From contig JBBFLL010000012.1 in NCBI GenBank assembly GCA_037479045.1, positions 2,355-66,354 on the forward strand: DNA of 64,000 bases, in the 5' to 3' direction. Shown piece by piece: positions 1 through 64,000 of the stretch. This stretch comes from Brevinematales bacterium (GTDB lineage: Bacteria; Spirochaetota; Brevinematia; Brevinematales; JAOACQ01). Position numbers and translations under genes: made by a program. The notes beneath the pieces were generated by a model, which ran no database searches, was not told the DNA's origin, and saw only the letters and a program-made list of their open reading frames with translations. The stretch's first letter is position 1; the number at the start of each line of letters is the position of its first letter.

Positions 1-1238
<1,238 letters not shown>

Positions 1239-1240
1239 TT

Positions 1241-2416
1241 ATGAAGTTAAAAATTATCATACCTATAATCTTATTGTTTCTTGTTTTTATAGGATACAAT
1301 TTGTTTAAACCTGTGAAGGCAGACTATTTGAAATTAAAAAGACAGAATTTAGATTACACAATTCTTGCAAATTGTAGTGTGGATTATCCAAAACCTCTTG
1401 ATATTAAATTTTCTTATGAAGTTGAAGTTTTAAAAATCTATAAAAAAGAAGGCGATAGAATAAAAAAAGGTGATTTAATAATCCAGCTTGATGATACAGA
1501 TGATAGAAGAAATTTGATCCTTGCTTCAAATAATATAATTTCTCTTCAGAAAAAGATTAAAAACCTTAAAAATGTTGAACTACCGAATCTCAAAGAAAAA
1601 GAAAGAGAGGCAGAGCTTTCTTTAAAGCAGGCAAAGATTGAACTTGAGAGAGCAAAGGAGCTTTATGAGGCAGGTGGGATTTCAAAGGCTGAACTTGAAA
1701 GAATACAAAATAGTTATGATATAAGACTGTCCCAATACAATCAAATCAAAAATTCTCTTGAGAATTATGAAACTACGGGGGCTATTGCTGAATTACAGAC
1801 TCAACTTGAAAATGCAAAAATAGACTATGACAACATAAGAAACAAGTTTTTAGAAAAAAGGATTATTTCACCATTTGATGGTAAAATTTTAAAGATAAAT
1901 GTTCAACCCAATGAAAAAGTGTCCCCCTCTAAAATTGTAGCAACAATTATTGAGATGACAAACTGGCTTCTTGTTATGAATATTGATCAGAGGGAGCTTG
2001 CTTTTTTAAAGCCAGAACTGAAGGCAAATGTAAAATTTGATTCTTTTCCAGATGAGGTTTTTCAGGCCTATGTGTCTTATGTCTGCACTCAGATTGATAA
2101 AGAAAAAGGAACCTGTGAGGTGAGACTTGAGGTTAAGGATAAAAAGTCGGATATGATAAAGTATGGAATGAGTGGTTATGCTGAGATTTATGCTAAAACT
2201 TTTTCTAATGTTATTATTATTCCTAAAAGATTTGTTAATGATAAATCAGTTTATTTGTATAAAGATGGGAAAGCCATTTTATCAAACATAACATTGAGGC
2301 CTGTTGGGGAGAATAAGTTTATTACTGAAGATTTGAGTGAGGGTGATATAGTTCTTGATTTGACTAAAGGAAAAGCAAATAAAAAGATAAAACTCAGAAC
2401 AGAGGTGAAGATTTGA
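1241..2416 (+). CDS. HlyD/MacA-type periplasmic adaptor (membrane fusion protein)
   Basis: N-terminal TM anchor, lipoyl half-motifs (KEGDRIKKGDLI; ISPFDGKI) around a long coiled coil; operon with ABC permease and ATPase. Confidence 0.9.
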   Translation: MKLKIIIPIILLFLVFIGYNLFKPVKADYLKLKRQNLDYTILANCSVDYPKPLDIKFSYEVEVLKIYKKEGDRIKKGDLIIQLDDTDDRRNLILASNNIISLQKKIKNLKNVELPNLKEKEREAELSLKQAKIELERAKELYEAGGISKAELERIQNSYDIRLSQYNQIKNSLENYETTGAIAELQTQLENAKIDYDNIRNKFLEKRIISPFDGKILKINVQPNEKVSPSKIVATIIEMTNWLLVMNIDQRELAFLKPELKANVKFDSFPDEVFQAYVSYVCTQIDKEKGTCEVRLEVKDKKSDMIKYGMSGYAEIYAKTFSNVIIIPKRFVNDKSVYLYKDGKAILSNITLRPVGENKFITEDLSEGDIVLDLTKGKANKKIKLRTEVKI

Positions 2417-3609
2417 AGCCTTTTGAATGGAAAATAGCATTAAGATTTTTAACAAAGGGAAAATTTCAAACTATCTTGATTGTAGTGGGGATTTCCATTG
2501 GCGTTGCTGTTCAATTTTTTCTATCCTCTCTTATTGGTGGACTTCAGAAAAGTTTAATAGAAAGAACAGTTGGCAATACAGCACATATAATTATCTCTCC
2601 AGAAAGTGTTATACCAAAAAGTTTTTTGACATCTGAAAATATAGCAACAAAAGAACCAGTTTATAAAAAATCTCTTGAAATAATTAGCTGGCAGAAATAT
2701 TATGAATTTTTTAAGTCTCAGAATGGTGTAAAAGTTGTGATGCCTGTTGTTAACGGACAGGGTTTTATAGAGAGAGGAGATGCAATATACAGTGTGGGCA
2801 TAAAAGGGGTTTTGCTTGAAGATGCCTATGTTTTTTATAAAATAGAAAAAAATCTTGTAGAAGGCACACCTCAACTCAGCGGAGAAAATTCCATAATAGG
2901 AAAGGATCTTGCCGATAATTTAAAACTTAAAATTGGAGACTCTTTTTATCTCAGAAATGATCTGGGTGAAAGTATAGTTTTAACTGTTGCTGCAATTTTG
3001 GATCTTGGTTCATCGTTAGCAAACAATGTAGTTTTTATTTCAAGGGATAGAGCAAGAAGTTTCTTTGGTTTGAATGGTATAACTGGTATTGATATTCAGA
3101 TTTTCGATGTTTTTAAAGCCAATGATCTTGCAAAAGAGTGGAGAAAGGAATTTTCAAGAATAAAGATTGAATCTTGGCAGGAAAAAAATAAAGAGCTTCT
3201 CACAGCCCTTCGTTCTCAGAGTAGTTCTTCTTATATTATTCAATTCTTTGTAGTTTTAAGTATTTCACTCGGTATAGCAAGTGTTCTTGGTATTTCTGCT
3301 GTTCAGAAGTCAAGGCAACTTGGCATTCTTAAGGCACTGGGAGTGAATAATGCAAGTTCATTCAATATTTTTCTCATAATGGGTGGAATTTTGGGATTTG
3401 TTGGTTCTATAGTTGGAGTTTTTCTGGGATTCTTTCTTGCTTTTGGCTTTATTTATGGGGCAAGAGGTGTGAGTTTTTCTTTAGATATTAATTTATCAAA
3501 TATTTTGACTCCAGTTATTCTTTCTTTAATTTCGAGTATAGTTGCTTCAGTATTTCCTGCTAATAATGCAAAGAAACTTTCTCCTATTGAGGTTATAAGA
3601 AATGGCTGA
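2413..3609 (+). CDS. MacB/FtsX-family ABC permease
   Basis: TM1, periplasmic domain, C-terminal TMs; QLGILKALG and LSPIEVIR motifs; TTG start overlaps upstream stop. Confidence 0.92.
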   Translation: MKPFEWKIALRFLTKGKFQTILIVVGISIGVAVQFFLSSLIGGLQKSLIERTVGNTAHIIISPESVIPKSFLTSENIATKEPVYKKSLEIISWQKYYEFFKSQNGVKVVMPVVNGQGFIERGDAIYSVGIKGVLLEDAYVFYKIEKNLVEGTPQLSGENSIIGKDLADNLKLKIGDSFYLRNDLGESIVLTVAAILDLGSSLANNVVFISRDRARSFFGLNGITGIDIQIFDVFKANDLAKEWRKEFSRIKIESWQEKNKELLTALRSQSSSSYIIQFFVVLSISLGIASVLGISAVQKSRQLGILKALGVNNASSFNIFLIMGGILGFVGSIVGVFLGFFLAFGFIYGARGVSFSLDINLSNILTPVILSLISSIVASVFPANNAKKLSPIEVIRNG

Positions 3610-4348
3610 AATTATAAGGGTTGAAAATCTATACAAAGAATTTGGCACCGAGGTTAAAACAGTCGTTCTTAAAGGTATAAATTTAAGTTTTGAAAAAAAT
3701 GTTTTTACAGCATTAATTGGTCCATCGGGTTCTGGTAAGACAACATTTCTTAACATTATAAGCCTTCTTGAACCCCCTACAAGTGGTAGTTTAATAATAG
3801 ATGGGGTTGATTTTTCGACGAAAAATGTGAACGATAGTTCAGATTACAGGAATGAAAACTTTGGATTTGTTTTTCAATTCCATTATTTACTTCCAGAATT
3901 TACGGTTTATGAGAATATTTTGATGCCTTTCTGGATAGAGAATGTAAAAATAAGTGATAAAATTGAAAAAAAGATTGAAAATCTTATGAAGGAAATAGAT
4001 ATCTGGAAGATAAAGGATAAATATCCTACACAGATTTCTGGGGGTCAACAGCAAAGAACTTCAATAGCAAGGGCTTTAGTAAAAAATCCGAAAATAATAT
4101 TTGCTGATGAACCAACAGGAAATCTTGATAAAGAGACTGGTAATGCTGTGCTTAAGATTATGCTTGAGATGTTAAAAGAATATGGAACAACTTTGATAAT
4201 GGTGACTCACGATAGGGAGATAGCATTGAATGCTGAAAGAGTTGTTGAACTTGTAGATGGAAGGATTTGTAAGTCTTTTATTATCAAAGAAGAAGGGCTT
4301 GAGAAAGCAAAAAAGATTCTTGAGGATAGAACCTGCAGGATGGAGTAA
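3602..4348 (+). CDS. ABC transporter ATP-binding protein (LolD/MacB-like)
   Basis: GPSGSGKT, ISGGQQQR, ADEPTGNLD, VTHD. Confidence 0.95.
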   Translation: MAEIIRVENLYKEFGTEVKTVVLKGINLSFEKNVFTALIGPSGSGKTTFLNIISLLEPPTSGSLIIDGVDFSTKNVNDSSDYRNENFGFVFQFHYLLPEFTVYENILMPFWIENVKISDKIEKKIENLMKEIDIWKIKDKYPTQISGGQQQRTSIARALVKNPKIIFADEPTGNLDKETGNAVLKIMLEMLKEYGTTLIMVTHDREIALNAERVVELVDGRICKSFIIKEEGLEKAKKILEDRTCRME

Positions 4349-4610
4349 TTTTTGAGCTGTTCTATCTAAAAATAAAATAAACTTCCTTTAAATTTATATG
4401 AAATTTTGTGCCTCTGTTTCAGACATTAATTTTTTAAACCACGAAAATCAGTCGAAAGTCGAAAGTCTTGTGTCGACAATGTCTTTAAAAGACAGCCTTT
4501 AAATGGCTAAAGATATTTTATAGAGGTTATTTTTTAGTTCAATATGTTTTGAATCAGAATAAAATGGAGGTTTGGAACAACACAATTATAAAATTTTTTT
4601 TTCAAAAAAC

Positions 4611-4643
4611 TTGACATCCCCCCCCCCCCCCCTGATGTATAAT
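4611..4643 (+). promoter_or_regulatory. Sigma70-type promoter with C15 homopolymer in the spacer (candidate phase-variable promoter)
   Basis: TTGACA 4611-4616, C15 at 4618-4632, TATAAT 4638-4643; spacer 21 bp; AT-rich UP-like tract upstream. Confidence 0.8.
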
Positions 4644-4723
4644 AAAAATAATAAAAGTTTGTGTTAATTTTATAGTCAACAAAGTGTATAAAAAGTTAGA
4701 AATTGGGGGAGTGATAAATAAAA

Positions 4724-5383
4724 ATGGTGCATATTGGTGTTATAGATAGTGGAGTAAACAGAGAGTTTGTTAAATCTTACCATGTTAATATCGAAAGTGC
4801 AGCTATATTTAATATCAATCCATCTAAGTCATGTATTGAAATCATTGAATATGAAAAAGATGATATTGAAAAGTGGAAAAAAGGATTCATAAATCACCTT
4901 TCTGATGAAAGTGGTCATGGAACAGCAGTCTTATCAATTTTATATCAAAAATGTCCGAATGTTTACTTTAGCTTAGCAAAAATTCTGGAAAGTGACAACA
5001 AGGGTTATTCAATATGTCTTGTTGAAGCACTTAATTGGATGATAGACATTGTAAGGCCCAATTTTATGAATATTAGCCTTGGTACAGATGATGAAAGAAT
5101 AAAGAAAAAATTGTACAGACTTACAAAAAAGGCTAAAAAAATGGGGATAAATATTTACTCTGCTATAGGTGGAGAAAAAAGCTATCCAGGTGTTTTTGAT
5201 ACTGTTGTAGGTGTATCGAAAGATAAAGTGGTGAAACAAGATATAAAAAAAGTAGAAATGTTTAATTCTAATGAAAAAGTAAAAATTTTTTGGAATGGTA
5301 ACTGGGAGATTGTGGAAATTGAACCAAGTCTTGCTTGTGCCATGGTTTTGGGGGATACAATTAATCAAAAAGAGGAAAATTAA
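4724..5383 (+). CDS. Short S8 (subtilisin-like) peptidase, no signal peptide
   Basis: IGVIDSG (Asp), DESGHGTAV (His), NISLG, EPSLACA (likely Ser; divergent from GTSMA). Confidence 0.8.
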   Translation: MVHIGVIDSGVNREFVKSYHVNIESAAIFNINPSKSCIEIIEYEKDDIEKWKKGFINHLSDESGHGTAVLSILYQKCPNVYFSLAKILESDNKGYSICLVEALNWMIDIVRPNFMNISLGTDDERIKKKLYRLTKKAKKMGINIYSAIGGEKSYPGVFDTVVGVSKDKVVKQDIKKVEMFNSNEKVKIFWNGNWEIVEIEPSLACAMVLGDTINQKEEN

Positions 5384-5384
5384 A

Positions 5385-6440
5385 ATGAAAATTGCGGTAT
5401 ATTCTATTTGCAGAAATGAAGAGAAGAACGTAGAAAGATGGGATAATTCTATTAGAGAAGCGGATGGGATATTTGTTGTAGATACGGGTTCTACAGATAA
5501 TTCAGTAAATTTGCTTAGAAAGTTTGGTGTGGAGGTAGAAAATTACAAATATTCTTTTTTTAGATTTGATTGGGCAAGAAATCAGGCACTAGAAATGATA
5601 CCTAGAGATTTTGATGTTTGTGTATCAATTGATTTTGATGAAGTAATGCCTTCAGGATGGACAGAAATAATAAAAGAAAAAATGAAAACTAATGTAAAAA
5701 GGCTTTCTTATATTCAAAGGACATTTCACGATGGGGTTTTTATTCAGGATGTTGTAAGAGATTTAATTCATAGAAATAATGGAGAATATAAATGGATGTT
5801 TCCGGTGCATGAACTTTTATGGCCAATATCTGGTGATATCAAAAATGATAAGATTGAAGATAGTGGCATAATTGTGAATCATTATAGAACACAAAAAGAA
5901 ACGAGATATAATTATTTATCTTTGCTTCAAGTTGGAGTTGCAGAGTTTCCGACTCATCCACGTGCATGGCATTATTTGGGCAGGGAATATATGTATTATG
6001 GTAGAAAAGAAGAGGCAATTCAAGCATTAAAAATGGGATTAAACTTTCCTGGTTGGAATGTGGAACAAGCCGAATCAATGAGATTTTTGGCATTAATGGT
6101 TGATAACGTAGATGAAAAGCTTTCTTGGTTGTATCGTGCTATAAGTTTAGACCCAAATAGAAAAGAACACTGGGTGAATTTAGCAATGATTTATTTTGAG
6201 CAAAAAAATTGGTGGGGAGTTGTCTTTGCTATAAATCAAGCCATTTCTATTTCAAAACCTTCTGATTATATTACTTATGAATTTGTCTCGGGTTTTCTTC
6301 CATATGATTTAGTAGCTTTTGCATATTACAATCTTGGACTTTATGATATGGCCTACACTATGGGACAAAAAGCGATTGAGTTCCAACCAGATAATGTTGA
6401 GCTAAGAAAAAAACTAAGAATGTATAAAAAAAAACAATAA
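5385..6440 (+). CDS. GT2 glycosyltransferase with C-terminal TPR repeats (SunS-like architecture)
   Basis: True start probably ATG 5385 (MKIAVYSICRNEE); VDTGSTD, FDWARN, DFDE (DxD), VHE motifs; TPR helices. Confidence 0.88.
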   Translation: MKIAVYSICRNEEKNVERWDNSIREADGIFVVDTGSTDNSVNLLRKFGVEVENYKYSFFRFDWARNQALEMIPRDFDVCVSIDFDEVMPSGWTEIIKEKMKTNVKRLSYIQRTFHDGVFIQDVVRDLIHRNNGEYKWMFPVHELLWPISGDIKNDKIEDSGIIVNHYRTQKETRYNYLSLLQVGVAEFPTHPRAWHYLGREYMYYGRKEEAIQALKMGLNFPGWNVEQAESMRFLALMVDNVDEKLSWLYRAISLDPNRKEHWVNLAMIYFEQKNWWGVVFAINQAISISKPSDYITYEFVSGFLPYDLVAFAYYNLGLYDMAYTMGQKAIEFQPDNVELRKKLRMYKKKQ

Positions 6441-6478
6441 AAATCCCAATATCGGGGAAATAAAAAAGGAGGAAATGT

Positions 6479-6748
6479 ATGTTGGTAAGAGTTGTCAAAT
6501 ATGCACTTGCTAAGTTGGTGAAAAAGAGTGTATGTGGTTACTACACTGGTGGTTCATCGTCTGGTGGTGGTTATTCAAGCATGGGCTGGGGTGGCGGAAG
6601 TGGAAGTTATGGAACTGGCTTTTTTGGTGGTTCTTTTCAGAGTGGTGGTTCAATAGGAAGTCCCGGTGTACCAGCAGGAGTTAATCCTGGAGGTTCTCCA
6701 TTTACAGGTAGTGGTATTATGGGTAATGCTTCTGGAACTGGAAGATAG
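6479..6748 (+). CDS. Gly/Ser-rich small peptide, candidate RiPP/bacteriocin precursor
   Basis: Strong RBS AAGGAGG; 20-aa basic leader ending VCG, then 69 aa with 26 Gly, 14 Ser, 4 Thr; no acidic residues. Confidence 0.72.
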   Translation: MLVRVVKYALAKLVKKSVCGYYTGGSSSGGGYSSMGWGGGSGSYGTGFFGGSFQSGGSIGSPGVPAGVNPGGSPFTGSGIMGNASGTGR

Positions 6749-6779
6749 CATTCCTTAATTTATTATTACAAAATTTGCA

Positions 6780-6929
6780 GGAACTGCCCAAAAGTATAGT
6801 GCATTTTTACACAAAATGAATAAAATGTATTAAGATTTGGTTAATTTTGTAATTTGTTGGCGGAATTTCGAGATCTAACTAAAAAATATGCTTTCAAGGA
6901 TAACTAAAATAAAGTTTTTTGGTAGTTCC
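6780..6929. mobile_element. 150-bp MITE-like element
   Basis: Terminal IRs GGAACTGCCCAAAA / TTTTTGGTAGTTCC flanked by TGCA on both sides (6776-6779, 6930-6933); non-coding. Confidence 0.6.
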
Positions 6930-6988
6930 TGCAGAGGATAGATTTAAAAAAATTAATATAGTTAGGAGTAAAACTTCTATTTTAATTC

Positions 6989-7017
6989 TTGAGAAAGTTT
7001 TGTGAAATATTTATAAT
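6989..7017 (+). promoter_or_regulatory. Sigma70-type promoter for the 7056 gene
   Basis: TTGAGA-17 bp-TATAAT, followed by AAGGAGG RBS. Confidence 0.6.
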
Positions 7018-7055
7018 TAATTACAAATTTATTAGTTAAAGGAGGAAAATTAGAT

Positions 7056-8465
7056 ATGAAAAATTTCATAATCTGCTTTTTGCTCGTCTTGAGTTCAAAA
7101 CTTTTTTCTGCCGTTAACATTTCATCTAACATCTCAATTGGTCCGGACTATCGTGTTGAGCTTGTTGGCATAGTGTTTGCCATTGCAACTTGTGATGATG
7201 ATTATTTCAAGGAAGAAAGGTATCTTACGGAGGTGAATAAATATTTTACACCTTATAAAAATCACCCTGTTATAAGTTTTATAAGGGAGGTAATTTCCAA
7301 TAGAATTAAGCTTTACAATCAACCTGAATTTGAATATTGGGCGAAATTAAGTGTTCTTTCAGAAATTTACACTATAATTTTGAACTACTCTGAGGATGAG
7401 AAATTATTATTAACAGATAAAAGATATTTCTACGTTAGAATACAGGATGCAAGTGTTATCAATCAAAAAAAATTAATTACTCTTTTAAAAGATTTTATAA
7501 AAGTATCAAAATATGAAAATTTCTATTCGAATGTGGCTTTAGTTCACTACAAGCCAAGAATAGACGAAATAACCAACAAAATCGATATTGAAAAGATTGT
7601 AGTAAATAATGAAAAATTTTTTGGAGAAAATGCTAAATATACAAGAATAATACTTTCGTATATTATCTATGGTTTCAGTGGTTTAAGTTTATTTTCTATT
7701 TCGGATGGTGTGATTGAATATAATTCACCAATCATACTTGTAAAAGAAAAAAGCTTTTATCCACTTTTATCAGAAGAGCTTTTTTACCATGAACTGGCCC
7801 ATCCATTCTTTAATTTTTCAATGGTTGAAAATTATTACAAATATGTGGATTTGTTCAGGACAAAGATAGGTGAGTATAGCGAAAGTATCAACATAGCTTA
7901 CGAAATTTTGAGAAACAATTATAATGAAAATACACAAAAGATTTTGTTTAGATACTATTTACTTGATGGATTTATTTCTGTAAAAGAGTTTTATGAATTA
8001 CTTATGAAATACCAGACTGAAAGAGATAAATATAAGACCTTTAATGAATTTTTTAAAGAGATACCAGAATATTTTGCTAAATTATCTGATAATGATATTG
8101 GTTATAAATTAACAGTAGGTACTTCTCTTACAATGAAAATAAGATATAATGAAATGGATTATAAAAAAGGTATTGCCATCTTTAAGGTTTTTTCCGATAT
8201 AAAATTACTTCAAGAAGGGGATATTATTTTAAATATTAATGGTAGAGATGCAAGGGAAAGATTTGCTTTTCACGAAGAATGGAGTAAGTCAAAAGAGGTT
8301 TCGATTGAAGTCTTAAAAAAAGATGGTGAAATAAAGAAAATAAAGTTAAATCCACAGGATGTGGAAATGATATGTTTAAAATATTCTCAAAAACATAATA
8401 TTTTTCAGGCCTTTTGCGTCATTAAAGATAAAATTTATGGCAACTGGTATAGAACTTTTGATTAA
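7056..8465 (+). CDS. Secreted DUF4932-like protein with HExxH zinc motif and C-terminal PDZ-like segment
   Basis: Signal peptide; DYRVELVGIV N-terminus; YHELAHPF; LQEGDIILNING PDZ-like motif. Confidence 0.6.
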   Translation: MKNFIICFLLVLSSKLFSAVNISSNISIGPDYRVELVGIVFAIATCDDDYFKEERYLTEVNKYFTPYKNHPVISFIREVISNRIKLYNQPEFEYWAKLSVLSEIYTIILNYSEDEKLLLTDKRYFYVRIQDASVINQKKLITLLKDFIKVSKYENFYSNVALVHYKPRIDEITNKIDIEKIVVNNEKFFGENAKYTRIILSYIIYGFSGLSLFSISDGVIEYNSPIILVKEKSFYPLLSEELFYHELAHPFFNFSMVENYYKYVDLFRTKIGEYSESINIAYEILRNNYNENTQKILFRYYLLDGFISVKEFYELLMKYQTERDKYKTFNEFFKEIPEYFAKLSDNDIGYKLTVGTSLTMKIRYNEMDYKKGIAIFKVFSDIKLLQEGDIILNINGRDARERFAFHEEWSKSKEVSIEVLKKDGEIKKIKLNPQDVEMICLKYSQKHNIFQAFCVIKDKIYGNWYRTFD

Positions 8466-8512
8466 AGATTAAGTTAAAAGATAAAGCTGGTTTTATTAGT
8501 AAGTGGTTAGCG

Positions 8513-8957
8513 TTTGCAAAGGCTCGCAATGACAGATAGTAGGGAGAAGGCAGGCAATGACTGGAAGAGGGTTGTAAACAACAGACTTTTGCAATCTAAG
8601 AGGCGAAGGATTCGCCGACAGCAAGCATTGTAGATTTTACCGCCCATAGCGTAGTCTGGCGTAGAAACGCAGGCGAAAACGAGGTGTAAGAACGCCGCCT
8701 GTTTGAGCTAGCCATTTGTAAAGGGGAGGAAGGAAATCTTTTTAAATTATAAAGGTTGGTATGTGTATGGAGTTTTCAAATGGCTGGCAAGTTCGGCGTT
8801 CCCGAGTTTGAGCCGATGCGTTTAAAGCCAGACGAAGCGTGGCGGCGGGTTTTCTTTCGGTTACCTTTCTTTTGCCCAAACAAAAGAAAGGTAACATAAG
8901 CTCTTATTCTTTCTGAACATTCAGAAAGAAAGTAAAATAAGTTTTTGACAACTTTTT
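8513..8957 (+). ncRNA. Structured non-coding repeat element, copy 1
   Basis: Homologous to 13571-14000; long interrupted rod 8640-8845 and 15-bp hairpin 8860-8895; GC-rich in an AT-rich background. Confidence 0.7.
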
Positions 8958-9086
8958 ATTTAAAAAATTGCCCTTTTAAAGAAAATTCAGGCAAGTTTTA
9001 AACTAATTTTATACATTACAATTTGTTATAAGAGCTTTATGAGGTATAATTTCTGAACAGGAAATAAAATAAAAAGGAGATTAAAA

Positions 9087-9812
9087 ATGAAAGTTTTAAA
9101 ACTATTCTCAGTATTATTAGTTTTTGTTCTTTTAACTTATGGTTGCAAAGGAAGAGTGAAAAGCAAGAATTTCATTATTGAGTATGATGCTATAGGTAAG
9201 TATAACAACTATAAGGAATGCCTTGCATACCTTGAAAAGAATTATCCTTCTATCACAAATTTTTTTGAAATTAACAAAATGGATAAAGTCAGAATAATTG
9301 TTTATGATAGCAAGGAAAAATTTATTAAAAAATCAAAGGCTCCAGATTGGGCCATTGCTGCCTGCATGGATAAAAAAACTGTGCTAACTTATTTGCCTTT
9401 TTATAATCCTAAAATTGGAAAAAGTTATTTAAATTACGATATGCTTCTTCATGAGTTTGTTCACTGTGCTATAAGATATAAGTTTCCTACAAACAGAATT
9501 CCTGTATGGATTGATGAATCAATGGCTCAGTATTTCTCAAAGACCTATCTCAATCCTACGTCTCTTGGATATATAAAGGAAGGAGATTATCCAACCTTTT
9601 TTGAAATTGAATCTTACTCAGGACAAAAAGTATATCAGGTCGGATATGTTTTAGCAGAGTTTATTTTAAAAAAACTTGGCAAGGATAAGATGTTCAAAAT
9701 TATTGAATGCGATGGCAATATAAAGAAAGCTCTGAACTTAACCACTGTAGAGCTTGAAGAGGAATGGCATAAGTATTTAAAGGAATATATAAGTAATAGT
9801 GTAAGTCTATGA
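9087..9812 (+). CDS. Lipoprotein zinc metallopeptidase (peptidase MA-like, gluzincin)
   Basis: Lipobox-like LTYGC; LLHEFVH...PVWIDESMAQY. Confidence 0.78.
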   Translation: MKVLKLFSVLLVFVLLTYGCKGRVKSKNFIIEYDAIGKYNNYKECLAYLEKNYPSITNFFEINKMDKVRIIVYDSKEKFIKKSKAPDWAIAACMDKKTVLTYLPFYNPKIGKSYLNYDMLLHEFVHCAIRYKFPTNRIPVWIDESMAQYFSKTYLNPTSLGYIKEGDYPTFFEIESYSGQKVYQVGYVLAEFILKKLGKDKMFKIIECDGNIKKALNLTTVELEEEWHKYLKEYISNSVSL

Positions 9813-9917
9813 AATGTCAGAATTATCAGTCAATAGATTTCTTTTATAACTTCATAAAAATAATAACTCATGGCATTCCAGATGGTAAGGTTGAAAAACT
9901 CAATTATCAATCATCAC

Positions 9918-9946
9918 TTGACATTTTTTAACTTATAACATATCAT
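9918..9946 (+). promoter_or_regulatory. Promoter for probably leaderless MNT-HEPN mRNA
   Basis: TTGACA-17 bp-TATCAT, then 6 nt to ATG 9953; no SD sequence. Confidence 0.6.
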
Positions 9947-9952
9947 AGATTT

Positions 9953-10282
9953 ATGCAAAGAGAGGATATTTTAAAGATTTCAAAAGAGATAATAACAGAA
10001 GAACTGGAAAAAGCTGGATATAATGTTTTAGAAATAATTCTTTTCGGTAGCCGTGCACGTGGTGATGAAAGTCCAGATAGTGATTGGGATTTTTATGTTG
10101 TTGTGGATAAAGATATTGATTTTAAGTCTAAAAAGAACATAATTGTTTCAATAAGAAGAAAAATGGCTTTAAATAAAATCCCAAATGATATTTTAATCCA
10201 GTCTAAAAATGAATCAGAAAAAAGAAAGATTAATCCGGGATATGTTTCTTACAATGTATTTAAAGAGGGAATGAGAATATAA
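9953..10282 (+). CDS. Minimal nucleotidyltransferase (MNT), putative antitoxin
   Basis: LFGSRARGD...SDWD motif. Confidence 0.9.
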   Translation: MQREDILKISKEIITEELEKAGYNVLEIILFGSRARGDESPDSDWDFYVVVDKDIDFKSKKNIIVSIRRKMALNKIPNDILIQSKNESEKRKINPGYVSYNVFKEGMRI

Positions 10283-10686
10283 TGGAAGAAATAGTAAAAA
10301 AGTGGATTACTAAAGCAGAAAACGATCTTAATAGTGCTAAAAATTTAATTGAAACAAAAAAACCAATCACTGATTCAATCTGTTTTCATTCTCAACAATG
10401 TGTGGAAAAATACTTAAAAGCATTTCTTACTTTCCATCATAAACCTTTCAGAAAAACTCATGACATTGCAGAGTTAATAGAAAATTGTAAAGAAATAGAC
10501 CCTGAGTTTGAAAACCTTTATGATATAAATATAGATAATCTGACAATATATGCCGTCGAACTTCGTTATCCAGATGACTTTTATATCCCTACTTTGCAAG
10601 AAGCCAAAGAGGCCCTTGAAATGGCAGAAAAAACAAGGGAATTTGTACTTGAAAAGCTTGCAAAGCTGGGATACTCAGAAAAGTAG
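10282..10686 (+). CDS. HEPN domain protein (partner of MNT)
   Basis: CFHSQQCVEKYLKA, KTHD, ELRYP; start overlaps the MNT stop. Confidence 0.9.
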   Translation: MEEIVKKWITKAENDLNSAKNLIETKKPITDSICFHSQQCVEKYLKAFLTFHHKPFRKTHDIAELIENCKEIDPEFENLYDINIDNLTIYAVELRYPDDFYIPTLQEAKEALEMAEKTREFVLEKLAKLGYSEK

Positions 10687-10754
10687 GAGAAAATCACTAT
10701 TTTTTTACTATTATTGAGATATTTTAACATAGGAGGAGGAGAGGAGATTTAAAT

Positions 10755-12395
10755 ATGTCTCTTTTATGGCCAGAAGATAAAAAAGAATTCATAAAAATAG
10801 ACGAATCAGTTTTTGATGATCTCGAACTTGAAAAAATCATAACTGAAATATCAAAAAACCATTATGAAAGAAACCTTGTAAGAGAATTTTTTACCCTTCT
10901 TCCTGTTGATGAGAGAGTTATTAAATACAGACAGGAGATTTTAGATGATCTTTCAAACTCAGAAAAGTTGACCTTTGAACTTGAAGATCTCCTTACTGAT
11001 TTTGAAACTATAACTACAAAAAATATTTACAGAAATGAAGATGCCTTTTACGAATTTGTAGATAATGTTTGTGAACTCGAAAGTTTTACAAAAGTTATAA
11101 AACGTCTCAAAAAGATATTTTCTGAAAACAAAATTAACTCTGAAGGACTTAAAAAATTAAAAAGCAAAATAGAAGAAATATCACTCTCAGAAGAATTCAA
11201 AAATCTTGAGTCTGAAATATTTAATATTGCAGATAAAATGAGAGGAGTAAAGAGTATAGCTATAGGAATAAATCTTGATAATAAAATGCGTCCGGCAGAG
11301 GCGGCCCTTATTGCTGTAAACAAGGAAAAATATATCGATCCATCTCAATTTTTCCTTGGGAAACTTTTTTCAAACAAAAGTGAAAAACCGCTTGTTTCTA
11401 TAGCCAAGCTTCATACACCGCCACTGAAGGAAGGATATGGAGGAGTTAAACTTGACCCTGACATTTATGGTTATGCAATAGAGCCAATCTTACTTCCGTT
11501 GTTTAATGATCTTCATAAGATTACTGAAAAAATATATAACAAATTAAGTAAAAGTTTAAAAAATTATAAGATTGACACTTCATTTTTAAAAAGTTTATAT
11601 TCCGAGCTTGTTATTTATTTGAGGATTGCAAGATTTATTAAGAAATATAGAGAAAGCGGACTTAATTTTACAAAACCAGAAATTATGGATAAAGGTAAGA
11701 AAATTATCGAAGTAAAAGATTCTTACAATATAAATCTTGCAATAAATATGTATTACAAGAAAAGCCTTGATGAACTTGTCTTCAATGACATTCAGATTAA
11801 TCAGGAGGAGGGAATAATAATATTAACAGGGCCCAATCAGGGAGGAAAAACAGTTTACACACAGAGTATTGGTATTGTTCAGATATTTTTTCAACTTGGG
11901 ATGTTTGTCCCCGGAAGTGAGGCAAGATTGAGCCCTGTTGATGGCATTTTTACACATTTTCAAAAAGAGGAAAATATTAACACAGGAACCGGTAGATTCG
12001 GCGATGAGGCTATCAGAATTAGAGAGATATTTGAAAGGGCCTCAGAAAATACTTTGATACTTATGAATGAGCCTTTTTCAAGCACAAATCCATCGGAGAG
12101 TATTTACTTACTGAAAGAAGTTTTAAAGGCTTTTGCAATGTTTGGAGCAAGAGTGGTGGTTGCCACTCATTTTCACGAGATTGCAGAAAACATTGAAGAT
12201 ATACGAGGCAAAACAATAGCTGTAAGCTATATTGCTACTGTTAAGAAAGAAAATGAAGATTTCCACAAAAGATTATATAAGGTTGTAAAATCAAAACCTG
12301 AAGGTAAAAGCTATGCAATCGAACTTGCAAAAAAGTATGGACTTGATTTTGAGGAACTGAAAAATATTATAAGTAAAAATAACAGAAAAGATTAA
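10755..12395 (+). CDS. MutS-family ATPase-domain protein lacking a mismatch-binding domain
   Basis: TGPNQGGKT, DGIFTHF, TGRF, LILMNEPFSST, ATHFHE. Confidence 0.85.
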   Translation: MSLLWPEDKKEFIKIDESVFDDLELEKIITEISKNHYERNLVREFFTLLPVDERVIKYRQEILDDLSNSEKLTFELEDLLTDFETITTKNIYRNEDAFYEFVDNVCELESFTKVIKRLKKIFSENKINSEGLKKLKSKIEEISLSEEFKNLESEIFNIADKMRGVKSIAIGINLDNKMRPAEAALIAVNKEKYIDPSQFFLGKLFSNKSEKPLVSIAKLHTPPLKEGYGGVKLDPDIYGYAIEPILLPLFNDLHKITEKIYNKLSKSLKNYKIDTSFLKSLYSELVIYLRIARFIKKYRESGLNFTKPEIMDKGKKIIEVKDSYNINLAINMYYKKSLDELVFNDIQINQEEGIIILTGPNQGGKTVYTQSIGIVQIFFQLGMFVPGSEARLSPVDGIFTHFQKEENINTGTGRFGDEAIRIREIFERASENTLILMNEPFSSTNPSESIYLLKEVLKAFAMFGARVVVATHFHEIAENIEDIRGKTIAVSYIATVKKENEDFHKRLYKVVKSKPEGKSYAIELAKKYGLDFEELKNIISKNNRKD

Positions 12396-12452
12396 AAATT
12401 ATTGAAAACAATACAATTTTTTATTTTGATAATTGAAAGAAGAGGTGGCAAA

Positions 12453-12899
12453 ATGAAATACTTTGCATACGGTTCAAATATGGATCCTGAAAGAATGAAG
12501 GAAAGAAATGTTAATTTTACTTTGCGAACACTTGCAGTTTTAGAAGGATGGGAAATAACCTTTAATAAGACATCCTCAAGAAATCCTAAAGAAGGATATG
12601 CAAATATCACAAGGAAAGAAGGTAAAACTGTTGAAGGTGTTTTATACGAAATAAATGAGTCAGATTTAAAAATACTTGACAAATATGAAGGCTATCCAGA
12701 TCATTACGAAAGAAAAACAGTTAAAGTAAAGTTGAAAAATGGAGAATTAATAGAAGCTTACACTTATATAGCTAATCCCAAAAAAGTTAAAAAAGGACTA
12801 AAACCAAGCAGGGAATATCTTGAACATCTTTTAAAAGGACATGATTTGTTAAGTGAAAAATATTGCAAAAATCTTGAAGAAGTAGAAACTATTGACTGA
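12453..12899 (+). CDS. Gamma-glutamylcyclotransferase (AIG2-like)
   Basis: MKYFAYGSNM, VEGVLY, LDKYEG; start corrected to ATG 12453 after GAGG. Confidence 0.9.
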   Translation: MKYFAYGSNMDPERMKERNVNFTLRTLAVLEGWEITFNKTSSRNPKEGYANITRKEGKTVEGVLYEINESDLKILDKYEGYPDHYERKTVKVKLKNGELIEAYTYIANPKKVKKGLKPSREYLEHLLKGHDLLSEKYCKNLEEVETID

Positions 12900-13089
12900 T
12901 AACTAAGTATTGAAAAATAATCTTTCCATTTCAAATTTTATATAATTTGGCTTTAACAGAAACTCAATTTTGCTGGAATAGTAAAAACTTTTGAAATATA
13001 AGATGAACATTCAAGATTTGTATATTTTATGAAATCATTCACTTATTGAACTCAAACCATGCCAAAATATAACTCCCCTCTCTTTTTTT

Positions 13090-13118
13090 TTGACAAAACT
13101 CGCCCAACCTGTTAAAAT
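13090..13118 (+). promoter_or_regulatory. Sigma70 promoter of the riboswitch/metE transcript
   Basis: TTGACA-17 bp-TAAAAT immediately before the riboswitch. Confidence 0.7.
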
Positions 13119-13123
13119 AATTC

Positions 13124-13275
13124 TATCGGGTGGAAGGAATTCCTTAATAAGGAAGCACGGTGAAAATCCGTCACAGCCCCCGCTACTGTGAGGCAGACGA
13201 AAGCCCAAAAAGCCACTGGGAAACCGGGAAGGCGGGTGAGTAGGATGAAGCCAAGTCAGGAGACTTGCCCGAAAT
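13124..13275 (+). ncRNA. Cobalamin (B12) riboswitch
   Basis: GGAAGCACGGTGAAAATCCGT, GCCCCCGCTACTGT, GCCACTGGGAAACCGGGAAGGC, B12 box AAGTCAGGAGACTTGCC; upstream of metE. Confidence 0.95.
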
Positions 13276-13570
13276 AATCGAACGGAGGGTTCATTATGTC
13301 ACGTCGAAAATATTAGCTTTTCTCTTGATTCAAGCAAGTGTTCTATCCATATTTATTTTTTTATGAAAGAAATATTTTTTAAAATCAGTAGTTTTAGGTT
13401 TATATGAATTTTAAGAAAAATTTTTCTTTCTAAATAGGAAAATAGGTTGAGTGCTTAATTTTTTGTGGATTTTTATATCCTGTCGGTAGGCTACTTTAAG
13501 AAAAAGGAAAATTTTCAGTAATTACCTACCCGGCTGGGGTATGTGGCTGTCGATGAGATTGTTTCGCCTT

Positions 13571-14000
13571 TTTGCAAAGGCTCGCAATGACATATAGTAA
13601 AAAGCAGACTATCAATGAATTGAAAAGAATTGTAAAAAATGGACTTTTGCAATCTAAGAGGCGAAGGAATTGCCGTCTGCAAGCATTGTTGCTGTTACTA
13701 TTGAGGAGATTAAATTTCCGCCCATAGCGGAGCAAATCGTAGCAATGCCTGCGAAGGCGAGGTATAAGAGCGGTGTTGTTTGAACCCTCACCTTGTAAGT
13801 ATAAACAAGGATTTTAGATAAAAATTACAAAATAAAATGAAGTATTAAAAAGCTTTCAAGGTGAGGGTGAGTTCCCCGCTCCCGAAGCCTGAGCAGTAGC
13901 ATTGCAAGATTTGCGAAGCGTGGGCGGCGGGTTTTCTTTCGGTTACCTTTCTTTTGCCCGAACAAAAGAAAGGTAACAAAGGGTTTTTAACAACTTTTTA
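13571..14000 (+). ncRNA. Structured non-coding repeat element, copy 2
   Basis: Homologous to 8513-8957 with compensatory stem changes; rod 13718-13927, hairpin 13942-13977. Confidence 0.7.
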
Positions 14001-14035
14001 TAAAAAAGTCGAATTTTATATCTTCAGGAGGCATT

Positions 14036-16297
14036 ATGAAAACAACAATTATTGGTTTTCCAAGAATTGGAATTAAAAGAGAGCTTAAATTCTCGATTGA
14101 AAAATTTCTGAAAGGCGATTTGAGAGAATCAGAGCTTCAAAATTTTGTCGAAAACCACATCAACTCTCAGTTTGAAATTTTAAAATCAAACAGGCTTGAT
14201 TTCATTCCAGTCAATGATTTTTCTCTTTACGACAATATGCTTGATATGGCTTTTCTTCTTGGTGCAATTGAAAAAGAATATCTTGATAACAATCTTTCAA
14301 CACTTCAGAAATACTTTGCTGTTGCAAAAGGTTTTCAAAATGAACACTATGACCTTAAGGCTTATGAAATGAAAAAATGGTTTGATACAAACTATCACTA
14401 CATTGTCCCAAAACTCTCAAAAAATCTTGATTACAAAGTAAATTTTGAATTTCTTGATGAAAAAATAAAAATTGCAAAGAATTCCCTTTCAACTTTCAGG
14501 CTTGAATTGATTGGACCTTTTACATTTCTCAAACTTTCAAAGGCAAAAGAAGGAACAACCTTTCAATTTCTTGAAAAAATTACAACCAATTATTTAAAAA
14601 TAATTGAACACTTGAAAGAAAAAAATATTGAATACATTTCCTTTGAAGAACCATCGCTTTGCACAGAATTAACTAAGGCAGATGTCGAAATATTTTCAGA
14701 AATATACAGATCTCTCCTCAAAGAAAAAGGTAATATGAAAGTAATTTTGCAGACATATTTTGGAGATGTAAGGGAAACCTACAAAGAACTCATAAATCTT
14801 GACTTTGATGTTATTGGTCTGGATTTCGTGGCTGGGGAGAAAAACTTTTCTTTAATTGAAAAATACGGTTTTGATAATAATAAAATTCTCTCGGCTGGAA
14901 TAATAAATGGTAGAAATATATGGAAAGCAAATTATAACGTTGTGTTTGACAAAATAAACGCAATTCTTGAAAAGGTCGATTTCAATAAACTATGGCTTTC
15001 AAGCTCCTGCTCACTCCTTCACGTCCCTTATACAACACAAAATGAAACAAAATTTCCAGTTGAAATAAAAGAAAGGCTTTCTTTTGCAATTGAAAAATTG
15101 TCTGAACTCAATGATATAAAAACATTGATTGAACTAACAAACCCGACTGAAAATGACATTTTTAAGAAGAATCAAGAAATTTTCTCAAAGGAAAAAAGTT
15201 ATATAATTCCAGAACTTAAGGACAAAATAAACTCGCTTAAAGACAGTGATTTCAAGAGAAGTTTACCTCGCAAAGAAAGGATTGATCTCCAGAGAAAAAA
15301 TTTAAAACTGCCCATGCTTCCGACAACAACAATAGGATCATTCCCTCAAACTGAAGATTTGAGAAGAGAAAGAAAATTATTCAAAGATGGACAAATAAGT
15401 CTCAATGAATATGAAAACTTCATAAGAGAAAAAATAAAAGAAACCATAAAAAAACAGGAAGAAATTGGAATTGACGTGCTGGTTCATGGTGAATATGAAA
15501 GAAATGATATGGTCGAATACTTTGCAGAATTTCTCACCGGCATTATTACAACAGAAAACGGCTGGGTCCAGTCTTATGGCACAAGAGCAACAAAACCACC
15601 AATAATCTTTGGTGATATTAAGAAAAAAGAATCAATGACAGTTAAGTGGATAAGTTATGCACAATCACTCACAGATAAACCGGTAAAAGCTATACTTACA
15701 GGTCCTGCAACAATAATTAATTGGTCATTCTCAAGAGAAGATATCCCGCTAAAAGAAGTAGCTTTCCAGATAGCTTTAGCTTTAAGGGAAGAAATTAAAG
15801 AATTAATGGAGAAAAACATTAAAATCATTCAGGTTGATGAGGCTGCTTTCAGAGAAAAATTCCCCCTTCGCAAATCAGAGCTTAAAAACTATCTTGACTG
15901 GGTTATCTCTGCTTTCAAATTGGCTACTTCTCACATTAAACCAGAAGTTCAGTTGCACACACATATGTGCTACAGTGAATTCAGTGATACTATAAACTTT
16001 ATTGAAGAAATGGATGCCGACGTCCTTACAATAGAAGCGGCAAAGTCAGACCTTGCTATCCTTGAGGCAGTAAGAAATTACTCAAAATCAAGAGAGATAG
16101 GTCCCGGTGTTTACGATATTCATTCCCCACGAATTCCGAAGGAAGAAGAGTTGAAAGTTATAATAAAAGAAATGCTACAATATATACCGAAAGAAAATTT
16201 ATGGATAAATCCAGACTGTGGACTTAAAACAAGGAAACCAGAAGAGGTCTGGCCATCACTCAAGAATATGGTTGAAGCTGCAAAGAGTTTGAGATAA
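14036..16297 (+). CDS. metE: Cobalamin-independent methionine synthase
   Basis: GFPRIG, MKKWFDTNYHY, PTTTIGSFPQT, HTHMCYSE, NPDCGLKTR. Confidence 0.98.
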   Translation: MKTTIIGFPRIGIKRELKFSIEKFLKGDLRESELQNFVENHINSQFEILKSNRLDFIPVNDFSLYDNMLDMAFLLGAIEKEYLDNNLSTLQKYFAVAKGFQNEHYDLKAYEMKKWFDTNYHYIVPKLSKNLDYKVNFEFLDEKIKIAKNSLSTFRLELIGPFTFLKLSKAKEGTTFQFLEKITTNYLKIIEHLKEKNIEYISFEEPSLCTELTKADVEIFSEIYRSLLKEKGNMKVILQTYFGDVRETYKELINLDFDVIGLDFVAGEKNFSLIEKYGFDNNKILSAGIINGRNIWKANYNVVFDKINAILEKVDFNKLWLSSSCSLLHVPYTTQNETKFPVEIKERLSFAIEKLSELNDIKTLIELTNPTENDIFKKNQEIFSKEKSYIIPELKDKINSLKDSDFKRSLPRKERIDLQRKNLKLPMLPTTTIGSFPQTEDLRRERKLFKDGQISLNEYENFIREKIKETIKKQEEIGIDVLVHGEYERNDMVEYFAEFLTGIITTENGWVQSYGTRATKPPIIFGDIKKKESMTVKWISYAQSLTDKPVKAILTGPATIINWSFSREDIPLKEVAFQIALALREEIKELMEKNIKIIQVDEAAFREKFPLRKSELKNYLDWVISAFKLATSHIKPEVQLHTHMCYSEFSDTINFIEEMDADVLTIEAAKSDLAILEAVRNYSKSREIGPGVYDIHSPRIPKEEELKVIIKEMLQYIPKENLWINPDCGLKTRKPEEVWPSLKNMVEAAKSLR

Positions 16298-16325
16298 AAA
16301 AGCCGCCTTTAAGGGCGGCTTTTTT
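16296..16325. terminator. Bidirectional intrinsic terminator between metE and parB
   Basis: AAAAAAGCCGCC-TTTAAG-GGCGGCTTTTTT. Confidence 0.9.
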
Positions 16326-17190
16326 ACATTTGAGAAATTTTCTTCAATTGATTGAAAATTTTTTCAAATTCTTCTGTTGAAAAATAATGTATTTCTATCT
16401 TTCCCTTTTTATTATTACCTTTTATTTCAACTTTAGCGCCAACACTTCTTATCAACTCTTCTTCAAAACTTTTAAATATATAATTTGTATCATTAGATAA
16501 TGTTTCACGTGAAACATTATCTTTTTTTATGGAAAAATCTTTTACTGCTTTTTCAGTTTCTCTTACAGAGAGGGAATTTTCAATTATATAATCTGTGAAA
16601 GCAATCATTTTATCAATATCCTCAAGGCTTAATATAACTCTTGCGTGTCCTTCTGAAATTTCTCCATTCACAATCTTTTCTCTGACATATTCTGGCAACT
16701 TTAATAATCTTAAGGTATTTGTTATTGTTGCTCTGTTTTTACCGATTTTTTGAGCCAATTCATCTTGAGTAATTGAAAGTTTTTCCAAAATTTCCTTGTA
16801 TGCCAAGGCCTCTTCAATCGGATTTAAATTTTCTCTCTGGATATTTTCTATAAGAGCTATTTCAAGTCTTTCGGCTTCACTGCAGTCTCTTAAAATTACT
16901 GGCACTTCAGTTAAACCAGCAATTTTCGCCGCTCTCCATCGTCTTTCACCAGCAATTAATTCGTAAGTTCCATCTCCAAGCTCACTTACAATTATTGGCT
17001 GGATAATGCCATTAGATTTGATTGACTCGGCAAGCTCTTTTAAGGCTTCTTCATCAAAATTTTTTCTTGGTTGATATCTATTAGGGATTATTTTTTCAAT
17101 TGATACGGTTAATGTTTTCTTATTTTCTATTTCATCAGCTATATTTTCATCCATCAAAGCCAGCATTCCCTTTCCTAATGCCTGTTTCAT
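16324..17190 (-). CDS. parB: Chromosome partitioning protein ParB
   Basis: ALGKG, NRYQPRKNF, IAGERRWRA, ENIQRENL, HTH. Confidence 0.97.
   Translation of the reverse strand: MKQALGKGMLALMDENIADEIENKKTLTVSIEKIIPNRYQPRKNFDEEALKELAESIKSNGIIQPIIVSELGDGTYELIAGERRWRAAKIAGLTEVPVILRDCSEAERLEIALIENIQRENLNPIEEALAYKEILEKLSITQDELAQKIGKNRATITNTLRLLKLPEYVREKIVNGEISEGHARVILSLEDIDKMIAFTDYIIENSLSVRETEKAVKDFSIKKDNVSRETLSNDTNYIFKSFEEELIRSVGAKVEIKGNNKKGKIEIHYFSTEEFEKIFNQLKKISQM
16501..16516. promoter_or_regulatory. parS site
   Basis: Perfect consensus TGTTTCACGTGAAACA within parB; palindrome extends over 16497-16520. Confidence 0.92.
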
Positions 17191-17963
17191 TTTAAGCCTC
17201 CATTTTTCTCAAGAAATTCTCTGCCAAATTTTTCGTAAGCCTCTGCTCCCGGACTTCTCGAATCATATTCAAAAATATCTACACCGTGGCTTGGAGCCTC
17301 TGACAACCTGACATTTCTTGGTATATAAGTATCATACAATTTTTCTTTGAAGTAGGATTTTACTTCTTCTACAACCTGTTTTGAAAGGTTTGTTCTGGTG
17401 TCATACATTGTAATCAAAACCCCTTCTATGCTTAATTCTTTATTTGGGGAACTTTTTATCAATTTTATAGCTTTTAATAATTGGGCAAGTCCTTCCATCG
17501 CATAAAATTCAGCCTGCATAGGTATTAAAACTGAATCAGCAGCAACAAGTCCATTTATTGTAAACAAGCCAAGAGAAGGTGGTGTGTCTATTATTATAAA
17601 ATCAAACTGATTTTTTATAGTTGAAATAGCTTCTTTTAAGATAAATTCTTTTTTCGGGAAATTAAGAAGCTCAGCCTGTGCACCAGCAAGATCAAGATTT
17701 GATGGAACAAGGTAAAAATTTTCATATTTTGTTTTTATAATAACATCTTGAATTGTTTTTTTGCCTATCAAAACTTCATAAATACTCGATTCGGTTCTTG
17801 TCTTTAAATCTACTCCGAGACCGCTACAAGAATTCCCTTGAGGGTCAATATCAATGAGTAAAGTTTTTTTATTATTTCTTGCAAGAAAGCCACAAAGATT
17901 TACAGCCGTTGTTGTTTTACCTACGCCACCTTTCTGATTTGCAATTACGACAGTTTTTCCCAT
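17187..17963 (-). CDS. parA: ParA/Soj ATPase
   Basis: NQKGGVGKTT, DIDPQGN, IDTPPSLG, PRNVRLSEAPSHG; start set at MGKT after GGAGG. Confidence 0.96.
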   Translation of the reverse strand: MGKTVVIANQKGGVGKTTTAVNLCGFLARNNKKTLLIDIDPQGNSCSGLGVDLKTRTESSIYEVLIGKKTIQDVIIKTKYENFYLVPSNLDLAGAQAELLNFPKKEFILKEAISTIKNQFDFIIIDTPPSLGLFTINGLVAADSVLIPMQAEFYAMEGLAQLLKAIKLIKSSPNKELSIEGVLITMYDTRTNLSKQVVEEVKSYFKEKLYDTYIPRNVRLSEAPSHGVDIFEYDSRSPGAEAYEKFGREFLEKNGGLK

Positions 17964-18128
17964 TTTCTCCTCCATTTTAATTTGTGTTTTATTATAAAAT
18001 AAAAATTAATTAAGAGCAAAAATTTATTGTCTTATTAAGATTTTATTCTGCAAAATTTCAATCTTATAAAATTAAAAAAAATTGAGATTTTTATTTTATT
18101 GAAATATAATAAATTAAGAAGTGATTGT

Positions 18129-18878
18129 ATGAAAAAATTGTTTTTTTATTTGTTGAGTTTATTTTTCTTTAATTCAATTGTTTTCTCTTGGGGTAATTAT
18201 CCTAATTCCGCTATTGGAATTAAAGCTGGGTATTGTTCTTATAGTTTAAGCCTTTACGGGAAAAAAGATTATTTTTTTGATATTATTACCGTGAATTTGA
18301 ATGCAAATATGAATTCAGAAAAGTGGTATGTGGGAGGTTTTCTGTATTTAAAATATTTAATTATAGATTTTAGTTATAGTAGATTTTACAAAATGGGATT
18401 ATCTTATAAAATATCAACACCTCTTTCTGAGATCAATTCAAGTTTCTCCTCTCCTGGATTTAGCGGATATGATCTTAATTGTTCTTTGAAACTCGTTTTG
18501 CCTGTAGATCCAATTAAAATTGGAATAGGTATAACAGGAACATTAATCAAATTGGATAGTTTTACTCTGGTTTGCAATAATCAGACCAACAAGTATGACT
18601 ATATTGTGTATGATAATATTACTAATAAACAAGTGCAAGATTATATTTCTCAAAATTATTTATATGACTTGTTTTTTAATGTTTACTTTGCATATTATTT
18701 ACCAATAAATAAAGTTTGGGGGCTTGTTATTGATGTTAATATGGATGTAGATTATGCAATCTCTTCTTTGATTGAAAAAGAACTTGAAAAAACTGAAGCA
18801 AAAGAAATTTTTGACAAAATGAGTGCTGGATTTTTTAAGTTTGAAGTTGGCTTGGGATTGTATTTCAGGATAAATTAA
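18129..18878 (+). CDS. Hypothetical exported protein, possible outer-membrane beta-barrel
   Basis: Signal peptide MKKLFF; alternating aromatic strands; C-terminal EVGLGLYF. Confidence 0.5.
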   Translation: MKKLFFYLLSLFFFNSIVFSWGNYPNSAIGIKAGYCSYSLSLYGKKDYFFDIITVNLNANMNSEKWYVGGFLYLKYLIIDFSYSRFYKMGLSYKISTPLSEINSSFSSPGFSGYDLNCSLKLVLPVDPIKIGIGITGTLIKLDSFTLVCNNQTNKYDYIVYDNITNKQVQDYISQNYLYDLFFNVYFAYYLPINKVWGLVIDVNMDVDYAISSLIEKELEKTEAKEIFDKMSAGFFKFEVGLGLYFRIN

Positions 18879-19972
18879 TATCTTACATTAAATTCAACAC
18901 TATAAAACAAACTATCAAAACCTATCATTCCAACTCCTGTTAAGTCCTTCCTTAAATAGCGAATATTAAATAAAAGATTTACATTCTGGTACAAATTTCT
19001 CTGGTAAGAAAACATAACCAACATAGCCTCATTCATAAGGTTGTCAAGATATGAAAGATAAAAGCTGTCTATAATTGTAGGGGTAAAGACAAGTTGTGCC
19101 ATAAGATAATGTTTTGAAATAAAAGGATAAACAGGGGAGTTTATAAGTTCAAAAAGAGTTAAGTCGTTGGTTTCAAATGAATGATAATAGTATTCCATAC
19201 GGATAATAAACTTATCAAGAAAGGAGTAATCCATTCCAACCATTGCATTCCAGAAAGTGTTGGTTTCATTTTTGCAGTGGTAAACAAATTCTCCATACAA
19301 ACCTACGAACAGGTCTCCTTTGAAAGATAAACCACCCGAGATGTAATCGTACTTTCCCCTGTAAAAGCTGGCAAAGGAAATGTCCCAGCCATATAGATTA
19401 AAGCCAAGCCTGCCTGCCACATCAGAATTTGTAAAGTCAGATGTTGGCAAGGTCAGGACCTCAAGGTAGCCAAGATCAGAAAGTTGAAATTTTATTCTTA
19501 AACCGTCTACACCAAGTCTTGTAAAGTTTACATCTGTAAAATCGATAGAAGAAAAAGGGTTAAGTGGAGAAAAAACAAATCCCTCTCCAAATTTAATAAG
19601 TTGCCGTCCAATATAGAAGTCAAAAAAGTCAGCTTTAAGGACAAGATATAGCTTTCTTATGTCCATCGTAAGTATAGCTTCTTCGCCAATTTTAACCCCA
19701 TTTGACTGTGTAGAATAAAGACAGGCATAAAGTCCGTAAAGCACATTAAAATCAACACTTCCGTCAATTTTGGCGAGCCCAGTGTCGTTATTGACAAAAT
19801 TAAGCCTTAAAGTAGATTTACCAGCGTATGATGTGTTGCTTATGGCATCGTTTGAGATAATGTGAACAATTCCAGCCCCAGACTGAAAGTAGCCTGAAAG
19901 AGAAAGGCCGGGTTCTTCGGAATATAAAAAATTTGTAATAACAATAAAAGAAAATATTAAAACTTTCTTCAT
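18875..19972 (-). CDS. Putative outer-membrane beta-barrel protein associated with the ABC/LolA-like operon
   Basis: Signal peptide; IGRQLIKFGEG, LGVDG, C-terminal VEFNVRY. Confidence 0.7.
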   Translation of the reverse strand: MKKVLIFSFIVITNFLYSEEPGLSLSGYFQSGAGIVHIISNDAISNTSYAGKSTLRLNFVNNDTGLAKIDGSVDFNVLYGLYACLYSTQSNGVKIGEEAILTMDIRKLYLVLKADFFDFYIGRQLIKFGEGFVFSPLNPFSSIDFTDVNFTRLGVDGLRIKFQLSDLGYLEVLTLPTSDFTNSDVAGRLGFNLYGWDISFASFYRGKYDYISGGLSFKGDLFVGLYGEFVYHCKNETNTFWNAMVGMDYSFLDKFIIRMEYYYHSFETNDLTLFELINSPVYPFISKHYLMAQLVFTPTIIDSFYLSYLDNLMNEAMLVMFSYQRNLYQNVNLLFNIRYLRKDLTGVGMIGFDSLFYSVEFNVRY

Positions 19973-20145
19973 TTTTTCTCCATATTAAAAAATTCTGAAT
20001 TTTATATACTAAACCTTCTGCTTTCTTTATCCATTCTTCAATTTTTTTTATTTATATAAAGTCAAATGCGATAGAAATTATATTGTCTCTTAGTAAGAAA
20101 TAGTTCAACTTAGGTTTAATATATTTTTGTCAACAAAAATCAATT

Positions 20146-21285
20146 TTAATACTCCCAATTTGGCGCAATATCATCTAATGGTAAAACAACGATTTTTTCA
20201 GTAAGGTTATACCTTTGTTTGCCCGGATAAATAATCCAGAGTTTTTCAAGATTTAAATCTTTAATTGCCGTTTCCATGGATTTCGTTAGCTTAGGGGCAT
20301 CGGCAAATTTAAATTCACATCCCCATTTCTTACCATTGTGTATCCATAAAAGATCAAGTTCAGCACCACTGTGAACACTATAAAAAAACAATTCCTCATC
20401 TCTCTTTCCAAGAGATTTAGCAACAATATCTAATGCAAAACCTTCCCAGGATGCTCCGACCTTTGGATGAGAATAAAGAGTGTTTCTATCTTCAATTGAA
20501 AGTAAAGAGTGAAGTATGCCACTATCTCTGATATAAATCTTTGGCCTTTTTACAAGTCTTTTACCTATGTTTTCATACCAGGGCATTAAGATCCTTAAAA
20601 CAAAGGTTCCTTCAAGAATTTCAAGATAATGCCTGATAGTGGTATCAGAAACCCCAAAAGAACGAGCAATCTCTGAAAAATTTACTATATTGCCATGGTA
20701 GAAAGCAATCATAACCCAGAACCTATATAAGGTATATGAGGGAATTCTTATACCTAGTTGAGGGATATCCCTTTCAAGAAAAGTTCTGATATAATCTTTT
20801 CTCCATTCATTACTGATTCTATCGTTTTCAGCAAGTAGTGAAGGAGGCAATCCACCTCTGAAGTGGAAGTTTTTGTATTGTTCTTCTGAAAGATCTTCTT
20901 TTCTGAAACCTGTGAGGATATAGTATGAAATTCTACCTGCAAGACTTTCAGAACTCAATTTTATTAAATCTTTTGAAGCACTGCCCAGTATCAAAAAGCG
21001 ACTTTCTTGATTATTATCACAGTAATAACGTAATACTGGAAATAGATCTGGTTTTCGTTGTATCTCATCAATTACAATTAAACCTTTTACACCTGAAAAT
21101 TGTAATATTGGATTTTCGAGAGCGATTAGATCTACTGGATTTTCAAGATCAAATATTTTGGCTGGATTTAACATTCTTGCAATGGTCATTTTTCCAGATT
21201 GTCTTGGTCCTATTATTGCTGTAATTTGATAATTCTTAATTCTTGATTTAATTTCTGCTATGTCATATTTTCTTTCTATAAGCAT
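20146..21285 (-). CDS. AAA_14/DUF4143 ATPase with C-terminal nuclease-like motif
   Basis: GPRQSGKMT, IDEIQ, LGSAS, ESLAGR, GGLP, RPKIY.RDSG, ELDL...EFK. Confidence 0.9.
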   Translation of the reverse strand: MLIERKYDIAEIKSRIKNYQITAIIGPRQSGKMTIARMLNPAKIFDLENPVDLIALENPILQFSGVKGLIVIDEIQRKPDLFPVLRYYCDNNQESRFLILGSASKDLIKLSSESLAGRISYYILTGFRKEDLSEEQYKNFHFRGGLPPSLLAENDRISNEWRKDYIRTFLERDIPQLGIRIPSYTLYRFWVMIAFYHGNIVNFSEIARSFGVSDTTIRHYLEILEGTFVLRILMPWYENIGKRLVKRPKIYIRDSGILHSLLSIEDRNTLYSHPKVGASWEGFALDIVAKSLGKRDEELFFYSVHSGAELDLLWIHNGKKWGCEFKFADAPKLTKSMETAIKDLNLEKLWIIYPGKQRYNLTEKIVVLPLDDIAPNWEY

Positions 21286-21386
21286 ATTTCATCCTTGAAA
21301 TTTCAGTGATAAAGTTTGAAATTTCAAAAATATTATATAATGTTATATATTTTTTGTAAATACATTTTGTAATTTTTTTAAGGAAG

Positions 21387-21419
21387 AATGCTTCGTCACT
21401 ATTACTCCTCGCAATGACA
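21387..21419. repeat. Half of a GTCATTGCGAG...CTCGCAATGAC-type palindromic repeat
   Basis: TGCTTCGTCACT...CTCGCAATGACA; same terminal motif at 8523-8534 and 13581-13592. Confidence 0.55.
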
Positions 21420-21434
21420 AAGTGTGGTATTATT

Positions 21435-22169
21435 TTACCTCTCCAGATATCTTCTTGTAAAATAGCTTTTTGGAATTTCAACATCGAAATTAGCCTCTTC
21501 TATCACCACTATAGTTTTTGTGTCAGTTTTGAGTTTATCTGATACTATGCTTTTAGTTGGATAAGCCCTATTTTTATAAAATTTTATATCGCTTGACTCA
21601 AAAACTTTGAGTATTTTATCGCTTATAGCATACATTTCTTCTCTTAAAGGCACAAAATATTCTTTATCGACCCACATCTTTCGCTTGAAATAGTTTACTT
21701 CTTTAACCTTTGCTGTAAGTACTACAATATAGCAATCTCTCTCATTATATTTTTCTTCACCCGCAAGCTCAATATTGTATTTTTCATAAATCTCGTCAGA
21801 CTCAAGTGCATCTTCATAAGATATATCACTACCCATCATGCCTTGCTTGAGCAAATGTCCTGAAATGAGAAATGTATTATTCTCTTCCGAATCATAAACC
21901 CACATCTGCTTTCCAATCTTAAGGTAACGAGTATGCTTATCTTCCTTGTTTAAGAATTCTACGTATGAATTCTTGCTTCCTTCTGTCCATGATTTGAATC
22001 TTTTTATTCTCACGGGTTGATTTGGCAGATGTATTTCCATCCTCATTGTCATAACTGCGGTTTTGAAATTCAAATTGCTATCGACTTTACGTAATATTTC
22101 TTCACCTGTTATGGCAAAAAGATTTGTAGTAAGAAAAACTATTGCTAAAGCAAAATATTTTATATTCAT
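21435..22169 (-). CDS. LolA-like outer-membrane lipoprotein-sorting protein
   Basis: Start MNIKY after AGGAGG; signal peptide; MMGSDISYED, KMWVDK motifs. Confidence 0.85.
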   Translation of the reverse strand: MNIKYFALAIVFLTTNLFAITGEEILRKVDSNLNFKTAVMTMRMEIHLPNQPVRIKRFKSWTEGSKNSYVEFLNKEDKHTRYLKIGKQMWVYDSEENNTFLISGHLLKQGMMGSDISYEDALESDEIYEKYNIELAGEEKYNERDCYIVVLTAKVKEVNYFKRKMWVDKEYFVPLREEMYAISDKILKVFESSDIKFYKNRAYPTKSIVSDKLKTDTKTIVVIEEANFDVEIPKSYFTRRYLER

Positions 22170-22203
22170 AATGCCTCCTGCTTTCTTCTGAACATATTGC
22201 GAA

Positions 22204-22265
22204 GATCTGGTAGGCGGTGTGTAGAGAAACACGGCCGTGTACCTCTACACACCGCCTACCAGATC
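22204..22265. repeat. REP-like long palindrome
   Basis: 23-bp perfect arms GATCTGGTAGGCGGTGTGTAGAG; inner ACACGGCCGTGT. Confidence 0.85.
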
Positions 22266-22273
22266 AAATTTAC

Positions 22274-23548
22274 CTAAACACTTCTTATCGCATCCACAGC
22301 TTTCATCTTTGCAGCATGTCTTGATGGTATTATAGAGACAATTGCAGACACAAAGATTCCTAACACCATTGAGCTTATGATACTACCTATAGTTATAGAC
22401 CATCTTATAACATTATCCACGGGAAAATTTAAACTCCCCATTGAAGATGTAAAGTCAATGCCAAAGATAGAAAGCGGTATATTTATTAAAGTTCCCAGTA
22501 TAACTCCAGCAACACTTCCAATTCCTCCAAGTATAATTCCCTCTGCAGTGAAAAGAAATAGAATTTCCCTTTTTTTCATACCCATTGATTTAAGTATTCC
22601 AATCTCTCTTTTTCTTTCAAGAACAATCATCATCATTATGTTTGTTATAATGAATGCCCCAAGAAAAGCAATTGTAAAATAGAGAAAATTATATATCTTC
22701 AGTGCCTGATCCATCATTGCAAGAAATCCACTGGATTCTCTCCAATCCGCCGAAGTTAAGTATTTATATTCATCCTTCTCTTTAAGCAGGGATTTAATCT
22801 TTTTACTCAAAGGAATGGCTTCTTTATGATTTTTAAGCATTATTAAAATCTCCTGAACACCTCCATCAGTTTTAAGAATTTTTTTTGCATCTTCAATGTT
22901 TACCATAAATAGATTCTCGTCAATCATATTGAGACCAGTTCTGAATATGCCAACCACATAAAATCTCGGAATGTGAAGCCCGAGATCTGCACCCTGTAGC
23001 ATAAGGGAAAAATTGTCTCCAACTTTTAGTTCAAGAATTTCGGCAAGTTTTTTACCTATTATAACCTCTCTATATTTTTTGCCATCTTTTTCTATCACGT
23101 TTCCAGTTAAGTAACTACCCTCAACAATTGATTTATCAAGCATAAGAAGAGATTTTTCATTTTCTATATCTCCACCTATGCCAATAGCGGCTTTGTTATT
23201 GCCAGAATGCTGAAGAAGAACCGGAAATCTCATTCTTTCAGTAATTATCTCTATTTTAGCAGCAATATTTTTATCAGACTTTATGAAGTTAATTACCTCT
23301 TCTGGATTGTATACAAGATGTTGAACTGGCATATATTGAAGATTTTTAAAATACTCTTCTGACATAATCCTGATATGTCCACTTTCATTCTTTGTGGAAT
23401 TTTTAATCATATTTTCTACAAGACCATCAACAAGCCCCTGTAGAACAACTACAAGCATTAATGCAAGTCCCACAGAAATAATCGCCAGCATCGAACGACG
23501 TTTGTTCCTTTTGATATTTCTGAAAGCCATTTTTATTAACATTGACAT
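22274..23548 (-). CDS. LolE/FtsX-family ABC permease
   Basis: AFRNIKRNKRRS, ERKREIGILKSMG. Confidence 0.92.
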   Translation of the reverse strand: MSMLIKMAFRNIKRNKRRSMLAIISVGLALMLVVVLQGLVDGLVENMIKNSTKNESGHIRIMSEEYFKNLQYMPVQHLVYNPEEVINFIKSDKNIAAKIEIITERMRFPVLLQHSGNNKAAIGIGGDIENEKSLLMLDKSIVEGSYLTGNVIEKDGKKYREVIIGKKLAEILELKVGDNFSLMLQGADLGLHIPRFYVVGIFRTGLNMIDENLFMVNIEDAKKILKTDGGVQEILIMLKNHKEAIPLSKKIKSLLKEKDEYKYLTSADWRESSGFLAMMDQALKIYNFLYFTIAFLGAFIITNIMMMIVLERKREIGILKSMGMKKREILFLFTAEGIILGGIGSVAGVILGTLINIPLSIFGIDFTSSMGSLNFPVDNVIRWSITIGSIISSMVLGIFVSAIVSIIPSRHAAKMKAVDAIRSV

Positions 23549-23563
23549 ATTGTCCTCCTGCTC

Positions 23564-23623
23564 GCCTCACCACGCACAGGGTTGAGACGCACAGCCGTGC
23601 GTCTCAACCCTGTGCGGTAGGGC
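23564..23623. repeat. REP-like long palindrome
   Basis: 20-bp perfect arms CGCACAGGGTTGAGACGCAC / GTGCGTCTCAACCCTGTGCG; core related to 22204-22265. Confidence 0.85.
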
Positions 23624-23632
23624 AAATTTTAT

Positions 23633-24895
23633 CTACACAAACCTCAGGCAATCTGTAGCCTTAAGTTTTGAAGCATATCTTGCTGGAATATATGCCGAAA
23701 TTAAAGCTGTAAAAAAGGCAAACAAAAAGCTAATTACAAAAGCAGCAACATTCCACTGTCCATAGATTGTCCCCCAAACCGGCATTCCAAGTTCCGTTCC
23801 GCTAACGCTTCCACCAAAGACAGCCTCAAGGTTATATCCAGAATATACAAGCCATAGATTTGCTAAAAAGCCGAGCAAAATACCTGCAAAGCCACCAATA
23901 AAGCCAATTACAATTCCCTCATAGAGAAAGAGTTTCCTTATTTCCTTTGGTTTTAATCCCATTGCAAGAAGGACACCAATCTCCTTTATTCTCTCATACA
24001 CTGCCATAAGAATTGTGTTAACAATTCCAACACCTGAGATTATAAGCATAAGAAATATAATGATGAATGAAGAAACTCTCTTTTGTTTCATCAAAAGCAT
24101 AAAATCTCCAAAGGTTTCCATAAAGGAATAAACCTTATAGTCTGGCAATTTTTCCTGCAATAATCTTGCAATTCTCTCCACTTTTTTCCCGAAAGATGGG
24201 ATACTTTCACCTCTATTCCATTTCACCTTTATGTGAAGTGCAGTAATGTTTCCTTCAAGATTCAAAAGCCTTTCGGCTCCCTTGTAGGAGATGAATACTC
24301 CAGCCTCATTTATGGCTGGACTTGGAGAATTAATAAGTCCTGTAACCACATAGTCTACTGCATTATATGTCTCATACTTCGTTCTGGAACTGATTGTTAT
24401 TGTTTCACCAAACTTTATTCCAAGCTCTCTTGCAAGGTGAGCTCCCACAAGAACCTCATTCTCATTATCATTGAAATACCTTCCTTCTTTTATGCTTTGC
24501 TTTATTTCGAAGGTTTTAGCATCTATTTCGGGATCTACTACTGTGCCTACTATATACTTTGATTTACCAAAATATACAATTTCGCCCAAAAATTGAGTTC
24601 TTGGTGCAAGCGATTCTACTTCTGGTATTGATTTTGCTAATCCAGTAATCTTATCTACATCTTTGATGTTTTTGTTTAACGGAAAAGCCTTTTTGTTTTT
24701 GTCGTATTCAAGAGAGTATATAGTTATAGCACTATCAGTGTATTTAACAAGTGTTTCAGCAAGCATACTGTCTATACCAACAAAAAGTGAGTCGAAAAAT
24801 ATAAAGAACATAAGCCCTACAGCCATTGTAAATACGGTTATCAAAGTTCGCCTTTTATGTCTTGCTACATTTCTTATCGCCATTTTTAAAAGCAT
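23633..24895 (-). CDS. LolE/FtsX-family ABC permease
   Basis: RNVARHKRRT, ERIKEIGVLLAMG. Confidence 0.92.
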   Translation of the reverse strand: MLLKMAIRNVARHKRRTLITVFTMAVGLMFFIFFDSLFVGIDSMLAETLVKYTDSAITIYSLEYDKNKKAFPLNKNIKDVDKITGLAKSIPEVESLAPRTQFLGEIVYFGKSKYIVGTVVDPEIDAKTFEIKQSIKEGRYFNDNENEVLVGAHLARELGIKFGETITISSRTKYETYNAVDYVVTGLINSPSPAINEAGVFISYKGAERLLNLEGNITALHIKVKWNRGESIPSFGKKVERIARLLQEKLPDYKVYSFMETFGDFMLLMKQKRVSSFIIIFLMLIISGVGIVNTILMAVYERIKEIGVLLAMGLKPKEIRKLFLYEGIVIGFIGGFAGILLGFLANLWLVYSGYNLEAVFGGSVSGTELGMPVWGTIYGQWNVAAFVISFLFAFFTALISAYIPARYASKLKATDCLRFV

Positions 24896-24897
24896 AA

Positions 24898-25587
24898 CTA
24901 CCTCCTTTCATCAGAGGCAATCTGCCCGTCTTTTAAAATTATAAGCCTTTTTGCGTGTTTTTCAACCTTGGGGTCATGTGTAGAGAATATGAATGTTGTC
25001 TTTTCAATCTCATTCATCTGTTTCATTATTTCAATTATCTCTTCGGCTGTTGCAGAATCAAGGTTTGCTGTTGGTTCATCAGCAAGCACAAGGAGTGGTT
25101 TTTTCACAAGTGCTCTTGCTATTGCAACTCTTTGCTCCTGTCCACCAGAGAGTTCTCTCGGATATCTATTTTCCATGCCTTTTAATCCGACTTCTTCAAT
25201 AAGTTCCATTGTCCTTTTTTCTCTTTCAGAAGGGGATAATTTTTTCTCAATAATCATTGGAAGTTCGATATTTTCCTTCACTGTAAGAACTGGAATGAGA
25301 TTGTAGGATTGAAATATAAAGCCTATGTTTTGCTTTCTGTATTCTGAAAGCTCATCCTCTTTGAGATTTTTTAAAGCAGTTCCATCATAAATAACCTCTC
25401 CATTTGTCGGTACATCAAGACAACCTATAATGTTGAGTAAAGTTGTCTTTCCACTTCCAGAGGGGCCCATAATTGAAAGAAACTCTCCTCTCTCAATCTC
25501 AAGGTTTATCCCACGCAAGGCTTCAACTGAAATAGTGCCTTTTTTATACACCTTCTGTATGTCTTTCAAAACAAGTCGACCGTCCAT
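24898..25587 (-). CDS. ABC transporter ATP-binding protein (LolD-like)
   Basis: GPSGSGKT, LSGGQEQR, ADEPTANLD; start MDGR after AGGAGG. Confidence 0.95.
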   Translation of the reverse strand: MDGRLVLKDIQKVYKKGTISVEALRGINLEIERGEFLSIMGPSGSGKTTLLNIIGCLDVPTNGEVIYDGTALKNLKEDELSEYRKQNIGFIFQSYNLIPVLTVKENIELPMIIEKKLSPSEREKRTMELIEEVGLKGMENRYPRELSGGQEQRVAIARALVKKPLLVLADEPTANLDSATAEEIIEIMKQMNEIEKTTFIFSTHDPKVEKHAKRLIILKDGQIASDERR

Positions 25588-25736
25588 TTTGTACCTCCTG
25601 ATAGTTTCTTTTTTTATCAAAAAATTACAACAAAAGTCTACTATTTAAAATTGGTCTAACGTTGCTAACATTTCTTTAAAAATACAAAATTAACTTTTTA
25701 ATTTCTTTCTCAAATTTAAAAATAATAACAAACACT

Positions 25737-25960
25737 TGTCACCTTTTCTTTTGTCAAACGTCACAAAAGAAAAGGTGACACCAAAAGAAAAAGACTTTCT
25801 CGCCTTGTGGCTTGTTCAAAAGCGTAGCATTGAAAAAATCTACCCTCGCACATTCGCAATCCTTTGCTCAACGTGCTCGGGGCGGAAAACCTTCTGTTTT
25901 CCTTTGTAAAAAGTCAAGTATGATTTTTTCAGAAGTTTTAATCACAAGCCAACGGCAATC
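25737..25960 (-). repeat. Distant relative of the structured repeat element
   Basis: 18-bp hairpin TGTCACCTTTTCTTTTGT/ACAAAAGAAAAGGTGACA preceded on the minus strand by TTTTCTTTTGG, as in copies 1 and 2; internal GTTGAGC...GCGAAT motif. Confidence 0.55.
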
Positions 25961-26058
25961 TAAAGTGTTCCAATAAACTACCTAAATTAAACCTCTGTGT
26001 TTTTAACACCAGAACCAATTATAATACATCTTCCACTTTGCCAAAAGACTACTAATCT

Positions 26059-26373
26059 CTATTTCCTATATAACTTAATAATTGCTTCTATTTCATTTAA
26101 ATAATTCTCGAGAGATTTTTGTCCCTCCTCCGTTAATTCTATTTCTGTAAGTGGGCGATTGTCTTTGAATGACTTATTAATCCTTAAGTAACCCGCCTCT
26201 TCAAGTTTTTTTAACTGAACTGAAAGATTTCCAGAAGTAAGGTTTGAAATTTCCTTCAGTTCGTTGAAAGAAATTTTTTTATCAATTTTGCTTGCTAAAA
26301 TTGTAAGAATCAATAAACGTGCCTTCTCGTGAATTATTCTGTCAAGTTTAATATCTTTAAAAAAATCATTCAC
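26059..26373 (-). CDS. Winged-helix transcriptional regulator (HTH_34/MarR-like)
   Basis: LDRIIHEKARL, TSGNLSVQLKKLEEAGY. Confidence 0.9.
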   Translation of the reverse strand: MNDFFKDIKLDRIIHEKARLLILTILASKIDKKISFNELKEISNLTSGNLSVQLKKLEEAGYLRINKSFKDNRPLTEIELTEEGQKSLENYLNEIEAIIKLYRK

Positions 26374-27028
26374 CTTTTGCCTTCCTTGTCAAACTTGAAA
26401 TCGTAGCAACAATGAAATAAATTAAGAATCCTATACCGAATATTATTCCACTCCATAGCCACGCCTCAACCGGTTTATCGTGAATAAAAAATAAGCTCAA
26501 GCTTCCACCCGCAATTATAAAATATCCAGTAAGCTCAAGTGCTAAAGAAGCATTAAAAAAACTTCCATAAATACAGAATAGAATTCCACACCCAATAGCC
26601 CAAACTGGAAGAATAAACTGATAAAGTTTTACTACAGAAAGCCCTATTGTAAAGGCAATAATTAGCGTTAGGATCAGAATTATTATTCTTAAGACTGAAA
26701 TGCCAACGACTTTTATAATCATGTTTGGCCATGGGTTTTCAGGAAATAAAAAATCCCATATCTTCCACTTCAATAAGCCTGTTATAATAACAAGCAAAAT
26801 TATAGAGATGGTTAAAATCCATTTGAAAGTTGTTGGTTCGACAATCTGTTTGCTAAGGAAAAAATATGCAAGAAACGAAAGGATTGATAAAACTGCACCA
26901 AAAAATAAGGTAAGATATCTCATTCCCTTAGATTCAAGAAACCTCTGAAAATAAGCACTATCTCTTGAAATAACTTCTTTAATAAAGTGAATATCTTCAA
27001 GAGCCTTTTCTATTTCATTTTTATTCAT
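26366..27028 (-). CDS. Membrane protein (about 6 TM) coupled to the regulator
   Basis: Hydrophobic segments; overlaps the regulator start. Confidence 0.75.
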   Translation of the reverse strand: MNKNEIEKALEDIHFIKEVISRDSAYFQRFLESKGMRYLTLFFGAVLSILSFLAYFFLSKQIVEPTTFKWILTISIILLVIITGLLKWKIWDFLFPENPWPNMIIKVVGISVLRIIILILTLIIAFTIGLSVVKLYQFILPVWAIGCGILFCIYGSFFNASLALELTGYFIIAGGSLSLFFIHDKPVEAWLWSGIIFGIGFLIYFIVATISSLTRKAKGE

Positions 27029-27193
27029 AACTCCTCCATTCAGTTTATACTATAAACTAATTTATTGTATAAAATTTTTTATGAAATGTCAAGAGAAAAA
27101 ATTAATATTTTTAAAAAATTTCCATAATGGTAGATTTTACAAAAGTCAATTGTTATTTGACTTTGTATTGTTTTTATTTTAACATAACTTATT

Positions 27194-28432
27194 ATGAAAA
27201 TTTCAATGCTTGCAATTGGTAATGAATTGCTCGAAAATGTTAATGAGTCAAATAGCCTGTTTTTAGCTAATCTGCTTTCTCTGGAAGGATTTAAACTTGA
27301 GAGAGTTTTAATATTAAGAGATGATCTGGAAGAGATAAAAAGAGGGTTTGATTTTCTTTCTCAAATTTCTGATGTAATAATCTGTTCTGGAGGTCTTGGA
27401 CCAACAAATGACGATTTAACAAAAGAAGGATTGGCTTTATTTCTTAAAGAAGAACTTCATATTAATGAAAAAATTCTTGATAATATAAAAAATATTTTTG
27501 AGAAAAGAGGAAAAAATTTTCATCCTTCAAATAAAAAACAAGCGTTAATTTTTGAAAATTCAACAATTCTTGAAAATCCTGTAGGAACAGCTCCCGGCCT
27601 ATATTTAAAAAGGAACAATAAAGAATATATTTTATTACCCGGTGTACCAACAGAATGGCAAGAAATGCTTAAATTGTACTTGAATGATTTTATCCTTCTA
27701 TGGAGTAAATCTTATAATAAAAGAGTCTTCAGTTTTTTTTATGATTGTTTTGACATTCCAGAGGGAGAGCTTGATTATATAATCAACTCTCGACTTGATA
27801 ATAGAATTATTTCTTCAGGAACTATTGCAAGAAGTGGTATTATAACTTTCAGATTGGATATTGAAGCGAATAACAAAAAAGAAGCTGGATTAATAGCCAA
27901 AGAATTTGTAAAAGAAAAACTTTCGGAAATACAAAATAAAATTTTTGAAAATACTTTTGGTGGTATTGAGTCACATATAGTTTCCAAAATGAAAGAAAAA
28001 AGTAAAAAACTTGTTGTTGCAGAGTCCTGCACTGGAGGTTTATTGTCAAAGATAATTACAGATGTTCCGGGGTCTTCAAGCATTTTTTTTGGTGGCATTG
28101 TTTCTTACAGTAATGAAATGAAAAACTCAATATTAAAAGTTCCAGAAGAAATCATATCGAAATATGGAGCAGTTTCTTCAGAAACAGTAAGTTTTATGGA
28201 CATAGGTTTAAAAAAACTATTTCCAGAAATTGACTATAGAATCTCCATAAGTGGTATAGCTGGTCCTGATGGGGGGACAATTGATAAACCTGTAGGAACT
28301 GTATTTATAGCCTTTGGTAATAAAGAGAATGTAAAGATAGAAAGATTAAACTTGACTGGCAATAGATCTGAAATACGACAAAAAAGTGTAAACTATGCTT
28401 TAGGAACGCTTTTAAAAGAATTATATCATTGA
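27194..28432 (+). CDS. cinA: CinA family protein (molybdopterin-binding-like domain plus NMN deamidase)
   Basis: IGNELL, GGLGPTNDDLT, NPVGTAPG, AESCTGG, SGIAGPDGG. Confidence 0.93.
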   Translation: MKISMLAIGNELLENVNESNSLFLANLLSLEGFKLERVLILRDDLEEIKRGFDFLSQISDVIICSGGLGPTNDDLTKEGLALFLKEELHINEKILDNIKNIFEKRGKNFHPSNKKQALIFENSTILENPVGTAPGLYLKRNNKEYILLPGVPTEWQEMLKLYLNDFILLWSKSYNKRVFSFFYDCFDIPEGELDYIINSRLDNRIISSGTIARSGIITFRLDIEANNKKEAGLIAKEFVKEKLSEIQNKIFENTFGGIESHIVSKMKEKSKKLVVAESCTGGLLSKIITDVPGSSSIFFGGIVSYSNEMKNSILKVPEEIISKYGAVSSETVSFMDIGLKKLFPEIDYRISISGIAGPDGGTIDKPVGTVFIAFGNKENVKIERLNLTGNRSEIRQKSVNYALGTLLKELYH

Positions 28433-28439
28433 GGTGTTT

Positions 28440-28745
28440 ATGGAGTGGATTAAAATTGCTTTATTTATGTTATTTTTCTTAATAATTGAACTACTGGCTG
28501 GATTTTTACTCTACCTCTTTGCTGTTAACTTAAAAGACATATATGTAATTTTTTCTATAATTACTATTATAGCTATTTTTATTGGATTGCTTTATTCAAG
28601 ACATAAAGAAAGAAAAAAAATCATCCCGTTAAAAAAACTGTATGAAGGATATAGAAAGAATATATTTTTAACCTTTTCTTTAATTATATCCTTTCTATTG
28701 ATTTTTTTAATTTTTTCTATTGTTCTCATTTTTTTAAATAAATAA
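28440..28745 (+). CDS. Small membrane protein (3 TM)
   Basis: Hydrophobic ORF directly after cinA, with GAGG RBS. Confidence 0.6.
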   Translation: MEWIKIALFMLFFLIIELLAGFLLYLFAVNLKDIYVIFSIITIIAIFIGLLYSRHKERKKIIPLKKLYEGYRKNIFLTFSLIISFLLIFLIFSIVLIFLNK

Positions 28746-28807
28746 TTTTTTAATTGACTTTTCTTAAAATAATGTTTATAATGAACACGTGTTTTTAGGA
28801 GGTGCTT

Positions 28808-29893
28808 ATGAAAAAAATCAAAATATTAGCTATTCTTTTTTTGTTTATGTATGGATGTGAAAGTGCTTTAAACACAGGTTCTGGTTCTTTAACACCATCA
28901 TATAATACAGATGAAACCTTAAGGCAAATAGCAGAAGAAAAAGGAATATATGTAGGAGCTGCTGTTGCCGACACTCCTTTATTCTCAAAAAATGAACCTT
29001 ACTCTAATGTTTTTGTAAAAGAATTCAACATGATGGTTTGTGAAAATGAAATGAAATTTGAATACTTGCAGACAAGTTCAAACAATTTTTATTGGACAAT
29101 TGCTGATAGAATGGTAAATGTAGCTTTAGCCAATAATATGAAAATACGTGGACATACTCTTTTATGGCATAGTCAAAGTGGCTGGGCATCAAATGTCAAT
29201 AATCCTGCTGCTTTAAGTAATATACTTTCAAATCACATTTTTACAGTTATGAAACGTTATTCAAACAAAATAAATTATTGGGACGTTGTAAATGAAGCTA
29301 TTGAAGTAAATAATGCTCTCAGCAATTCAAGTAATTTTTATGATCATTTGAGAAAATCATTCTGGTGGACAAATCTTGGTAGCAATTATGTAGAGTATGC
29401 TTTTCAACTTGCAAGAGCCGCAGATCCAACAGCAAAACTTTTCTATAATGATTATGGAATAGAGGCATACAATACTAAAGCTCTATATACTTATCTACTG
29501 GTAAGTAATTTAAAAGCAAAAGGGCTTATTGATGGAGTCGGGTTTCAGATGCATATTGACACAAATTTCAAACCTTTTCAAAATGGATTTGCCTCAAACC
29601 TTAAAAGATTTTCTGATCTTGGTCTTGAGTTACATATTACTGAAATGGATGTAAGAATACCAATTCCCGCCAACTATACATCTTATAGTCAACAGGCAAA
29701 TACTTATAGAGAAGTGATTTCAACTGCTCTATCCAACTCGAATGTAACAGCAATAGTTTTCTGGGGATTTACAGATAAATATTCATGGGTCCCAGGATTC
29801 TTCACTAACTATGGGGATGCTTTGTTGTTTGACAAAAATTATCAAAGAAAACAAAGCTATAATGCTGTTATGGAAGTTTTGAAAAACAAGTAA
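28808..29893 (+). CDS. GH10 endo-1,4-beta-xylanase, lipoprotein
   Basis: Lipobox MYGC; ENEMK, RGHTLLWH, WDVVNE, YNDY, HITEMD. Confidence 0.93.
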   Translation: MKKIKILAILFLFMYGCESALNTGSGSLTPSYNTDETLRQIAEEKGIYVGAAVADTPLFSKNEPYSNVFVKEFNMMVCENEMKFEYLQTSSNNFYWTIADRMVNVALANNMKIRGHTLLWHSQSGWASNVNNPAALSNILSNHIFTVMKRYSNKINYWDVVNEAIEVNNALSNSSNFYDHLRKSFWWTNLGSNYVEYAFQLARAADPTAKLFYNDYGIEAYNTKALYTYLLVSNLKAKGLIDGVGFQMHIDTNFKPFQNGFASNLKRFSDLGLELHITEMDVRIPIPANYTSYSQQANTYREVISTALSNSNVTAIVFWGFTDKYSWVPGFFTNYGDALLFDKNYQRKQSYNAVMEVLKNK

Positions 29894-29919
29894 TCTTCTC
29901 CTATTTTATAGATTTTTTA

Positions 29920-29950
29920 GAAAGAGGGATAAAATTTTTATCCCTCTTTC
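29920..29950. terminator. Inverted repeat between convergent genes, probable terminator
   Basis: GAAAGAGGGATAAAA / TTTTATCCCTCTTTC. Confidence 0.7.
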
Positions 29951-30730
29951 TTAATTTAATCTGGCAATTGTCCATTTTCTATTTGCCTGTTCAAAAATTC
30001 TAACATTTATATCAAAGGCTTCGGAAATATCTTTCTCGTTTATTAAACTTTTATCTCCTGATTTAAGTATCTTACCATTTTTTAATATCAAAATTCTATC
30101 AAAAAAATTTAAGATTTCTTCTGTATGATGGGTTACAAATATAGCAGAAATTCTCTTATGAATTTTAAATGTATTTTCAAGTGCTTCCAAAAATTCTTCT
30201 CTTGAAGCAATATCAAGATTAGAACAGGGTTCATCAAGAATTAAAAGTTCAGGTTCATTCATCATTGCACGAGCTATTAAAACTCTCTCTTTCTCTCCAT
30301 CAGAAAGATTTCCAAAAAATCTATTCTTCAAGTGAATACAATTTACCATTTCAAGAAAAGTATTTGCTTTTTCATAGTCTACTTTTGTATATTCATCATA
30401 TTTACCTATAGTGGCATATTTACCACTTACTACAGCATCTATTACTATTTCATTCTCATGCATATAGTGTTTGATACTTGTTCCTAAAAATCCAATCTTT
30501 TTTCTGATTTCTCTCAAATCTGATTCACCATGTCGTTCTCCAAATCTATATATTTCCCCAGAACTCGGCGAAATATATCCTGCTATTAACTGAAGGAGAA
30601 GGGATTTGCCACTGCCATTTTTCCCAAGAATTGCCATTTTTTCACCAGAAGAAAGCTCAAAACTTATATTTTCAAGAAGTATTTTATCTTCTCTTTTTAA
30701 TAAAATATTCTCTAATTTTAAAATATTCAT
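29951..30730 (-). CDS. ABC ATP-binding protein (YlmA/ModF-like)
   Basis: GKNGSGKS, LSDGE, ILDEPC, VTHH. Confidence 0.88.
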   Translation of the reverse strand: MNILKLENILLKREDKILLENISFELSSGEKMAILGKNGSGKSLLLQLIAGYISPSSGEIYRFGERHGESDLREIRKKIGFLGTSIKHYMHENEIVIDAVVSGKYATIGKYDEYTKVDYEKANTFLEMVNCIHLKNRFFGNLSDGEKERVLIARAMMNEPELLILDEPCSNLDIASREEFLEALENTFKIHKRISAIFVTHHTEEILNFFDRILILKNGKILKSGDKSLINEKDISEAFDINVRIFEQANRKWTIARLN

Positions 30731-30818
30731 AAAGTTGACTTTTTAATAAAATAAGTTAAAATATACACAATGCACCTCCGCTGATGGACGGGAAACCCAC
30801 GGGGGTCCGTCCATCGGT

Positions 30819-31841
30819 CTATTTAATCCTCTTAATTTTTTCTATTATTTCATGAAATGAGTTACCTGAAATCTTTTCGGAAGGATATAAATTTTTACCA
30901 TCAGGAAGTTCAATAATTCCTTTCTGGACAAAATAAATGCTTGCTTCATAAAAAAAGTCGTCTACATTTACATCTTTTATTGGGCTATTGGTTTTATATT
31001 TCTCTGGAAATTTTCTGTAAAATGTGGCTATATCCTTATAGTTATTTTTCTCAAGAAGTTTGAATATTATATAAATAACTTCTTTTTTTTCAATCTGTTT
31101 ATTTAAAAAAGCACCCTCTGGAATTATTTTTTCATCAACCAAAGGTTTTATTGCTTTTGAATCAATTTTCTGAATATTAAAAACTTTGAGTAAAGACGTT
31201 TCCGAATTTATGATATTTAACACATCTTCTAATGTAAGGCTTTCTATGAGTATCCATTTTTTTTGTGTATTTTTATCAAGATTCTTGAATTTTGATGCTT
31301 TTTCAAGTTTCTCCCCGTATAAATTCTTATAGGTATATGGTAATTTGGAAAGTGCATCATCAAGATAAGCGTATGCTTTTGAATATTCTGATCTATCAAA
31401 ATATAAAAGTCCTATTTCAAGCTCTATTCTTGGATTTTTCTCAAATTCTTTTTCTCCTTCTAAAAGCAAGGAAAGTTTTTTTTCTTCATTTTTTTCTATC
31501 CAGCTTTTAAGAATATAAGATTGGGGTATTTTTTCTTTTATGTTCTTAAGTGATTTTTCAAATTCGTTCTGGTTATTTTCAAGATATGCTATTTCAGCTT
31601 TCAAAGCCCATAATCTTGATGAGAATTCCTTGTTTATTATCTTGTTTGAAAGGTAATCACTTACTTCAAATTTGGAAGTTGATAAAATCTTTGTATCTTT
31701 TGATAATCTATATTCAACAAGGTTTTCTTCAATTTTTTCAAGTTTTTTAAAATCTTCTGTGCTTATTGATTTTACCTCAATCGGTTTTGTTTCTTTTCCA
31801 CATGCAGAAAAAATGATACAAATAATTAAAAGAATTCTCAT
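30819..31841 (-). CDS. TPR lipoprotein with C-terminal SLH-like motif
   Basis: Lipobox FSAC; TPR helices; KDVNVDDFFYEA...KGII...DG...YPSEKIS. Confidence 0.65.
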   Translation of the reverse strand: MRILLIICIIFSACGKETKPIEVKSISTEDFKKLEKIEENLVEYRLSKDTKILSTSKFEVSDYLSNKIINKEFSSRLWALKAEIAYLENNQNEFEKSLKNIKEKIPQSYILKSWIEKNEEKKLSLLLEGEKEFEKNPRIELEIGLLYFDRSEYSKAYAYLDDALSKLPYTYKNLYGEKLEKASKFKNLDKNTQKKWILIESLTLEDVLNIINSETSLLKVFNIQKIDSKAIKPLVDEKIIPEGAFLNKQIEKKEVIYIIFKLLEKNNYKDIATFYRKFPEKYKTNSPIKDVNVDDFFYEASIYFVQKGIIELPDGKNLYPSEKISGNSFHEIIEKIKRIK

Positions 31842-31842
31842 T

Positions 31843-33123
31843 TTATATTCCCCCCTTAAGTTTTAATCCCTTTTGACCAATATCTTTCCTATAATGCATA
31901 TCTTTAAAATATATTTTTTCAACTCTCTCGTAAGATTTTTTTATTGCTTCTTCAAGAGTTTGCCCCAATGCAGAAACACATAAAACTCTTCCTCCTGAAG
32001 TATAAAACTTTCCTTCATCATAAATAGTTCCGGCATGAAAAACAATACTATCTTTTCTGTCTTCCAGATCTCCAGTTATTTCATATCCTTTTTTGTAGTT
32101 TCCGGGATAACCGCCAGAAGCTAAAACAACACAATTACAATATCCGGGATAAAAATCTATCTTAAGTTCGTTTAATTTTCCATTTAAGGTAGCGAGAGCT
32201 ATCTCTACAAAATCAGTCTTTAAAAGAGGTAAAACAGCCTCTGCTTCAGGATCTCCAAATCTTATATTATATTCTATTACAGCGGGTCCTGAATTTGTAA
32301 GCATAAGTCCAAAGTAAAGAATACCCTTGTATGGTGCACCTTCTCTTTCCATACCTTTTATAGTTGGTTTTATTATGTTCTCTTCTATTATTTTTCTGGT
32401 TTGCTCATCAAGAAATGGAACTGGAGCAAAAGCCCCCATTCCTCCTGTATTAGGCCCTTCATCATTGTCAAAAACTCTTTTATGATCCTGAGCTACTGCA
32501 AGCCATTTGTAATTTTTGCCATCAGCAACAACAAACACACTTACTTCAACTCCAGAAAGTATATCCTCTATAACTATTCTATCTCCAGCACTGCCAAATT
32601 CTTTGTTTACCATAATTCTTTTGATTGCATTAAGAGTTTCTTCAACAGTTTTACACACTATAGCTCCCTTTCCAGCCGCAAGCCCATCTGTTTTTACTAC
32701 AAAAGGTTTACCAGCCTTTTCTACAAAATTGAATGCGTCCTCTGGATTATGAAAAATAGCAAATTTCGCCGTTGGAATTGAATATCTATGGAGAAAATCC
32801 TTAAGATATGCTTTTGAACCTTCAAGTCTTGAAGCCTTAAACGAAGGTCCAAAAACTTTAACCTTTTCTTTTTCTAAAATGTCTACCACACCATAAACAA
32901 GTGGTTCTTCAGGACCTACTATGACAAGGTCTATATTTGCTAACTTAACAAATTCTATTAAGTCTTTGAAAGGAGGTTTTAAATCTACAGGAACATTTCT
33001 ACCATATTTTGTTGTGCCTCCATTCCCAGGAAGTATATATAAGTTTTTACATCTTGGACTTTTTGAAATCGCCCATGCCAAAGCAGATTCTCTACCACCA
33101 CCGCCAAGTATTGCTATATTCAT
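31843..33123 (-). CDS. purD: Phosphoribosylamine-glycine ligase
   Basis: GGGGRE, VGPE, LEGSK, DGLAAGKG, QDHKR, GPNTGGMG, EYNIRFGDPE. Confidence 0.97.
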   Translation of the reverse strand: MNIAILGGGGRESALAWAISKSPRCKNLYILPGNGGTTKYGRNVPVDLKPPFKDLIEFVKLANIDLVIVGPEEPLVYGVVDILEKEKVKVFGPSFKASRLEGSKAYLKDFLHRYSIPTAKFAIFHNPEDAFNFVEKAGKPFVVKTDGLAAGKGAIVCKTVEETLNAIKRIMVNKEFGSAGDRIVIEDILSGVEVSVFVVADGKNYKWLAVAQDHKRVFDNDEGPNTGGMGAFAPVPFLDEQTRKIIEENIIKPTIKGMEREGAPYKGILYFGLMLTNSGPAVIEYNIRFGDPEAEAVLPLLKTDFVEIALATLNGKLNELKIDFYPGYCNCVVLASGGYPGNYKKGYEITGDLEDRKDSIVFHAGTIYDEGKFYTSGGRVLCVSALGQTLEEAIKKSYERVEKIYFKDMHYRKDIGQKGLKLKGGI

Positions 33124-33209
33124 TTTACTCTCCCGAAATATTATATAAAAAAAAGAAAAACAAATCAAACATATTGACAAAAATTATCACTTATATTAAT
33201 CTTATTAAT

Positions 33210-33767
33210 ATGAAGTTAAAATATATAATATTGTGTCTGATTTTAATTTCCTGTGCCAGGTATTACAAAATTGAAGACTTAAGAATAGAGAAGCCTCAAA
33301 ATGCTTATCTTTTTGGCACATACTCTTTTACAACTAATTTTGTTTATCTGCCTTCAAGGATAGGTATTTCACTTAATAAAGACAGTAAAATTTCAACTTA
33401 TTTTATATTCAACCAGAATGAGGGTATATTCCTAATACCAATTGATGAAGGTAAATATAAATTTATTTCAATTGACTTATATTCAAAATATACCTACGAA
33501 ACTTATGATAGTCAAAAGGTTAATTTCACCCTGAATGTAAAGGAAAATACCATTTATTATCTTGGAAAGTTTATTCCAGTTCTCTCTTTTGATGTTGAGT
33601 ATATCTACTGGGGAATTTCCCAAATATCTGATAACTTAGATAAGGACATTGTTTTATTAAAAAAAATAAATCAAATCGAAAACTTTGAAATTACAAATAT
33701 TACTCTATATAATATTGGGAAAATAAAAAAATTAAAATATTCTCCAGCTTCACCATCAAATTTTTAA
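33210..33767 (+). CDS. Hypothetical lipoprotein
   Basis: MKLKYIILCLILISC lipobox; start corrected from the ORF track. Confidence 0.65.
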   Translation: MKLKYIILCLILISCARYYKIEDLRIEKPQNAYLFGTYSFTTNFVYLPSRIGISLNKDSKISTYFIFNQNEGIFLIPIDEGKYKFISIDLYSKYTYETYDSQKVNFTLNVKENTIYYLGKFIPVLSFDVEYIYWGISQISDNLDKDIVLLKKINQIENFEITNITLYNIGKIKKLKYSPASPSNF

Positions 33768-33776
33768 GGGGTTTTT

Positions 33777-35141
33777 ATGGATGAAATGTCTATCCTTGAT
33801 GAAAGTGAGTTGAATTTATTGTCAAAAGATCTTGCAATCAAAAAACTTGGCGAAGGAATTTACGATTCACCCATAGATTTTTTTAATGATAACTTAGTTA
33901 AAGAAAAGATTTTTATCGACGATGATGAAAAAATGTTTCCTATCATTGAAAGCTCAAAGGTCGAAATTGTAAAGAAAACAAGTAAAAACATACCTCTTTT
34001 TGAACTTGGAGGTGCAAGAAAGAAACTCTTTTTTGAGCCGGGAAAAACAAAATCAGCAATTGTAACCTGTGGTGGGCTTTGCCCCGGACTTAACGCTGTA
34101 ATACGTGGAATTGTAATGATGAACTATTACCTCTACAAAAATCAAATTACTTACGGAATAAAATATGGCTTTGAAGGACTTGTTAAAGAAAAAGGTCATG
34201 AGGTTGTTCTTTTAACACCCGATCTTGTCAGAGACATTCATCTTGAAGGAGGAACTATACTTGGCTCTTCAAGAGGTCCTCAGGATTTTGGAAAGATGGT
34301 TGACAGACTCGAAGAATTAGGAATAGATATTCTATATACGGTTGGTGGTGATGGTACTCAAAAGGGTGCTCTTTCTATTCAAAAAGAAATAGAAAAAAGA
34401 GGTCTTAAGATATCAGTTATAGGAATACCGAAAACCATAGATAATGATATATACTATATCCAAAAGTCTTTTGGATTTGAAACAGCTTTTTCAAAAGCCT
34501 GCGAAGTTATATATTCTGCTCATGTTGAAGCAGAGGCAAGTTATAATGGTATTGGCATTGTAAAGGTTATGGGTAGAGATTCTGGTTTTATAGCAGCTTA
34601 TGCTACAATTGCTTCAAATTTAGTTAATTTCTGTCTTGTTCCAGAGCTTGATTTTGATATAGAAGGTGAAAATGGTTTGTTGAAACACCTTGAAAAGAGA
34701 CTTTTAAGAAGAAAGCATGCTGTTATAGTTGTTGCCGAAGGAGCGGGACAAAAATATGTAAGCGATCCAGATAACCCTCAGTATGATGCTTCTGGCAATC
34801 TCAAACTCGGTGATATAGGAGTTTATCTTAAAGATAGAATAAAAGATTATTTCCGTGAAAAAAAGATTCCTGTTTCTATAAAATATATAGACCCAAGTTA
34901 TACAATAAGAAGCACCCCAACTACTCCTAATGATTCTGTATTCTGTATTCAGCTTGCACAAATGGCTGTCCATGCAGGTATGTCGGGAAGAACAGGAATG
35001 ATAATTGGCTATTATAATGATCACTTTATTCACATTCCTATGGAAATTGCAACTATGAAAAGAAAAAGACTGGATCTTGCTTCTCAATTATGGCTTTCAG
35101 TCCTCGAATCTACAGGTCAGCCAGCAAATATGAAAAATTGA
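33777..35141 (+). CDS. pfkA: 6-phosphofructokinase of the PPi-PFK-like lineage, probably ATP-dependent
   Basis: TCGGLCPG, GGTILGSSRG, GGDGT (Gly at the donor-specificity position), PKTIDND, MGR. Confidence 0.9.
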   Translation: MDEMSILDESELNLLSKDLAIKKLGEGIYDSPIDFFNDNLVKEKIFIDDDEKMFPIIESSKVEIVKKTSKNIPLFELGGARKKLFFEPGKTKSAIVTCGGLCPGLNAVIRGIVMMNYYLYKNQITYGIKYGFEGLVKEKGHEVVLLTPDLVRDIHLEGGTILGSSRGPQDFGKMVDRLEELGIDILYTVGGDGTQKGALSIQKEIEKRGLKISVIGIPKTIDNDIYYIQKSFGFETAFSKACEVIYSAHVEAEASYNGIGIVKVMGRDSGFIAAYATIASNLVNFCLVPELDFDIEGENGLLKHLEKRLLRRKHAVIVVAEGAGQKYVSDPDNPQYDASGNLKLGDIGVYLKDRIKDYFREKKIPVSIKYIDPSYTIRSTPTTPNDSVFCIQLAQMAVHAGMSGRTGMIIGYYNDHFIHIPMEIATMKRKRLDLASQLWLSVLESTGQPANMKN

Positions 35142-35149
35142 AAAAATTT

Positions 35150-36475
35150 TTATTCTTGAAAATTCAAATTTGCAATTTCAAAAAGAGATTTTATCTTAAA
35201 AATCCTTTCTAATTCCTCATTTTGTTGATTTGAAACAAAAAAACGCTTAAACCCATACCTTATGGATTCTTTAACTCGTTTTGATATGTTTTTAACGGGT
35301 CTTATTTCTGCTGATAATCCAAGCTCACCAATAAAACCTATAAAATAAGGGATTGGTTTTTCATAAAAAGAAGAAAGCACAGATATTGCTATAGAAAAAT
35401 CAATGGCTGGATCAAAAATATTTAATCCATTAGTTATATTAAGATAAATATCCAATTTCTGTAATGGAAGTTTAAGGTGTTTTTCAATTATAGCAAGAAT
35501 CATTATAAAACGATTAAGGTCAAACCCATAGGCAATACGTCTCGGGAAATTAGAGGAAGCCGGTGAACACAAAGATTGAACTTCGGTAAGTATTACACGT
35601 GAGCCCTCAAGATGAGGAAAAATAACAGAGCCAATTTTGTTTTCTTTAATATTTTCTATTAAGTTAATCTCATTTTGACTTATAAGACCATTTTCTTCCA
35701 TCAAAAAAAAACCTATTTCATCAGTTTTATAAAATCTATTTTTCAAACTTCTTAAAATCCGATAGAATCCCTTGTTATCAACATCGATAAAAAAAACACT
35801 ATCAACAAGATGTTCAATGACTTTTGGGCCTGCTATTTCGCCAGCTTTATTTATATGGCCTATAAGAATGAGAGGAAAATTTTTCTGTTTTGAAAAAGAA
35901 ACCAGTTTATTCACACATTCTTTTATTTGAAGAAGATTGCCCGGTAGAGAAGCTATTTCATTCGAATAAATGGTTTGAATGGAATCTATTATAAGAAGGA
36001 CGTTAGTTTTGTCTTTAAGAGTGTTTATTATTGAGTTTATCTCGGGATTGTTGTATAAAAAAATTTTTTCATTTTTTATATTCAATCTTTCAAATTTAAG
36101 TTTAATTTGTGAGTTTGATTCTTCTCCATTAACATAAAAAACATCAAAATTTCTGGAAAGAGAATTGGCAAGCATCATTGCAAGTGTAGTTTTGCCTGTT
36201 CCCGGTTCACCAGAAAGAAGAATAGTTTGACCTTTTAATATTCCACCTGCTACTCTATCAAACTCTGAAATATCAGTGTAATATCTTTCTATCTCCATTA
36301 AAGGTATAGAACTAAGATTTACAACTTGAACTCCATTATTATAGCTAACTTTTTTTTGAGAATTTTCAACTACATCTTCGATAAATGTATTCCAGTTATT
36401 ACACTCCGGACATTTTCCAAGCCATTTCGTTGAAGTATAGCCACATTCTGAACAAATAAAAATTGTTTTAAGCAT
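35150..36475 (-). CDS. radA: DNA repair protein RadA/Sms
   Basis: C4 zinc finger, GEPGTGKT, IDSIQT, AGPKVIEHLVD, KNRF, Lon-like C-terminus. Confidence 0.93.
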   Translation of the reverse strand: MLKTIFICSECGYTSTKWLGKCPECNNWNTFIEDVVENSQKKVSYNNGVQVVNLSSIPLMEIERYYTDISEFDRVAGGILKGQTILLSGEPGTGKTTLAMMLANSLSRNFDVFYVNGEESNSQIKLKFERLNIKNEKIFLYNNPEINSIINTLKDKTNVLLIIDSIQTIYSNEIASLPGNLLQIKECVNKLVSFSKQKNFPLILIGHINKAGEIAGPKVIEHLVDSVFFIDVDNKGFYRILRSLKNRFYKTDEIGFFLMEENGLISQNEINLIENIKENKIGSVIFPHLEGSRVILTEVQSLCSPASSNFPRRIAYGFDLNRFIMILAIIEKHLKLPLQKLDIYLNITNGLNIFDPAIDFSIAISVLSSFYEKPIPYFIGFIGELGLSAEIRPVKNISKRVKESIRYGFKRFFVSNQQNEELERIFKIKSLFEIANLNFQE

Positions 36476-36695
36476 TTTTATCCGGATTCTTTGGATAAAT
36501 AAATAAAACTGTTAAAATTCCAAGTAAAAAGCCCAAAAATAAGCATATTAAAAGTAAAAATACAAGAGGAGCGGAGAATAAAAATCCTAAAAATTTAAAT
36601 TCCACAGTATTTGAATTTTGAAAGATAAGTATTAATACTATTAATGAAATAAGAAGATAAGATATTATTCTTATCCAGAATTTGAGATTTTTCAT
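36468..36695 (-). CDS. LapA-family small membrane protein
   Basis: TM-QN-x-V-x-F-TM pattern (IFQNSNTVEFKFL...PL). Confidence 0.75.
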   Translation of the reverse strand: MKNLKFWIRIISYLLISLIVLILIFQNSNTVEFKFLGFLFSAPLVFLLLICLFLGFLLGILTVLFIYPKNPDKNA

Positions 36696-36798
36696 TTTAT
36701 TCCCTCTTGTCTGTATTATAAAAAGCATTTTTCAAATAGTCAAATATTGAAAATTTTAGACTTCTGTGTTAAGATAAACAAATAGGAGGAGAACCAAA

Positions 36799-37437
36799 AT
36801 GAAATGTTTTCGATTTATTTTTTTGATAATACCTTTTTTATTTTCCTGTAATGAATCAAAAACAACTGTAAAGGGAGGAATCAAATCAATTCCTTACAAC
36901 AAGAGAATACTTGTAGCAGTTGGAACAATTGAAAATAAAACAGGAGATACATCTCACAATGCCACACTTGAAAACGCCACGGGTATATTTATTTCAGAAC
37001 TTGACTCAACAGAGTGTTTCAGATTAATTGAGAGACAAAGAATAAAAACCATTTTAGAAGAACAAAAGTTAGGAATATCAGGAATAATAGACCCCTCAAA
37101 GACAAAAGAGGTAGGAAAACTACTTGGTGCTGATGCAATACTTTTTGCATCGTTATCCGAAGTTTATCGAATTGTTGATGAGAGAAAGGCTGGTGTTGCT
37201 ATTAAGAAAAACGAAAAAATTACCGTAGTAATGGATGCAAGACTCGTAAATGTAGAAACAGGTGAAATTTTATCAAGTTCTAAAGTTTCCCTTGTTTATG
37301 AAAATGAATACGCCTCAATTGGAGAACTTAAAAAAGGTAACGAAATGGATTTCCAAACTGTAGTTAAAGAAAAAATTGAAGAAGCAGCAAAGAAACTTGC
37401 TTACGAAATAGCATTAAAATATTCACAAAGATTTTAA
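36799..37437 (+). CDS. CsgG/HfaB-family lipoprotein
   Basis: Lipobox LFSC; FRLIERQ...ILEEQ, GKLLGAD, ARLVNVETGEI. Confidence 0.85.
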   Translation: MKCFRFIFLIIPFLFSCNESKTTVKGGIKSIPYNKRILVAVGTIENKTGDTSHNATLENATGIFISELDSTECFRLIERQRIKTILEEQKLGISGIIDPSKTKEVGKLLGADAILFASLSEVYRIVDERKAGVAIKKNEKITVVMDARLVNVETGEILSSSKVSLVYENEYASIGELKKGNEMDFQTVVKEKIEEAAKKLAYEIALKYSQRF

Positions 37438-39455
37438 GACTTTAAAATCCTTAGAGAATTGAGAGTGGCAAGAACTGCCACTCCCACGTCTCCAAAGACA
37501 GCTTCCCACATATTTGCCACTCCGGTAAGTCCAAGACTTATGAATGCCAATTTTACTGTTAAAGCAAAAATAATATTTTCTATGACTATTTTTCTTGTTT
37601 TTCTTGCTATTTTTATAGCAAGCGGAATCTTTTCAAGATTATCATCCATTAACACAATATCAGAGTATTCGAGGGCTATGTCGCTACCCATTTTACCCAT
37701 TGCTATTCCCGGATTTGCCATTGCTAAGGATGGAGAGTCATTTATTCCATCCCCCACAAAAGCTGTGTTTTTTTGTCCAGCAACAATTTTTGCCTTATCC
37801 TCCGGCAAAAGTTCAGCAAAATAATTAACTCCAAGTTCTTTTGCCACTGATTCTGTTGATTTTTTATTGTCTCCTGAAAGAATAGCTATATTTATATTCA
37901 ATTTTTTGATTTTTTCCAGAGAAGATTTTGCTTCTTCTTTTATTTCATCACCAACTGTTATATAACCTGCATATTTTTTATTCACCACTACATTTATCGT
38001 AGTCTCTGCAAAATCACAATTTTTATGTTGAATATCAAAATAGTGTAAAATTTTATCATTTCCAACAATAATTTTATCTTTATTAATCTCTGCAATTATA
38101 CCCATTCCCTCAATTTCCTTATATTCTTTGGGTTCAGTGTCAATCTCTTTAGCATATTCTTCTTTAATCGATAAGGCAATAGGATGATTTGAATGTGCCT
38201 CTGCAACTGCAGCATATGATAAGATTTCCTCTTTTGTAAAATTGTTTTCAGGATAAATATCTTTAACCTTAAATTTTCCTTTTGTAATTGTGCCAGTTTT
38301 ATCAAAGAAAATATTTTCAATGCTATTTAATTTATCAATACAATCAGAACCTTTCAATAGAATTCCATTCTTTGAAGAAATACCTATACCAGCAAAATAG
38401 GATAGTGGTATACTTATCACTAAAGCACATGGACAGGAAATAACAAGCACGACAAGACCTCTATATATCCAATCTGAAAAGTTTTGATTGAAAAGCAATG
38501 GAGGAATTATTGCAATTAAAACAGCGATTGCTTCAACAATAGGTGTATAAAAAGAAGCAAATTTTGTGAAGAAAAGTTCTGTTTTTGCCTTTTTATGAAC
38601 AGCATTCTGGATTAAGTCCATAATCTTTGAAATTGAAGATTCATAAAATGGCTTTGTTACTTTTATCGTTATTAAACCATTTTTGTTTATTGTTCCAGCT
38701 AAAACCTCATCTCCTACCGAAAAATTTTTTGGCATACTTTCCCCTGTAATTGGAGAGGTGTCAATATAAGAAGTCCCTTCTATAATTATACCGTCAATTG
38801 GAATTTTTTCGCCGGCTTTTATTATTATTTCATCACCAACTTTTATTTCTTCTGGAGAAATTTTTATTACACCATTTTCAGTTTTGAGGTTGGCATAATC
38901 TGGTTTTAATTCAAGAAGTTTTTTAATTGATCTTCTTGAATGATTTAAAGATAAATTTTCAAAAAACTTTCCTGTTTTATAGAAAAGCATTACGCCAGCT
39001 GCTTCTTCAACTTCTCCAATTGCCATTGCACCTATGCTTGCAATAGTCATAAATAAATTTTCATCAAAAAATTTCTGATTTTTTATATTATTAAAACTTG
39101 CTTTAAAGACATCAAAACCAGAAATTAAATAAATCAATAATATTATTGGCATTGTAATTGTTGAAGAAAATTTATTCATCAAAAACAAAAGAGGAATAAA
39201 AATAGCCAATAAAATGGAAAGAAATAATATTTCCCTTCCCGGATTAAAATCTTCTTCTTTTTCTAAAATTTCAATGGATGGCTCAATTTTTTTTATCTCT
39301 TCTTTTACTTTCTGTAGGTTTTCTGCATTTATATTCATTGATAGAGTTGCAAAATCTATAGATATTTCTTTAACACCATCAAGATTTTTAAGAGATTTTT
39401 CTATTTTAGCTGCACAATCAGCACAATCCAGATTTTTAAGATAAAACTTTTTCAT
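37434..39455 (-). CDS. cadA: Zn/Cd/Pb-translocating P1B-type ATPase
   Basis: HMA CADC, TGES, SCPC, DKTGT, HP, GDGIND. Confidence 0.93.
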   Translation of the reverse strand: MKKFYLKNLDCADCAAKIEKSLKNLDGVKEISIDFATLSMNINAENLQKVKEEIKKIEPSIEILEKEEDFNPGREILFLSILLAIFIPLLFLMNKFSSTITMPIILLIYLISGFDVFKASFNNIKNQKFFDENLFMTIASIGAMAIGEVEEAAGVMLFYKTGKFFENLSLNHSRRSIKKLLELKPDYANLKTENGVIKISPEEIKVGDEIIIKAGEKIPIDGIIIEGTSYIDTSPITGESMPKNFSVGDEVLAGTINKNGLITIKVTKPFYESSISKIMDLIQNAVHKKAKTELFFTKFASFYTPIVEAIAVLIAIIPPLLFNQNFSDWIYRGLVVLVISCPCALVISIPLSYFAGIGISSKNGILLKGSDCIDKLNSIENIFFDKTGTITKGKFKVKDIYPENNFTKEEILSYAAVAEAHSNHPIALSIKEEYAKEIDTEPKEYKEIEGMGIIAEINKDKIIVGNDKILHYFDIQHKNCDFAETTINVVVNKKYAGYITVGDEIKEEAKSSLEKIKKLNINIAILSGDNKKSTESVAKELGVNYFAELLPEDKAKIVAGQKNTAFVGDGINDSPSLAMANPGIAMGKMGSDIALEYSDIVLMDDNLEKIPLAIKIARKTRKIVIENIIFALTVKLAFISLGLTGVANMWEAVFGDVGVAVLATLNSLRILKS

Positions 39456-39456
39456 A

Positions 39457-39816
39457 TTAACCTCTTTTCTCTAAAATATGAGTTTTAGCAAGCTCGTAAA
39501 TTTGCTCAACATGCTCATCATTTAATGAATAATACACTACTTTTCCTTCTTTTCTGTATTTTACAAGATCAGCCTCTCTAAGCAATCTTAATTGATGTGA
39601 AATAGCTGAATGTGTCATATTCATAATCTCAGATATATCACATACACATAATTCATTATTGAGTAATGCATTCATAATCTTTATCCTTGTTGGATCTCCC
39701 ATTATTTTAAAAAAACTCGAAATATTCTTTATCAATTTTTCTTCTGGCATAGTTTCCTTCGCCTTTTTAATACTGTCTTCATGCAATTCTTCACACGCAC
39801 AATCATATTCTTTCAT
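39457..39816 (-). CDS. ArsR/SmtB-family metal-sensing repressor
   Basis: FKIMGDPTR, ELCVCD, SAISHQLRLL, DEHV. Confidence 0.93.
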   Translation of the reverse strand: MKEYDCACEELHEDSIKKAKETMPEEKLIKNISSFFKIMGDPTRIKIMNALLNNELCVCDISEIMNMTHSAISHQLRLLREADLVKYRKEGKVVYYSLNDEHVEQIYELAKTHILEKRG

Positions 39817-39880
39817 ATAAATACTCCCAAGTTATTTTTATTTCCTGAATTAAAAATTTTTGAATAAACCACCAATGAAT

Positions 39881-39900
39881 ATATGAACAATAGTTCATAT
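39881..39900. promoter_or_regulatory. SmtB/ArsR-type operator palindrome
   Basis: ATATGAAC-AATA-GTTCATAT between the minus-strand TTGACA (39930-39935) and the repressor gene. Confidence 0.8.
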
Positions 39901-39935
39901 GTTTTATATTAATAAAACCTTTCAATTTTGTCAAG

Positions 39936-40592
39936 TTAATCGAGTGAAATATTTAAGACGTAGTTTTCAAAAATTTTTAATTCCTCGGCTAATTCTGAAC
40001 CAAAAAAGCCAGAGAGATCTTCATATTTGATTTTGTTTGTATACTCGATAAGAAACTTTTCAGCAATAGGTTTGTATGACCAGTGCCACTTTTCTTCTTT
40101 GAAACCATTTGTTCTACCAGAGGAATATGGCATAAAAAAACCATATTTTGATGCATTATTAGTAAGCCACTTGAATATTTTCTTGCCTTCAAAAGAATCA
40201 AAAAAAGATGGATTGACAGAAACCAAATCTATATCTGTTCCCCAGTGGTGTCTCGATGTACCCGGCATAGATGAATACTCAAGAATTTTTTTTACTCTCT
40301 CTTGTTTTGAAAGATAAGAATACTTTTTATTTTTATATTCCCAGATATTTTTTTGATCCTCAAAACTACGAAAAGCAGAGACTATGAATAGATCTATCCC
40401 TTCTCTTTTTGCATCTTCTGCCATTTCTTCATATTTAACGGCAACCTCTGTTCTCAGCCAGAAAAACTTACCATTACTCTTAATTTTTATAAAATCCGGA
40501 TGAGTTATAGGATTAATTTTGCCGAGAAGTTCATTTTCTGAAATCTGTCCATACAAAGGTGTTATAACCAAAATAATAAATAAAAAAATCAT
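39936..40592 (-). CDS. M15B (VanY-like) D-Ala-D-Ala carboxypeptidase
   Basis: SAFRS..Q, PGTSRHHWGTDID, EKWHW. Confidence 0.9.
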   Translation of the reverse strand: MIFLFIILVITPLYGQISENELLGKINPITHPDFIKIKSNGKFFWLRTEVAVKYEEMAEDAKREGIDLFIVSAFRSFEDQKNIWEYKNKKYSYLSKQERVKKILEYSSMPGTSRHHWGTDIDLVSVNPSFFDSFEGKKIFKWLTNNASKYGFFMPYSSGRTNGFKEEKWHWSYKPIAEKFLIEYTNKIKYEDLSGFFGSELAEELKIFENYVLNISLD

Positions 40593-41233
40593 ATTACCAT
40601 ATTTTGAATTCTTCTTCTTGCATTCCAGAGATGAAAAGATATTTCTTTGTAATTCTTTTGTTCTATTAAATCCTTTTTAAAGATAGTGCTTGCACCCATA
40701 CCAACTGCTACAGCTCCATAGGAAATAAATTGTATCGCCGAAATAAGATTTAATCCACCTGTAGGAAATATTTCAACAAAAGGCATAGGATTCAAAATCT
40801 CTCTTAAAAATGTTGGATTAACCTCACTTGCAGGAAAAAGTTTGATCAAGTCTGAACCTAATTTATAGGCATTGTATATTTCGGTAGGAGTAAAACCAGA
40901 GAGTATTAAAAGTTTCTCCTTAGATTTTGCAACTTCAACTATCGAAGGATTCAAAATAGGTGTCACAATAAAATCTACACCTCTTTCTATCCCCTTTTTT
41001 GCCTCTTCGGGTTCATATACTGTTCCAAGACCTATTGTTAATTCTGGGAACTTGTTTTTATAATAATCAATTTTTTCTAAGATATTGGGAATAGTCATTG
41101 TAAATTCAATTATTCTACCACCAGCATCTATAGTTGCCTTTAATATTTCTTCTATACATTCTTCTTTGTGTGTTCTTAAAATAGGAACAAGCCTTTCTTC
41201 TTTAATGAGTTTTTTAACATCAGAACTTTTCAT
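40589..41233 (-). CDS. eda: KDPG/KHG aldolase family protein
   Basis: PILR, IEFT, GLGTV, FIVTP, TPTE, KLFPA, PTGG. Confidence 0.85.
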   Translation of the reverse strand: MKSSDVKKLIKEERLVPILRTHKEECIEEILKATIDAGGRIIEFTMTIPNILEKIDYYKNKFPELTIGLGTVYEPEEAKKGIERGVDFIVTPILNPSIVEVAKSKEKLLILSGFTPTEIYNAYKLGSDLIKLFPASEVNPTFLREILNPMPFVEIFPTGGLNLISAIQFISYGAVAVGMGASTIFKKDLIEQKNYKEISFHLWNARRRIQNMVI

Positions 41234-41347
41234 ATACTACCTCAAAAATAGCAATATATTTTATGGTAAATATTCTAAAAAGTCAATTTAAGAAAATTTT
41301 TGTTGACTTTTTTAGTTATATTCTTAAAATTAATGTAGAGGTGCCGT

Positions 41348-42793
41348 ATGAAATATTTTATTTTAATATTTACAATTCTCTTTTCAACGCTATGGGGACA
41401 GGAGATTGAAAAAATTCTTGTATGGTCTGATGAGTTTGATTACAATGGACTTCCAGATAAAACCAAATGGAACTTTGAAACAGAAGGCAATGCTTGGGGC
41501 TGGGGAAATGGTGAGGATCAGTTTTATACTGACAGTAGACTGGAAAATGCAATTGTAACCAATGGGGTTCTTAAAATTATTGCTCTTAAGGAAACAATGA
41601 AAGATAAATATTATACATCTGCAAGAATTAACACAAAAGGTAAAGGAGAATGGAGATACGGAAGATTTGAAGCAAGAATGAAACTTCCATCTGGAAGGGG
41701 AATATGGCCTGCATTCTGGATGATGCCTGCTGAAAATTTCTATGGTGGCTGGCCAAATAGTGGTGAGATTGATATTATGGAGATGTTTGGCTGGCATAAT
41801 CCTGATACAACATATTTTACTATTCATACAGAAGCCTATAATCACAAAATTAATACCCATAAACAGGGATATTATAGGGATTCTACAATCCATAGCAAGT
41901 TTCATATTTATGCTGTTGAATGGTTTGATGATAGACTTGACTTTTATTTCGATGATAAAAAGGTTTTTACTTATAAAAAAGAAACTGACAATTATTCTGT
42001 ATGGCCATTTGACAAACCTTTTTACATAATTCTTAATAATGCAGTTGGTGGAGACTGGTGTCGTCAAAATGGGGGAATAGGTGATACAAAATTTCCTCAA
42101 GTTCTTGAGGTAGATTACGTAAGAGTATACAAATTTAAAAACAATAAAAAACTCAAAATAGATATTATTGAGACTACAAATGGCAAAGTGCAAATTGATA
42201 AAAAAGAGGTTAACTCTGGAGAAAAAGTAAAATTAATTCCTATTCCAGAAAAGGGTTACAAATTTGCAATCTGGACTGGTGATGTTGTTTCAAAAAAAAG
42301 TGAACTTGAAATAAATGTTTTTGAAGATTTGACAATAAAACCAAAATTTATTCCTGAAAATGAAATGCTTTTTAATGGAGATTTTAGTTCTGGATTTATT
42401 GATTGGAATTTCTGGGTTGATAATTCAGTTGCAAAAGCTATCTTCAGAATTATAGACGAAAAAATGAATATTAATATTGAAAAAACAGGAAAATATGACT
42501 GGCAGATTCAACTTTCAACTCCTGTCGAACTCAAGAAAGATAAAAAATACACCCTCAAATTTAAGGCGAGATCAAATGTAATTAAATTTCCCTTAAGAGC
42601 TGGATTTAATCAAAATCATAGCCCATGGAAATCTTATTATAGTAAAACTTTTGAACTTGAAAGAGATTTTAAAGAATACTTTCTTGAATTTAAAATGAAT
42701 GAAGAAACAGATTTTAATTCAAGAGTTGAGTTTGATCTGGGAAGTAAGATGGGAGGTGTAATAATTGACGATGTAAGTCTAACTTTTCAATAA
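41348..42793 (+). CDS. GH16 laminarinase-type beta-glucanase with Ig-like repeat and CBM4-like module
   Basis: Signal peptide; WSDEF, WPAFWM, GEIDIME; GYKFAIWTGD repeat; NGDFS...WQIQL C-terminal module. Confidence 0.92.
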   Translation: MKYFILIFTILFSTLWGQEIEKILVWSDEFDYNGLPDKTKWNFETEGNAWGWGNGEDQFYTDSRLENAIVTNGVLKIIALKETMKDKYYTSARINTKGKGEWRYGRFEARMKLPSGRGIWPAFWMMPAENFYGGWPNSGEIDIMEMFGWHNPDTTYFTIHTEAYNHKINTHKQGYYRDSTIHSKFHIYAVEWFDDRLDFYFDDKKVFTYKKETDNYSVWPFDKPFYIILNNAVGGDWCRQNGGIGDTKFPQVLEVDYVRVYKFKNNKKLKIDIIETTNGKVQIDKKEVNSGEKVKLIPIPEKGYKFAIWTGDVVSKKSELEINVFEDLTIKPKFIPENEMLFNGDFSSGFIDWNFWVDNSVAKAIFRIIDEKMNINIEKTGKYDWQIQLSTPVELKKDKKYTLKFKARSNVIKFPLRAGFNQNHSPWKSYYSKTFELERDFKEYFLEFKMNEETDFNSRVEFDLGSKMGGVIIDDVSLTFQ

Positions 42794-42801
42794 AATTGAA
42801 A

Positions 42802-43251
42802 TCAATTCTTTGTAAATTGTATCTGATCACTTGAATGTGTAAGTTTTAAATCTTTGTCGTATCCCCAGACAGCCCAGTAATAAGTATTCCCATTTTGAAG
42901 TGCTGAAGGTTGATAATCTTTAATTTCCCCATTAATAGTAACTTTGAAAAATGTATAATTTACATTCCCGGCTTGTCCTGTTAATCCAGTATGCCACATT
43001 GCAATACAGTCATTTTTATTTACTATATTTTTCCCATTAATTATTATCTTATTCGTAAATATTCCAACAACCTGATATTTACAATCAGAAGGAGATGACC
43101 AAACAAAATCTGGATAATCACTTGTAGTAGTATAAGCTGGAAGAGAGACTCTTATAAGTTTTGTTTCTGGAAATATCGGATTACTATCATCAAAAACCTT
43201 TTCGCAAGAATTGAAGATAAATAAAATAATTAAAACTAATAATTTTTTCAT
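42802..43251 (-). CDS. Hypothetical lipoprotein (Fn3-like)
   Basis: Lipobox FNSC; LQNGNTYYWAV. Confidence 0.65.
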   Translation of the reverse strand: MKKLLVLIILFIFNSCEKVFDDSNPIFPETKLIRVSLPAYTTTSDYPDFVWSSPSDCKYQVVGIFTNKIIINGKNIVNKNDCIAMWHTGLTGQAGNVNYTFFKVTINGEIKDYQPSALQNGNTYYWAVWGYDKDLKLTHSSDQIQFTKN

Positions 43252-43261
43252 CTCTCACCCC

Positions 43262-44488
43262 CTAAAAACCAATTCTTAAACCAAGCCCAAGCATTATATT
43301 TGCTGTCTTTACAGGTTTTTCTATATATGTGTATTCCCCAAAAAAATTAAATTTCTTTTCTTTCAAAATAATATCTCCTACATCATAATAATAAGCGTCT
43401 ATAAAGAAAGAAACAATACTTGAAGGAAAAAAGTTTATACCCAAAATATATTTGTAAAAAAATGCTGTTTTTGAATAATTATATTCTTCTGATGAACCAG
43501 TAAAGATACCAATCCCTCCTCCAAGATATGGAGAAACAAACTTTGAATCTTTAAAAAAGTTATATTTCAACAAAAGATTAAATCTGAAATTATGCAATAT
43601 CATTAAATCTTTGTAAGGTTCTCCCGGGGCAGTTTTATCTTCATACGAGTGAAAAAGAATATTTCCACCCCCTTCAATTCCTATAGAAAAATCCCCAAGA
43701 AAATACTCAAAAGACAAACCATAATCTGTTTGATAATCTGGCTGTAAAAATTGAACAAAATGGGAGAAAATAGAAAATCTTGACCTGTAAAATTTCTCTG
43801 CCTTTTTTTCAAGATAAAAGTTATAATTATTTTTTATGTTTTCTTCTATTTTAATTGAAGTAGTTTTTATTTCATAACCATTTTTCACAATTGTTATTTT
43901 GTAAGTCCCTGTTTTCATCTTTTTTTCAGTGATGGGAGTTATGCCAATAACATTGTTGTCAATTTTGACCTCCGCACCCTGAGGTGTTGTGTCAAGATTA
44001 AGGTAACCTGTTTTATAATCAAGTAATTTTAAAACAAAACTTTCAGCAAGTTCATTTATTTTATAGAATAATTTGTCTCCCATTTTTTCAGTTATTTTTT
44101 CAGCCATAATTATTTCACCTGAATCTACACTTACAAGTCTTGCATTTATTTCTATATTTCCATCTATGCTTGAAAAACTCCCAAAGATTATGGCATCTGC
44201 ACTAATCAATTTTCCTATTTTTTTTGTTTCCTCCACATCCTTCTCAATTAGTCCTGAGAGAACCAATTTCTTTTCATCAATCAAGTCAATTAACCTCTGC
44301 CTCTCTGCAAGTTTAAACTTTTCACTTTTTTTTAATGTTGTTATGAAAGATTCAGCTATAGTTTTTTCAAGAAAATCATATCCCGGATTTTTGGAAAGAT
44401 TTTTAAAATCAAGAACTGCTATAGTAATAAAATTGGTTGTTTGTGCAAATGAAAGATTAAAAACCAAAAGAAAAAATAGCTTTTTCAT
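43262..44488 (-). CDS. CsgG/FlgO-like plus PEGA plus C-terminal beta-barrel protein
   Basis: IAVLDFKN, ARLVSVDSGEI; PEGA TTPQGAEV...GITP; terminal LGLRIGF. Confidence 0.75.
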   Translation of the reverse strand: MKKLFFLLVFNLSFAQTTNFITIAVLDFKNLSKNPGYDFLEKTIAESFITTLKKSEKFKLAERQRLIDLIDEKKLVLSGLIEKDVEETKKIGKLISADAIIFGSFSSIDGNIEINARLVSVDSGEIIMAEKITEKMGDKLFYKINELAESFVLKLLDYKTGYLNLDTTPQGAEVKIDNNVIGITPITEKKMKTGTYKITIVKNGYEIKTTSIKIEENIKNNYNFYLEKKAEKFYRSRFSIFSHFVQFLQPDYQTDYGLSFEYFLGDFSIGIEGGGNILFHSYEDKTAPGEPYKDLMILHNFRFNLLLKYNFFKDSKFVSPYLGGGIGIFTGSSEEYNYSKTAFFYKYILGINFFPSSIVSFFIDAYYYDVGDIILKEKKFNFFGEYTYIEKPVKTANIMLGLGLRIGF

Positions 44489-44582
44489 AATTTTGTCCTC
44501 TTCTAATTATAATATAACACAAAAATTTTAAAAAGCAGTTAATTAAAAATTATTTTTAATATTTATAAAGTCAACAAAAAAG

Positions 44583-45947
44583 TTAAATATAAAATTCTAT
44601 TTTTGAGTGGCTTCCATTTGAATTTTCAATTGAAAAAGACCCATTAAGTTGTGATGTAAGCAACTTTATAAGTTCAAATCCAAATCCGTTTGATTGTTGT
44701 ATTTGTTCCTCAGATATCCCACAACCATTATCTGATATAATTAATTTTGCTTTGTTTTTGTTAACTTTGAAGGTAATATCAAGCTGACAATTTTCTACAT
44801 TTTGAAAAGCATACTTTATAGAATTAGTTATAAGCTCATTTACTATAATTCCTACTGGAAATAAAATTTTTGTATCAAGAAAGACATCTTGAACATTAAA
44901 CGAGATATTTATTTTTTTATCTTCTGATATTGTTGATATAATATCTCCCACAAGTGTTGTTAAATACTCTTTTATACTTACTCTGTCTATGGAAGGAGAA
45001 TTATAAAGTTTTTCATATAACACTGCCATTGTATTTATTCTTTTTTTCAAGGAAAGAAGAAAATCTTTTGTATCAGCATTATCAATTTTATTTGCATGAA
45101 GAAATATTAAAGAAGCAATAGTATTCATATTGTTTTTTATCCTGTGATGAACTTCTTTTAATAAAATTTCTTTTTCTTTTAATAATGACTTTATTTTTTC
45201 TTCTGACTTTTTTCTTTCATTTATATCTCTTACTACAGCTATAACTCTCTTATTTGAATTAATTGTTGTATACTTCAAAGAGACTTCAACCCAAAAAACT
45301 TCTCCATTTTTCTTTTTTGCAAGCCATTCAAATGTCTGTGGTTCTCCATCTATAGCCTTTTTTATCAATTCTTGAGCCTTTACTTCAGTGAAAGGGAAAA
45401 TGTTTGCACTTATATCCCCAATATTACCATTTAATATCTCTTCTTCAGAAGAAAAACCATACATTTCAATGCTTCTTCTATTTGCCTTTATCATTTTACC
45501 ATTGGTGGCATCATCAATAAATATTGCTTCATTTGTCGCATTGAAAATCTCTTTAAATTCATTTCTTGTTTCATAGAGACGAAATGCCATCTTTATTGAA
45601 GCATCTATTGCTTGAGGCAAAGAATTTTTTGTAATATACCCATAAGATGTGATTTGTTCAGCTTTTTCAATATACTCTTTTTCTATGTGATTTGTTAAAA
45701 AAATGATTGGAATATCTTTTCCTTTAAGGATAATCGATGCCGTATCAATACCATCAATTCCTTTTCCCAAGTCAATATCCATAAGTATTAAATCAATATT
45801 GTTTTTCTTAATAAATTCTATAGCTTTTTCTCCTGAATTAGCTATTATTACGTTATAACCTAATTCAGCAAGCATTTGTTGATTTGACAAAGCTATTAAT
45901 GTCTCATCTTCAACAAGAAGGATAGTCTTTTTTTCAATTAAATACAA
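44583..45947 (-). CDS. REC-PAS-HisKA_2 hybrid sensor histidine kinase
   Basis: LLVEDE, LMDIDL, PAS, EVHHRIKNN, NELITNSIKY, DNGCG, GFG. Confidence 0.92.
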   Translation of the reverse strand: MYLIEKKTILLVEDETLIALSNQQMLAELGYNVIIANSGEKAIEFIKKNNIDLILMDIDLGKGIDGIDTASIILKGKDIPIIFLTNHIEKEYIEKAEQITSYGYITKNSLPQAIDASIKMAFRLYETRNEFKEIFNATNEAIFIDDATNGKMIKANRRSIEMYGFSSEEEILNGNIGDISANIFPFTEVKAQELIKKAIDGEPQTFEWLAKKKNGEVFWVEVSLKYTTINSNKRVIAVVRDINERKKSEEKIKSLLKEKEILLKEVHHRIKNNMNTIASLIFLHANKIDNADTKDFLLSLKKRINTMAVLYEKLYNSPSIDRVSIKEYLTTLVGDIISTISEDKKINISFNVQDVFLDTKILFPVGIIVNELITNSIKYAFQNVENCQLDITFKVNKNKAKLIISDNGCGISEEQIQQSNGFGFELIKLLTSQLNGSFSIENSNGSHSKIEFYI

Positions 45948-46046
45948 TTAACCCCCTTATAGTTATAGATTATAAGTGGTAAGTAAAAAAATAACAATAC
46001 TTTTAAGTAAAAAACTCAAAGAAGATTTTAGGATTAATATTCAAGT

Positions 46047-49000
46047 TTATCCAAGCAAAACTTCTATCCTTGCATATTTCCCTTCTCTTATATCAAGAGA
46101 ATGTGGCGTACTTATTACATCAGAGTCTATAGTTATGAGACTACCATCGTTGCTATAAAGCTTGTAAGACTTTACTTTTACAGAATCTTCTCCGAAAGTG
46201 TCTTTTCTTTTTGGATTAATAAACAATACAATGGTTGAATACATAAAACTCATAACATAAGAATTTGCTGGAATATCAAGTTGTTTAATTTCTTCTCCAA
46301 CATAATAACTTACCCGACTTTCTTTCTCCGTAAATAACCAGCTTGCAAGGGCAGGTTGAAACTTGAGAATAAGTTTCCCCTCTTCGTTAAAAGAGAATGG
46401 TTTTTTACCAAATGCCATTACGACAAGCATATTGTAGAACTCAGAGGTTGTTCCAGAAAGTCTCGGATAGAACCCACTACCATGAAGATTGGGGTCTGGA
46501 TTTGAACTTGTTACTATAAATGAGACATTTTCAAAAATACTTCTTCCATAAATTTCTGGCTTAAAGAATGGAACAAGGCAATTTTTAATATCTTCGTAAA
46601 AGATATCATAGAGATCATTTTTTAACAATTCAAGAAGATATTTATATTCCATATGTGAAAAAACTGATTCATTTTCAAGCCAGCCGGGTGTAAAAGATTG
46701 CATTCTTCCAAGTTCAAGAGGCATATCTTTTGTTGAAGCACTTAATTTATACATTTTAAGTTTTTTATCGAAAATATCGCTATTTTTAACATTTAAGGCT
46801 ATCTTTCTTGCCTTTTCTCTATCATCTTCGGTTCTTAAATAATGAACTTCTCCTTCCAGAAATGGTATTATTCTTTTCATTTCAAATTTTTCTGGAATAA
46901 TTTTTTCATTCTCAATTCTGTATTTCACAAGTTCATAATAAAAGTAAGTGGTGTAAAGCCCGGTATTATAATCAAATCCTTTTTCGATTGAAAAAGAAAG
47001 TTTTTTCAATGCAAGTTCTATAAACTCGTTAAGTTCTCCTTTTTGCAACCTGATTTCTTTACCATCTATACCAAATTTCACTTTTTCTCTATACATTTCT
47101 CTTTCAGTTGAAGCAAGATCCCAGAATTCAAAGTTTGAAATTTTACCATTCAGATTTTCTTTTGTAAGATTTAAAATTGCTTTCATTAAATCATAAACTT
47201 CTATTGGTATTTTGATCTCTCCATCATATTTCTCTATCCAGTTTTTCAAGTATACAAAAAGCCTTTTTAATTCAAGTGTTTCATTAAGGGAAGAACCAAA
47301 AAGCCCGGGAAGTCCATTGATAGAATCGTTCCAATTTGGTTTACCTGCTTCCATTTCTATCCCAATATTTTCAGGATCAAGTGTTGATAGTTTAACTATA
47401 GACAAAGCAACTAATTTAGAAATAAGATTTGTATAGTAAATTTCACCTTTACCATAGTTTTTTCTTACTTTGTTTGGCTCAATTTCTCTTGATTTTATTA
47501 ATTTTTCTTTTTCTTTATCTTTTCTGATTGCATTATATTGTCTTGGTAATCCAGCATAATTTATAACATACTTTTCTCTTCTTGGTAAAACAAATTCACA
47601 GTCATCATAAAAATAGATGCCATTTTCTTCAAAAAGAAGTTCTTTCATTCTGTCAGGGAAAACAGCCTCAAAACTTTCTATTAAGTCAAGATTGTAAGTC
47701 CAGTGATCCGTCCAGTAACCTTCTCCATGTTCGGCTTCTTCAAGTTTTTTACTGTTTAATATTAAAAATGATAGAAAATCAAACAAATTACCATTCTTTA
47801 AAGAAAATCTATTTTCTTCAAAGAGTTTAATTATGTCATAGGGTATAAATTTTTTCTCAAGTATTGATGAGATTTGATCAAGCCCTTTATCAATCCATTG
47901 AGACAAAAAATTTATTTTAGACTTGTCAAAATAATAACTCATTCCTTTAACTACGAGAGGATTATATCCATCAAGCTGGATAAGATTAATAAAATACAAA
48001 ATATTTGTATATCCTACGTCTGGATTAAAAAACACGTCATTTCTTCTGTTCTGATTTATATCCCTATAATTTCCATTTCCCTGTGAAAAATATGTGGGCT
48101 GCAATTTAAAATTGTTATAATCTCTCTCAAGATCTCCATGTTTTCTTGAAAATAGATATAAAACGTCTTTCTTACCATTTGATCTTATACTGAATGGAAA
48201 ACCACCTCTCAATAAATTATCAAGAAATGTTTGTTTTGCATAAGAATTGAAAGATGGCAAGTTTGAATACACAAAACATTTATCTAAAAGAGATTTTATA
48301 ATCTTTTCATTTTGCTTTTCCTTTTTGGTAAAAAACTCTTCTTTCGATAAAGAAGCAAATCTATTTTTGAAACTTTCAAGGTTTTCATCTTTACCTACAA
48401 GAGAATAAATTTTAATCCCTTCATTCGCATTAAGTGATATTGAAGAGTATGATAAAGCTGATGGCGTCCTATTACCTGAGTATTGTTTTTCTGGAAATTT
48501 AAAATCTTTATTTTTAAACACAAATGGGAACCCAAGATCATTCGATAAACCAAAAACCTTATCAGGTTCAATGATAACTGGTAAAGGTTGATTGTCTTTA
48601 ATAAAAGAAAAATAAAAATGTCCCGATTTTATAGGTTTAACCTCAGCAGTATCTGCAAAGGTCATCTTGAGCCTGTAAAATGGAAGATTGTTTTCATAAT
48701 TGTCAACAATATACCATGCCTCAATTGTCCTACACATATTCTTCATTGCCCAATCATTAAGCCCGTAAGGCATAATTTGAGGAAGTCCATCTAAAACCTC
48801 AAACTCCAGTTTCTTACCTGAAATATTTTTTATTTCAACAATTCTTGCAAGAGCACCTATTGGCTCTTCTGGAATAGTAAAAAATTTAACTTTTGTTTCA
48901 ATTCCAAGAGAGTTATTTATTTCCCTTAGCATAAGGTCATAAGGAGAAAAAATCATTTCATTTTCTATTTTCCATTTGCTGTTAGTATCTGTAGGATGAA

Positions 49001-49289
49001 AAGGCTCATAAATTTCTTCTTTTATCTTTATAAATGTTCTGAAACCATATAGTGGAGTATATCTATATGCTTTATTGGCTGGTTGAAATTCCATTATAGC
49101 CCCATCTTTTGAATCAAAACCAAAGCTTGATATACACTGTCCTCTATTGACATAGAAACACCAGATTGGTATCCCCATAATGCCTGCTATTCCCGGAAAG
49201 AAACTTGCAAAAGGTTTTGCCTCATTATAGTTTTTTATCCTGAATTTTAAATTATCTTCTCTGTCAATTGAATAAACAACATTACTCAT
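46047..49289 (-). CDS. Probable GH161 beta-1,3-glucan phosphorylase
   Basis: ~1080 aa; FFPGIAG..GIP.W.FYVNRGQ, SRKHGDLERDYN, GNGNYRD.NQNRR, WND, PGWLENES. Confidence 0.75.
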   Translation of the reverse strand: MSNVVYSIDREDNLKFRIKNYNEAKPFASFFPGIAGIMGIPIWCFYVNRGQCISSFGFDSKDGAIMEFQPANKAYRYTPLYGFRTFIKIKEEIYEPFHPTDTNSKWKIENEMIFSPYDLMLREINNSLGIETKVKFFTIPEEPIGALARIVEIKNISGKKLEFEVLDGLPQIMPYGLNDWAMKNMCRTIEAWYIVDNYENNLPFYRLKMTFADTAEVKPIKSGHFYFSFIKDNQPLPVIIEPDKVFGLSNDLGFPFVFKNKDFKFPEKQYSGNRTPSALSYSSISLNANEGIKIYSLVGKDENLESFKNRFASLSKEEFFTKKEKQNEKIIKSLLDKCFVYSNLPSFNSYAKQTFLDNLLRGGFPFSIRSNGKKDVLYLFSRKHGDLERDYNNFKLQPTYFSQGNGNYRDINQNRRNDVFFNPDVGYTNILYFINLIQLDGYNPLVVKGMSYYFDKSKINFLSQWIDKGLDQISSILEKKFIPYDIIKLFEENRFSLKNGNLFDFLSFLILNSKKLEEAEHGEGYWTDHWTYNLDLIESFEAVFPDRMKELLFEENGIYFYDDCEFVLPRREKYVINYAGLPRQYNAIRKDKEKEKLIKSREIEPNKVRKNYGKGEIYYTNLISKLVALSIVKLSTLDPENIGIEMEAGKPNWNDSINGLPGLFGSSLNETLELKRLFVYLKNWIEKYDGEIKIPIEVYDLMKAILNLTKENLNGKISNFEFWDLASTEREMYREKVKFGIDGKEIRLQKGELNEFIELALKKLSFSIEKGFDYNTGLYTTYFYYELVKYRIENEKIIPEKFEMKRIIPFLEGEVHYLRTEDDREKARKIALNVKNSDIFDKKLKMYKLSASTKDMPLELGRMQSFTPGWLENESVFSHMEYKYLLELLKNDLYDIFYEDIKNCLVPFFKPEIYGRSIFENVSFIVTSSNPDPNLHGSGFYPRLSGTTSEFYNMLVVMAFGKKPFSFNEEGKLILKFQPALASWLFTEKESRVSYYVGEEIKQLDIPANSYVMSFMYSTIVLFINPKRKDTFGEDSVKVKSYKLYSNDGSLITIDSDVISTPHSLDIREGKYARIEVLLG

Positions 49290-49299
49290 ATTTTCTCCC

Positions 49300-52014
49300 C
49301 TAAACAAGAATTACTTTTATATTATTTTTCTCTTTTGTAAGATAACAGTTGAGTTTTTCAAATGGTAGATAAAAATATTCATTAATAAATTGCTCTGGCA
49401 TTTTAAAATCGTTTATATATACATCTTTAATAGAATTGTAGAAATTCTTTTCCTTTTCAATTACAAAAACTACCTCAAGTCTCTTATTTGAGAAATTTAA
49501 CCCTATTGAAATACTATCCTTATTTCCAAAAAACTCTCTTGATAATTTTGGTTCTATAACAAGCCCACCAAGTTTACCCTTCACTCCATAGATTTCTGTT
49601 AACAAAGTTAAAATAAACCAGCTTGCAGAACCAGTGAGATAATGATACATTCCTTTGCCCTCTGGAGTAAAATATTCTGGTATTCCCGGATAAATATCTG
49701 CATTTTCACCTATACAAAGATTGTATATTGAATTGAAAACTTCAAAACCTTCTTCTATAAGTCCCTGTTTATAAAGAGCATTCATAAACATTACAACCAT
49801 ATGTGAAAAGGTTGCCCCATTCTCCTTTTCTCCATAAGCAAATGCATAAAGTCTTCCAAAGTTAAGCTGATTATCTTTACCTAATGGAGTATTGAGCTTA
49901 TATCCTCCATGAGATTCTTTAAGATATTTTTTTGCGGCATTATATACTGATTTTGCTTCTTTATCTTTTACGATGCCACCCATTAAGGTAAAGACTTGCC
50001 CTGTCAAGCACATCCTCACACCATCTTTCAAATCTTCATCTTTAAATATACCATCAACTCTCTTTCCATCATTGTTGTAATATCCATTAAAAAATGCTGT
50101 TTCATTATCAACTTTTACCCATTCATTTTTCTTTAAATGCTCATAAATCCAGTTTGCCTTGGCTTCAAGGTCTTTTGCAAGTTCAAGTAATGATAACTTT
50201 CTTGTTTTACCAGAAATTTCTGGATAGATAGATTCAAAATATTTCTCCAGAAGGTTATTTTTATAACTTATATTATCATAATCTGGCTTTCCATTTAATG
50301 TATCAAGAAGTATAAAAATCTCTTCAAACATCTCAATTTCTTTATATTCCTCTGAAATCTCTCTTAATAATTCAGCCATCTGTTTAAGATTATACCCATA
50401 TAAAGCTGTAAAAGCAACACTTTCACCTCGATCTTTTGCTTTGTCAATACCATCATTCCAGTCTGCACCTTCAAGTTTCATAATATTATGTTCTCCTACA
50501 TTGAAGAAACTTGATAAATGCTGGACAAGAATATGTTCAAGTATGGTAGAAAAGTAAATTTTACCATTTTTATCTTTATGATTCAATCCATACTTGTCAG
50601 TCCAATTTACATCTTTTCTTGTGGCCCTGCAAATTATTCCATCTCTGAAATAAGATTGCTTCTCAAAAAGAATTTTTGTATCACCAGTTTGATCAATGTA
50701 GAGTTTTGTTGTTAAAAAAGGCCATGTCCCATGATCCATCCATATCCTTGGAATATTATTTCTATCTGCAATAAATTCACCCTTATTCTTTCCAATAATT
50801 GTAGCATTACTTCCATCTATTCTCACACCTGCAAAATTGTTTATGAGAATGTCCCTCACATCATCAGGATTCTGAAGAATTAAAGAAAGACAGTCCTGCC
50901 AGAGATCCCTCCAGCCTCGACCACCCTTTCCATAGTCATGATGTGGTAAAAATGAACACCCATAAATTTTTCTCAAAACAGGTTGAATATTTATCCACTT
51001 CATCACTCCATCAAAAAGAGGGAGTTCAGATTTAAACTCTATCAAATTTGCTCTTTTTTGCCAGAATTTTTTATTTTCTTCCAGAGATGTTAAAACTTTT
51101 TCTTTTGAATTGTATTTATTTATTATACTGAAAATATCTTCGTTTTCTTCCTTAATTCCAATAAGTATTATAAATGCCTTTTCTTCTTGCGGAGAAAGTG
51201 TAAAATCCTTAAACCTTAAAGCTCCTATAACTTCCTGCCCATCAGTCCTTTCTTGTTTGAATTTGCTAAGAGATTCTCCTTTTAATAAAGCCTCAGGCCA
51301 TTCAAGTGTACCATTTTTCCCGATAAAACTGTGTAGAAGTGGTAATTTTTCTACAGGTTTATCACCATTATCTTCAAAACCCAAAACATAATACTCAAGA
51401 GTATTTGGAGTGTGCCCTCTCTCATCAAAAATTATAAGAGGTTTTAAAATAACGCCTTCATCTATTTCTTTTACTCTGTTAACAAGTGAAATAACGTGCC
51501 TGTGATCTCTTATATTCTCTGCTGATCTACCATATAGTTGAATAGCTGATGTTGGTATGAAATCCAGCTTTTCATTGCCAATGTTTTTTACTTTCACATA
51601 CATTATTTCAACATAATTATTATCACTCGGGACAAAACTTAAAATCTCAGATTTAAGCCCAAAGGCTTTATCAGTATATTCTACAAGATGCCACAACAAT
51701 CCTGCCTTTACTTTTCTTTCTATACTTTTTCCTTCAAGTTCTCTTAAAGCCTGTGGTAAAGAATTTCCAGTTGCCGACCACAAACCTTTGCCTTTTATAT
51801 AAAACCAGAAATTTCTTGGAGATCTGGTATTATGCAAATCTTCGATAGTAACAGGAGGCAAAATGAAACTTTTATTTGAGGTCTTTGAGTCTCCATGTAA
51901 GTATGGAGTAATACTTGACATCATTCCAGTCTCATTGCATAAAGGAAAATATAAATCTCTACTCACCCTTGTGCATTCAAAAGAAGCCATATCATCTGTA
52001 AAATTGAAATTCAT
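49300..52014 (-). CDS. GH94 phosphorylase, laminaribiose-phosphorylase-like
   Basis: ~905 aa; RDHRHV, GGRGWRDLWQD, ADWNDG, ENGATFSH, YLTGSASW. Confidence 0.82.
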   Translation of the reverse strand: MNFNFTDDMASFECTRVSRDLYFPLCNETGMMSSITPYLHGDSKTSNKSFILPPVTIEDLHNTRSPRNFWFYIKGKGLWSATGNSLPQALRELEGKSIERKVKAGLLWHLVEYTDKAFGLKSEILSFVPSDNNYVEIMYVKVKNIGNEKLDFIPTSAIQLYGRSAENIRDHRHVISLVNRVKEIDEGVILKPLIIFDERGHTPNTLEYYVLGFEDNGDKPVEKLPLLHSFIGKNGTLEWPEALLKGESLSKFKQERTDGQEVIGALRFKDFTLSPQEEKAFIILIGIKEENEDIFSIINKYNSKEKVLTSLEENKKFWQKRANLIEFKSELPLFDGVMKWINIQPVLRKIYGCSFLPHHDYGKGGRGWRDLWQDCLSLILQNPDDVRDILINNFAGVRIDGSNATIIGKNKGEFIADRNNIPRIWMDHGTWPFLTTKLYIDQTGDTKILFEKQSYFRDGIICRATRKDVNWTDKYGLNHKDKNGKIYFSTILEHILVQHLSSFFNVGEHNIMKLEGADWNDGIDKAKDRGESVAFTALYGYNLKQMAELLREISEEYKEIEMFEEIFILLDTLNGKPDYDNISYKNNLLEKYFESIYPEISGKTRKLSLLELAKDLEAKANWIYEHLKKNEWVKVDNETAFFNGYYNNDGKRVDGIFKDEDLKDGVRMCLTGQVFTLMGGIVKDKEAKSVYNAAKKYLKESHGGYKLNTPLGKDNQLNFGRLYAFAYGEKENGATFSHMVVMFMNALYKQGLIEEGFEVFNSIYNLCIGENADIYPGIPEYFTPEGKGMYHYLTGSASWFILTLLTEIYGVKGKLGGLVIEPKLSREFFGNKDSISIGLNFSNKRLEVVFVIEKEKNFYNSIKDVYINDFKMPEQFINEYFYLPFEKLNCYLTKEKNNIKVILV

Positions 52015-52185
52015 ATACAATCCTCCCTCCTTATATCTTAAAGCAAGATTAAAATTAATTCAAGTAAAAAGAGAGTTGTGCTATATAGCAAAAAACTTTT
52101 TTTCAAAAAAACGAAAAAAAATTTGTATTTTGATAAAAAATTAATTATAATTTACAATCTATATAGTTTTTATGGAGGATTGTTA

Positions 52186-52662
52186 ATGAGATTAAAAGAT
52201 TTTTTAAAACCAGAATATGTTAAAATAATCAATAATGGTGCTAAAAATAAAGAAGATATACTTAATGAAATTGCTGGTGTTTTAACAGAAAAACACAATC
52301 TTGAAGACAAAAAAGAGGTTTTTAAGGCATTAATGGAAAGAGAAAGAAAGGGCTCAACAGGTCTTGGTAAAGGTCTTGCTGTTCCTCATGGAAGAAGTCC
52401 AAAGGTTAAAGGTATGCATGTATGTGTTGTGTATTATCCAAACGGCAAGGATTTTGAGGCTTATGACAAAAAACCTTCAAGTCTTTTCTTCTCTGCAATT
52501 ACCTCAGATGACTATAGTCCGCATGAACAACTCGAAATTTTAAGAATTATAGCCGAAATCTATGAAAAGACTGATATTTCTACAGTAATACACAATGTAA
52601 AAGATTCAAATGAGCTATTTGATCTTCTTATGAAGAAAGAAGAGGAAACCTTAAATATTTAA
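52186..52662 (+). CDS. PTS EIIA (fructose/nitrogen-type) domain protein
   Basis: ERERKGSTGLGKGLAVPHGR; start MRLKDF after GGAGG. Confidence 0.9.
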   Translation: MRLKDFLKPEYVKIINNGAKNKEDILNEIAGVLTEKHNLEDKKEVFKALMERERKGSTGLGKGLAVPHGRSPKVKGMHVCVVYYPNGKDFEAYDKKPSSLFFSAITSDDYSPHEQLEILRIIAEIYEKTDISTVIHNVKDSNELFDLLMKKEEETLNI

Positions 52663-52666
52663 ATCT

Positions 52667-53323
52667 ATGGCAAAAAGAAAAAGGAAAAAAAGTAAACTTG
52701 TTCCAATCTTGTGGATTATCACATTAATACTCTTTGGTCTCTATTTTCTATACAATAATTTCGATATAAAAAAGTTGTTCCCTCAAAAAGGTCAAAAATC
52801 TTCAATTTCTAACAATAGTTCAAAAACATTTTTTTCTATGCCAGTTATAGAAACACATAAATCATCAGCTTCAACTTCATCTCAAAAAAGTTCTTCTACT
52901 TCAAGCATGAAAGTTAAATTGTATGTTGGAAAAATGTCGGACAAATTTATATCATTAGTGCCAGTTGAAAAAGATATTCCCAGAAGTGCAACTCCCTTGA
53001 AAGATACATTAAAAGCCCTTATAGAATACAGAGATGAAAATTATCTTAACCTTATTCCATTAAACACAAAAATCAATAATGTGTGGATAAAAGACTCTTT
53101 TGTTTACGTTGATTTCAGTGAAGAATTTAACTACAACTCTTATGGTGTCGCAGGCTACAATATTCAGGTATATCAGATTGTTTATACAGCTACCCAGTTT
53201 GAGAATCTCAAAGGGGTTTATTTTTACATAAATGGGAAACCTATCAAATATCTTGGTGGCGAGGGTTTTTTAATCAACAATCCGGTTAAGCCATATACCT
53301 CTCTTCCAAAATTTTCATTTTAA
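52667..53323 (+). CDS. GerMN domain membrane-anchored protein
   Basis: N-terminal TM, Ser-rich linker, VDFSEEF, QIVYTATQF. Confidence 0.85.
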   Translation: MAKRKRKKSKLVPILWIITLILFGLYFLYNNFDIKKLFPQKGQKSSISNNSSKTFFSMPVIETHKSSASTSSQKSSSTSSMKVKLYVGKMSDKFISLVPVEKDIPRSATPLKDTLKALIEYRDENYLNLIPLNTKINNVWIKDSFVYVDFSEEFNYNSYGVAGYNIQVYQIVYTATQFENLKGVYFYINGKPIKYLGGEGFLINNPVKPYTSLPKFSF

Positions 53324-54660
53324 TCAAGCCCAAATTCTTTTAATTTTTTATGAAGATAGCTTCTATCTATATCAAGGGATTCTGCTGTTTTTGATATGTT
53401 ATAATCAAACTTTTTTAGTCTTTCCTCTATAAGCTCTTTTTCAAAAATATTTCTTGCATCTTTAAGTGTAAGATTTTCATATTTATTTTCACTCTTTTCT
53501 ATCTTAGCTGAAGAATATAATTTTATATCTTCTTCTGTTATTTCATTTTTATTTGCAAGTATTAAAACTCTTTCGACAAAATTTTTAAGCTCACGAACAT
53601 TTCCCGGCCAGTGCATATGTTTGAGAAATTTTATTGCTCCATCTGAAAAAATATGAGATTTATTATTTCGGAAATTATATTCTTCCACAAAAAATTGCAC
53701 AAGTTCTTCTATGTCTTCTTTTCTTTCTCTTAATGGAGGTATGTGGATTGGAATTACATTAAGGCGGTAAAACAAATCTTCCCTAAATAGCCCTTTCTTA
53801 ATTTCTGAATGAAGATTTTTATTAGTAGCCGAAATAATTCTTACATCTACTTCAAGCAAAGTATTTCCACCCACTCTTTCAAACTGTCTCTCCTGAATTA
53901 CTCTGAGTAGCTTTGCCTGTGCAGGCAAGCTCAAATCACCCACCTCATCAAGAAAAAGAGTCCCTCTATGTGCTAACTCTATCTTACCTTTTTTCTGCTT
54001 ATTTGCACCAGTAAATGCCCCTTTTTCATAACCAAAAAGCTCTGATTCTATAAGAGTATCGGGAATAGCTGCACAGTTTATACCAACAAAGGGATAGTTT
54101 TTCCTTTTACTTTTGTTATGTATTATTCTTGCTATTAATTCCTTACCTGTGCCATTTTCGCCTGTTATAAGAACGCTTGCATCAGAAGAAGCAATTCTAT
54201 CAACGGAAGAAAGAATTTCATTGACAATTCGGCTTTTACCTATAAATTTTATCTCTGAAATTTTAGTCTTCAAGTTTAAGTTTTCAACCTGCAATTCCTT
54301 TATCTTCAATGCATTCTTAACCGTTGTAAGAATTCTCTCAACTGAAAGAGGTTTTTCTATAAAATCAAATGCACCTATTTTCATGGCTTCAACAGCCATT
54401 CTTATATCACCATGCCCCGAAATTATTATAATCGGTATTATTGGAAATTCGCTGTGAATTGATTTTAAAACTTCTATTCCACTCTTACCGGGAAGCATAA
54501 CATCAAGAATAATTACATCAACATCTTCATAGAAAAACTTCTTTTCAGCCTCTTCTCCACTTTCTGCCGTCACAATATCATAACCTTCATCCTTCAAAAT
54601 ATCAGATATTGTGTTTCTTATGTTTATCTCATCATCAACTATAAGTATTTTACCCTTCAC
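53320..54660 (-). CDS. Sigma54-dependent response regulator (NtrX/NtrC-like)
   Basis: REC; GENGTGKE, ESELFG, GAFTGA, FREDLFYRL, Fis-type HTH. Confidence 0.95.
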   Translation of the reverse strand: MKGKILIVDDEINIRNTISDILKDEGYDIVTAESGEEAEKKFFYEDVDVIILDVMLPGKSGIEVLKSIHSEFPIIPIIIISGHGDIRMAVEAMKIGAFDFIEKPLSVERILTTVKNALKIKELQVENLNLKTKISEIKFIGKSRIVNEILSSVDRIASSDASVLITGENGTGKELIARIIHNKSKRKNYPFVGINCAAIPDTLIESELFGYEKGAFTGANKQKKGKIELAHRGTLFLDEVGDLSLPAQAKLLRVIQERQFERVGGNTLLEVDVRIISATNKNLHSEIKKGLFREDLFYRLNVIPIHIPPLRERKEDIEELVQFFVEEYNFRNNKSHIFSDGAIKFLKHMHWPGNVRELKNFVERVLILANKNEITEEDIKLYSSAKIEKSENKYENLTLKDARNIFEKELIEERLKKFDYNISKTAESLDIDRSYLHKKLKEFGLD

Positions 54661-56332
54661 TTTTTACTCCTTCTGAAGGAAGTTCAAAATAAAAAGTAAC
54701 CCCAACATCATCATTTATAAAATCTAACTTTCCATTATGTTCGGCAATTATTCTTTCTGATAAAGCAAGCCCAATTCCATTACCCTCGCTTTTTGTTGTA
54801 AAATAGGGTTTAAAAATTTGCTCTTCTATGTTGCTATCTATACCTTTACCAAAATCTTTAACATATACTCTTAAGTTATTCTCTTTGAGTTCTACACCTA
54901 ATATTATTTTCTTTTCAATAGTCGCTTCAACCGCATTCTTAACAAGATTAAATAAAACCTGCTTTATTTTTTCTCTATCAAATTCAATCAAAAATGAATC
55001 GTAATCACTATTAAAAACAAACTCTATATCAGGATAGGCATTACTGAAGAAATCTTTTACCTCTGAAATAACTTTTATAATATCATGCTTCTCTATATTC
55101 AGTGGAGGCAATCTTAAAAATTTTGAAAATTCATTTATCAGATTTTCTATTCTCTTTGTTTCTTCAATTATTGTCGTTAATGTTTTATCAAAAATGCCAT
55201 TGAAGTTTTCCTTGTCTTTTGTAATTAAAAGTCTTTCTGCCGATAACTTTATAGGAGTGAGTGGATTTTTTATTTCATGAGCAAGTTTTCTTGCAACCTC
55301 CTGCCAAGCCTCAATTCTTTCAATTCTCTTTATTTTCTGATAGGCTTCCTTTAAATTTTCTGCCATAATATTAAAATTATTTGCAAGATCCTCAAGTTCA
55401 TCTTTTGAATTTACTTTCACCCTGTAGTTAAGATTTTTAGATAGATAAATAGTTCCTTTCAAAAGTTTTTCTACAGGAATAGTTATATTTCTTGCTGCAA
55501 ATAAACCTATATAAAACGCTCCAAAAAGTATCGGTATTGATAAAATTATTACTGAAATCAAAGAAACCGGAAAAATCAAATTTCTCAGTTTTTTTATCTT
55601 TTCAAGCATTTCTTCATTTTTCTTCATTGCTGGTATGGCCTCATTCAATGGTAAAGGAATATTTTCTCCATAAAATGCATTTTTTTGGCTTATAAATGCT
55701 ACCCCTTTAATATGTTCAGTATAAAAAACGTTGCCCCTTATAGAATAGAAAAAGTCTTTATAAGAAATATTAGATATAATTTCTGGTATTTTTATATCAC
55801 TTTCATTTTTTTCAAGCACTAAATTTGTTTTTTTTATTCTCAAAATAACAGGAAAATCATTTAAATTGTTTGTTTTTGAAAGTAAATTTTGTTCAAAATG
55901 TTTTTGATAATAATTAAACATAATTTTATAATCATTAAGAAGAGTGGTTGATATTTTTCTCTCTTCTTCTATAAAAGTTGACTCTATAAGGAAAATGAGA
56001 TAAAACATAAGCCCGGCAAACACAAGTATAGAAATGAGAATAGTAACTATAAAGTAGACAGTAATTTTGCCCCTTAGCTTATATCCTTTAACACCCTTTT
56101 GTTTATAAATATAAAGCCTTAAAAGATTGTAAACAAGAATAACACCCAAAGCACTGAAAATAAAAAATACTATTGGCACAACTAAAAGTATAGTCTCGTT
56201 TGCTTCAATTGATAACAACCATTTATAAGAAAAATACCAGATAAGACCGGAAAAAATAAGAATAGCAAGAGTAAGAAAAAAAATCTCCCTCTTTTTATAA
56301 CTTTCAGTCCTCGTCAAACTTCGACACCTCAA
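54650..56332 (-). CDS. HAMP-containing sensor histidine kinase (NtrY-like); start uncertain
   Basis: TMs, HAMP, WQEVARKLAHEIKNPLTPI, NLVKNA, GIGL. Confidence 0.9.
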   Translation of the reverse strand: MRCRSLTRTESYKKREIFFLTLAILIFSGLIWYFSYKWLLSIEANETILLVVPIVFFIFSALGVILVYNLLRLYIYKQKGVKGYKLRGKITVYFIVTILISILVFAGLMFYLIFLIESTFIEEERKISTTLLNDYKIMFNYYQKHFEQNLLSKTNNLNDFPVILRIKKTNLVLEKNESDIKIPEIISNISYKDFFYSIRGNVFYTEHIKGVAFISQKNAFYGENIPLPLNEAIPAMKKNEEMLEKIKKLRNLIFPVSLISVIILSIPILFGAFYIGLFAARNITIPVEKLLKGTIYLSKNLNYRVKVNSKDELEDLANNFNIMAENLKEAYQKIKRIERIEAWQEVARKLAHEIKNPLTPIKLSAERLLITKDKENFNGIFDKTLTTIIEETKRIENLINEFSKFLRLPPLNIEKHDIIKVISEVKDFFSNAYPDIEFVFNSDYDSFLIEFDREKIKQVLFNLVKNAVEATIEKKIILGVELKENNLRVYVKDFGKGIDSNIEEQIFKPYFTTKSEGNGIGLALSERIIAEHNGKLDFINDDVGVTFYFELPSEGVKSEG

Positions 56333-56573
56333 TAAGCTCTCTTATAGCTTTAAGAGCCTCTTCTTCATCTTCTCCATCAGCAACAATTTTCAAAACTGTT
56401 CCCTTTCCAGCAGCAAGAAGTAATAAATTCATTATACTTTTGCAGTTAACTTCTATGCCATCTTTTATTATTTTTATATCACTTTTAAAGTTACTTGCAA
56501 GAGTTGCAAGCAATGAAGACGGTCTGGCATGAAGCCCATATTCGTTTTGAATTGTTACATTTATTTCTTTCAT
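56304..56573 (-). CDS. ptsH: Phosphocarrier protein HPr
   Basis: GLHARP, KSIM. Confidence 0.95.
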   Translation of the reverse strand: MKEINVTIQNEYGLHARPSSLLATLASNFKSDIKIIKDGIEVNCKSIMNLLLLAAGKGTVLKIVADGEDEEEALKAIRELIEVSKFDED

Positions 56574-56632
56574 TTATTAAACCCCAATGATATTATTATT
56601 TTATAATATTTTTGAAAATCATACAAGTTATT

Positions 56633-57610
56633 TCATATATTTTCATTTTTTTTAAGAACACTCTTAATTTTTTGATTGAGTTCCTTTGCGGAATTATAAC
56701 CAAGTCTTAACATTATTTCCCTATAAGCCGCAACTTCAATAAGTAAGGCAATATTTCTTCCCGGACTTACAGGGATCTCTTTCTTTGGTATATTTATCCC
56801 CAGTATATTTTCATACTTTTCTTCTATACCAAGTCTATCATAGTTATATCCAACATCCCATTCATGAAGGTTTACAATCAGATCAACTTTCTCAGATTTC
56901 AAGATTTTACCTTCTCCAAAATACTGAGAAACATTTATAATCCCTATTCCTCTTATTTCAAGAAAGGGTCCATAATTGGCGCCGGGTTCTCCAATAAGCT
57001 CAAACCCCTTTGCCTTTCTTACCTTTTTAATTTTAACAAGATCATCAGAAATAAATCTATGCCCCCTCTCTATAAGACCAAGAACAGCCTCACTTTTGCC
57101 AATACCACTCTTACCAGTAATTAAAACTCCTATATTGTAGATAGAAACAAAATCCCCGTGAGTAATAATAAACGGAGAAAAATAGTCAGAAAGAAAAGCA
57201 GAAAGTAAAGAAATAAATTCCTTCGTTGGCTTTTTAGTCTTCAAAAGAGGAACTTTGAGCTTATCGCATAATTTGATAACAACTTCTGGAAGCTCAAGCC
57301 CATAAGTTACAATACAAACAGGTATCTGATAGCTGAAAAATTTTTCGAGTAACTCTATCTTACCTTCATTTGCTATCTTATGAAGATAAGCCACCTCCCC
57401 CCTTCCAAAAACCTGAATCCTTTCAAAAGCAAAATGTTCAAAAAAATCTGCCAGTGCAAGCCCCGGTCTATTTATTTCTTCGCTTATAATTACTCTATCA
57501 AAGCCTTCAGCACCAGCAACAATATTTAATTCAAACTCCTCTCCATTAGCCTTAGTTTTGTTAAAGAAATCTCTTACTGATATCTTCTGGAGGGAGAAGC
57601 CTTCTTCCAT
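56633..57610 (-). CDS. hprK: HPr kinase/phosphorylase
   Basis: RPGL, HG, GKSGIGKSE, SDD, EIRGIG, PGRN. Confidence 0.96.
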   Translation of the reverse strand: MEEGFSLQKISVRDFFNKTKANGEEFELNIVAGAEGFDRVIISEEINRPGLALADFFEHFAFERIQVFGRGEVAYLHKIANEGKIELLEKFFSYQIPVCIVTYGLELPEVVIKLCDKLKVPLLKTKKPTKEFISLLSAFLSDYFSPFIITHGDFVSIYNIGVLITGKSGIGKSEAVLGLIERGHRFISDDLVKIKKVRKAKGFELIGEPGANYGPFLEIRGIGIINVSQYFGEGKILKSEKVDLIVNLHEWDVGYNYDRLGIEEKYENILGINIPKKEIPVSPGRNIALLIEVAAYREIMLRLGYNSAKELNQKIKSVLKKNENI

Positions 57611-57631
57611 ATTTTCTCCAAAAAGTTAAAA

Positions 57632-57931
57632 TTAAGAGCCAGTATGATGATCTGTAATCTTATCCTTTTTCTTTTTAATCTCTTTTTCTATCTTGTCAGA
57701 CACAATGTCTATAGCTTCATTCCAGCTTGAAGATGATCCTTCAGCAAAAAAGGTTGAATGATCAGCTGGTATTTTAACCTCAATATTATAAATTGATCTT
57801 TCAAAAGAAACTATCACATTTACATTTAAAATATGATTAAAATAAAATTTAACCTTTTTCATTTTCTTTTCAAAATATTCTTTCATTTCGTCTGTAAACT
57901 CACAATTTCTTGCGGTGTAATTAATATTCAT
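57632..57931 (-). CDS. hpf: Ribosome hibernation promoting factor (short HPF/RaiA)
   Basis: MNINYTARN, AID...DKIEKEIKK; lies upstream of hprK. Confidence 0.85.
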   Translation of the reverse strand: MNINYTARNCEFTDEMKEYFEKKMKKVKFYFNHILNVNVIVSFERSIYNIEVKIPADHSTFFAEGSSSSWNEAIDIVSDKIEKEIKKKKDKITDHHTGS

Positions 57932-58026
57932 AAAGCTCTCCTTTTATTTCACTGTTTTGTATTAAAAACATCCTTGAAAATAAAGAAATTTATTAATAAA
58001 ACTAAATTAAAAAATACTAAATTCTA

Positions 58027-58395
58027 TTAAAGTATTGTTAATTTGAATACATCTATAAGCCACGATGAAAAATAAAGTAGAACAACAATAGTAGCTCCCA
58101 TAAAACAACAATAACATGTAGCATCATCTTCTAAAAACTGTCTCATACTCATGGCAAAAAAATTTTTACGTTCCAGAATATAAGATTCTGGCTTGCCAAT
58201 AAAAACCTCTACAGGAAAAATATTTGGTGCAAAAAGTGGAATAATACTTCCACAAACAACATTGTTTCTCAAAAAGAAATCAACATTTTCTTTAAAATCA
58301 GCTTTTAAGCTACTATTCTCAACAGAAAAAGAAGTTAAAGGAATAAAAACTGTAAGTAAAATTAACAAAAACCTTCTTAATAAAATCCCCCTCAT
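58027..58395 (-). CDS. Hypothetical protein
   Basis: RBS AGGAGG; signal-like N-terminus and C-terminal TM. Confidence 0.5.
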   Translation of the reverse strand: MRGILLRRFLLILLTVFIPLTSFSVENSSLKADFKENVDFFLRNNVVCGSIIPLFAPNIFPVEVFIGKPESYILERKNFFAMSMRQFLEDDATCYCCFMGATIVVLLYFSSWLIDVFKLTIL

Positions 58396-58433
58396 AGAAA
58401 ATATTATCCTCCTTAAGAAAATTGATTTTTGTT

Positions 58434-59234
58434 TTATTTTAGAAAACTGTTCTTGATCTTTTCAAGTTTTGCACGTAAGATCATTATTGCTTTCGTATGA
58501 AGTTGAGAAACTCTTGACTCTGTAACATTCAAGATAGTTCCTATTTCTTTGAGAGTCAATCCTTCATAATAATAGAGAATTAACACCTGTTTCTCTCTTT
58601 CTGGCAATTCCATTAAAGTTTTTGCAATTATCTTTTTTATTTCTTCTTTTTCTGCTGCAATGTCTGGATTGTAAGTATCTGGACTTTCCAAGGTTTCTTC
58701 TATTGAAAGAGGGGCATTATCACTACCATCATTCAAAAACCAGCTATCATCCATAGAAACCAATGAATTACCGCTTACCCTCAACAAAAGATTATGAAAG
58801 TCCTGAAGACTTAATCCCATAAAATCGGCAATTTCTTCATCTGCGGGAGACCTGCCGAGTTTACCTTCAAGTTCTGATATAGCCCTTTCTATTTCTTTTG
58901 CTTTCTGTCTTACAGAACGTGGTAGCCAGTCAATTGCCCTCAACTGATCAAAAATAGAACCTCGTATTCTTGTGACAGCATAAGTTTTAAACTTTATTTC
59001 CCTTTTTGGATCAAACTTATCTATAGCATCAATAAGACCTAAAACACCATAACTAACAAGATCGTTGAAATCTACATTGTTGGGAACATTCATTGCAACT
59101 CTACCAGCAACATATTTAACAAGAGGAGCATATTTCTCTATGAAATAATTTCTTATCTTCTGATCCTTTGTTTTTGAATATCTATCCCAGAGTTCTTCTT
59201 CTGAGATTTGTTCAAATTCTTCATAGCCCCTCAT
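58434..59234 (-). CDS. fliA: Sigma28 (FliA/WhiG) RNA polymerase sigma factor
   Basis: YAPLVKYVA, DLVSYG, RIRGSIFD, DWLPRS, LTLKEIG, ESRVSQLH. Confidence 0.93.
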   Translation of the reverse strand: MRGYEEFEQISEEELWDRYSKTKDQKIRNYFIEKYAPLVKYVAGRVAMNVPNNVDFNDLVSYGVLGLIDAIDKFDPKREIKFKTYAVTRIRGSIFDQLRAIDWLPRSVRQKAKEIERAISELEGKLGRSPADEEIADFMGLSLQDFHNLLLRVSGNSLVSMDDSWFLNDGSDNAPLSIEETLESPDTYNPDIAAEKEEIKKIIAKTLMELPEREKQVLILYYYEGLTLKEIGTILNVTESRVSQLHTKAIMILRAKLEKIKNSFLK

Positions 59235-59348
59235 TTTTTACTCCTGAAAAAAACAATTTTTATACTTTTTAGATTATAACTTATCTCTATTTTTTTGACA
59301 ATATTTTAAAATAAAATGTATTTAAGTTTAAAAATTTAGAAAAAACAT

Positions 59349-59375
59349 TGGGCTGTTCATCAAGTGAACAGCCCA
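59349..59375 (-). terminator. Intrinsic terminator of ppdK
   Basis: TGGGCTGTTCA/TGAACAGCCCA hairpin followed by a T-run on the minus strand. Confidence 0.85.
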
Positions 59376-59386
59376 GAAATTTAATT

Positions 59387-62080
59387 TTACTTTTTATTCT
59401 TTTCTTCAATAACAGCCTGTGCTGCTGCAAGTCTTGCTATAGGAACTCTGAAAGGTGAGCATGAAACATAGTTCATTCCAACTCTATGACAGAATTTTAC
59501 AGATTTAAGTTCTCCACCATGTTCTCCACAAATACCAACCTTAAGATTTGGTCTTGTGCTTCTACCTTTCTCAATAGCCCATTTTACAAGCATTCCAACA
59601 CCTTCCTGATCAAGTGACTGGAATGGGTCATCCTTAAAGATTCCTGTCTTCTTCTCATCAACATAATCTGGTAAGAATCTTCCAGCATCATCTCTTGACA
59701 TACCGAGAGTCATCTGAGTAAGGTCATTTGTACCAAATGAGAAGAATTCTGCAACTTCTGCTATTTTATCAGCAAGCAAAGCTGCTCTTGGAACTTCTAT
59801 CATTGTTCCAACCATATAGGATACTTTTACTCCCATTCTCTGTATTACTGATTCAGCAACTTCTCTTGTCTTTGTTTCAAGAATCTGCAATTCTTTCTTA
59901 TCAATAATCAAAGGAATCATTATTTCTGGAAGAACTTTGATGCCTTCTTTTGTGCATTCACAAGCTGCTTCCATAATAGCTGTAACCTGCATTTCAAGAA
60001 TTTCTGGATAAGTAATAGCAAGCCTACATCCTCTATGTCCAAGCATTGGGTTTGCCTCTTTGAGCTGTTCTACTCTATGTTTAACCTTTTCAAAAGGAAC
60101 TCCAATCTTCTCTGCAAGATGCTTCTGAGCTTCTTCTTCATGAGGCACAAACTCATGTAATGGTGGGTCAATAAGTCTTATTGTAACTGGAAGTCCATCC
60201 ATTGCTTTAAATATACCTTTGAAGTCTTCTTTCTGGAATGGAAGTAGCTTTGCAAGAGCTTTCTTTCTACCTTCAACAGTATCAGCCACAATCATTTCCT
60301 GAATAGCAAGTCTTCTTTCTTCTGTATCAAAGAACATATGCTCAGTTCTACAAAGACCTATACCCTCTGCACCAAGTTTTCTTGCATTTTCTGCATCATA
60401 AGGTGTATCTGCATTTGTTCTGACATTGAGTTTTCTTATCTCATCTGCCCATTTCATTATCTTATAGTAACTTTCTGGTAATTCTGGAGTGATAAGTTTG
60501 AGAGAACCTTCAAAAACTTCTCCAGTAGAACCATTGAGAGTAATATAATCTCCCTCTTTTATAACTTTATCCCCAACTTTAAAGAGCTTTTTGTCATAAT
60601 CAATATCAATCTTTTCACAACCTACAATACAACATTTTCCCCAACCTCTTGCTACAACAGCAGCGTGAGAAGTTTTTCCACCTGTAGCGGTAAGAATACC
60701 CTGAGCAGCATGCATACCACCAACATCTTCAGGGCTTGTTTCTTTTCTCACAAGAATAACCTTTTCACCTTTTTCAGCCCATTCTTCTGCATCTTTAGCT
60801 GTGAAAACTACTCTACCAGTTGCAGCACCTGGAACAGCATCAATACCCTGAACAAGGAATTTTTTCTTTAATTCATCTTTCTGTGATGGATCAATAATAG
60901 GATAGAAAACTCCCTCTATATCTTTGTCTTTTATTCTCAATACAGCCATTTCTTTTGTAATAAGTCCTTCTTCTACCATATCAGTAGCTATCTTAAATGC
61001 TGCAATAGGAGATCTCTTTCCAGTTCTACACTGTAGCATATATAATTTTCCTTCTTCAACTGTAAATTCGAGATCCTGCATTTCTTTATAGTGCTTTTCA
61101 AGAATCTTTCTTACTTCTTCAAGCTGAGCATAAACTTTTGGGTCTCTTTCTTTGAGTTCAATAAGTTTCATTGGGGTTCTTATACCTGCTACAACATCTT
61201 CTCCCTGTGCGTTAACAAGATAATCTCCATAGAATACATTTTCTCCAGTGTTTGGGTCTCTTGTGAAACATACCCCTGTTCCAGAGGTCTCCCCCATATT
61301 TCCAAAAACCATTTGAACAACGTTTACAGCTGTTCCAATTATACCTTTGAGGTTTTCAACTCTTCTATATGTTACAGCTTTTTCTGCCATCCAGCTATTG
61401 AATACTGCTGCGATAGCACCCCAGAGTTGAACCTGTGGATCCTGTGGAAAATCTTCACCGAGTTCTTTCTTGTAAAGATCTTTAAACAACTGACAAACTT
61501 CTTTTAATTCTTCTGCATTAACATCAGTATCATTTACTTTCTTTCCTTCAGGAATACCAAGTCTTTTTCTTGTCTTTTCTTCTTTAATCTTTTCAAAAAT
61601 GTGATCAAACTTCTCTCTTTCAATTCCCTTTGCAGTTGAGCCATACATCATTATAAATCTTCTGTAAGCATCGTAAGCAAATCTTGGATTGTTGGTTTTC
61701 TTTGCAAGCCCCTCAACAGACTGATCATTTAAACCCAAGTTAAGAATTGTTTCCATCATACCTGGCATTGAAACAGGTGCACCAGATCTTACTGAAACAA
61801 GCAAAGGATCATTTGGATCTCCAAGTTTTTTGCCCACCAATTTTTCAAGTTTCTTGAGATTTTCTTCAACCTCTTCCTTTAAGCCATCTGGATAATTCTT
61901 GTTGTTTTTGTAATAAAGATCGCAAACTTCGGTAGTAATGGTAAAACCTGCTGGCACTGGAAGCCCAATAGAAGTCATTTCAGCAAGACCGGCTCCTTTA
62001 CCTCCAAGAAGCTCTTTCATTGTGCCATCGCCATCTGCTTTACCACCTCCGAAAAAATAAACCATCTTTTTCTTTGCCAT
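59387..62080 (-). CDS. ppdK: Pyruvate, phosphate dikinase
   Basis: LLGGKG, SVRSGA, SMPGMM, GGKTSHAAVVARG, GLCRTEHMF, GICGEHGG. Confidence 0.98.
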   Translation of the reverse strand: MAKKKMVYFFGGGKADGDGTMKELLGGKGAGLAEMTSIGLPVPAGFTITTEVCDLYYKNNKNYPDGLKEEVEENLKKLEKLVGKKLGDPNDPLLVSVRSGAPVSMPGMMETILNLGLNDQSVEGLAKKTNNPRFAYDAYRRFIMMYGSTAKGIEREKFDHIFEKIKEEKTRKRLGIPEGKKVNDTDVNAEELKEVCQLFKDLYKKELGEDFPQDPQVQLWGAIAAVFNSWMAEKAVTYRRVENLKGIIGTAVNVVQMVFGNMGETSGTGVCFTRDPNTGENVFYGDYLVNAQGEDVVAGIRTPMKLIELKERDPKVYAQLEEVRKILEKHYKEMQDLEFTVEEGKLYMLQCRTGKRSPIAAFKIATDMVEEGLITKEMAVLRIKDKDIEGVFYPIIDPSQKDELKKKFLVQGIDAVPGAATGRVVFTAKDAEEWAEKGEKVILVRKETSPEDVGGMHAAQGILTATGGKTSHAAVVARGWGKCCIVGCEKIDIDYDKKLFKVGDKVIKEGDYITLNGSTGEVFEGSLKLITPELPESYYKIMKWADEIRKLNVRTNADTPYDAENARKLGAEGIGLCRTEHMFFDTEERRLAIQEMIVADTVEGRKKALAKLLPFQKEDFKGIFKAMDGLPVTIRLIDPPLHEFVPHEEEAQKHLAEKIGVPFEKVKHRVEQLKEANPMLGHRGCRLAITYPEILEMQVTAIMEAACECTKEGIKVLPEIMIPLIIDKKELQILETKTREVAESVIQRMGVKVSYMVGTMIEVPRAALLADKIAEVAEFFSFGTNDLTQMTLGMSRDDAGRFLPDYVDEKKTGIFKDDPFQSLDQEGVGMLVKWAIEKGRSTRPNLKVGICGEHGGELKSVKFCHRVGMNYVSCSPFRVPIARLAAAQAVIEEKNKK

Positions 62081-62354
62081 ATATATTTACCTCCAAAAAA
62101 AATCTTTTCATTATATTTTATACTTTTTTTTTAAATATTGCAAAGAATTATTTATTAATTCACCATACTTTCTTGAATAGTGTTTTGGTAGGAAGTATAG
62201 TTAATTTTAGAAATTCAAAAAGGTTATAGCAAAAAAAACTATTTAAAATTTTACTACCAGAAACTGGCAATCCTTAAAATCCTTTAAGTATAATCTTTCC
62301 GATAGTTCTTTACAAAATTGTAAAATAATCCTCAGCTAAGGGTAGTTTAAATAT

Positions 62355-62383
62355 TTGACATTTTTTCTTCAGAATTATAAAAT
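62355..62383 (+). promoter_or_regulatory. Pc-like promoter facing the cassette array
   Basis: TTGACA-17 bp-TAAAAT, ~80 bp before the cassette boundary. Confidence 0.65.
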
Positions 62384-62409
62384 TAAACAGATTAAAAAAT
62401 AAAGCAAAT

Positions 62410-62470
62410 TTCGTATATTACTTTGAATTGAGCAATAAAGCGAAGTACTGCGTATATAAATGAGTTAGCT
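62410..62470 (+). other. Putative attI-like recombination site
   Basis: GTTAGCT core at 62464, complementary to the cassette's R'' box AGCTAAC; no attC hairpin upstream; CGTATAT direct repeats at 62412 and 62451. Confidence 0.5.
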
Positions 62471-63991
62471 GAAAGGCACGGGCAAGTTTGTTAATAAAAA
62501 TGTGCGGCATCCTTGCCGCATTAATTACGTAGAATATAATTCTTGACAAAGGAGCTATAGGTTAATGAAATTATTGTTTGTTATATTTCTCTATTTTAGC
62601 TTTTGTTCTTTTTTAGGTTGGCTTATTGAAACATCATTTCGTACTATTAAAGATAAGAAATTTGTTAATTCTGGATTTCTTTATGGTCCCTTTGTTCCAA
62701 TTTATGGATTTGCAGCAATATTCATTTTTCTCCTTGATACATTTTCATATAATTTATTTTTACCTGCCCGTTTAATAATTTTCATATTAATACCAACAAT
62801 AATTGAGTATCTTACTTCATTTTTATTTGAAAAGATATTAAATCTTAGATTATGGGATTATTCAGATCAAAGATTTAATCTTCATGGTAGAATTTGTTTG
62901 AAATTTAGTATAATCTGGATATTTTTAGTGTTAGCTGATATCTTTATAGTACAAAAATTTATAATAGTTATTTTAAATAAACTACCTATTTCTTTTCTTC
63001 AAATATCTTCTACTATATTATTCATTTATTTCACAATAGATTTGTTTTTTACAGTTAAGGTATATCAGAATTTTATATTAATAATAGATAAGTTAAAATC
63101 TTTTGAATTTAATAAAGAAACAAATCCTAAAGATATATTTATTAACAACCCAATATTATTAAAGTTAAAAGATATTTTTAGACCAATTTCAGCATTTCCA
63201 CATTTATTAGTTTATGTTCAAGATAATATTTATAATATATTTAATATTTTGCAAGATGCTGTTGGTAATAATATTAAATCAAAATCAGAATCTGTTTTAA
63301 ATTATCTTAATGATAATGAATTTTCTGAAATAATTAAGGACATTATCAATAATTCGGAATACCAGAAATTAAAAACGATTCATCATCACGAACACAGTAT
63401 TTATAACCATTCACTTCATGTTGCCTGGCTTTCATATAAGATTGGTAAATATATTGATAAGTATACTAAAATCCGTATTGTAGATCTTACTCGAGGAGCT
63501 CTTTTGCATGATTTTTTCCTTTATAATTGGAGAAAAGAAAAACCCCCTTCCGGGAAATTACATGCTTTTGAACATCCAAAGGAAGCATTAAAAAATGCAC
63601 AATGCAATTTTTATCCAATATCAAAAATTGAAAAAGATATTATATTAAAACATATGTGGCCTCTAAATTTAATACCTCCAAGATATATAGAAACTCTTAT
63701 AGTTGTGATAGTTGATAAATTAATAGCTTCAAAAGAATTAATTATCGAATATCATAACAATAATAAAATAAAAAGAAATAAAAAGAAAAGTTAGCGGCAT
63801 CCGTGCCGCCCGTTATTATACAATGCCCGTGCCCATCAGCTAACAGCGGGTTAGCGCTGCGCTCCGTCCTCGCCTGCGGGCTCCGGGCGGTGCTCGGGCT
63901 CCGCCACATTTTGCTCTGTCACGAAATTTGCGCGTGGGAAGCAAATTTCGCGCCAGGCCTGCGGCACGCAAAACGTCGCCAACCCGCACCG
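62465..63991 (+). mobile_element. Integron gene cassette
   Basis: Bounded by G/TT crossover points at 62464 and 63991; single very AT-rich ORF followed by attC. Confidence 0.75.
62565..63794 (+). CDS. DUF1113/CmpB-like membrane domain fused to an HD domain (cassette gene)
   Basis: GWLIE, GFLYGPFVPIYG, WDYS...NLHGRIC; HSLHVA, ALLHDFF, HP, HMWP. Confidence 0.85.
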   Translation: MKLLFVIFLYFSFCSFLGWLIETSFRTIKDKKFVNSGFLYGPFVPIYGFAAIFIFLLDTFSYNLFLPARLIIFILIPTIIEYLTSFLFEKILNLRLWDYSDQRFNLHGRICLKFSIIWIFLVLADIFIVQKFIIVILNKLPISFLQISSTILFIYFTIDLFFTVKVYQNFILIIDKLKSFEFNKETNPKDIFINNPILLKLKDIFRPISAFPHLLVYVQDNIYNIFNILQDAVGNNIKSKSESVLNYLNDNEFSEIIKDIINNSEYQKLKTIHHHEHSIYNHSLHVAWLSYKIGKYIDKYTKIRIVDLTRGALLHDFFLYNWRKEKPPSGKLHAFEHPKEALKNAQCNFYPISKIEKDIILKHMWPLNLIPPRYIETLIVVIVDKLIASKELIIEYHNNNKIKRNKKKS

Positions 63992-63997
63992 TTATAC
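63838..63997 (+). repeat. attC site (160 bp)
   Basis: R'' AGCTAAC ... R' GTTATAC; inner arms GCGGGTTAGCG / CGCCAACCCGC; GC-rich imperfect palindrome after the stop codon. Confidence 0.82.
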
Positions 63998-64000
63998 GCC

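Follow-up and report, generated by a model that had tools for sequence, protein, structure and literature searches.

A length-variable poly-C tract in the promoter spacer of a predicted peptide-modification operon of an environmental Brevinematales spirochete

The placement of a homopolymer in the spacer of a promoter is a design proven for tp0126 of Treponema pallidum and porA of Neisseria meningitidis; in tp0126 a poly-G tract lies between the -35 and -10 boxes and transcription is best at a 17-nt spacer, and in opc, where the C-tract and the -35 region overlap, a regulator is believed to mediate its effect (passages of PMC7864442). Most documented cases of such spacer-tract phase variation concern surface antigens, in bacteria that live with a host. 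In a literature search with most subscription journals outside its range, no paper was found in which such a promoter heads a bacteriocin or biosynthetic cluster. Two further described systems concern peptide maturation. The hallmarks of glycocins are nested disulfides, a C39 peptidase-transporter and a thiol-disulfide oxidoreductase (excerpt of PMC12457901), and QhpE removes the leader from its modified peptide by cytoplasmic cleavage (excerpt of PMC7876137).

The locus described here belongs to an environmental Brevinematales lineage. The PurA protein encoded near it, in the same 64 kb, has its top match (90%) in a protein named Brevinematales bacterium and another match (72%) named Brevinematia, which marks the host as a spirochete. 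It lies in a stretch of 64,000 nucleotides, hereafter the window, which is contig C12:2355-66354 of an assembly of 2,351,633 bases (98% complete). Contigs are always named as such below, whereas C15 or G8 gives a tract length, and G001 or X1 designates a genome or a sequencing run. What is added here is the genome-wide panel of such promoters, a C12 allele, a G8/G9 pair in a congener, a shared cassette slot and a bimodal spacer survey.

Promoter anatomy and natural tract lengths

On the + strand, the -35 hexamer TTGACA (4611..4616) is followed by a T (4617), the poly-C tract C15 (4618..4632), the bases TGATG (4633-4637) and the -10 hexamer TATAAT (4638..4643), which leaves a spacer of 21 bp. 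This arrangement, described in an earlier note on the same DNA, was recovered on re-reading, as was the observation that the tract is the only long C-run of the AT-rich window (31% GC), where it is the sole C/G run of at least 7 in 64 kb; the calculation that C11 would give a 17-bp spacer is also correct. Perfect TTGACA-N14-25-TATAAT pairs number 91 in the genome, with 17 bp in 41 of them, 16-18 bp in 63 and 21 bp in six. Because these pairs peak at 17 bp, the two hexamers can be taken as the promoter consensus of the organism, and a spacer of 21 bp lies off its own optimum. The -10 box has no extended -10 TG at -15/-14 and is therefore predicted to rely on its spacing from the -35 box; rescue of the 21-bp spacer by an extended -10 was rejected on the same ground. 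The A/T-tract region immediately 5' of the -35 box (4590..4610, + strand) may resemble an UP element, and similar A/T tracts lie 5' of the sister promoters on contigs C2, C5 and C25, described below.

The boxes at 4611-4643 would form a working promoter, with transcription expected to start near 4650. No second + strand promoter with a 16-18-bp spacer was found in 4300-4760, and the poly-C promoter is the sole consensus promoter of its intergenic region, in support of the earlier reading. An antisense promoter-like site (4667-4639) is no more than chance would give (2 such sites against 2.0 expected). MerR-type promoters carry a palindromic operator inside a spacer of 19-20 bp; a long-spacer promoter of this type was rejected here, as the spacer is poly-C and none of the seven inverted repeats in 4340-4730 touches the promoter. 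Pieces of the upstream segment 4394-4568 recur at five other intergenic-looking sites (72-84% identity), forming a small dispersed repeat.

The length of the tract is not invariant in natural populations. Eleven runs from eight studies contain at least half of the sampled words of the stretch, under the labels sediment, soil, microbial mat, oil facility, hot springs and unspecified metagenome; nine rows with a share below 0.5, including the RNA run X20 (0.06), were left out. Four runs of four studies were aligned to 4300-5000, as contigs and not as reads; further runs that contain the stretch include X3, X9, X10 and X11. The tract allele is readable in one of the four. Run X2 has C12, and hence an 18-bp spacer, on one 14.7-kb contig that extends across the 701-bp stretch at depth 27; it differs from the window by three bases missing at 4618 and by one other change in 698 bp. 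The other three runs are interrupted at the tract. In X1, possibly the source of the assembly, one contig stops after 14 C's and another begins with 15 C's, a break that fits mixed tract lengths in the reads, whether biological or technical; X6 has no cover across 4572-4648; and in X8 one contig begins inside the tract, which is only partly readable there. The difference between C15 and C12 is one between populations. Because the X1 contigs break in the tract and Illumina indel errors climb in homopolymer tracts longer than 14 (excerpt of PMC8808543), the existence of the tract is more secure than its exact length of 15, which may be off by at least one base. A pattern scan of JGI metagenomes, where near-identical records may be omitted, gave 0 matches to the exact promoter. 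Two further contigs of X8 differ in other ways: one departs from the window sequence at 4601, just 5' of the -35 box (an insertion or another cassette), and one carries a related promoter, aligned to window 4579-4631 over 53 bp with 5 differences and with an apparent spacer of 19, whose flanks are absent from the assembly.

Homopolymer-spacer promoters in the genome and beyond

No C/G run anywhere in the assembly exceeds C15, and the next in length are C11, G9, C8 and G8; extrapolation from the counts of 3-7-base runs gives a genome-wide expectation of 2e-5 for runs of at least 15. All five C/G runs of at least 8 lie inside -35/-10 spacers, which make up 0.44% of the genome, and the shorter runs inside promoter-like spacers amount to none of 15 seven-base runs, none of 101 six-base runs and 1 of 688 five-base runs. 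This confinement of long runs backs the promoter switch proposed in the earlier note. The sister promoters are located at contig C5:31376 (C11, 21-bp spacer), heading an AdoHcyase-like/HD/GT2/ABC-exporter operon; at contig C2:89449 (- strand; C9, 19-bp spacer), heading a radical-SAM, acyl-carrier-like and ketosynthase-like cluster, in which the last two calls come from reading the sequence alone; at contig C3:83729 (C8, 20 bp to TAAAAT) and contig C19:127 (G8, 16-bp spacer), each heading a lipoprotein-like gene; and at contig C25:17312 (interrupted tract C5-T-C4, 15-bp spacer), heading a sactipeptide-like cluster. A 17-bp spacer occurs in none of the six homopolymer-spacer promoters, 4611-4643 included, and predicted biosynthetic operons lie behind four of them; none of the radical-SAM matches comes up to its family cut-off.

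The sactipeptide-like cluster (contig C25:17425-19050, L175) has a 47-aa Cys-containing peptide followed by a radical-SAM/SPASM enzyme similar to AlbA (E 8e-51, under its cut-off), peptidases of the S8 and S9 families, an ATPase of MutS type and an ABC transporter. The genome encodes a MutS-domain-V ATPase that resembles KamC, with a score under the cut-off, as two close paralogues, one at 10755-12395 of the window and one in this cluster. The lipoprotein-like gene behind C8 (contig C3:83823-85204, L178) is apparently frameshift-split into pieces of 256 and 141 aa.

At the contig C19 promoter the tract is G8 (16 bp) in the present genome and one base longer, G9 (17 bp), in the congener G001, with letters identical from above the -35 through the -10 box and 83% identity over 551 bp. 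Its cassette is found elsewhere in G001, and the other five of the six were not found intact in the congeners searched. For the cassettes on contigs C2, C3, C5 and C25, no intact orthologue was found in five congener genomes with the queries used, and G002 holds a broken remnant of the first gene of the contig C5 cassette, without its promoter. When 4300-6800 was compared as DNA with 40 relatives, only short matches appeared, and the orthologous operon was not found. The six promoters all head putative accessory cassettes. The slot behind the ABC ATPase of the window is occupied by the poly-C cassette here, by a poly-G lipoprotein cassette directly behind the orthologous ATPase (91%) in G001 (L219, G001:C119:805-1654), and by neither in G002 (L220, G002:C57); it is a variable cassette site, or hot spot, with unrelated homopolymer-promoter cassettes in two species.

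A survey with the pattern TTGACA-C9+-TATAAT covered 22 of 64 parts (about one third) of a species-representative collection and gave 122 loci (L028-L149) in many phyla, many of them in animal-gut Clostridia and Mucispirillum. The spacers are bimodal, with 59 at 15-16 bp, 12 at 17-18 and 35 at 19-20. Spacers of 17-18 bp account for 12 of 118 poly-C loci versus 46 of the 91 ordinary promoters of the present genome (Fisher p 1e-10, a value overstated by non-independent kin and by a control of one genome, without a poly-G or short-run control), suggesting that poly-C promoters steer clear of this optimum and may be held as majority-off alleles. One genome contains two copies with the same flanks and tracts of C9 and C12 (L052, L087). 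From the 80 loci whose flanks are long, 78 first downstream proteins were compared with Pfam: 50 are without a match, most of the matches fall on surface or repeat domains, and a single protein is a RiPP enzyme, a lanthipeptide synthetase. The spacer poly-C architecture is common, and biosynthetic targets are a minority. The lanthipeptide synthetase (RamC_N, kinase, LanC-like) lies behind a C9 spacer promoter of 19 bp in L049 (CAZJJV010000020.1, Saccharibacteria), a locus that is a putative second RiPP cluster of this promoter design.

The predicted operon and its product

The cassette has a MacAB-type (HlyD/MacB) ABC system upstream and DUF4932 downstream, and the reading frames of its three genes are intact, each with a ribosome site. 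The first gene (4724..5383, + strand) encodes a predicted leader peptidase of 219 aa, QhpE-like and of subtilisin (S8) fold, in which a signal peptide is not evident. Its Pfam S8 match is below cut-off (E 0.0017), and its best NCBIfam match is QhpE (NF049966; E 2e-16, 60 bits against a cut-off of 165). The model is confident (pLDDT 87.9) and matches S8 proteases in Foldseek (E 2e-8, TM 0.67); D8 and H65 are kept in all six aligned homologues and S202 in five. The family is small, with 12 representatives at E up to 1e-30. Homologues are present in 4 of 40 relatives, none behind a poly-C promoter, and in two of these four they head radical-SAM RiPP clusters: in G006 and G008 the cluster headed by the homologue comprises three radical-SAM enzymes together with transporters and a Gly/Ser/Cys precursor of 79-82 aa. 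G011 carries two copies, both without such neighbours. Twenty S8-relative loci were tested (19 of 21, plus L154), and a radical-SAM neighbour was found in four and the present glycosyltransferase in none. The clusters L171 (G008:C2) and L173 (G006:C3) look undescribed, and their precursor is rich in Gly, Ser, Cys and Thr. The protein P0122 shares 93% identity with window 4724-5383 up to residue 73 and diverges strongly after it, a mosaic allele hinting that different cassettes may be swapped behind the same promoter and gene start.

The second gene (5385..6440, + strand) encodes a 351-aa protein with GT2 and TPR domains (Pfam), predicted to be a peptide/protein O- or S-glycosyltransferase. It is distantly similar to GmaR (PDB, E 8e-7) and SunS (PDB, E 8e-5) and has 789 homologues at about 40% identity, and no full-length homologue was found in the 40 relatives, nor relatives in viral contigs. 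The glycocin glycosyltransferase model of NCBIfam does not match it at E 0.1. The third gene is an 89-aa ORF (6479..6748, + strand) with a strong ribosome site. A basic N-terminus of 19 aa is followed by 70 aa with 27 Gly, 14 Ser and 4 Thr, and the whole contains one Cys. It has no family match in Pfam or NCBIfam and no feature match in the ESM Atlas, and its model (pLDDT 0.30) renders structure matches meaningless. It is a candidate precursor peptide and substrate. Downstream of it, a single-copy element of about 160 nt closed by an 18-bp inverted repeat (6774..6935, + strand; z -3.28, 1 of 200 shuffles as good) is possibly an mRNA-stabilising or terminating structure; there is no Rfam match in 4300-7100.

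Candidates for a short precursor, a modifying enzyme and a leader peptidase, the set looked for in a RiPP operon in the broad sense, are contiguous here. The label 'RiPP-like' given earlier is reasonable in view of the radical-SAM RiPP clusters headed by relatives of the peptidase, whereas the likeness of the leader of the 89-aa ORF to the precursors of G006 and G008 does not reach significance (in 2000 shuffles, 232 and 1426 score as high). Expression of the operon would lead to glycosylation of the peptide by the GT2-TPR enzyme, at Ser/Thr or at its single Cys, and to removal of its basic N-terminus by the QhpE-like protease. A peptidase-trimmed, Gly/Ser-rich glycopeptide, perhaps exported via the upstream MacAB-type system, has about an even chance of being the product.

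Proposed tract-length switching, rival readings and described systems

The poly-C tract is probably a slipped-strand promoter dial of the porA/tp0126 type that would leave the operon low or silent at C15 and switch it on around C10-C12, a reading to which a probability of roughly 0.7 is assigned. Replication slippage would add or drop C's, shift the length of the spacer and so alter the fit of sigma-70 RNA polymerase: C15 corresponds to 21 bp, C12 (X2) to 18 bp and C11 to 17 bp, and the operon would be on in the alleles C10-C12 (16-18 bp). The on/off effect and the reversibility of tract changes are predicted. In favour of the dial are the five of five long runs placed in spacers, the C12 allele in X2 and the G8/G9 pair on contig C19, and the variable tract, the promoter placement and the C11 arithmetic of the earlier note are upheld. 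Counted against it are the genes for MutS and MutL, which in general lower slippage rates, and the distance of three to five single steps between C15 and a 16-18-bp spacer.

A rival reading is a slow tuning knob: drift of the tract length from strain to strain would fix expression at a level particular to each strain, as in a strong promoter that has been de-tuned, and reversible switching inside a population would be infrequent. The length differences are between populations and between species, the mismatch repair genes are intact, and the interrupted sister tract on contig C25 would be stable. However, the X1 contigs that end at C14 and begin at C15 are what mixed lengths predict, with sequencing error also possible. 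Campylobacter differs in repair. The pure C15 is nevertheless far above the 8-11 lengths of often-switching Campylobacter tracts (excerpt of PMC8355987), and slow drift is considered unlikely. It is rather less probable still that the switch is real and bypassed, with the cassette read through from the HlyD/MacB ABC operon, or that the cassette is a decaying island silenced by tract expansion. The ABC operon ends at 4348. Because no + strand terminator-like site was found between it and the promoter (4300-4760, in a scan blind to Rho-dependent termination), read-through is possible and could blunt the switch, and the predicted fold of the intergenic RNA is no more stable than that of shuffled sequences (z -0.82). 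The slot that is filled differently in G001 and empty of a cassette in G002 points the same way, as does a cluster without the radical-SAM genes and exporter found beside the peptidase in G006 and G008. Against bypass or decay stand the 375 bp from 4348 to the first gene of the cassette, Rho-dependent termination being outside the scan, together with the three intact frames and their ribosome sites and two hexamers that are still perfect.

Least probable is an artefact, in which the length differences come from sequencing or assembly and the C-rich spacer is in fact constant, acting for instance as a protein-binding or template-strand G-quadruplex element. The rise of Illumina indels beyond 14 and the break of three of the four runs at the tract fit this explanation, and G15 would be a candidate for a three-tier quadruplex, for which its length is barely sufficient. 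Yet the X2 consensus is off by three bases at depth 27, beyond typical stutter, the G8/G9 difference on contig C19 lies in the reliably read range, and an artefact cannot explain why five of five long runs are inside spacers.

The mechanism of the slipped-strand dial is known and classical; the twist appears to be a non-pathogen that applies it to several biosynthetic cassettes. The proposed panel comprises the glycopeptide-like operon, the sactipeptide-like cluster of contig C25, the radical-SAM/ACP/ketosynthase cluster of contig C2, the AdoHcyase-like/HD/GT2/ABC operon of contig C5 and two lipoprotein cassettes. More speculatively, and with odds well short of even, independently slipping promoters would allow a free-living spirochete to randomise its chemical arsenal, with off-optimum majority alleles and rare producers of each product, as a general 'default-off' contingency design that also includes a new class of disulfide-free, Gly/Ser-rich, S8-matured glycopeptide. 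If the dial is confirmed, the locus would allow bet-hedging or division of labour to be tested cleanly for specialised metabolism; silent-looking clusters may be on in a shorter-tract minority, and C11 would be the allele of choice for expression.

The operon resembles glycocin clusters (sublancin SunA/SunS/SunT/BdbAB; glycocin F; thermoglycocin) in that a GT2-TPR enzyme weakly similar to SunS adjoins a short peptide gene. By contrast, the peptide has one Cys and hence no nested disulfides, and an S8 peptidase takes the place of the C39 peptidase-transporter. A glycocin cluster was rejected on the one Cys in 89 aa and the lack of a C39 peptidase-ABC transporter and of thiol-disulfide oxidoreductases. 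With QhpE of the qhp operon the peptidase shares the form of a stand-alone S8 protease of about 220 aa, but its NF049966 score is far under the cut-off, the operon contains neither radical-SAM nor amine dehydrogenase genes, and qhp genes are absent nearby; assignment as a QhpE equivalog was rejected on the score and on the absent operon context. At the promoter, the similarity to porA of N. meningitidis, which has a poly-G tract, lies in a spacer length set, in porA, by slipped-strand mispairing (passages of PMC7864442 and PMC5084427). In contrast to opc, the poly-C lies wholly between intact boxes, and the targets of porA and opc are surface antigens under immune selection. T. pallidum tp0126, also of a spirochete, shares the homopolymer within the promoter spacer. 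Its tract is a coding-strand poly-G, whereas that of the Brevinematales bacterium, which is known from environmental metagenomes only, is a poly-C with an effect predicted from sequence; and tp0126 specifies an outer-membrane antigen, whereas the poly-C promoter heads a predicted cytoplasmic peptide-maturation operon.

What the first reader, a model, noticed from the sequence alone, without database searches (positions are those of the whole stretch)
8513..14000. Two diverged copies of a ~400-nt non-coding element with wholesale compensatory base changes: candidate new structured RNA or ssDNA element
Seen: 8513-8957 and 13571-14000 share loops and flanks, but their helices differ in sequence while still pairing. 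Examples: GTCTGGC/GCCAGAC (8654/8827) vs GCAAATC/GATTTGC (13732/13908); AAACGCA/TGCGTTT vs GCAATGC/GCATTGC; AAAC/GTTT vs AGGC/GCCT; GAACGCCG/CGGCGTTC vs GAGCGG/CCGCTC; GCTAGCCATTTG/CAAATGGCTGGC (8707/8777) vs ACCCTCACCTTG/CAAGGTGAGGGT (13784/13857). The purine-rich internal-loop motifs (CGAGG, CCCGA, TGTTTGA/AGTT, GAAGCG), the 5' block GACTTTTGCAATCTAAGAGGCGAAGGA and the 15-bp 3' hairpin GTTACCTTTCTTTTG/CAAAAGAAAGGTAAC are conserved, while the ~60-nt AT-rich apical loop is not. A U-G pair favours folding of the + strand. Inference: selection acts on a ~200-nt interrupted rod with GA-rich internal loops, as expected of a functional RNA or a structure-recognised mobile element. I cannot match it to a named family.
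Basis: partly seen in the sequence, partly recalled or inferred. Interest (0 to 1): 0.85.

Follow-up and report, generated by a model that had tools for sequence, protein, structure and literature searches.

The report
Multi-copy structured RNA with triplex clamp
The two look-alike stretches are real members of an undescribed family of repeated, strongly folded non-coding elements, found in hot-spring bacteria, that end in a hairpin which looks built to form a three-stranded helix.

Summary
Both copies align, and their helices differ in sequence yet still pair. They belong to a large family. A covariance model built from 9 copies finds the rod in 15 of 35 genomes of the order, with up to 28 matches per genome. 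On 35 distinct sequences, 95.2% of cells pair (65% in shuffles, 42-45% in slid controls), and 59 of 63 pairs show double changes. Rfam 15 has no match. In this genome the element is mosaic: a 5' block, a rod of about 210 nt with conserved purine-rich loops, a 3' hairpin, and optional further hairpins. It is missing from the same metE leader in a congener, breaks the assembly, carries nested or truncated copies, and is hit by an IS. New here: the 3' hairpin is preceded by a U/C strand that is the exact parallel (Hoogsteen) match of the hairpin's purine arm. This potential 8-10-triple "paperclip" co-varies across 13 tract variants. It caps unrelated multi-copy bodies in 40 of 401 genomes of the phylum, against 2 control hits. 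Best reading: a dispersed cis-acting RNA element that blocks nucleases. How it moves and what it does are inferred.

The parts
8513..8540 (+). Copy A: 5' conserved block TTTGCAAAGGCTCGCAATGACAGATAGT. It is the 3' half of a separate small hairpin repeat, GAGATTGC..GCTCGCAATGAC.
   Evidence: Identical in copy B at 13571-13598. The same unit occurs alone on C5, C39, C15 and L029. It is called promoter-like only in B, at 9 of 12 matches, which is no better than shuffles.
8584..8639 (+). Copy A: genus-specific 5' module GACTTTTGCAATCTAAGAGGCGAAGGATTCGCC...
   Evidence: Present in 7 copies in this genome (C12 twice, C29, C14, C40, C5, and partly C39). Absent upstream of rods in other genera and in the metagenome relative.
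8640..8849 (+). Copy A: the rod. It has helices P1-P7, the conserved loops GUA/AA, tandem GA, a UGUAA bulge and UGUUUGA/GAGUU, and an unconserved apical loop at 8719-8776.
   Evidence: Fold, consensus structure, model hit of 262.4 bits, covariation. Contigs from RNA libraries cover 8609-8844, 8647-8844 and 8638-8788.
8850..8895 (+). Copy A: the 'paperclip'. Third strand TTTTCTTTC (8850-8858), GG, then the hairpin GTTACCTTTCTTTTG / CCCAAA / CAAAAGAAAGGTAAC (8860-8895).
   Evidence: The upstream strand is a 9 of 9 parallel Hoogsteen match to AAAAGAAAG. Purine-strand polarity is conserved. The pattern is found phylum-wide.
8903..8959 (+). Copy A: optional second hairpin (TTCTTTCTGAA..TTCAGAAAGAA) with a T-run, then the shared block GTTTTTGACAACTTTTTAT.
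   Evidence: Read. The hairpin is present on C25, C14, C1 and L038 but absent from copy B. The tool does not call it a terminator.
13571..13598 (+). Copy B: 5' conserved block.
13642..13717 (+). Copy B: 5' module, with a 20-nt insertion relative to A.
13718..13931 (+). Copy B: the rod, of a different subfamily from A. The helices are replaced and still pair.
   Evidence: (279.3 bits).
13932..13977 (+). Copy B: the paperclip. Third strand 13932-13940, hairpin 13942-13977.
13111..13286 (+). Cobalamin riboswitch upstream of copy B. Together with metE (14036-16297) it brackets the inserted stretch.
   Evidence: Rfam RF00174, 117.8 bits. In congener G001 the riboswitch lies about 180 nt from metE with no element between.
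25738..25957 (-). A second kind of structured body ('type 2'), capped by its own paperclip variant (TTTTTCTTTT ... AAAAGAAAAGG).
   Evidence: Six copies in this genome align.

Best explanation
Copies A and B belong to a previously undescribed family of dispersed, structured elements. The conserved unit is about 255 nt. It is a long interrupted rod closed by a G/C helix, followed directly by a 'paperclip': a U/C strand, a linker of 5-7 nt, and a hairpin whose 3' arm is a homopurine tract. Selection acts on the fold of the + strand, most simply as RNA. I infer that the element sits inside transcripts, between co-oriented genes, and acts in cis as a very stable block to exonucleases and processing. 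The rod and a U.A-U / C+.G-C triple-helix clamp would protect flanking mRNA segments, and the element itself would persist. It spreads as a repeat: it is insertion-polymorphic, mosaic, nested, and recombines at its ends. Shown: the structure, its covariation, its multi-copy distribution, its absence from an orthologous site, its sequence compatibility with a triplex, and its orientation bias. Inferred: that RNA is the active form, that the triplex forms, that it stabilises RNA, and how it moves.
For: Covariation: 95.2% of 1925 cells pair, against 65.1% in shuffles (0 of 500 reach the observed value) and 42-45% in slid controls. 59 of 63 pairs show changes on both sides. A MAFFT-only alignment of 9 copies already gives 22 of 63 such pairs. 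Strand asymmetry: the conserved loops are purine-rich on this strand only (GUA/AA, GA/GA, UAA bulge, UGUUUGA/GAGUU), and in rod helices G-T plus T-G number 37 against 17 A-C plus C-A, out of 1364 cells. Orientation: for 16 of 18 paperclip pattern hits in this genome the downstream ORF of at least 100 aa lies on the same strand, and so does the upstream ORF in 8 of the 10 cases where one is known. RNA libraries: contigs of 236, 198 and 151 nt from three metatranscriptomic runs carry copy A's rod, including its copy-specific loop. Triplex: 39 distinct hairpins have at least 8 contiguous parallel Hoogsteen matches upstream. The mirror arrangement beats a direct repeat in 33, ties in 6 and never loses; 38 of 39 have shuffle p<=0.01; 13 purine-tract variants each have the matching upstream strand. 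The other side of the same hairpins gives runs of only 4-5. Purine polarity flips in about 6 of 239 cells in the tract, against 253 of 1266 in the rod. The paperclip pattern occurs in 40 of 401 genomes of the phylum (about 177 matches by my hand tally of the table), against 2 hits for the reversed-pattern control. There it caps different bodies. Mobility: there is no element in G001's metE leader, and a metagenome relative carries near-identical copies at different loci.
Against: No strand-specific or end-mapped RNA data exist. RNA-library contigs can hold DNA and do not give the strand (tool caveat). G-U pairs are rare (2.7% of rod cells), and the alignment was fitted to the model, which favours pairing. 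Genes tend to run with replication, so a strand-specific DNA insertion mechanism could also produce the orientation bias. The TTTCTTT core is mirror-symmetric, so mirror and direct repeats differ only at the flanks. C+.G-C triples are weak at neutral pH and high temperature. Five base pairs of stem lie between the triplex tract and the 2-nt GG link, so the geometry is plausible but untested. Neither the rod nor the paperclip is followed by a canonical terminator. No target-site duplication or mobilising enzyme was identified.
Confidence: 0.5

Rival explanations
1. It is a non-autonomous mobile DNA element. Its single-stranded DNA fold (rod and paperclip) is what a trans-acting enzyme recognises, for example one of the IS200/RAYT-like Y1 HUH proteins. 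On this view the structure is selected for transposition, not for any RNA role.
For: The element is insertion-polymorphic. Copies lie at contig ends. Three 5' halves end right after TGTTTGARC (C15, C5, L029), which suggests a defined breakage site. This genome holds about four Y1-like genes. By my hand tally, a homologue occurs in 22 of 40 genomes with the paperclip against 45 of 361 without it. Tandem G.A pairs and Y.R-Y triplexes also form in DNA (recalled, not from any call).
Against: The genomes richest in copies (G009, G007, G022, G015, G019) have no such homologue at E<=1e-8. None of this genome's Y1 genes lies next to a paperclip (positions; flank read). No TnpB was found. No ends or target site are defined. 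Copies within one genome have diverged yet keep pairing, which suits constraint at each locus better than decay after insertion. The co-occurrence counts are confounded by relatedness.
Confidence: 0.2
2. It is a stand-alone, trans-acting non-coding RNA gene family: paralogous sRNAs or an RNP scaffold, made from its own promoter. The paperclip would protect the 3' end, as the MALAT1 triple helix does.
For: Conserved non-Watson-Crick motifs look like protein- or RNA-docking sites. Conservation between A and B starts at a weakly promoter-like block. RNA-library contigs are confined to the rod. Different bodies share one 3' cap.
Against: The promoter-like match is no better than shuffles and fails in copy A. 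The 5' block is absent in other genera. Copies fill the gaps between cistrons: between the leuC-like and leuD-like ORFs (my reading of the translated contig ends), and 30-70 nt before start codons. Copy number varies from 0 to 28 among relatives, which is unlike a housekeeping RNA. No partner protein co-occurs consistently; the DUF3467 linkage is confined to duplicated cassettes.
Confidence: 0.15
3. It is an ordinary MITE or DNA palindrome. The 'compensatory' changes would reflect co-evolving terminal inverted repeats of different parent IS elements, or arm-to-arm homogenisation in DNA, with no selection on a folded strand.
For: The two arms are long inverted repeats around a variable centre. 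G-T pairs are scarce. Subfamilies account for many of the double changes.
Against: The parts that vary are the symmetric ones, and the parts that stay fixed are asymmetric purine-rich loops. That is the reverse of what binding of terminal repeats or arm homogenisation predicts. No parent IS with these ends was seen. The only IS at these loci has an unrelated 16-bp terminal repeat and interrupts the element. A mirror-repeat strand with conserved purine polarity has no meaning for a terminal-repeat model.
Confidence: 0.05

Closest known systems
REP/BIME elements of enterobacteria, with their RAYT transposases
   Same: Multi-copy, intergenic and palindromic. They form mosaic combinations of modules, lie within operons, and are preferred targets of insertion sequences. 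They are known to stabilise upstream mRNA against 3' exonucleases (recalled, not from any call).
   Different: REPs are 20-40 nt, against a rod of about 210 nt plus the paperclip. No RAYT gene is flanked by these elements. The conserved non-Watson-Crick loops and the mirror-repeat triplex strand have no REP counterpart.
ERIC/IRU, Correia, BOX/RUP and the Bacillus cereus bcr repeats (structured, transcribed interspersed repeats)
   Same: Interspersed repeats of roughly 100-400 nt that fold as RNA, are co-transcribed with neighbouring genes, and in some cases show compensatory changes (recalled; the review PMC3184786 was seen only in the listing).
   Different: No sequence or Rfam relation. This family spans at least two taxonomic families with deep covariation, and shares a 3' module with unrelated bodies across a phylum.
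ENE / MALAT1 / PAN and transposon ENE triple helices
   Same: A run of U.A-U triples with interspersed C+.G-C that would clamp a purine tract. The proposed role is protection of RNA from exonucleases. Some ENEs sit in transposable-element RNAs (passages of review PMC13541005).
   Different: The topology differs. Here one U/C strand lies 5' of a hairpin and binds the hairpin's own purine arm. In an ENE, a U-rich internal loop clamps a 3' A-rich tail. In the review passages I saw, bacterial examples are riboswitches and a group II intron. Physical formation is untested here.
Large bacterial ncRNAs without known function (OLE, ROOL, GOLLD, raiA, HEARO/omega RNA)
   Same: Long, highly structured, supported by covariation; some are multi-copy or tied to mobile elements.
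   Different: No Rfam hit, even at E<=10. No TnpB or IscB partner. The element is rod-shaped rather than multi-domain.

Membership tests
Any Rfam 15 family (4227 models) | cmscan score at or above the family's gathering score | tested here: not met
   Whole window: only the Cobalamin riboswitch. Region 8300-14200 at E<=10: nothing on either copy except sub-threshold noise. In 13 related loci there were only sub-threshold miRNA-like hairpin hits.
REP/BIME-RAYT system | Palindromic units of 20-40 nt, with REPs flanking a single-copy RAYT gene | tested here: not met
   The unit is about 255 nt. The Y1-like gene on C15 is flanked by ABC-permease genes with no repeats. The other Y1-like genes are not within 1 kb of any paperclip.
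REP/BIME-RAYT system | Repeats and RAYT gene co-occur across genomes | tested here: inconclusive
   By hand tally, 22 of 40 genomes with the paperclip have a homologue, against 45 of 361 without it. The copy-richest genomes lack it, and the genomes are related to one another.
MITE of a DDE transposon | Terminal inverted repeats shared with an autonomous IS, plus target-site duplication | tested here: inconclusive
   No parent IS was found. The IS at these loci (DDE_Tnp_1_6, terminal repeat CAGACTGTGTGAAAAC) is unrelated and inserts into the element. Exact ends and duplications could not be defined, because the leader has diverged in G001.
IS200/IS605-derived element, or TnpB/IscB guide (omega) RNA | An adjacent or genomic TnpB/IscB gene, and a HEARO / IS605-orfB RNA motif | tested here: not met
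   PF07282 was found in 0 of 1 genome, the window's own. There was no HEARO hit at E<=10.
Group II intron, retron or other retroelement RNA | A reverse transcriptase gene, and intron or msr-msd motifs | tested here: not met
   PF00078 was found in 0 of 1 genome, which is 98% complete. No Rfam intron hits.
ENE-type RNA triple helix | A pyrimidine third strand that is sequence-compatible with Hoogsteen pairing to a purine tract held in a duplex | tested here: met
   Parallel runs of 8-10 in 39 hairpins; 13 co-varying tract variants; purine polarity conserved.
ENE-type RNA triple helix | A U-rich internal loop in a stem that clamps a 3'-terminal A-rich tract | tested here: not met
   The third strand lies 5' of the hairpin, and the purine tract is the hairpin's own arm.
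ENE-type RNA triple helix | The triplex forms physically and protects the RNA from exonucleases | not testable with these tools
   Needs probing, melting and nuclease assays.

The most novel reading that the evidence does not exclude
The paperclip is a genuine intramolecular pyrimidine-motif RNA triple helix of 8-10 triples. That would make it the first long, ENE-like triplex clamp in bacteria. It would serve as a shared, exonuclease-proof cap for several unrelated families of multi-copy structured RNAs across a whole bacterial phylum, and the rod described here would be one such body, with its own conserved docking motifs.
Probability: 0.35. Interest if true: 0.85.

Novelty: new variant of a known kind. 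Interest (0 to 1): 0.72.

Why it matters
If the reading holds, bacteria have an RNA stability module that works like the MALAT1/PAN/transposon ENE triple helices but has a different topology. It would be reused as a common cap on diverse dispersed RNA bodies. That gives a directly testable system for how triple helices block bacterial nucleases, a new structured-RNA family with enough natural variation for structure work, and a source of very stable RNA parts from thermophiles. Even on the more ordinary reading it matters. These repeats fragment assemblies, mark recombination breakpoints between strains, attract IS insertions, and have wedged about 570 nt between a cobalamin riboswitch and the metE gene it should control.

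Tried and rejected
Rfam at gathering score and at E<=10 gave nothing.

Plasmid and phage collections (blastn, distant mode) gave no match.

TnpB (PF07282) and reverse transcriptase (PF00078) were not found in the genome.

The protein atlas on MetE, used to try to place the organism, was uninformative. I left the organism unnamed.

DUF3467 as a partner protein is rejected as a general link. The gene sits just upstream of the rod only in duplicated LysM-protein cassettes: 4 rod hits beside G009's 7 DUF3467 matches, 1 of 3 in G008, plus L029. No housekeeping paralogue has a rod beside it.

My naive ORF-based orientation survey of loci from other genomes was unreliable in the GC-richer genomes, because of spurious antisense ORFs. 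I did not use it.

A small ORF in the apical loop (16 codons in A, 3 in B, read by eye) is not conserved, so I rejected it.

Integron attC and 6S-like readings were considered from memory only and not tested.

RNA-library cover: the three RNA runs gave no contigs over the flanking genes, metE or copy B. By the tool's own caveat this shows nothing, and I do not use it as evidence. The contig ends at 8609 and 8844 fall where copies share sequence, so they are probably assembly breaks rather than RNA ends.

The genome contigs pattern scan gave a single locus. Of the 19 loci from the metagenome scan, 8 are family members and 11 look like chance matches.

Three literature searches and passages of one review showed no description of such an element. 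Supplementary files were not consulted.


Full report
**1. The observation**

Each quoted helix is at its stated coordinate. MAFFT aligns 8480-8990 with 13540-14040 at 80% column identity. The 5' blocks, the purine-rich internal-loop motifs and the 15-bp 3' hairpin are identical or nearly so. The helices and the apical loop of about 60 nt differ. Each copy folds into a long interrupted rod followed by a hairpin, far more stably than shuffled versions: z = -5.8 and -9.0, with 0 of 100 shuffles as good. Rfam 15 has no match for either copy, at gathering score or at E<=10. The only family in the window is a cobalamin riboswitch at 13111-13286.

**2. It is a family, and it is mosaic**

The window lies on contig C12 of a 2.35-Mb assembly of 57 contigs. 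BLAST with the two copies finds fragments on 21 of the 57 contigs, many at contig ends. Reading them shows separable modules:

- a small hairpin repeat (..GCTCGCAATGAC), which supplies the 5'-most conserved block;
- a genus-specific 5' module (GACTTTTGCAATC...);
- the rod;
- the 3' hairpin with a T/C-rich strand before it;
- an optional second hairpin;
- a shared T-rich tail.

Copies exist as recombinants between two rod subfamilies. Some are 5' halves that stop right after TGTTTGARC (C15, C5, L029). One rod carries a different structured element inside its apical region (C29). Some are interrupted by an IS. All 5 IS-end junctions found in the genome lie inside these repeats, and the IS encodes a DDE_Tnp_1_6 transposase. 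A strain variant from a metagenome (L038) is syntenic with copy A on the 5' side and through the element, then diverges immediately after it. It has just two substitutions in the rod, one of which turns the U-G pair into C-G.

**3. Insertion polymorphism**

In congener G001 the cobalamin riboswitch lies about 180 nt from the metE start, with no element between. In this genome about 750 nt separate them, and copy B sits inside that stretch. A related uncultured organism carries near-identical copies, loops included, at several loci (L039, L041, L045, L046, L048). The sequence is held by runs from 15 studies, labelled mostly hot-spring, mat or sediment metagenomes.

**4. Covariation**

RNAalifold on a MAFFT alignment of 9 copies gives 63 pairs, of which 22 show changes on both sides. 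A covariance model built from that alignment (R1) gives these results:

- 5 full-length rods in this genome;
- matches in 15 of the 35 genomes of the order at E<=0.01: 9 of 11 other genomes of the same family, 4 of 4 of a second family (shorter forms) and 1 weak hit elsewhere; up to 28 matches per genome;
- matches in 6 of 151 genomes in an even sample of the phylum, with only one weak hit outside those two families.

Model hits were aligned into 37 rows, 35 of them distinct, from 12 genomes plus metagenome contigs. Two of the rows are a paperclip alone and an antisense hit. On this alignment 95.2% of 1925 cells form standard pairs, against 65.1% in shuffles (0 of 500 as high) and 42-45% when partners are slid by 1-3 columns. 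59 of 63 pairs have changes on both sides. The alignment was fitted to the model, which favours pairing, but the margin is large and the MAFFT alignment agrees. Copies within a single genome (G009) differ throughout their helices yet still pair.

**5. What stays constant**

Four unpaired motifs are conserved across genera, all purine-rich on this strand:

- GCGUAG opposite CAAGC;
- GCGAA.. opposite ..UGAGC, a tandem G.A;
- a 5' bulge ending in UAA;
- UGUYYGA and GAGUU flanking the apical hairpin.

In rod helices there are 37 G-T/T-G cells against 17 A-C/C-A, out of 1364. Constant asymmetric loops with variable symmetric helices are the reverse of what terminal-repeat recognition or arm homogenisation in a DNA palindrome would give. 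They point to folding of one strand.

**6. The paperclip**

The 3' hairpin is more than a hairpin. Its loop-proximal stem is a homopyrimidine/homopurine tract (CUUUCUUUUG / CAAAAGAAAG). The strand just upstream (UUUUCUUUC, 8850-8858 and 13932-13940) is the exact parallel Hoogsteen partner of the purine arm: U for A and C for G, in the same 5'-3' direction.

The mirror arrangement beats a direct repeat of the Watson-Crick arm in 33, ties in 6 and never loses. 38 of 39 have shuffle p<=0.01. The linker is mostly 5-7 nt. Thirteen purine-tract variants each have the matching upstream strand, for example AAAGAAAAG with TTTCTTTTC, and AAAGAAAG with TTTCTTTC. The opposite side of the same hairpins gives runs of only 4-5. 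Purine polarity is kept in the tract, with about 6 flips in 239 cells. Elsewhere, minority-polarity cells are 253 of 1266 in the rod and 34 of 141 at the hairpin base.

A mirror repeat means nothing to a protein reading duplex DNA. It argues against a simple alternative hairpin and is the signature of a Y.R-Y triplex.

The pattern TTTCTTT-N5-10-CTTTCTTT-N4-18-AAAGAAAG occurs in 40 of 401 genomes of the phylum (25 of 152 genera; about 177 matches by my tally). The same pattern read backwards gives 2 hits. In four other genomes that I opened, and in this genome's 'type 2' element (one copy at window 25738-25957, minus strand), the paperclip ends different conserved bodies of about 170-230 nt. 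None of these bodies matches Rfam.

**7. Context**

Of 18 paperclip pattern hits in this genome, 16 have the downstream ORF of at least 100 aa on the same strand, often only 39-200 nt away. In 8 of the 10 cases where an upstream ORF is known, it is also co-oriented. One of the 18 hits lies inside an ORF and is probably spurious. One copy fills the gap between ORFs that read as leuC and leuD. In G009 the rod ends 30-36 nt before the start of LysM-domain genes.

Contigs from three metatranscriptomic libraries carry 151-236 nt of copy A's rod, including its copy-specific loop. Such contigs give neither strand nor ends and may contain DNA.

**8. How it may work**

I commit to a cis-acting RNA element embedded in transcripts. 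The rod and a triple-helix clamp would form a barrier to exonucleases and processing. This would stabilise neighbouring mRNA segments, and the element itself would persist.

What is shown is the structure, the covariation, the strand asymmetry, the orientation bias, the sequence compatibility with a triplex and the modular reuse. What is inferred is the RNA form, the physical triplex and the stabilising role.

How it spreads is unknown. No RT or TnpB was found. This genome has about four IS200/RAYT-like Y1 genes. Such genes are commoner in paperclip-bearing genomes (22 of 40 against 45 of 361, my tally). However, the copy-richest genomes lack them, none lies beside a repeat, and the genomes are related to one another. 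I treat this as a lead only.

**9. Comparison with what is known**

The element behaves like REP/BIME, ERIC, Correia or BOX repeats. It is dispersed, mosaic, co-transcribed and a target for an IS. It shares neither size, nor sequence, nor a flanking RAYT with them. The paperclip would work like ENE/MALAT1 triple helices but has another topology. In the passages I saw, a 2026 review names riboswitches and a group II intron among the bacterial triple helices. Three literature searches found no description of this element.

**10. Verdict**

The finding is real and well supported as a new structured-element family. Function and mobility remain inferences that ordinary experiments can settle.

Noticed in passing
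G000 contigs C25:29627, C29:21027, C30:20375, C39:104, C40:76 (not in the window): An IS with the 16-bp terminal repeat CAGACTGTGTGAAAAC, encoding a DDE_Tnp_1_6 transposase. All 5 junctions seen in the genome lie inside the rod or the type-2 element, which suggests a target preference for these structured repeats.
   Followed up: partly
window 25738-25957 (-): A second structured multi-copy element ('type 2': GCCGUUGGCUUGUG ... CCCGAGCAC..GUGCGAGGG ...) with its own paperclip variant. Six copies in the genome align and fold alike.
   Followed up: partly
window 13111-14036: About 570 extra nt, including copy B, lie between a cobalamin riboswitch and metE, compared with congener G001. B12 control of metE may be altered or bypassed.
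   Followed up: partly
window 9953-10686 (+): An adjacent pair of a nucleotidyltransferase (PF01909/PF18765) and a HEPN (PF05168) gene, which looks like a toxin-antitoxin pair, followed by a MutS domain V protein (10755-12395).
   Followed up: no
L087 (G009:C3:584500-602571): Four tandemly duplicated cassettes, each a DUF3467 gene, then the rod with its paperclip, then a LysM-domain protein with a variable C-terminus. An IS-like 439-aa ORF lies among them. The arrangement looks like a polymorphic-toxin locus.
   Followed up: partly
L029 (JAWAEI010000023.1), 5900-6700 (-): An 8.8-kb contig from a MAG titled Candidatus Pacearchaeota carries a truncated copy and a full copy of this bacterial element, next to a DUF3467 gene. 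The contig may be mis-binned.
   Followed up: no
G000 C29:20740-20780, C27:22060-22100, C37:~50-120: Short tandem runs of AAAGTC/AAAGTT-like units (for example AGTCGAAAGTCGAAAGTCCAAAGTC) lie just upstream of some element copies.
   Followed up: no
G000 C15:40484-41131, C8:36921-37529, C17:25696-26238, C4:46986-47564: Four IS200/RAYT-like Y1 (HUH) genes. One has an in-frame TGA. None lies next to the repeats.
   Followed up: partly
G000 C37:143-259 (-): The cassette-type DUF3467 gene is cut off after about 43 codons by other repeat sequence.
   Followed up: no
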